From: Candidatus Helarchaeota ASGARD archaeon Hel_GB_B
GTDB lineage: Archaea > Asgardarchaeota > Lokiarchaeia > Helarchaeales > HEL-GB-B
Length of the DNA stretch: 32,000 nt
Assembly (NCBI GenBank): GCA_005191425.1
Contig: SUPR01000013.1
Location: 1-32,000 of the forward strand
Direction of reading: 5' to 3'
Notes under the pieces: model-generated
Database searches by the model: none
What the model saw: only the letters and a program-made list of their open reading frames with translations
Told to the model about the DNA's origin: nothing
Part shown: in pieces, positions 1 to 32,000 of the stretch
Numbering within the stretch: the stretch's first letter is position 1
Layout of the letters: each line of letters starts with the position of its first letter
Position numbers and translations under genes: made by a program

Positions 1-891
1 GTACATAATACCCACACCCCCAGAAGTATAACCACCACCTGAACCGGGCCTCATCCAAGCAAAGATCACTGGATTACCATCTGTTCCTCCCCCTACACTG
101 GGCCACGAAGCGCCTAATCCTACTATATCTTCAGTATATAGCGATCCATTATCTTTACCTATACAAAGGACATAGGGATCACTAGGTGAATCACGCCCAT
201 AACTTATAGCATATGTTTCTCCACTATCAGTGACAATATCTTGCTTATCATAAGAATACGTTAGTGGTATATCATCTCCAATTAAAGGGAAAGAACTCCA
301 TACACGAACATCCCCAAATTTATAGTTGGCATTATAGTGCCAATTCGCTGTTACTCCATAGGTACCAATAGGATCTGCGGGATCTCCATCACAGTAATAA
401 CCATTAGAAATAATTAATCTATTCATCGAACCTCCGAATCTAGCACCACTTGTTATTGCATAGCTCCCATAATACTGCTCTTCGCCTTCAGCAGTATTTG
501 CAGTATGATTAAATGTAATAATTGAGCCATCTAGGTAATAAAAGTTAAACTCTAATTGCTTAGCTTCCTCCGTCCCCCATCCACCATTACGACTTATAAC
601 TAAAACATTATTTGATAGGAAACAACAGCCAGTTTCGCCACCACCAGATGTAAAGAGATCTGTTCGTATCCACTTTTCTCCGAGATGTGTTTCAACAACT
701 CCTGATGAAAAATTATAACCTCCTTTTTCTAATTTAACATCATTTGAAAGTTTTTTAATATTGAAAGTATGATTTCTGATATTATTATTTCCTATAATTA
801 TAAAAATATATGAAGAAATTAAAAATAGGATAAAAATTAATTGGAAAACTCTTAATGTCTTTTTATTAAAATCGAATTTTGTAAGAAACAT
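1..891 (-). CDS. Secreted or membrane-anchored protein, N-terminal 297 aa (runs off the left edge)
   Basis: Hand translation shows an open frame from ATG at 891 to base 1: MFLTKFDFNKKTLRVFQLIFILFLISSYIFIIIGNNN... It has a basic-then-hydrophobic signal or anchor, followed by a Gly/Ser/Tyr/Trp-rich, beta-type sequence. Absent from the ORF track because there is no stop in the window. Confidence 0.85.
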   Translation of the reverse strand, partial: MFLTKFDFNKKTLRVFQLIFILFLISSYIFIIIGNNNIRNHTFNIKKLSNDVKLEKGGYNFSSGVVETHLGEKWIRTDLFTSGGGETGCCFLSNNVLVISRNGGWGTEEAKQLEFNFYYLDGSIITFNHTANTAEGEEQYYGSYAITSGARFGGSMNRLIISNGYYCDGDPADPIGTYGVTANWHYNANYKFGDVRVWSSFPLIGDDIPLTYSYDKQDIVTDSGETYAISYGRDSPSDPYVLCIGKDNGSLYTEDIVGLGASWPSVGGGTDGNPVIFAWMRPGSGGGYTSGGVGIMY

Positions 892-1139
892 ATTATAATC
901 ACTAAAAATTTTTTTTATCAAGATAAGAGTTTAGAATTGTCTGTAGGATAACCTATCCTAGATTGTCGAATATTTGGATAAATATAAATATTTAAGTTTT
1001 TTGGATTCTATTCAAAAATTAATTTTTCATTTTCTTTTTTCAAGAGTATTTTTAGAATTCATAAAGATTTGTGAAGATTTTTCCCCAAGCTTCTTACATT
1101 AAATAGGCTTTTATATTATGAGCAATTGCACATAGAATT

Positions 1140-1600
1140 TCACCTTTTTTTCATGTCTGGATGTTTATAATGAATGCAATTGCCATCATAACAAAACATT
1201 TTTCTAAAAAAGCGTTTCACTTTCTTTCTTTTTCTATAAATCTTTGGGGAATATTTTGTTTGCACTTCAGGTCTAAATTTTCTTTTATATTTCCTTCCTT
1301 TATATAATTTTTGTTTAATTGGCAATTAAAGCCCACCTTTTTTATATATTTGGAGTTATATTCTATATTATGGTTTCTACATATGACTACTTCCATATTT
1401 TTAATAGACCTTATAGAACTTTTATGATTTTCAAGTAATGCCCTTATATCTCTCTGAATTTTATGTTCGGAACTAGAAATTTCACCTATCATATTAGTTA
1501 CAAGTTGAACTAAAACATTTATTTTATCATTTTTATGTCTAAGTCTGGGTTTGCAGATTATAAGTGCTTCATCAAATTCATTACATTGATAACTGATCTT
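1140..1600 (-). pseudogene. Decayed coding remnant, weak resemblance to an IS5-like DDE transposase
   Basis: About 130 stop-free codons without a good start, overlapping a second frame (LPIKQK...KIYRKRKKVKRFF) that resembles the Y-x2-R-x2-VE-x-F transposase motif with E changed to K. Family assignment is uncertain. Confidence 0.3.
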
Positions 1601-1639
1601 ATCGTTCTATTAGGAAGAATATCTTATCAAATGGTAAAA

Positions 1640-2012
1640 CGGTAAATATGGTTAAGACAAAATGCGCCTGGATCTGGTGAATAATCATGGCGTCAAGGTG
1701 GCCGCGCCAATGCGTAATAGCTATTCCTTTTCATCCACCAGTTCTTGGGGTCGACTTTTTCCCGTAAAAGGTACGACCCGTGCAAACAATCGCAATATGA
1801 AATAACTTTTTCCAGAACCCCCGTTGGAAATATCTGCGGTCTCCTTGAAAAATGGTCACATTGATTTTTTCTATGATCCATTAAACTTTTTCGAAAGAAA
1901 ATTTAGAAATGTGATACAGAAGGGTATCAACGTCCAACCCAAAGATCGTCGTCATATCAAGCATTTATGCCCCAGATTCCGCGGTTGTGGAAAATGTACT
2001 CAAAAATATTAA
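1640..2012. pseudogene. Higher-GC fragmented coding-like segment, unassigned
   Basis: Visibly more GC-rich than its flanks. Short ORFs on both strands are interrupted by stops, and no motif was recognised. Confidence 0.25.
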
Positions 2013-2424
2013 GAAATAAAAATACACAACAAAATTGCTCTCGGTAATGATAAATTACTCCCTATAATTTATGACTGGCTAATAACGAAATCTTCTTCCT
2101 TGTTTAAATGACTAAAAATTGACATTAAAACTTACATTAACATTTATACAATGAACAATCGTTCCATAAGCATATAAAAGTGGGACAAATTAAATAGAAT
2201 ATTCATCTGAGATATTTCAAGTTCGTCTGAAATCAAATTCTTATTTCATTTGCATGTTTTAAAAGATTTTTCAAGATTAATCTTAAGATAGAGTATATAA
2301 TTAACAGATTTTTCATTCAAAAAGTTTTTTTTAAAACAGTATATAATTAAAAAGGGTTAATGTTTGTGGAGTAAACATATAGATCTATATTTATCTAAAA
2401 ATTAATATTATTCAATGATTAATT

Positions 2425-2550
2425 ATGTCTAACGAAAAAGAAAATGAATATCATTTGAGGACCATCAAATCTAATAGAAAATTTGAAATTTTAGGAACAG
2501 AAAAAGGAAAAAATGCCTTAAAAATTATTATGGAAGGGATCGAAGATTAA
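2425..2550 (+). CDS. Possible 41-aa small protein
   Basis: ATG...TAA, MSNEKENEYHLRTIKSNRKFEILGTEKGKNALKIIMEGIED; protein-like composition only. Confidence 0.25.
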   Translation: MSNEKENEYHLRTIKSNRKFEILGTEKGKNALKIIMEGIED

Positions 2551-2952
2551 ATTAATTTGAAAATTAATGTTTTGGCTTAAAACCAACTTCTAAAATAATC
2601 TAAACTGCCATTCTTGATGTAATCCCAACTACATCTGAACATTTATCAATCATACATGAAGAAAAAGCTTCTTGAGACTCATTTCGATCCTATAAATTAT
2701 ATGTATTCCCAAATAGCGATTTCTGCATGTCATTACATCCACATGATTGATATATTAATATATATTCATCACATCTTTTATTTGAAAATATGATGGGTTG
2801 CAAAACTTGGCATAGACGCCAATTTATATTGGGAGCTCTAAGCTCAATCGGACGATCCGGCTGCTAAGTTTTCATAGTTTATTTTAGAGGATATGTGCCA
2901 GCAGAAGCCCATTCCTAAATAATTTTTATGATAATCACAGCCCATCACTCTT

Positions 2953-3030
2953 AATTTAAATTTGTGATAAAAAAAGATTTCTATTAGAAATGAATTTTTC
3001 CCAAAAATTTGTTAAGCGTTTATTTTAAAA
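2953..3030. repeat. ~78-bp intergenic repeat, copy 1 (copy 2 at 26448-26526)
   Basis: aatttaaatttgtgataaaaaaagatttctattagaaatgaatttttcccaaaaatttgttaagcgtttattttaaaa; differs from copy 2 by 4 substitutions and 1 indel; central palindrome atttcta-t-tagaaat. Confidence 0.9.
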
Positions 3031-3053
3031 TAAAAAATAAATTGTTATTATAT

Positions 3054-3413
3054 TTATAAATTTACTTTATCATCTGGAATATATGGACATTTAATAAAGA
3101 CCATCTTTACTGGTTCATCATTTTCATTTATCATATAGTGAGTTTCTTTTGGTTCGACTCTAAAAGCATCACCAGGTCTTGTTGTATAGGTCTTGTCGTT
3201 TATTTCTATTTTACAAGATCCGCTTAAAAAATAAAAGGTTTCTTCTACTTCATTATGATAATGTTTTTTTAGAACTTCTCCTTTGGCAAGTACTAATATT
3301 CCCCAGTCTATTTTTGGTCCTCTAAAGATATATTTTACTCCAGATTCACGCCCATCTCTAAATTCACATTCAAACTCATTTTTTAAGTCCATTTTTATCA
3401 CCATTTTTAACAA
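3054..3413 (-). CDS. Cupin-domain protein
   Basis: Cupin motifs HYHNEVEETFYFLSG and GDAFRVEPKETHYMIN. True start may be a downstream ATG. Confidence 0.9.
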   Translation of the reverse strand: MLKMVIKMDLKNEFECEFRDGRESGVKYIFRGPKIDWGILVLAKGEVLKKHYHNEVEETFYFLSGSCKIEINDKTYTTRPGDAFRVEPKETHYMINENDEPVKMVFIKCPYIPDDKVNL

Positions 3414-3462
3414 TTAAACCTATATATTCTTTAAATGATTTATTTAATATTACATTTAAATT

Positions 3463-4620
3463 GTGGTGCTAATGAGTGAAAATGATTTAATAAGGAGATT
3501 TAATTTTTTAAGTCCTAAAATCATTTTTGGTAATGATACTTTAAATGAATTAGGTAAAATTACCAGTGAAATGGGGACTAGAGCATTAATAGTATCTGGT
3601 CAGCATGCAATGCAGAAGTATGGGATATTAAATCGTATTATAAAAGATCTAGAGACTTACAATATTGAAACATTTGTATTTAACCAAGTAGAACCAGAAG
3701 TGAGTTGTGACACAGTAGATTTAGGTAAAAAGTTCGCAAATGAAAACAATATTGATATCATAATTGGTATAGGTGGTGGTTCTGCACTTGATTGTGGCAA
3801 AGCGATTGCAATTATGATGACTCATGAAGGAGAAACCTGGGAATACCAAGATAATAAGAAAATATCTCACCCTGGGACTCCTTATATTGCAATTCCTACT
3901 ACAGCAGGAACAGGTTCTGAAGTGACTAAAAATGCGGTATTGATCAATAGGTCAACCAACTGGAAAGCAAGTATAAGACACCCATCGATGACTCCTAAGG
4001 TCGCCATTATAGATCCAAAACTAACCTTAACTTTACCTCCAAATATTACTGCTTATACTGGAATGGACGCGTTAACTCAAGCAATTGAGGCATATGTTTC
4101 ATTAAAATCCAATCCTCTTTCTGATGTATTAGCAGAAAAGGCTATCTCATTGATAGCATCAAATCTTGAGAATGCTGTTAAAAACGGCGAAAATTTGGAA
4201 TATAGAGAAAAAATGGCATTAGGTAGTTTAATTAGTGCTTTAGCATTTTCTAACTCTGGATTAGGCGGTGTCCATGGAATCGCTCATCCAATAGGTGCAG
4301 ACTTTAAAATCCCACATGGTAAATTGTGTGCAATTTTACTTCCTTTATTGATGGAATACAATAGAGATTATAACAAATCAAAATTTATGATTATATCTAA
4401 ATTGTTAAATCCAAAATCAAAATCAATAATTGATGGAATTGATTTCATCTATAGGCTAAATCAGTCAATAAACATACCAAAAACTCTAAAAGATTATAAT
4501 ATTTCACCTGAAGAGTTTAAATTATCCATCAATAAAGCTAGAGGTGGTAGCTTTAACGCAAATCCTAGACCAATAGACAAAGAGGAATTGGTAGAATTCT
4601 TAATCTCCAGATTATTTTGA
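3463..4620 (+). CDS. Iron-containing alcohol dehydrogenase (group III)
   Basis: GIGGGSALDCGK, IPTTAGTGSEVT, GMDALTQAIE, GGVHGIAH, IPHG motifs. Confidence 0.95.
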   Translation: MVLMSENDLIRRFNFLSPKIIFGNDTLNELGKITSEMGTRALIVSGQHAMQKYGILNRIIKDLETYNIETFVFNQVEPEVSCDTVDLGKKFANENNIDIIIGIGGGSALDCGKAIAIMMTHEGETWEYQDNKKISHPGTPYIAIPTTAGTGSEVTKNAVLINRSTNWKASIRHPSMTPKVAIIDPKLTLTLPPNITAYTGMDALTQAIEAYVSLKSNPLSDVLAEKAISLIASNLENAVKNGENLEYREKMALGSLISALAFSNSGLGGVHGIAHPIGADFKIPHGKLCAILLPLLMEYNRDYNKSKFMIISKLLNPKSKSIIDGIDFIYRLNQSINIPKTLKDYNISPEEFKLSINKARGGSFNANPRPIDKEELVEFLISRLF

Positions 4621-4771
4621 TTTACTTACCCTAAATGCGTTAAAATAATAAAATTAAAGTATAGTCAATTTATTTTTAACCGGATTTTCTTGTAAAATCA
4701 AAATAAATCTACTTGATTTTTTTAATTTATTAAATTCAAATTGTTTAAATAAAACTTTATCTTAAATTCGA

Positions 4772-5329
4772 ATGGGTAGTAAATTGAAAGACGATGATTT
4801 TTTAGATATGCGGAAATTTGTAGATGATATATCTATTAATATGGATGATTATATCAAAATAAATTTTTTAACGCCTTATCAATTAAAAATTAAAAGCGAT
4901 GCAATATTTGAAGAATTACCATTATTTAAGAACACATCAAGTCCCAGATCTTATGATTGGAGCAAAAGGGTTGATGAAGAATTAGAAATTTTTGAGATTT
5001 TAAAACAAAAATATAGATATTCGGTTGGATATTTAGTATTTGATGATTTAAAGAAAAGACTCGGCAATGATAGAGTCTGGGAAACTAACTTTTATTTTTC
5101 TAGGGATTCTAGACCGTTAAAATTAGAAATAAGATTGTCTTTAATGTACCCAAGGCAAATTCCTTTAGTTAGTCGCTCAACTGGTGATTATCATGTCACG
5201 CTTACAGACAAATGTTTCGGATTACTTGAGCGACGTTGGCGTTCTGATGGAAAATATGGACTACCTCATTTTTGTACTATGATTGGTTATTATTATGCAC
5301 TAGAAAAAATGAGTAGAATTATTGATTAA
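4772..5329 (+). CDS. E2/UBC-like protein A
   Basis: Helix-1 motif KRVDEELE, then LEIRLSLMYPRQIP, and C148 in KCFGLLERRW matching the E2 pattern YP..P...C...L...W. No HPN motif. Paralogous to 8229-8762 and 7341-8171. Confidence 0.75.
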   Translation: MGSKLKDDDFLDMRKFVDDISINMDDYIKINFLTPYQLKIKSDAIFEELPLFKNTSSPRSYDWSKRVDEELEIFEILKQKYRYSVGYLVFDDLKKRLGNDRVWETNFYFSRDSRPLKLEIRLSLMYPRQIPLVSRSTGDYHVTLTDKCFGLLERRWRSDGKYGLPHFCTMIGYYYALEKMSRIID

Positions 5330-5351
5330 TTAATAATAAGGGATATATATC

Positions 5352-6413
5352 TTGAAAAATAAGAAATTTTGGTCATCTAAAAAAAATATTGATAGAATTC
5401 AAGATAATTATGATGATTTGGATTATGAAGAAAAACCATTAGTCACTCATATTATACTTCCAACTAAATTATGGCTGAAAGCACTTGAAGAAGGGCGTAA
5501 AACTTCAAATGAAGTTGGTTTTTTTATCATTGGGTTATTTAAAGGTAAAATTTGTTATGTTTATAACTTAATTGAGTTTGATTATATTGAACAATCAGGC
5601 GCTTTTATAGAATCTGGCGTCAAACGATTAGCAAGAATAAGGGCTGGGCTCCCTGTTGGGCTAAAAATTGTAGGTAATATGCATAAACACCCTGGATTTC
5701 TTGGATACAGCGGTACTGATAAAAGAGATTATTTAAAATATGGTGCCATGTCATCTCAAAATGCTTTTTTAATTTATATAGTTGAACCTTATGATGGAAT
5801 TGCAGGTTATACTGCAACAGAATCTAAAATTCATAAAATTGAAGTTGATATCAGAGATTTAGACCCTGATGAAATGTTGATTGAAAAAAATATTTCACTT
5901 CAAGTCAATTTTCCAATGGTAGTTCAAAAATCTGATTATATAAAAAGTATAAGGTTTAAATTAATTGACCAATTAAGTTCTGAAATATTGAAAAACTTTT
6001 CTCGAGGTAATCTAGTCGATAATGATGATTTTATACTCCCCGGTATGCTTACTGGAGCTGAAATTAGTGATAATTTAAAATTAAATCCAAAAATCCCTTT
6101 GTTTATTAAAAATATTGGAATAAATAAAGAAATGATTTTTCGGATTTTTATGGAACCTGAGAATACTTTAAATGATTTAAAAGAAATATTACTTGATATG
6201 ACTAAAATAAGCGATTATGATATTTCAAAAATTCAATTTTATGAAAATAATAAATTAGTCCCTAGTTATACTAAAATATCCAAAATTAACTCTGTTTTAG
6301 ATTGGAAAATCGAGTTATTACCTTTAAAAAAATTCAAATTAACATCTTTTAAGGATTTATTTGATATTATTATTAATTACTATATCTCTATAATTTATAA
6401 ATGGGTTGATTAA
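5352..6413 (+). CDS. JAB/MPN+ (JAMM) metalloprotease with C-terminal ubiquitin-like domain
   Basis: E54 (NEVG) and H111-K-H113-x6-S120-x2-D123. Residues ~248-324 align by eye with ubiquitin. TTG start. Confidence 0.85.
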   Translation: MKNKKFWSSKKNIDRIQDNYDDLDYEEKPLVTHIILPTKLWLKALEEGRKTSNEVGFFIIGLFKGKICYVYNLIEFDYIEQSGAFIESGVKRLARIRAGLPVGLKIVGNMHKHPGFLGYSGTDKRDYLKYGAMSSQNAFLIYIVEPYDGIAGYTATESKIHKIEVDIRDLDPDEMLIEKNISLQVNFPMVVQKSDYIKSIRFKLIDQLSSEILKNFSRGNLVDNDDFILPGMLTGAEISDNLKLNPKIPLFIKNIGINKEMIFRIFMEPENTLNDLKEILLDMTKISDYDISKIQFYENNKLVPSYTKISKINSVLDWKIELLPLKKFKLTSFKDLFDIIINYYISIIYKWVD

Positions 6414-7235
6414 ATGTTATTACCTATTGAAGAACGCGAAGAACTTGCACTTAATATGCCTAAAATATTTTCTCGAGTAATTTTTGCGGGTTATGATATA
6501 AGAAAATTTCTAAATACTACTGTATTCATTGCAGGTGCAGGTGGACTTGGAAGAATAGTTGCCGACATTTTAAATCGTTCTGGATTTGGTAAATTTATAA
6601 TAGTAGACAAAGATATTATAGAAGAGGAGAATTTAAATAGGATGAACCATAGTGAAGAAGATATAGGAAAAAATAAAGCCGAATCTCTCGCCAACTTCCT
6701 TGAACGTACCAGAAACCTTCCTAATATTGATAAAAAATTTTATGTCAAAACAGAATGGTATCAAGCAAATGTCATTGCGTGGGAAAAATTAGAAGAGATG
6801 ATTAAAAAATCGGACATTATTTTCACATGTTTCGATAATGAAGCTGCAAGAATTGAAGTGAATTTATTTGCTGTCCTTGAAAAAAAAATCCTTATAGATG
6901 GTGGAACTTCTGAAAATGCACTTAGGGGCATAATTAATAATGTAATTCCTGGTAAAACTCCTTGTTTAGAGTGTTATTATAGTCCAAACACTTTAATTGA
7001 CATTCAATCCGATGATCCAAAATTGCTTATTCCAAAAATTCCATGTGGGGCAAGTTTAGCAACAACAATGAATATAACTGGTAGCATTCAAGCTGACCAA
7101 GGAATAAAACTAATATTAAATGAGCCAATCCATTCACAAATTAGATTTTCATTAGAAAGAGAAATATCATTACAATATTTTGATTTTGATCCTAGACCAA
7201 ATTGTGAAGCATGTGGGAATCTAAATAATAAATAA
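6414..7235 (+). CDS. ThiF/MoeB-type E1-like activating enzyme
   Basis: GAGGLG, DKD..EENLNR, K in GKNKAE, D in TCFDN, two CxxC Zn pairs (PCLEC, NCEAC), putative catalytic Cys in KIPCGAS. ATG directly follows the JAB stop codon. Confidence 0.92.
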   Translation: MLLPIEEREELALNMPKIFSRVIFAGYDIRKFLNTTVFIAGAGGLGRIVADILNRSGFGKFIIVDKDIIEEENLNRMNHSEEDIGKNKAESLANFLERTRNLPNIDKKFYVKTEWYQANVIAWEKLEEMIKKSDIIFTCFDNEAARIEVNLFAVLEKKILIDGGTSENALRGIINNVIPGKTPCLECYYSPNTLIDIQSDDPKLLIPKIPCGASLATTMNITGSIQADQGIKLILNEPIHSQIRFSLEREISLQYFDFDPRPNCEACGNLNNK

Positions 7236-7340
7236 ATTTTTTATTTGTTTACCTTCAAATATCTATATTTTTTTATAAGTACCGTATTTTTAATTTGATT
7301 AGAAAAATGAGCAATTTCTTATAAATTAAATTACTTTAAA

Positions 7341-8171
7341 TTAATAAAAATGAATATTAATGGCTCTGGGCTTGGCTAAATTTATTTCTATCTGCGTGGA
7401 ATTTGCTATTGAAGTATAATAACCAAGTAATTGTATAAAATGCGCGATTCCCATTCTTCCATCAGACCTCCATCTGTTTTTCAAAATTCCAAAACATGCA
7501 TTTTTGTGTTCTCCGGCTGGACTAAACCATTTCCCAAAATAATATCCATCAGCTACTGGCATTACAAATGGATAATGTAGACTTAATCTAAGGTCGAATA
7601 CAACTCCATGAAATGAGCATTTAAATATTCTATCACTATTTGCCTGTTTATATATACTAAAACTGGAAAATTCTTCGCGTAATTTATATAAATAATTCAA
7701 TTTATTATATTCCTCTTGGAGTCTGTCCAACCAGTTTGGTGATGTCGGTTTTGCAACTATATTAAATAATGGAATTTCTCTTGAAATCAAATTATGATTT
7801 AATGATTTCTGAGGCTCTTTTTTTATTTTGGTTAATTTTCCAAGTAATAAATCTATTTTTAACCCAATTTCGTCCAAAATTTTAATAAAATATAAAAGTA
7901 TTCCCAACTTTTGTTGCGTCCTAAGAATTACTATACTATTCATAGATGTTTTAAAGAGCATTACTCCTGAAACATTTTGAATATAATAATAATCACCAAT
8001 TGCAAATGACAAACCTCTCTTATTAATAAAGTTAGAGAGAGCTGTCAAAAATTTTCCAAAACTTATATCTGAATATTTAATATTGCCTTGAACATCAGAA
8101 ATTACAACCTCTACATTAGTCCAAGGTGCCATTACAGACTTTATTTCGGTCGCAATATCTGAAAAATTCAT
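7341..8171 (-). CDS. Roadblock/LC7-like N-terminal domain fused to E2/UBC-like domain C
   Basis: Residues 1-112 show an alpha-beta-beta-alpha-beta-beta-beta-alpha pattern (VVISDVQGNIKYS ... LGILL). The C-terminal half has DRLQEE, LRLSLHYPFVMP and NACFGILKNRW...GIAHF. Confidence 0.7.
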   Translation of the reverse strand: MNFSDIATEIKSVMAPWTNVEVVISDVQGNIKYSDISFGKFLTALSNFINKRGLSFAIGDYYYIQNVSGVMLFKTSMNSIVILRTQQKLGILLYFIKILDEIGLKIDLLLGKLTKIKKEPQKSLNHNLISREIPLFNIVAKPTSPNWLDRLQEEYNKLNYLYKLREEFSSFSIYKQANSDRIFKCSFHGVVFDLRLSLHYPFVMPVADGYYFGKWFSPAGEHKNACFGILKNRWRSDGRMGIAHFIQLLGYYTSIANSTQIEINLAKPRAINIHFY

Positions 8172-8228
8172 ATTTTTTAACCCAAATTTGTAATTTTTAA
8201 AAATTTAACACATCTCAAAAATATGTAT

Positions 8229-17408: not shown

Positions 17409-17846
17409 TTAATTGATATCATTAATAGGATCTCCAATCCAGAATTCTTTCCCAGACTCCAAAATTTCCTTTTTCCAAAATGGAGCTTCAGATTTATATC
17501 TATTAATTACACGTTCTAGCGTTTCAAAACATTCTTTCCTATGTTCCCCTAAAATGACAACATATACTAGATCTTCACCTTTTAAAAATTTTCCAATTAG
17601 ATGTACAATTTGAATATCAATGATACCATCTTTCTTTTCTTCATTTGCAATCTTTTTTAAGACTTTTTCAGCCATTTCTTTGTAAGAATCTATTTCTAAT
17701 TCTTTTACTATTTTATCGGCATTAATACTCCTGACAATTCCTGTAAAAGTAACTATTGCTCCTGCTTTATCTATCTCTGGATTAGACCTGGCATTTTTTA
17801 TCAAATCTTCTAAACAAATAGTTCCTTTTTTATAGACACCAATCAT
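17409..17846 (-). CDS. moaE: Molybdopterin synthase catalytic subunit
   Basis: GAIVTFTGIVR, GEHRKECF, KSEAPFWKKE motifs. Confidence 0.93.
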   Translation of the reverse strand: MIGVYKKGTICLEDLIKNARSNPEIDKAGAIVTFTGIVRSINADKIVKELEIDSYKEMAEKVLKKIANEEKKDGIIDIQIVHLIGKFLKGEDLVYVVILGEHRKECFETLERVINRYKSEAPFWKKEILESGKEFWIGDPINDIN

Positions 17847-17962
17847 TAATTTAACATTAATATTATAAAATTTTAAATTTAATGTGAATTTTCATTTAAT
17901 TAGAAAAAATTAATAAAATATCTTTTAATGGATTACTATAATAATTCAATTAGTGAAGCATA

Positions 17963-18346
17963 TTGTTTGAAGAAAATCTGGTATTGACTTCCTCAACTAT
18001 GAACAAAATTACTATAGAGCAATTTTTAGAATATTTAAATGAGTATAAATGGGAAAAAATAAAAATTGAGATCTGTGGGATGCCTAGAAAAGATTTAAAA
18101 AGTCAACCCATCTTAATTTTAGACAATTTACCCAATCCCCCATATAATATAATCAAAAATCTTAAAACTCCCATTGAATCTATTTCCATTTCGGGGATAA
18201 TTAATAATTGTAAATTTGAACTAACTGGCCTAATTGAAGATAATTTATTAAGATGGATTGAATTTGGTATTCAATCTCAGAATAAAAAAGATATTGAACC
18301 TTTTTTTATGAAAATTACAAAAATTCTTAAAAAGGTAATTGATTAA
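17963..18346 (+). CDS. Hypothetical protein
   Basis: 127-codon ORF filling the gap upstream of the DHH gene; no motif recognised. Confidence 0.65.
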   Translation: MFEENLVLTSSTMNKITIEQFLEYLNEYKWEKIKIEICGMPRKDLKSQPILILDNLPNPPYNIIKNLKTPIESISISGIINNCKFELTGLIEDNLLRWIEFGIQSQNKKDIEPFFMKITKILKKVID

Positions 18347-18376
18347 TTAATTAAAACATAAAACTGAGGCAATTAT

Positions 18377-19414
18377 TTGATCATAACCCATGCTGATGCT
18401 GATGGTTGGTGTAGTGTCGGAATATTTTTACTTACTGAAAAAAGTAAAAAGTTAGGCGAAACTTTAGAAACTACACGATATTCGACAGTTAGATATATTA
18501 ATATTTTATTATATCAGATAATAAAAAGAGAAGATCCATGTAATTTGTTTATTTTTGATTTAAATGCAGATGATACCGAAAAATATAAAGATTTATTGAT
18601 TAAACTTGCAAAAAAAGGATTTCAAATCACTTTAATAGACCATCATATGATCCATGAATCTTTTGATAAAAAACTAATACAGAATAATATTAAGGTAATT
18701 AGAGACACTTCAGTGTGTTGTAGCGAACTTGTTTATAGAGAATATAAAAATTATATTGCAATTAAAGACCGCGATAAAGCTGAATTTCTAATGTGTCTTG
18801 GCGCTGTTGCAGACCGTAGAATAAGCCCTAATATTTACGAACGCCTGCTAAAATTCAGATGGGAAAAATCTTTTGATCTATACGCAATCAATCTTGCAGG
18901 TATAAAAAATGGCTATGACTTTTTAGAGTGTATTCTTTTCGAAAAAGAAAAAAAGATGCATAAAATTTACAACCGAGCTGGAAGAAGACGAATATTCCTA
19001 GATAAAATTAAAAAAGAAGTTTTAGAAAATATGGAAATAGTCGATAAAAAAATTAGCATTCTACATATATTTAAAAAATATATTGGTCTCGCTGCAGGAA
19101 TAATGGTCGATATACCCGATATAGATTATGCTATAGCTATAGGTGATAGACCAAGTCCTACTGCTATTACACGAATCTTTTTATTTCTTAAATCTATTAT
19201 TGGAATTTTTGTAAAAAGGTCCAGAAAAAAAGATAAATTAATGGTACGAATTAGTATTCGGAGCAATAAACCAATCCATAATATTATTACCAAAATCTCT
19301 AAAACATGTGAAGGTTTTGGCGGAGGCCATAAATATGCATGTGGTGCAAGAATTCCTAAAGATAAATTGCCTCTTTTTATTAAGTTATTCATTAAAGAGG
19401 TATCTTCCAATTAA
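18377..19414 (+). CDS. DHH/DHHA1 family phosphoesterase
   Basis: THADADG, IDHH, GAVAD, GGGHKYACG. Confidence 0.9.
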   Translation: MIITHADADGWCSVGIFLLTEKSKKLGETLETTRYSTVRYINILLYQIIKREDPCNLFIFDLNADDTEKYKDLLIKLAKKGFQITLIDHHMIHESFDKKLIQNNIKVIRDTSVCCSELVYREYKNYIAIKDRDKAEFLMCLGAVADRRISPNIYERLLKFRWEKSFDLYAINLAGIKNGYDFLECILFEKEKKMHKIYNRAGRRRIFLDKIKKEVLENMEIVDKKISILHIFKKYIGLAAGIMVDIPDIDYAIAIGDRPSPTAITRIFLFLKSIIGIFVKRSRKKDKLMVRISIRSNKPIHNIITKISKTCEGFGGGHKYACGARIPKDKLPLFIKLFIKEVSSN

Positions 19415-20035
19415 TCAAATTTTCAATTTCTTTGACAAATAATAAGGTACTGAATCACTTAATATTTCCTTATTTGGAATTTGTAGAATTTCTAACCTAT
19501 TTTTAAAAATGTTCGATATTTCTTCATAAGTATCTGCCCAAACTTCTAATTCAGCTAAAAAAATAACTTTTTTATCGTATGTTTTTTCTGCTCTCCAATA
19601 TGTGATCTCTTCCAAGGCAATAATAAATTCATTACAATCTGGTGTTTTTGGAATTTTATATAAATAACCTTTCGATTTTTCTATTGTAAAAGAGTGTTTA
19701 AATCCTAAATCTTTTAATATATTTTCTGCATAAATGCGATTTCCAGTGTATAAATTTAATTTTCCACCAGGGTATACTGATTGTTTAAATTGAAATTTTT
19801 TATATTTGTGGATTTTTATATGTGAAAAGAGTATTTTACTTTCGTTTTTGCCTATATATTCTCGAATTCGCATACATTTTGTTTTTAGATCCCAATTTAT
19901 CTCTTTAATAGGTAAAAAAATATAATCAATAAAGCTGTATTTTTCTATTATTTCCCCGTTTAGATTGTATAATTTTTTTTCAAAATGTAAAAAATCTTTT
20001 ATTTTGATGCGAATTTCTGATTCAAATTGTTTCAT
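19415..20035 (-). CDS. CYTH (triphosphate tunnel) domain protein
   Basis: N-terminal ESEIRIK (ExExK-like), MRIRE, and C-terminal AELEV. The stop abuts the convergent DHH stop with no gap. Confidence 0.8.
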   Translation of the reverse strand: MKQFESEIRIKIKDFLHFEKKLYNLNGEIIEKYSFIDYIFLPIKEINWDLKTKCMRIREYIGKNESKILFSHIKIHKYKKFQFKQSVYPGGKLNLYTGNRIYAENILKDLGFKHSFTIEKSKGYLYKIPKTPDCNEFIIALEEITYWRAEKTYDKKVIFLAELEVWADTYEEISNIFKNRLEILQIPNKEILSDSVPYYLSKKLKI

Positions 20036-20054
20036 ATATTATCATAGTATCTTT

Positions 20055-21329
20055 TTATTTTTTATAAAGTTCTCCCCATAAATCTATAGCAATTTTTAAT
20101 TCTTTGTGAGTTTTAGCATAGTCATTTAGTTTAATTCCTTGGATAGTGGCTGATACTGCTTGTACCATTGCTCTTGCTCCAGCTTCAGTACCATCTGGGT
20201 GTCCGTGGACACCACCTCCAGCTTGAATGACAATATCTTTTCCTAGTAGTTCAATATTTCTTTGGACAATTCCTGGGTGAATCCCACCTGATGCTACTGG
20301 AAAAGTCTTTTTAAGATTGTACCAATCACTCCGCAAAAATTTATAAATCTCTTGAATTTCTGGAAGTTCATCTACATCTCCCATTTTACCCGCACCTGTT
20401 CCACTGTGTAATTGGTCTCCTCCTACCAGCCTTACTAGCTTTGCAATTACAAGCATAGAAATTCCATAGCTCCTTGCCCTTGTTATTGCTCCGTGCATGG
20501 TCCTATGAATATGTATTGGTAATTTAATTGATTCATCTTCTGCTATTATTTTTACAGCACTAAAACCGCAAGTTAGAACGTCAATCATTAAACAATTTGC
20601 GCCATTATCCTTTGCAAAATCTGCTAAATCAAGTAACTTATCATAATCAGATGAAATATTTACTGCATATAAAACAGTTTTACCGGATTCTTCTTTAAAA
20701 GTATCTAGTTTTTCCATTACACTAGTTAATCTTTGTTCAAAAGGACAGAAATTTTGATTTGTCAATGTTTCATCGTCTTTTATTAAATCAAGTCCGCCTT
20801 TAGCTGCTCTATAAGCTATTAATGCTGTTTGTTTTGGATTTAGACCAACTTTTGGTTTAATAATAGTACCAATATGGGGCCTTTTACTATCTTGGGTTCC
20901 GCAAATCTTTCTAATTCCTTCTATTCCAAATTTAGGGCCCGGAAAATATCTTACATATTTTTCAGGAAAATTGACATCTACAAGTCTTACCTTTTTTAGT
21001 TCAGTTAGTCCAAATAAATTTCCTGCAATTATGCTTAATAAATTAGGTATACTGCCTGTTTCAATGTCAAATAGATCTACTGGGTAAGCTATAGCAATCA
21101 TCCCAGAATTTGTACCAGAAAACTCGAAAGCTTTACCGGCTAAATCTTCTCTCATAAATTCAATATCATGCTCTAACTTTGCCCATGTCCCTATCGATTC
21201 TTCTGCTGCAATAATTTTACCTACTTTTTGTAATGATAGTTTTGATTCAACAATATATTTTGCAATAATATTATCTTTAGGGTCAATATCCTCTGGATTA
21301 GAAAAATAAATTGAATCGTCATAACTCAT
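20055..21329 (-). CDS. rbcL: RuBisCO large subunit, archaeal form III-type
   Basis: Catalytic set intact: AAEESIGTW, GNLFG, IIKPK, IKDDE, HIHR, LHSGT..GKM, ASGG, QAGGG; adjacent to R15P isomerase. Confidence 0.92.
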   Translation of the reverse strand: MSYDDSIYFSNPEDIDPKDNIIAKYIVESKLSLQKVGKIIAAEESIGTWAKLEHDIEFMREDLAGKAFEFSGTNSGMIAIAYPVDLFDIETGSIPNLLSIIAGNLFGLTELKKVRLVDVNFPEKYVRYFPGPKFGIEGIRKICGTQDSKRPHIGTIIKPKVGLNPKQTALIAYRAAKGGLDLIKDDETLTNQNFCPFEQRLTSVMEKLDTFKEESGKTVLYAVNISSDYDKLLDLADFAKDNGANCLMIDVLTCGFSAVKIIAEDESIKLPIHIHRTMHGAITRARSYGISMLVIAKLVRLVGGDQLHSGTGAGKMGDVDELPEIQEIYKFLRSDWYNLKKTFPVASGGIHPGIVQRNIELLGKDIVIQAGGGVHGHPDGTEAGARAMVQAVSATIQGIKLNDYAKTHKELKIAIDLWGELYKK

Positions 21330-21336
21330 TTATTAA

Positions 21337-22305
21337 TCACTCCAATTTACGTAACTTTTTTATAATATTTGAAATGTGATTCTCATAAATATGAAAAATC
21401 AAAGTGGGTGGAAAAACTCCTACATTAGTTATCAAACCATCAATATATTCCCTAGAAATAGTTTCAAAAGCTGGATTTAAAATTGTTAAATTCTTATCAT
21501 TAGGACGGTCATGCCATATTTCATCAGGACTTCTTTTTTCAATTTCTATAAGATAACCTAATGACGTATTTGGGGCATATTTAATTAATGGGGTTGCAAC
21601 ATAAAATGGGACGTCCATTTCATGAGCTGCAAGTGCCAACAATCTAGAACCTATCTTGTTAACAATAGTACCTTCTGAAGTTATAGAATCACAACCTGTT
21701 ATAATTAAATCCACTGTTTTATGCTTTAAAATCCATCTCATGGCTGAATCAACAATTAATGTCGTTGGGATTCCATTTTCAAGTAGTTCACTTACTGTAA
21801 TTTTACCCTGATATTTTGGTCGCGTCTCTGTGCATATAACTTGAAAATCTTTGCCCATTTTTTTTGCTGTACTGAAAATATTTGATACAACTGATGAATG
21901 ACAGTGCGTCATAATAGTACTACCATCTTCAATTCTTCTTGCACCTATTTCACCAATGACTTCTTTAGCTTCCTTAATCATTTGAATATAATATGAACTT
22001 ACAATTTGGATTCTATGTTTTACCGAATTAACGACATTTTTTTCATCAAGATTTTCAATATTTAAACCTTGAATGACATGCCTTAGTCCATTTACTAATC
22101 CTGGTTCCGTAGGTCTAGCATTGCTCAGTAATGACTGTGCTTTTTCAATTTCTTTTTTTAATGTTTTTAAATTATCAATACTGACAGATTGAATATAATC
22201 AGAAAAAGCTTTAATTCCAGTCATAGCAATATTTGTAGCCCCTTGGATTTTGATTTTATGGATATCATCAACAACTCTTTTTAAATCTTCCATTTTTCTT
22301 CCCAT
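21337..22305 (-). CDS. e2b2: Ribose-1,5-bisphosphate isomerase (eIF2B-alpha-like)
   Basis: IQGATNIA, RPTEP, THCHS, ETRPKYQG, GCDSIT, NKIGS, NPAFE; 7 nt upstream of rbcL. Confidence 0.9.
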   Translation of the reverse strand: MGRKMEDLKRVVDDIHKIKIQGATNIAMTGIKAFSDYIQSVSIDNLKTLKKEIEKAQSLLSNARPTEPGLVNGLRHVIQGLNIENLDEKNVVNSVKHRIQIVSSYYIQMIKEAKEVIGEIGARRIEDGSTIMTHCHSSVVSNIFSTAKKMGKDFQVICTETRPKYQGKITVSELLENGIPTTLIVDSAMRWILKHKTVDLIITGCDSITSEGTIVNKIGSRLLALAAHEMDVPFYVATPLIKYAPNTSLGYLIEIEKRSPDEIWHDRPNDKNLTILNPAFETISREYIDGLITNVGVFPPTLIFHIYENHISNIIKKLRKLE

Positions 22306-22351
22306 TTTTTAATATATTTTTATATTTAAGAGAAACTGTTTTTTCCAATTT

Positions 22352-23122
22352 TTAAAAAGGTATTTTAATTAATAAAAATGAAGGCAATCCAAGATTAATA
22401 AATATTATTGAAATAATCATTATAAATGTCAGAAGAATTATTATCGAATAGTCCTTCCAATTCATATTTAATTTATATAGATAAGTCCGTTTCTTAATTA
22501 TTCCAAAGCCCCTTGATTCAAGGCTTTCTGCAATTAGGATTGCCCTTCTTATTGATAATACAATCATAGGTATAATTATTGGGATAAAGTTCTTAACTCG
22601 CTTTATAATATTCCCTTTTTGCAGCTCTAGGCCTCTACTCATTTGTGCGTCCATAATTGTTTGTGTTTCAATCCCAAGAGTTGGAATAAATCTAACAGAT
22701 AAACTTAATGCAAAAGCAAAAGAATAAGGGACATACATTTGTATTAGTGCTTGTGAAAAATCGTCAGGATGTGTTGTCAAGAAAAATAACGAAAATGACG
22801 TTATCAAATTAAATAACCTAAATATCATTGAAATTGCAACAGAAAATGAGATAAATAATGTATCTATTATTATTATTATCAATAATAAAATAAATAAACC
22901 TTGCAGAGTTTTTATCCAATGCTTTAATGATTTTGCTACAATGAAAATTGGGATCATTGACACAAAAATGATTAATAAAGGAATAATATCTGTAAATATT
23001 AACGACAAAATTGAAATAGTTATAGCAAAATATAATTTTGTACGGGGGTCTAAATTATGAATAAAAGTATTTTTTCTTTTAAATTTGAAAATGTCTAATA
23101 GGTTTATAGTATTTTGCGACAA
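22352..23122 (-). CDS. ecfT: ECF transporter transmembrane T component
   Basis: LDPRTK, multiple TM helices, RFIPTL, AQMSRG, ESLESRGF. Confidence 0.93.
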   Translation of the reverse strand: MSQNTINLLDIFKFKRKNTFIHNLDPRTKLYFAITISILSLIFTDIIPLLIIFVSMIPIFIVAKSLKHWIKTLQGLFILLLIIIIIDTLFISFSVAISMIFRLFNLITSFSLFFLTTHPDDFSQALIQMYVPYSFAFALSLSVRFIPTLGIETQTIMDAQMSRGLELQKGNIIKRVKNFIPIIIPMIVLSIRRAILIAESLESRGFGIIKKRTYLYKLNMNWKDYSIIILLTFIMIISIIFINLGLPSFLLIKIPF

Positions 23123-23136
23123 TTAACAACTACTTC

Positions 23137-23958
23137 CTATATATATCTTCTTAATTCATTATAATAATTTAAAATATCTGTCTGATCACCATTGAAATCT
23201 TTAAATTTATCGCTTGATTTCAAAATCTTTGTCAAAACAGACAATTGAGGTAAGATTAAATTTGTTCGTTCTAAAATAAATTCATTATTGGTGATTATAT
23301 TGCTTGGTCCATCAGCTATTATCCGACCATTTCCCATAACAATAATTCTGGGGATATATTCAGAAGCAAATTCAATATCGTGCGTAATTATTATGATCGT
23401 TTTACCTTGATCTCTTAAATCATCAATTAAGTTAATCAAATATTTTTTTTGCTGTGAATCTTGACCAATAGTTGGCTCATCAAGAATTAGAATATCTGGG
23501 TTCAAGCATAAAACAGAAGCAAGAGCAACTCGCTTTTTTTCACCACCACTTAAATCAAAAGGTATGGTATTTCTATATTGAAACAAATTTAAATTTTTCA
23601 AAATTTCTTCAGTTCTTTTATGTATTTCCTCTTTTGTAAAATTAAAATTTTTTAACCCAAATTTCACCTCTTCTTCAACTGATTGAGCAAAAATTTGATG
23701 GTCCGAATTTTGAAAAACAAACCCAATTTTTTTAGATAATTGAGCTACAGAATATTTTGATATATCTTCACCATCTATTAATATCTTTCCTGATTGTGGT
23801 CTTAATAGTCCATTCATACATTTAGCTAAAGTAGTTTTTCCAGCACCATTTTCCCCCAAAATACCTACAAACTCTTTTGAATTAATGCGCAGATTTATAT
23901 TTTTTAATGCGATATTTTTATTAGGATAATAAAACGACACGTCATATATTTCTATCAA
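23137..23958 (-). CDS. ecfA: ECF transporter ATPase
   Basis: GENGAGKT, FQNSDHQIF, LSGGEKKR, LDEPT, THD. Confidence 0.93.
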   Translation of the reverse strand: MIEIYDVSFYYPNKNIALKNINLRINSKEFVGILGENGAGKTTLAKCMNGLLRPQSGKILIDGEDISKYSVAQLSKKIGFVFQNSDHQIFAQSVEEEVKFGLKNFNFTKEEIHKRTEEILKNLNLFQYRNTIPFDLSGGEKKRVALASVLCLNPDILILDEPTIGQDSQQKKYLINLIDDLRDQGKTIIIITHDIEFASEYIPRIIVMGNGRIIADGPSNIITNNEFILERTNLILPQLSVLTKILKSSDKFKDFNGDQTDILNYYNELRRYI

Positions 23959-23963
23959 AATTA

Positions 23964-24809
23964 TTAACCCCCTAATTTTAATAGATAATTTGCAAGGTCT
24001 TCAGGAGTTAAAGGTATATTTTCTAAATTATATCCATCTTTTTTTAAAAGTTTATATAATATCACTGATTTTGGAATTCTCAGACCAATTTTTTCAAGGA
24101 TATCTTCGATTATTATCTCTTCTGTTTTTCCTTTACTAATTATTTTTCCATCGTTCATTACTATAATTTTTGTAGCATATCTCAAGACCATTTCTAATCG
24201 GTGCTCAATTAATATAATTGTTTTTTTATATCTTTTATTTAAATCGCTTATTAATGCCAAAATTTTCATGGCTCCAACGGGGTCCAAATTTGACGTGGGT
24301 TCATCGAAAATAATTATCTCCGGGTCTAATGTAAGTATTGAGGCAATAGCAACTTTTTGTTGTTGCCCTCCTGAAAGGTCATAGGGTGCTTTATATCGTA
24401 TATTTTCTATATTCATAATCTTTAACACATCATTTACTCGAGCTTTAATCTCTATTGGATTAATTCCAAAGTTCTCAAGTGCAAAACTAAGTTCTTTTTC
24501 GACATTCATTGAGACAAGTTGGTTCTCTGGATTTTGAAAAAGTAGCCCCACATATTTACTAAATTCGTGTACTGGATAATCTCTAGTATCTTTATCCCCT
24601 ATTATTACATGCCCCTCAAAGATCCCTGAATGAAAATGTGGTATTAATCCATTTAAACATTCAATTAAAGTAGTTTTTCCACACCCTGTTGGACCGCATA
24701 ATAAAATAAATTCACCTCTATTAATTTTTAAATTGATATCTTTTAAAATCATTTTTGTTGGATTAGATGAATATGCAAAACTTAAATTTTTGATGTTAAT
24801 AATTTCCAT
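23964..24809 (-). CDS. ecfA: ECF transporter ATPase
   Basis: GPTGCGKT, FQNPENQ, LSGGQQQK, FDEPT, EHR. Confidence 0.93.
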   Translation of the reverse strand: MEIINIKNLSFAYSSNPTKMILKDINLKINRGEFILLCGPTGCGKTTLIECLNGLIPHFHSGIFEGHVIIGDKDTRDYPVHEFSKYVGLLFQNPENQLVSMNVEKELSFALENFGINPIEIKARVNDVLKIMNIENIRYKAPYDLSGGQQQKVAIASILTLDPEIIIFDEPTSNLDPVGAMKILALISDLNKRYKKTIILIEHRLEMVLRYATKIIVMNDGKIISKGKTEEIIIEDILEKIGLRIPKSVILYKLLKKDGYNLENIPLTPEDLANYLLKLGG

Positions 24810-24830
24810 GATAGACTCCTACAATTGAAA

Positions 24831-25835
24831 TTAAAATTTATTTTTTAATTTATCTTTAATTAATTCGACAATTGTCTTTATTATATTTTTATCTGTTATA
24901 TTCCCATTTATTCCGGCTGCAGATGAATGTCCTCCACCAGTTAAATTGTTACCATTTGATTCTGAAAACATTTTCGCTATTTCATTACTAATATCACTCA
25001 TTGAAATATTTGTTTTTTCATAAAATTGTTGTGTTGATCTTAAACTTATTCTTAATTCATTATTTTTAATAGATCTTACAATTGCAACGTCTGCTCCCAT
25101 TACTATCAGACCTCGACATGCACTAGCCTCATAAGAGCTTACTTCTGAAGTGGCTAAAACCCAATTTTCAATTGTATATATTTTCGCTCGATTTCCTGCC
25201 TTTAATCTTGCAATTTTTTCAGAATATTCCATAGGATATCTTAATAACTTTGATACTTCTTTATAATCAATACCTAACGATAAAATTTTATTAATTATAT
25301 AAAATGTATTATTGGTCGCTATAATAAAATGTTTGGTATCATATATAATTCCTAATAATAAAATTTTTCCTTCCAATATACCCAATTCTAAGTTTAAGGA
25401 TTCAAATACTTCAAAAATTATTTCTGAAGTTGAGCAATAATCTTCCTTTATTATAGAAAATATCGGTAAATAATCTTTATTTTGCATAAATGCGTGATGG
25501 TCGATAATAATAAATGGGGTCTTGTTTATTATAAAATCTTTTACATTACCTATTATTTCTATATTACTTACGTCCACTAATATAATTAAATCTGGTTTAA
25601 TATTTGATATACTATTAATAAAATTATCTTTAAGATTAAAAAATTCGATTATTTTTTTTGTAATTAAGGTGAAATTGTCCGAATATATTTTTATTTTTGA
25701 TTTAATTCCAAATTTTTTAAGCAGAAAACTTAGTGCTATAGCGCTACTTAAGCCATCTGGGTCCATATTAATGTGACTACTTATTAAAATGGACTTAGGA
25801 TCTATGCTATTTATGTATTCAAATAAATTATTCAT
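24831..25835 (-). CDS. DHH/DHHA1 phosphoesterase, NrnA-like (nanoRNase / pAp phosphatase)
   Basis: SHINMDPDGLSS, IDHH, GIIYDT, GGGHSSAAG. Start moved to the ATG at 25835 because the ORF-track start (25889) lies inside the tRNA-Leu gene; GGTG precedes this ATG. Confidence 0.88.
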   Translation of the reverse strand: MNNLFEYINSIDPKSILISSHINMDPDGLSSAIALSFLLKKFGIKSKIKIYSDNFTLITKKIIEFFNLKDNFINSISNIKPDLIILVDVSNIEIIGNVKDFIINKTPFIIIDHHAFMQNKDYLPIFSIIKEDYCSTSEIIFEVFESLNLELGILEGKILLLGIIYDTKHFIIATNNTFYIINKILSLGIDYKEVSKLLRYPMEYSEKIARLKAGNRAKIYTIENWVLATSEVSSYEASACRGLIVMGADVAIVRSIKNNELRISLRSTQQFYEKTNISMSDISNEIAKMFSESNGNNLTGGGHSSAAGINGNITDKNIIKTIVELIKDKLKNKF

Positions 25836-25875
25836 AAAATGGACACCAAAAATAAAATAAGTGCAGGGAATGGGA

Positions 25876-25901
25876 TTTTCGATTTCCAATTTTAGGAAAT
25901 T
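25876..25901 (-). other. tRNA intron at position 59/60 in the T loop (26 nt)
   Basis: Perfect BHB: TTCG/CGAA helix, bulges AAA and AAT, inner stem ATTTCC/GGAAAT; splicing restores TTCGAAT. Confidence 0.9.
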
Positions 25902-25932
25902 TTCGAACCCATGTACGTCTACACGACTGGAT

Positions 25933-25948
25933 ATCTTATTATTACTAT
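25933..25948 (-). other. tRNA intron at canonical position 37/38 (16 nt)
   Basis: ATAGTAATAATAAGAT; relaxed BHB (CTCA/TAAG with one C-A mismatch). The boundary could shift by 1 nt. Confidence 0.78.
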
Positions 25949-25953
25949 CTTGA

Positions 25954-25980
25954 GTCTGGATCTAATCTTTCGACTAGATA
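25954..25980 (-). other. tRNA intron at position 32/33 (27 nt)
   Basis: CTGG/CCAG 4-bp helix with two ACT bulges; inner stem ATCTAGTC-GAAA-GATTAGAT. Confidence 0.85.
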
Positions 25981-26447
25981 GTCCAGCGCCGTTGACCAGC
26001 TTGGCTATCCCTGCTTTTTATATACTATAAATGTTCTGATCTTTTAATTTGTTTACTTTCCAAATCTTTATTTACTATCATATTCGAATTTTAATATTCA
26101 ATCTTGGTCAAGAATGTTGTTAATTCTTGATAATTCATAAATTTTTTGGTTCTTTTTAATATTTACCAAAATTAATTGTAAATTAAAATTTATTAGCTTT
26201 TAGTAAATGATCAAAATTTTTAAAATGTCTAAGAAAATTTAAAGTATTTTTTATTCTATGGTATTAAACATGTATTTTTTAATCGTTATATTCTTTTAAA
26301 TAAAATATTAAGTCTTTAGGCTTATAGACTACCCTTTATTTTGAGCAATAGATTTAACGATAATTATAATAGTTTTATTGATTCTAATTAAAGCCTTTAA
26401 TATTAACTGAGTTCTAAATTATTATTTATATTCTTTTTTTTTTCAAA

Positions 26448-26526
26448 AATTTAAATTTGTGATAAAAAAAGATTTCTATTGGAAATGAATTTTTCCTAAA
26501 AATTTGTTATGTGTTTATTTTTAAAA
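26448..26526. repeat. ~78-bp intergenic repeat, copy 2 (copy 1 at 2953-3030)
   Basis: aatttaaatttgtgataaaaaaagatttctattggaaatgaatttttcctaaaaatttgttatgtgtttatttttaaaa; same orientation as copy 1. Confidence 0.9.
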
Positions 26527-26582
26527 AATTCTAAGAAATATTGTAATCATTTTAGAAAATAAGATAATATAGAAATTTTAAA

Positions 26583-27131
26583 TTAAGAATTCTTAAAGTT
26601 AATTAATTTTAATAATTTTTCAATCTCTTTTTCAAGATCTATTAGTGTCCCATTATTTGAAATTGTAAAATCTGCCAATTTAAGAAGCGATTCAATCTGT
26701 ATTTCTGTCTCCTTATTATCATATTCTTTAAATTCATTCCAACTTATTTTTTGTCCAAATCTTTTCCTTGTATTTATTCGTTGAAATCTTTTTTCGTCAT
26801 CAATTTCAATTCCAATTATTACTCCACCAAGATTTTTTATGGCATCAAATTCCAATTTATATCTAATTCCGTTTACAATTAAATTTCGATTAATTTTATT
26901 CTTGATTCTTCTAACAATCGTATCAATAATTATATATTCCCCAAATATCTTTCTCAAATAAAATCCAATTTTTTGATAATTTTCTCTATTTAAATCCAGA
27001 TTAATTGCTGTTAAAAATTCTGTGATTGGGTCGCTAAATCTGATTTGCTCATGAAAATTAAATTTTTTTATAAGGATTTCTGCAATACTATCTTTTCCGG
27101 ACCCAATTTTTCCAATTAATCCAATTATCAT
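26583..27131 (-). CDS. P-loop nucleotide kinase (dephospho-CoA kinase-like / NMP kinase family)
   Basis: MIIGLIGKIGSGKD Walker A, IVNGIRY, RFQRINTR lid, ADFTISNNGT. Confidence 0.85.
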   Translation of the reverse strand: MIIGLIGKIGSGKDSIAEILIKKFNFHEQIRFSDPITEFLTAINLDLNRENYQKIGFYLRKIFGEYIIIDTIVRRIKNKINRNLIVNGIRYKLEFDAIKNLGGVIIGIEIDDEKRFQRINTRKRFGQKISWNEFKEYDNKETEIQIESLLKLADFTISNNGTLIDLEKEIEKLLKLINFKNS

Positions 27132-27222
27132 TTTTAATTTCCTTAGGTTTATTTATTTGGAACTTATTTTATTTAATTAACGATTAAAATTATAAAAATA
27201 ATTTTATTGGTGGCATTTTAAA

Positions 27223-28581
27223 TTGACAAATGATTATAGAAGAGCGCCATGCGATTTAAATCTAATTAATTGTAAAATTGTTTTAAGAAATAGAATTTTT
27301 GAAGGTGGCTTGTCAATAAATAATAGCAAAATCATCAAAATAGGTAAAGTTTCTAATTTAATAAAATCAAATAAAATTATTGATATAAAAAACAAATTTA
27401 TAATACCTGGTCTGATTGATACTCATGTCCATTGCCGAGATATGGAACTCTCATATAAAGAAGATTATTATACTGCCACGGCTGCTGCTATACATGGAGG
27501 AATAACTACAATTCTTGATATGCCAAATACTAAACCTCCGACTATATCTGTCCAAACATTAAAAAATAAGGTTAAAGTTGCAGAAAAAAAAATTTTATGT
27601 AATGTTGGTTTTTATTCCGGAATTCCCAAAGATTTTTCTGAACTAGACGAAATGAAAAAAATCGGTATTTTTGGAATAAAATTATTATTAAACAACCCAA
27701 TTACTAATTATAATTATAATGACATTAATTCTTTTAAAAAATTGATAAATAAATGCTCAGAAAAAGGTATTACTATCTTAATTCATCCAGAATTTAAAAA
27801 ATATGTTGATGAAAAATCAAAAACGATTAAAAATAATAATGATATTTCATTTTTTTTAAAAATTCATGATAATACTAATGAATACCGCACTATTGATACA
27901 ATTATAAATAGCTGTAAAGAAATTAATGGTCATATCCATTTTTGCCATTTGAGTATTTCTGATGATATTGATTTATTAACTAAATATAAAAATTCTGGTA
28001 ATATAATGAAAATAAGTTCCGAAGTAACTCCACATCATTTATTTTTATCTGATAAAGACCTTTATGAAAAAGGTACTTACGCAAAAATGCTACCACCATT
28101 GCGGCCTTCTCCAAATCAAGAAAATCTTTTAAAGGCATTAAAATCAGGAATTATTGATGTTATTGGAACGGATCATGCGCCTCATTCTATTAAAGAGAAA
28201 AAATTAAATTTTTTAGATGCTCCATCTGGAATTCCGCAATTAGAAACGGTTTTACCCATATTTTTAACAAAAATTAACCAAAATGAATTTGATATTTTTA
28301 ATTTATGTAGATCCTTTGCCGAAAATCCAGCTAAATTATTTAACATAAAAAATAAAGGTGTAATTTCCGAAGGTTATGATGCAGATTTGGTAATCATTGA
28401 TTTAAAAAGCGAATATAAAATAAATTCCGATCGATTTTTCTCAAAAGCAAAATTCTCACCATTTGATGGAATGAAATGTATTGGTAAACCTATAATGTCG
28501 ATAAATAATGGTCAAATTGTCATGAAGGAAGATGAAATTTTAATAAAACCAGGAAATGGTAATGTATTATTAAATAAATAA
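27223..28581 (+). CDS. pyrC: Dihydroorotase (cyclic amidohydrolase family)
   Basis: PGLIDTHVHCRD, HGGITTILDMPNT, HPE, SEVTPHHL, GTDHAPH, NPAKLF, GYDAD. Confidence 0.85.
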   Translation: MTNDYRRAPCDLNLINCKIVLRNRIFEGGLSINNSKIIKIGKVSNLIKSNKIIDIKNKFIIPGLIDTHVHCRDMELSYKEDYYTATAAAIHGGITTILDMPNTKPPTISVQTLKNKVKVAEKKILCNVGFYSGIPKDFSELDEMKKIGIFGIKLLLNNPITNYNYNDINSFKKLINKCSEKGITILIHPEFKKYVDEKSKTIKNNNDISFFLKIHDNTNEYRTIDTIINSCKEINGHIHFCHLSISDDIDLLTKYKNSGNIMKISSEVTPHHLFLSDKDLYEKGTYAKMLPPLRPSPNQENLLKALKSGIIDVIGTDHAPHSIKEKKLNFLDAPSGIPQLETVLPIFLTKINQNEFDIFNLCRSFAENPAKLFNIKNKGVISEGYDADLVIIDLKSEYKINSDRFFSKAKFSPFDGMKCIGKPIMSINNGQIVMKEDEILIKPGNGNVLLNK

Positions 28582-28599
28582 ATAAATAATAACATTTAA

Positions 28600-29082
28600 T
28601 TGATACCAATGAAATTTCTTTCTGATGCAATGCACGGTCGAATTACAAGGTTTTTAAGAATTTTAGGGTATGATACATTTTACCCTTTCGATATGGACGA
28701 CTCAGAAATTTTAAAAATTGCAAAAAAAGAAAATAGAATAATTATTACTAGAGATATTCAGCTGTCCCAACGAGCAAAATCAAAAAATATACCTGTAATA
28801 TTATTAACTTCGGTTGATTTCATCAAAAATTTTAATAAAATTTACAAGACATTTTCAATTAACTTAGAACTTAATTCAAGCAAATCCAGATGTCCTATTT
28901 GCAATAGTGAATTAATTCCAATTAAAAAAGAAGCGGTATTTGGAAAAGTACCCCAAAAAACTTATCAAAGATTTAAAAAATTCTGGATATGTAAAAATAA
29001 AGAGTGCGGTAAAATATATTATGAAGGAATTCATTGGGAAAAAATGCGAAAACAATTAGAAAAGGTTAAGAATTTAAAATAA
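28600..29082 (+). CDS. Mut7-C RNase domain protein (PIN-like + Zn ribbon)
   Basis: KFLSDAMHGRITRFLRILGYDT, IITRD, RCPICN, C...CGKIYYEGIHW. Confidence 0.92.
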   Translation: MIPMKFLSDAMHGRITRFLRILGYDTFYPFDMDDSEILKIAKKENRIIITRDIQLSQRAKSKNIPVILLTSVDFIKNFNKIYKTFSINLELNSSKSRCPICNSELIPIKKEAVFGKVPQKTYQRFKKFWICKNKECGKIYYEGIHWEKMRKQLEKVKNLK

Positions 29083-29092
29083 TAAAATTTTC

Positions 29093-29962
29093 TTGTTGAT
29101 CAGAATGGAAATACCACCATATTTATTAAAGGAAAAATTACTTTATTTTTTAAAAGAAGACATACAATTTGGAGACCTTACATCAAATCTATTAATTTCC
29201 GACGATTTAAAAGCAAAAGCGGTAATAATAGCTGAACAAGATGGAATAATTGCTGGGATAAATGAGGCTGTCTCTATTTGCGAATTAGCTCAATTAAAAC
29301 CTATTCAAATTGTCAAAGATGGAGATAAAGTCTCAAAAGGTTCAAGAATATTAGAAATAGATGGAAAAGCCAAAACTATTTTGACCGTTGAACGAACGAT
29401 TTTAAATATCTTGATGAGAATGAGTGGAATTGCAACAGAAACAAATAAAATAATTGAAAAGGTTAGAAAAATAAATAAAAAGATACGAATTGCATGCACT
29501 CGTAAGACTACTCCCGGATTTCGGTATTTTGAAAAAAGAGCGGTAATGATCGGTGGAGGTGATACTCATAGAATAGCTTTAGATGATATGGTATTAATTA
29601 AGGAAAATCACCTTTTTTGTATAGAAAATCTTGAGAATTCTATTAAAAAATTAAAGGATCAGATTAGTTTTTCTAAAAAAATTGAATTGGAAGTTGAAAA
29701 TAAAAATGCAGCACTAAAAGGCGCCAAATTAGGGGTAGATATATTAATGCTAGACAATTTTTCTCCTGAATTAGCAAACGAAACAATAAATGAATTAAAA
29801 AAGCTCCGTAATAATATAAAAATAGAAATATCTGGAAATATTACACCTCAAAACATTGAGTCTTACGCAAAACTAGATATTGATATAATTTCAATGGGAT
29901 ACATAACTCATAGCATAAAATCCTTTAATATGAGCTTAGATTTTATTAAAAAATCAATATAA
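29093..29962 (+). CDS. nadC: Quinolinate phosphoribosyltransferase (nicotinate-nucleotide pyrophosphorylase)
   Basis: EDIQFGDLT, ERTILN, TRKTTPG, HR..LDDMVLIKENH, MLDNF, EISG. Confidence 0.95.
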   Translation: MLIRMEIPPYLLKEKLLYFLKEDIQFGDLTSNLLISDDLKAKAVIIAEQDGIIAGINEAVSICELAQLKPIQIVKDGDKVSKGSRILEIDGKAKTILTVERTILNILMRMSGIATETNKIIEKVRKINKKIRIACTRKTTPGFRYFEKRAVMIGGGDTHRIALDDMVLIKENHLFCIENLENSIKKLKDQISFSKKIELEVENKNAALKGAKLGVDILMLDNFSPELANETINELKKLRNNIKIEISGNITPQNIESYAKLDIDIISMGYITHSIKSFNMSLDFIKKSI

Positions 29963-29984
29963 ATATTTATTTTAAAAAATATTA

Positions 29985-30057
29985 AGCCAGGAATGGGACT
30001 TGAACCCATGTAAAACGGCTCTGCAGGCCGTCGCCTCGCCGACTAGACTATCCTGGC
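29985..30057 (-). tRNA. tRNA-Cys(GCA), intronless
   Basis: GCCAGGA/TCCTGGC acceptor, U73 discriminator, anticodon arm ACGGC-CT-GCA-GA-GCCGT, T arm ATGGG-TTCAAGT-CCCAT. Confidence 0.96.
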
Positions 30058-30208
30058 ATATTTTTTGTCTATAATTCATTTATTTTTGATGTTGAGTTCA
30101 ATAATTAAATATTGTATTAAAATTTTTCTTCCAATTTTACAAAATCTACATACATATTTATTTAAGAGAATTTTTCTTAATTTAAAAAATTATATATATT
30201 GGATTATT

Positions 30209-31372
30209 ATGATTTTAATTAGATATGGCGAAATAGCGCTTAAAAGCCCAAGAATTAGATTAGAATGGGAAAAACAATTAATTAGAAATATTAAGTCCAT
30301 ATTAGAGTTAAATAATATTAGTTATAAAAATATTAAATTCTTACCGACAAGAGGTAGAATTTTTTTAGATATAAAATTAACAAGCAATATCTGTTCATTA
30401 TTGAAAAAAGTCAGTGGAATTATTTCATTTAGTGAAGTTTTAGAAGCAAGTAACGAAATTAATTCCATTTCTAAAGTAACGCTTAAACTTGCCGATCAAA
30501 TTTTAGAAAATGGGGATACTTTTGCTTTAAAAGTTAGAAGGACTGGTACCCATAATTATTCCTCAATAGATATTGCTAGAATAGTTGGTAAAAATGTATT
30601 AACCACTTTTTCAGATAGAAATATTTCTGTAAATTTGTCTTCTCCAAAAAGGACGATTTATATTGAAATAAGAGATAAGAATTCCTATATTTTTCATAAT
30701 AAAATATCTGGGATGGGTGGATTACCAATTGGGACTCAAGGTAAAGTTATTGCATTGATTTCTGGAGGTATTGACAGCCCGGTCGCTGCTTGGATGATGA
30801 TGAAGCGAGGATGTTATATTAGACCAATATATTTTGATAATTATCCATATCTATCCAAAAAAAATATTGATAAAGTTATCAATTTAATAAAAAAATTAAG
30901 AACCTTTGATCCCAGGAAAAAATTTTATTTTTATATCATTCCTCATGGCCCAAATTTAGAATTATTTCTAAAAAATGCGCCAAAAAATTATACTTGTTTA
31001 TTGTGTAAAAGAATGCTTTATAGAATAGCAGAAGTCATCACAAAAAAGGAAAAAGCTAAAGCTATTGTTACAGGGGAAAATCTAGGACAAGTTGCAAGCC
31101 AAACGATTGACAATTTATATATTCTTAATGATTCAATAAAAATTCCAGTATTCAGACCATTAATTGGACTCGATAAGGAAGAAATTATTGATATTGCCAA
31201 GAAAATAGGTACATTCAAAATCTCAACCGAATTTATCGATTCTTGTACTGCAGTACCAAAATTTCCTATAACAAAAGGAGATATTAATAAAGTAATTAAA
31301 TTTGAATCGGATATTAATATTGATAATTTAGTGAAAAATGCTATAAATAATATGAAAAAGGTTTATATTTGA
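30209..31372 (+). CDS. thiI: tRNA 4-thiouridine synthase ThiI (THUMP + PP-loop, no rhodanese domain)
   Basis: IRYGEIALKS, THUMP domain, LISGGIDSPVA, CLLCKR, TGENLGQVASQT, RPLIGLDK. Start set to the ATG at 30209. Confidence 0.95.
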   Translation: MILIRYGEIALKSPRIRLEWEKQLIRNIKSILELNNISYKNIKFLPTRGRIFLDIKLTSNICSLLKKVSGIISFSEVLEASNEINSISKVTLKLADQILENGDTFALKVRRTGTHNYSSIDIARIVGKNVLTTFSDRNISVNLSSPKRTIYIEIRDKNSYIFHNKISGMGGLPIGTQGKVIALISGGIDSPVAAWMMMKRGCYIRPIYFDNYPYLSKKNIDKVINLIKKLRTFDPRKKFYFYIIPHGPNLELFLKNAPKNYTCLLCKRMLYRIAEVITKKEKAKAIVTGENLGQVASQTIDNLYILNDSIKIPVFRPLIGLDKEEIIDIAKKIGTFKISTEFIDSCTAVPKFPITKGDINKVIKFESDINIDNLVKNAINNMKKVYI

Positions 31373-31476
31373 ATTTTTTATTTATTTATTATGTTCAGGA
31401 TTAATGATTTTTTTTAATCTAATTAAAAATAAATAATGTTTAAAATTATTAAGAAAATCTAAAAAACGTGAATAAT

Positions 31477-32000
31477 ATGGAAAAAAAACCGATTTCAAAA
31501 AATGAATTAGAACGTTATGACCGTCAAATAATTATCTCTAATTGGGGTTTAGATGGCCAACTTAGATTAAAAAATAGTACTGTTATAGTTATTGGGGCTG
31601 GTGGTTTAGGATCTACTGTATTATTATATTTAGCTGCCGCAGGTATTGGTAATATACGAATTATTGATAATGATATTTTAGAACTAAGTAATTTAAATCG
31701 ACAAGTCCTCTATAATGAAGATGATATTAATAAACCTAAGGCTCTATTAGCACAAATGAAATTATCCAAATTAAATAAAGATATTAGAATTGTCGGTATT
31801 AATGAAACTCTTGATGAAAAAAGTGCTGATAAACTACTAAATGGGGCTGATTTAATAGTAGATTGTTTGGATAACTTTAAAACACGATTTTTAGTAAACC
31901 GCTATTGTATTAATAATAAAATTCCTTTCGTTCATGGCGCGATTTATGGATTAGAAGGAAGAGTTATGTTTATTGACCCAAAAAATGAAGAATCTCCGTG
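31477..32000 (+). CDS. MoeB/ThiF/UbaA-type E1-like adenylyltransferase (runs off the right edge)
   Basis: Hand translation: MEKKPISKNELERYDRQIIISNWGLDGQLRLKNSTVIVIGAGGLGS...DNDILELSNLNRQ...VDCLDNFKTRFLVN; not in the ORF track. Confidence 0.93.
   Translation, partial: MEKKPISKNELERYDRQIIISNWGLDGQLRLKNSTVIVIGAGGLGSTVLLYLAAAGIGNIRIIDNDILELSNLNRQVLYNEDDINKPKALLAQMKLSKLNKDIRIVGINETLDEKSADKLLNGADLIVDCLDNFKTRFLVNRYCINNKIPFVHGAIYGLEGRVMFIDPKNEESP

Follow-up and report, generated by a model that had tools for sequence, protein, structure and literature searches.

A predicted JAMM protease with a built-in pair of ubiquitin-like domains, encoded beside UBA5-like and UFC1-like genes in an Asgard archaeon

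Related systems and the locus

Ubiquitin-like (Ubl) domains built into eukaryotic deubiquitinases of the cysteine-protease kind are a known regulatory device. Those integral to USP-type enzymes serve enzyme docking or catalytic regulation, autoregulation by Ubl domains is known for USP4 and USP7, and USP7 (HAUSP) carries five C-terminal Ubls together with an activating C-terminal peptide. USP7, USP14/Ubp6, and USP4 share with the protein described here an order in which a Ubl-specific protease is followed by tandem Ubl domains that are not cleaved and by a terminal tail. However, the USP enzymes are eukaryotic papain-fold cysteine proteases, whereas the present protein is an archaeal zinc JAMM protease with two predicted Ubls; the likeness is one of architecture and not of descent.

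In catalytic fold and motif, the protein resembles archaeal JAMM proteases such as the Rpn11 homologue of Caldiarchaeum subterraneum (CsRpn11), JAMM1 of Pyrococcus (PfJAMM1), and HvJAMM1 of Haloferax (Z 15.9 to 16.1). Their genes, too, are accompanied by that of an E1 and, in the case of Caldiarchaeum, by that of an E2 as well, and CsRpn11 both deconjugates and processes its ubiquitin precursor (PMC6043591). Unlike the protein described here, these three are single-domain proteins of about 130 to 170 amino acids without Ubl domains or the helix; the modifiers in their operons are ubiquitin or of the SAMP type, and the E1s and E2s belong to other types. In bacteria, the Iyer 2006 types 6a to 6e and the Bil, CBASS Cap2/Cap3, and Bub systems bring together in one operon an E1 to which a JAB protease is adjacent or fused (PMC1779556), an E2, and a Ubl. 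Such operons are mostly linked to defense and have other E1 and E2 subtypes, and none is on record as having two Ubls in tandem attached to the JAB protein; the sole mention of a Ubl-JAB fusion in PMC1779556 is one TAPI-JAB protein of an E. coli prophage.

The third system that invites comparison is eukaryotic UFMylation, made up of UFM1, UBA5, UFC1, UFL1, and the proteases UFSP1/2. According to a published survey, UFM1, UFC1, and UFSP2 were seen in eukaryotes only, whereas an Asgard origin is given for UFL1 and DDRGK1 (PMC10183829); a 2026 study reported Ufm1 homologues in nine Asgard clades, leaving their enzymes and gene neighborhoods undescribed (PMC12962969). The eukaryotic protease is accompanied by a partner, ODR4, a pseudoenzyme of the MPN fold with a C-terminal transmembrane anchor (PMC10952357, PMC9638016).

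The DNA analyzed here (the window) is a stretch of 32,000 nucleotides from the Helarchaeota genome Hel_GB_B. It also codes for eRF1, SMC, and ScpB, which are archaeal, and its G+C content is about 28%. The genes that concern us are the following.

4772..5329, plus strand: UFC1-like E2 paralogue A, 185 aa, upstream of the protease in one unit (UFC1 profile match)
5352..6413, plus strand: JAMM protease with predicted tandem Ubl pair and C-terminal helix, 353 aa, TTG start (open reading frame list and translation)
6414..7235, plus strand: UBA5-like E1, 273 aa, its start abutting the protease stop codon (Pfam ThiF, 7e-40; best PDB match UBA5)
7341..8171, minus strand: UFC1-like E2 paralogue B, 276 aa, about 100 of them in an additional N-terminal domain (alignments, UFC1 profile, weak Pfam UFC1 match)
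8229..8762, minus strand: UFC1-like E2 paralogue C, 177 aa (alignments and UFC1 profile match)
8911..10593, plus strand: single-domain AAA protein, 560 aa, with an N-terminal coiled coil (Pfam AAA, 1.3e-20)

The E1 found its best PDB match in UBA5 (1.7e-22), the next family being MccB (2e-14); its invariant features are a nucleotide loop, two CxxC pairs, and Cys211, and its chain stops a few residues past the last CxxC. A profile of eight E2 paralogues from three loci matched UFC1 structures with an E value of 3e-8 over about 135 positions that include the catalytic Cys, whereas other E2s reached 8e-4 or weaker and the Pfam UFC1 model gave weak matches only. Judged by these comparisons, the E1 is of the UBA5 type and the E2s are of the UFC1 type. 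The AAA domain has the D1 domain of Cdc48/p97 as its nearest PDB relative (1e-26).

Protease and E1 genes follow each other in this order in all related loci read. The longer order small Ubl, E2, protease, E1, E2 is seen in three of them (L013, L014, and L015), while in a fourth (L016) the Ubl gene comes last, and this longer order is likely to be the ancestral one. The AAA gene is tied to the system in three loci, following the E1 and E2 genes in the window and in L013 and lying beside Ubl and E2 genes in L008.

The protease and its built-in Ubl domains

In the literature, archaea included, we found no JAMM protease described as carrying two Ubls in tandem. For a Ubl-bearing enzyme of the deubiquitinase type, the setting is unusual and evolutionarily informative. 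Its parts, as delimited by structure models and family alignments, are listed below; positions 5883 to 6413 of the window, on which the initial annotation had centered, correspond to residues 178 to 353 and the stop codon.

5436..5867, plus strand: JAMM/MPN+ catalytic domain, residues 29 to 172 (Foldseek, VIA-align, family profile, and Prok-JAB matches)
5511..5513, plus strand: codon of the catalytic Glu54 (invariant in the close set; at least 90% in the 20-member alignment)
5682..5720, plus strand: metal-binding motif H111-x-H113-x6-S120-x2-D123 (four residues invariant or nearly so)
5868..6083, plus strand: first, probable and degenerate beta-grasp, residues 173 to 244, with a variable loop that holds PGMLTG (models, tandem-Ubl matches, hhalign)
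6084..6326, plus strand: second, ubiquitin-type beta-grasp, residues 245 to 325 (pLDDT 80 to 93; superposition of parkin Ubl and ubiquitin)
6327..6410, plus strand: linker and C-terminal amphipathic helix (residues 330 to 349), with a conserved W351 at the end (helix in both models, pLDDT 55 to 72)

The protease alignments comprised seven close homologues (55 to 62% identity, with the same start and end points as the window protein), a 20-member family set, and a 19-sequence set for residues 172 to 353. E54, H111, H113, S120, and D123 are invariant in the seven close homologues and at least 90% conserved among the 20 family members; the spacing of the motif is x6 against x7 in AfJAMM (HxHx7SxxD), the two being aligned with a one-residue gap. 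The full-length AlphaFold2 model made from the 20-sequence alignment has a mean pLDDT of 81 and a pTM of 0.64. Its JAMM domain retrieved BRCC36, Rpn11, the Caldiarchaeum Rpn11 homologue, and CSN5 in Foldseek (E about 1e-9), and VIA-align placed PfJAMM1 (Z 16.1) and CsRpn11 (Z 15.9) on it, with BilC and Cap3 also among the fold matches (Z 12.0 to 12.3). The family profile matched AfJAMM with an E value of 7.8e-5, and 12 of the 20 family members matched Pfam Prok-JAB (best E 3.3e-6), although the window protease itself had no Pfam match at E values up to 0.1. As modeled, the protease keeps an intact JAMM/MPN+ site and the MPN fold, and the initial call of a JAB protease stands on both the conserved catalytic residues and the predicted fold.

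Residues 172 to 353 were also modeled separately (AlphaFold2 with the 19-sequence alignment, pLDDT 85). In the model, residues 245 to 325 take on the topology of ubiquitin, beta-beta-alpha-beta-beta-(3-10)-beta, with strands at 248 to 253 and 262 to 267, a helix at 273 to 283, a short helix, and strands at 294 to 298, 301 to 303, and 316 to 320. Parkin Ubl superimposes on this segment with Z 10.1 (rmsd 1.6 to 1.7 Å over 68 to 69 residues), ubiquitin with Z 9.5 (rmsd 1.9 Å over 69 of 73 residues at about 20% identity), and Get5 Ubl with Z 9.5 to 9.6. At the level of sequence the likeness is faint: the family profile over the second Ubl, whose pattern is kept across the 19 family members, reached ubiquitin variants, polyubiquitin, elongin B, and midnolin Ubl only weakly (E 0.07 to 3, and 0.07 to 1.2 for the ubiquitin chains), the Pfam ubiquitin model PF00240 had no match on residues 240 to 330 at E values up to 10 nor at the protease locus in a scan of the genome at E values up to 1, and only weak matches to USP7_C2 (E 0.008) and TBK1_ULD were obtained from Pfam on residues 240 to 330. 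The initial annotation had placed a ubiquitin domain at about residues 250 to 313 and proposed structure prediction as its check; the check returned a beta-grasp over a slightly wider segment and not the absence of one, whereas the EPxxT motif on which the likeness to ubiquitin had partly been based is not conserved among the homologues.

The segment before it, about residues 173 to 244, had been suggested, with limits at about 178 and 246, as a possible second and more diverged Ubl. Several comparisons favor a tandem: the best PDB matches of the C-terminal model in Foldseek were linear di-ubiquitin and ISG15 (139 to 156 columns, E 3e-7), against 8.6e-5 over 79 columns for the best single ubiquitin, and its shape matches in the ESM Atlas were clusters of polyubiquitin and of the C-terminal Ubls of USP7 (102 to 139 aligned residues, covering model residues 1 to 161). 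The USP7 array, to which the weak USP7_C2 match also points, was thus retrieved by shape, and talin F0-F1 aligned with the same model over 115 residues. In hhalign, the first and second Ubls matched each other with an E value of 1.3e-4 and a probability of 54%. DSSP, however, assigned to residues 173 to 244 just three short strands (180 to 182, 221 to 223, and 241 to 244) and one long helix (197 to 216), and Pfam gave no match on residues 172 to 246. We rate this segment a probable second, degenerate beta-grasp, which the shape matches and hhalign support indirectly.

The chain ends in the helix of residues 330 to 349, predicted in both models, in keeping with the hydrophobic or amphipathic terminal segment noted initially. 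One option is that this helix serves as a tail anchor and keeps the protease at a membrane, as ODR4 does for UFSP2 at the ER, with the Ubl pair as a spacer or binding module. The helix lies at the extreme C terminus and is the most hydrophobic part of the tail, one close homologue has a Kyte-Doolittle value as high as 1.65, and in two metagenomic loci, shorter relatives of the protease are encoded immediately upstream of Sec61-beta; in addition, the longest alignment in the ESM Atlas shape search of the full model was to an ODR4-like cluster (194 residues, model residues 30 to 248, TM 0.42/0.50), and ODR4 itself joins an MPN fold to a membrane anchor. Against this, the tail reaches a Kyte-Doolittle mean of no more than 1.10 in any 19-residue stretch, compared with about 1.6 for membrane spans, and the segment contains D, N, K, and S. 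Across the close homologues the value ranges from 0.66 to 1.65 and is mostly 0.7 to 1.1, and in all distant members the place of the hydrophobic helix is taken by a charged coiled coil, with tails as long as 171 residues. The TM score to ODR4 is below 0.5 by query, which makes it a lead only, and ODR4 was absent from the Pfam results for the 20 family members, from the Atlas feature search, and from the PDB-based fold searches. Both the hydropathy and the swap for charged coiled coils led us to set aside a membrane span as the main reading of the terminal helix, and we consider an anchor of this kind unlikely.

The putative free Ubl and the proposed role of the built-in pair

The related loci encode small homologous proteins of 84 to 103 aa that end in D-x-L-G plus 0 to 3 residues. 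In an alignment of 23 members of this free Ubl family, L-G was kept in all 23, and 11 had a tail of 1 to 15 residues after it; by sequence, an L-G followed by a short variable tail is the signature of a processed modifier. Members carry source names from Loki-, Hel-, Hod-, Freya-, Njord-, and Thorarchaeota. The present genome has a copy outside the protease locus, on another contig (C160:55390-55653), with the ending DQLG-FR. Of 301 genomes sampled from the phylum, 16 had the free Ubl and 21 the protease family, all 16 genomes with the free Ubl being among the 21, and the two genes were within 1.6 kb of each other in 14 of the 16. As related genomes are not independent, we read this co-occurrence as linkage and not as a statistic. 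These proteins have the size and ending of a Ubl modifier. By sequence, the free Ubl matched neither Pfam ubiquitin nor, in a scan of the genome, Pfam Ufm1; its family profile had no match in the PDB, and an Atlas feature search returned sub-threshold beta-grasp leads only (Rad60-SLD, ubiquitin, and TmoB, 0.77 to 0.84).

The occurrence of this separate protein bears on a suggestion of the initial annotation, namely, that the protease might be a self-matured modifier precursor. Its JAMM domain would then cut its own chain, either at PGMLTG or after the second Ubl, to release a modifier for the neighboring E1 and E2s. One chain does hold both protease and Ubl, the window locus has no free Ubl gene, and Ubl precursors of a polyprotein type exist elsewhere. 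Comparison nevertheless contradicts the idea. PGMLTG, raised as a conceivable self-processing site, lies in an indel-prone loop, varies among the seven close homologues, and is lost with its loop in several distant members. No conserved Gly marks either Ubl boundary in 20 sequences, and beyond residue 168 Gly is conserved at one position only, G256, which lies in the turn of the second Ubl's first hairpin. In all members, the Ubl is followed by a helical tail of 32 to 171 residues and not by a short, cleavable one; the chain closes with ...YKWVD, without the terminal Gly-Gly, as had been observed, and lacks the Gly, terminal or before a short removable tail, of conjugatable modifiers such as ubiquitin, UFM1, SAMP, and BilA. 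Moreover, the putative ancestral operon begins with a dedicated free Ubl that has an invariant L-G; this genome, too, encodes such a protein, and its family and that of the protease occur together. A self-matured modifier is thus highly improbable. As profile similarity between the built-in Ubls and the free Ubl family is absent, we infer that the former are not recent copies of the modifier.

We therefore favor, as the probable but by no means secure reading, a processing and deconjugating protease of a UBA5/UFC1-type system whose Ubl pair and helix serve in docking, regulation, and/or oligomerization. The enzyme would be the JAMM/MPN+ isopeptidase of an Asgard Ubl conjugation system with a UBA5-type E1 and UFC1-type E2s, and its substrate would be the separate small protein, about 90 aa long and belonging to a family with an invariant L-G and 0 to 15 variable residues at the end. 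It would trim the tail of this small Ubl to expose the Gly and would also reverse the conjugates, in the manner of CsRpn11 in its own operon (PMC6043591).

In the favored reading, the first Ubl, the second Ubl, and the helix would form a permanent module of the enzyme that is neither cleaved nor conjugated. Docking to the conjugation machinery or to the neighboring AAA protein, tuning of activity, and oligomerization are the roles that we propose for this module as the most likely ones, singly or in combination. The analogy is with the Ubl-bearing USP7, USP14, and USP4, and also with BRCC36 and Rpn11, its best fold matches, which assemble through C-terminal helices. A parallel for a built-in Ubl with a role other than that of a modifier is found in the reasoning of Iyer et al. 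on ThiF-fused Ubls beside a stand-alone ThiS, which were argued to differ in role from the stand-alone protein (PMC1779556). The targeting domain offered initially is the option favored by elimination and analogy. A predicted complex of the E1 with residues 172 to 353 gave an ipSAE of 0.00 in both runs, which, as these were made without controls, speaks neither for nor against binding.

A special form of regulation would be a built-in Ubl that lies in the JAMM groove as a pseudo-substrate, so that the protease stays inactive as long as no partner or conjugate displaces this Ubl. In favor of this, the second Ubl has a ubiquitin-type fold, solved JAMMs hold a Ubl on a defined surface (CsRpn11:ubiquitin complexes are among the fold matches), and the pTM of the full-length model indicates a moderately defined arrangement of the domains. 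The built-in Ubls, however, have no detectable sequence similarity to the free Ubl that would be the substrate, and we regard such an autoinhibited state as distinctly unlikely.

Relation to UFMylation and distribution

The system as a whole resembles UFMylation in several respects. The best match of its E1 is UBA5, with the catalytic Cys in an equivalent loop, and that of its E2s is UFC1; the free Ubl has the size expected of a Ufm1-type modifier and, as in UFM1, a single terminal Gly with a short, putatively removable tail. Further, the genome contains a UFL1-like open reading frame that scores above the Pfam cutoff. There are also differences. The UFMylation protease is a C78 cysteine protease, whereas the protease position of this operon is occupied by a JAMM protein; a scan for peptidase C78 (PF07910) had no match in the genome and was likewise silent in the control genomes. 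The free Ubl is not recognizable as Ufm1 by sequence, matching neither Pfam Ufm1 nor a solved structure, and three E2 paralogues are present, unlike in UFMylation. The E1 lacks a tail after its last CxxC, where UBA5 carries the sequences that bind UFM1 and UFC1.

A bolder interpretation is that the operon is a surviving form of proto-UFMylation, in which the JAMM MPN domain and the C-terminal hydrophobic helix were the source of the catalytically dead, membrane-anchored ODR4 and of the MPN domain of the C. elegans UfSP, the Ubl pair recruits the modifier and E2 in trans, as the minimal Asgard E1 would not, and the occasional link to Sec61-beta reflects an ancestral tie to the translocon. We hold this to be improbable. 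If it were true, the de-modifying enzyme would be an active JAMM protease, and the Ubl pair would stand in for the C-terminal binding sequences of UBA5 or for the ubiquitin-fold domain of canonical E1s. 

With a UBA5-like E1, three UFC1-like E2s, a modifier that ends in Gly, and a protease together in one conserved Asgard operon, in vitro experiments can directly address how UFMylation arose. In its architecture, the protease also offers a simple system in which to ask what integral Ubls do for a protease.

The protease family is rare and patchily distributed within the Asgard archaea. Besides its presence in 21 of the 301 sampled genomes, it was absent from the two best-sampled families of that sample (0 of 69 and 0 of 76 genomes), and only 27 relatives, 7 of them below 1e-30, came from an exhaustive search of 1.84 billion cluster representatives that was made without a profile. 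The present genome has a single copy, and among the seven close homologues, two carry the source names Helarchaeota and Lokiarchaeota.

The free modifier and ubiquitin-like matches elsewhere in the genome

In Hel_GB_B, the free small Ubl of the system is encoded on a different contig (C160) from the window and has a C-terminal end reading PDQLG-FR, whereas the protease gene lies at most 1.6 kb from the free Ubl gene in 14 of 16 other genomes. The Hel_GB_B Ubl gene adjoins a membrane-protein gene, a homologue of which neighbors the E2 genes in another locus (L007). Approximately 35 kb away on the same contig is a UFL1-like ORF that scores above the curated cut-off for Pfam E3_UFM1_ligase and also gives a weak match to DDRGK. 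On a further contig, C128, two matches to Pfam ubiquitin exceed the cut-off, one of them within a 434-aa ORF; judged from these sequence matches, Hel_GB_B appears to have a second, separate ubiquitin-type system beside the UBA5/UFC1-type one.

C160:55390-55653 (L012:1498-1776), minus strand: free Ubl, 93 aa
C160:19235-20890, minus strand: UFL1-like ORF, 726 aa
C128:60827-61027, minus strand: Pfam ubiquitin match
C128:65684-65854, plus strand: Pfam ubiquitin match

A possible protease loop and short relatives

The protease segment EQSGAFI is invariant across the close family, and yet it is modeled with a pLDDT below 50. The segment may act as a flexible loop that grips the substrate, like Ins-1 of Rpn11 and AMSH.

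Window 5592-5612, plus strand: EQSGAFI, protease residues 81 to 87

Shorter relatives of the protease occur in two metagenomic loci, where the genes run in the order small Ubl, protease, Sec61-beta; the protease stop codon and the Sec61-beta gene overlap in L017.

L017:2106-3087 and L018:281-1346: gene strings with protease relatives of 256 to 268 aa

Sec61-beta also lies 4 to 9 kb from the protease in four of five genomes of a single genus (G021, G032, G078, and G100), and that of Hel_GB_B is located elsewhere (C128:49080-49196). This proximity might point to a connection with the translocon, or else to lineage synteny.

E1, E2 paralogue B, and the AAA protein

Window 6414-7235, plus strand: UBA5-like E1
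Window 7341-8171, minus strand: E2 paralogue B
Window 8911-10593, plus strand: AAA protein with an N-terminal coiled coil

Only a few residues follow the second CxxC of the E1, which therefore has no C-terminal tail. In human UBA5, the UFM1- and UFC1-binding sequences sit in that tail; this E1 lacks the region that holds them. E2 paralogue B carries an additional N-terminal domain of about 100 aa, which is kept in L007.

The AAA protein is nearest to Cdc48/p97 D1. With LLIEN at the Walker B position instead of the usual hhhhDE, it may bind ATP and not hydrolyze it. An AAA gene is likewise found with the system in two other loci (L008 and L013).

Follow-up and report, generated by a model that had tools for sequence, protein, structure and literature searches.

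What does a conjugating enzyme of the E2 type do with a roadblock domain at its N-terminus, and is such a protein real in the first place? The question is raised by a gene of Candidatus Helarchaeota Hel_GB_B (assembly GCA_005191425.1), which lies in a window of 32,000 nt, positions 1-32,000 of contig SUPR01000013.1. A first-pass annotation of the DNA had placed a roadblock-E2 fusion at 7341-8171. The ORF is found exactly there, and its 276-residue product consists of two domains (table 1). The same annotation knew of no earlier description of such a fusion, and our literature search likewise gave no paper on one.

The possibility that the gene is an assembly artefact of a single genome had to be taken seriously, and two sets of data speak on it. 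First, among 5.8 billion protein clusters searched, seven contain full-length fusion orthologues (276-283 residues, 58-76% identity), all of which align with the fusion protein end to end, from residue 1 onward; where their source is named, they belong to Helarchaeota or Lokiarchaeota MAGs. Second, DNA that is near-identical to the locus is present in hydrothermal-vent and marine-sediment runs of several studies, and the linker codons are bridged with zero differences by contigs X2 (7485-8698), X6 (7541-7890) and X3 (7718-7925), which come from three other metagenome sequencing runs. Because contigs of other runs bridge the domain junction, the fusion is not an assembly artefact; the two-domain architecture is genuine and conserved. 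Mean pairwise identity among the orthologues is 68% in the roadblock part (residues 1-112), 22% in the linker (113-130) and 76% in the E2 part (131-258), which indicates that both domains are under constraint while the linker between them varies freely. Neither split (shorter) nor longer forms of the fusion appeared in word-based searches, which are weak negatives. No RNA run containing the locus is listed among public runs, and a scan for promoters and terminators, based on a bacterial consensus that is not applicable to archaea, gave no more than chance.

Table 1. Positions of the fusion gene, its parts, its neighbours and related genes (window numbering unless a contig is given).
Feature	Position	Strand	Remarks
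Roadblock-E2 fusion gene	7341..8171	-	276-aa ORF, ATG start; stop codon 7341-7343
Roadblock-fold N-terminal domain, residues 1-112	7836..8171	-	AF2 models and structural matches
Variable linker, residues 113-130	7782..7835	-	pLDDT <50; indels among orthologues
UFC1-type E2 domain and short C-terminal tail, residues 131-276	7344..7781	-	Profile and Foldseek
Codon of Cys226, predicted thioester-forming cysteine	7494..7496	-	Translation reads EHKNACFGI
E2b, UFC1-like paralogue without roadblock domain	8229..8762	-	35% identity to fusion E2 domain
UBA5-like E1, ThiF fold, 273 aa	6414..7235	+	Pfam ThiF 7e-40; convergent with fusion gene
Probable JAB/MPN metallopeptidase, 353 aa	5352..6413	+	HKH-x6-S-x2-D motif; weak JAB leads
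E2a, third UFC1-like paralogue, 185 aa	4772..5329	+	34% identity to fusion E2 domain
Paralogue, 297 aa, roadblock-like domain, acidic linker and winged helix (HTH_47)	G000:C97:22519-22824 (L032 961-1854)		
Paralogue, 222 aa, roadblock-like domain, acidic linker and winged helix (HTH_47)	G000:C18:3749-4072 (L033 1192-1860)		
Ufm1-like modifier candidate, 93 aa, ends QLG-FR	G000:C160:55393-55659 (L055 1492-1773)	-	

Scans of the fusion protein against Pfam and NCBIfam gave sub-threshold matches alone (UFC1 at 0.016, OB_Dis3, CheC) or none, and an Atlas shape search with the model of the whole protein returned nothing decisive. The first-pass description of the C-terminal half, a linker followed by a Cys-bearing E2 domain, holds for the models, in which residues 113-130 have low confidence and an E2 with a conserved Cys follows, and the E2 can be named more precisely as UFC1-type. 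The family profile (A4) matches UFC1 chains with E-values of 4e-13 to 1e-11, whereas canonical E2s are matched at about 4e-5 or weaker, the nearest being UBE2L6 and UBE2N (3.7e-5). The alignment with UFC1 extends over about 130 residues and covers the N-terminal signature IP-x-F/L-K...P...W..R..EE, the YP...P motif, the Cys and the G-I/L-A-H motif. Cys226 falls on the Cys of the UFC1 ICL motif, which we take to be the catalytic Cys116. In the model built from 29 sequences, a helix (residues 147-164) is followed by four strands, with pLDDT of 73-93 over most of the domain; Foldseek superimposes residues 131-271 on UFC1 residues 12-164 with a probability of 1.0 and a TM-score by hit of about 0.58, UFC1 being ranked first in both the PDB and the Swiss-Prot models. 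As judged from profile and model, the E2 domain is closer to UFC1 than to other E2 families.

The closeness has its limits. Solved UFC1 (PDB 3kpa, 2z6o, 7nvk) is the best match of the domain in both profile and fold, and the two have in common IP..K..A.PR..W..R.KEEY, YP...P, the Cys, G-L/I-A-H and the lack of HPN. Unlike UFC1, however, the fusion protein carries an extra roadblock domain of 112 residues, and its E2 domain reaches only 15.3 bits with Pfam UFC1 (PF08694; cut-off 25), over residues 131-166 only; a genome-wide search with that family did not pick up any of the three E2 paralogues of the locus. Ahead of Cys226, HPN is absent and TAK, a motif that appears in the entry title of PDB 9i9m, is not conserved, the stretch reading G-K-W-F-S-P-A-G-E-H-K-N-A-C and varying across the family. 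Being below the Pfam cut-off and not keeping TAK, the family is therefore to be regarded as a UFC1-type sister family and not as UFC1 itself. It is present in 10 of 301 genomes of the phylum that were searched.

The lack of HPN or TAK also leads to the question of whether the domain is an enzyme at all. It could be UEV/RWD-like and non-catalytic, so that the protein would be a scaffold binding the modifier or the tagged proteins; the paralogues match RWD weakly (E 0.07 and 0.006), and with three paralogues at one locus there is room for one to have lost activity. Nevertheless, Cys226 is invariant in 29 of 29 members, every fusion orthologue included, and the profile match to UFC1, an active enzyme, spans the active-site loop. 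Also invariant in the alignment are Arg150 and Glu154, the residues of the YP...P motif (Tyr200, Pro201 and Pro205) and the His of G-I-A-H (His244). Taken together, these positions make a non-catalytic domain very improbable.

The neighbouring genes point in the direction of an active enzyme as well. The E1 encoded next to the fusion gene has UBA5 as its best solved relative (1.7e-22 against 2e-14 for MccB), eight orders better than MccB or MoeB, and a C-x-A-S-L-x-T-T-M stretch as well as a CxxC motif align between it and UBA5. Like UFC1, the fusion is thus tied to a UBA5-type E1, here as a neighbouring gene. E2a is the first gene of an E2a-JAB-E1 operon (4772-7235, +), which converges with the fusion gene, and its G294 orthologue heads the same operon. 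E2b is encoded on the strand of the fusion gene, 57 bp upstream of it, in a pair order that is found again in L026 and L028, and the two are probably co-transcribed. The E2 domain of the fusion is one of three UFC1-like paralogues at the locus, whose mutual identity is about 35% and which carry differing N-terminal extensions. The whole arrangement of E2a-JAB-E1, fusion and E2b recurs in L026/L027 and in L028. On a wider scale, an operon of the order (Ubl)-E2-JAB-E1-E2, in which Ubl is a small ORF, is conserved across five Asgard families; the linkage between an E2 and a UBA5-type E1, as a linkage of genes only, is kept in eight loci, in all of which the JAB gene adjoins the E1 gene.

The 353-aa protein is a probable JAB/MPN metallopeptidase with an HKH-x6-S-x2-D motif. 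No Pfam family matches it, and an Atlas feature search returned JAB leads only, which are weak (scores 0.79-0.82). About 170 residues extend the protein C-terminally beyond the metalloprotease motif and match no family; its orthologues are 272 to 476 aa long. The presence of a JAB metallopeptidase also sets this gene cluster apart from eukaryotes, which use UFSP cysteine proteases. In its gene content the cluster nonetheless resembles the UFM1 protein-tagging pathway, and we consider it more likely than not (a probability of roughly 0.6) that the product of the fusion gene is an active E2 of UFC1 type, working in an archaeal UFM1-like tagging system, with the roadblock domain attached through a flexible linker of about 20 residues. 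The activity is predicted from the conservation of Cys226 and of the cassette and from the UFC1 signatures.

Adjacent to the cassette lies a gene for an AAA+ protein (8911-10593, +), in which an N-terminal coiled coil and a possible C-terminal winged helix were judged by eye. Its stop codon overlaps the start of smc (10593-14117, +), and between SMC and ScpB a protein of 232 aa is encoded (14120-14818), which has no Pfam match and may be a kleisin. The order AAA-SMC-232 aa-ScpB is also seen in L026 and L028. A functional link between the fusion and these genes was considered and set aside, because the synteny is limited to close relatives and no AAA or SMC-ScpB genes turned up next to the cassette in the remaining families that were examined.

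If the E2 is active, the next question is what the N-terminal domain adds to it. Roadblock topology had been proposed for this part, and the fold is supported by structure comparison: the listed secondary-structure elements agree with the AlphaFold2 models, and both VIA-align and Foldseek lead to roadblock proteins. Two models, built from seven orthologues and from 29 sequences, give the order a-b-b-a-b-b-b-a with pLDDT mostly between 76 and 93, the elements being a helix at residues 3-14, strands at 21-26 and 31-34, a helix at 39-55, strands at 61-64, 70-74 and 79-84, and a helix at 91-109. In an exhaustive VIA-align comparison with 48,161 solved chains, the best match was 8yqk_A, the roadblock domain of a Lokiarchaeota Roadblock-Longin protein (Z 11.6, rmsd 3.4, 106 aligned residues, 22% identity). 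It was followed at Z 8-10 by Mon1/Ccz1, a Streptomyces Roadblock/LC7 protein, Ragulator, roadblocks of Thorarchaeota and Prometheoarchaeum, and MglB; roadblock/longin platform proteins occupy nine of the 12 top rows, after which GAF domains and profilins appear at Z of about 8. Foldseek matched 8yql_A (E 1.6e-5).

Sequence searches place the domain far from the known family. A direct scan with Pfam Robl_LC7 (PF03259) gave no match at E-values up to 1, and a search of the genome with the same family returned 19 hits and at least 17 Pfam roadblock genes, with the N-terminal domain of the fusion absent. Comparison by hhalign with 16 of the Pfam-positive roadblock proteins of the genome was not significant (E 0.06-0.16, probability <1%). 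A profile search of the PDB had 8yqk at the top with a non-significant E of 0.41, and an Atlas feature search with residues 1-120 gave weak leads (0.85-0.90), Robl_LC7 in 13% of one cluster and MAPKK1_Int in another. The N-terminal domain is a roadblock fold, yet it forms a divergent branch outside Pfam Robl_LC7, and therefore the functions of MglB or Ragulator cannot simply be transferred to it.

With the Asgard roadblocks of known structure (8yqk/8yql; 7f8m of Thorarchaeota; 9jue, 9jq8 and 7yh1 of Prometheoarchaeum) the domain has the a-b-b-a-b-b-b-a fold in common, and the entries other than 8yqk match it at Z 8-9; however, these proteins stand alone or are joined to longin, whereas the domain described here is joined to an enzyme. 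The likeness to MglB, the LAMTOR subunits of Ragulator and Mon1-Ccz1 is at the level of fold, with identity of only 4-15%, and the fusion has no linked GTPase gene.

By sequence, the domain has few relatives, and they are of a different kind: a profile search of 1.8 billion representatives found only five proteins, none of them annotated as roadblock. The relatives, which include P0008, P0009, P0011 and two proteins of the genome itself, encoded on contigs C97 and C18, align end to end with the domain at 25-31% identity (E 2e-5 to 8e-4). In these Asgard proteins the same domain is N-terminal and is followed by an acidic linker and by winged-helix domains (HTH_47, TrmB and NPRL3 HTH), of which the C97 and C18 paralogues have one or two each. 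P0011 (493 aa) matches the HTH family of the GATOR1 subunit NPRL3 (E 6.6e-8), and one of the winged-helix relatives matches DUF742 weakly (E 7e-4). In actinobacterial conservons, DUF742 has roadblock and GTPase genes as its partners. Each of the order's seven genomes encodes winged-helix relatives, whose C-terminal part is not an E2, and only two of these genomes encode the fusion.

Considering these relatives, it can be asked whether the roadblock part docks on a small GTPase or on a roadblock/longin GTPase platform, in which case the E2 would, with no E3, tag the GTPase or proteins that partner with it. On the one hand, the best structural matches are proteins of GTPase platforms (Asgard roadblock, Mon1-Ccz1, Ragulator, MglB and the C-terminal domains of Rag), the winged-helix paralogues lead to NPRL3 and DUF742, and Pfam roadblock genes are numerous in the genome. 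On the other hand, in three loci (the window, L026 and L028) the genes up to about 8 kb from the fusion include none of a GTPase family, though partners may be encoded farther away; when the neighbours of the roadblock-like winged-helix paralogues were clustered, neither a conserved partner gene nor an adjacent GTPase was seen, and no conserved neighbour was found that would tie either the fusion or the paralogues to any target, GTPase or other. Moreover, the domain is divergent, and a common fold is not proof of a common partner. The genome also encodes a UFL1-like protein, a 726-aa ORF (G000:C160:19235-20509; L056/L057) that matches Pfam E3_UFM1_ligase above the cut-off in two stretches and is at the same time the best, sub-threshold, match to DDRGK; an E3-type scaffold may therefore exist. 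Docking on a GTPase platform thus seems unlikely to us. The same tentative standing is given to the wider proposal, in line with the first-pass annotation, that the domain plugs the E2 into a roadblock/longin platform, be it a small-GTPase complex or the winged-helix paralogues, and that this built-in adaptor, and not an E3, aims the tagging; we would doubt it as well.

A simpler role for the roadblock part would be oligomerisation, in which a dimeric E2 suits the dimeric UBA5-type E1 and no target is chosen. UBA5 is a homodimer that acts in trans, and the entry titles of the solved Asgard roadblock structures describe homodimers. In addition, the E1 of the locus has 273 aa and is without the long C-terminal tail by which human UBA5 binds UFC1, its alignment with UBA5 stopping near the adenylation domain. 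However, E2a and E2b presumably function without any roadblock domain, and the operon of other Asgard families does without a roadblock-E2, which renders mere oligomerisation improbable. Complex prediction for a pair of 1-114 fragments lent no support to a homodimer and yielded no verdict, an outcome that says nothing either way.

We infer, in preference to these alternatives, that the roadblock domain tethers the E2 to a partner or target; the docking role is suggested by the fold, by the strong conservation of the domain and by the differences among the E2 paralogues, which lie mainly at the N-terminus. In the proposed scheme, the JAB peptidase would trim the modifier and expose a Gly, and the E1 would adenylate the modifier and hand it to Cys226. 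The three E2 paralogues would have the E1 and the modifier in common, and their differing N-terminal parts would set the place of work. In the fusion, the roadblock domain would be a module for protein-protein docking; it may pair with a roadblock-type domain, either that of a second fusion molecule or that of one of the two winged-helix paralogues, and in this way the charged E2 would reach a specific complex or substrate.

Such a scheme needs a modifier, and a candidate is encoded in the genome. The operon-linked small ORFs of other Asgard genomes encode 85-110 aa and end in LG followed by 0-4 residues, as expected of a modifier that needs trimming. A profile built from these ORFs found one copy in the Hel_GB_B genome, the candidate of table 1, which is not linked to the E1/E2 cluster here and which in a sister family heads the operon (G294, L051 4926-5195). 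The likeness to Ufm1 is weak: Pfam Ufm1 matches two of the seven members at E 0.06 and has no match in the genome, and a profile search of the PDB with the candidates gave nothing.

The distribution of the fusion is narrow. Both of the two species genomes of the order in which it occurs, out of seven, belong to one genus, and it may therefore be a minor lineage-specific variant. A tree of the E2 domains, built by maximum likelihood, places the clade of fusions as sister to the order's E2b pair with weak support (80/54). The simplest reading is that E2b was duplicated and that one copy then gained the N-terminal domain of the paralogue family.

In one survey (PMC10183829), UFM1, UFC1, C53 and UFSP2 were found in eukaryotes only, and UFL1 and DDRGK1 were traced to Asgard archaea; a study of 2026 (PMC12962969) describes Ufm1 homologues in nine Asgard clades, with UFC1 and UBA5 not mentioned. 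The present locus adds an Asgard E2 family of UFC1 type beside a UBA5-like E1. Furthermore, it can be viewed as a natural experiment in aiming an E2: one core is present three times at a single locus with differing N-terminal parts, among them a domain with relatives that organise complexes of small GTPases. If the roadblock domain does select targets, this would be E3-independent targeting in a forerunner of UFMylation; if the platform reading were true, it would link UFM1-like tagging in archaea with GTPase-platform signalling, both of which were inherited by eukaryotes. Since each of the proteins is small and expression should be feasible, loading, dimerisation and the choice of partner are directly testable.

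Other members of the E2 family have surroundings of their own. In Asgard families f22 and f25 a second module is seen, in which a UFC1-like E2 of about 183 aa adjoins a zinc-ribbon protein (DUF4428, 110-150 aa) in all seven loci (L038, L041, L043, L045, L046, L048 and L050). A Lhr-type helicase (about 955 aa) is found near the pair in six loci and a TYW3-like methyltransferase in five, neither being present in the short contig L050. A further member of 277 aa (L052 5122-5955, +; G294:C227) has an N-terminal extension of about 117 residues that is unlike roadblock, and it forms a very long branch in the tree. Elsewhere in the window (20055-22305, -), a RuBisCO large subunit of form III type is encoded beside an IF-2B-family protein of the ribose-1,5-bisphosphate isomerase type, and this pair is flanked by ECF/ABC transporter genes and DHH phosphoesterases.
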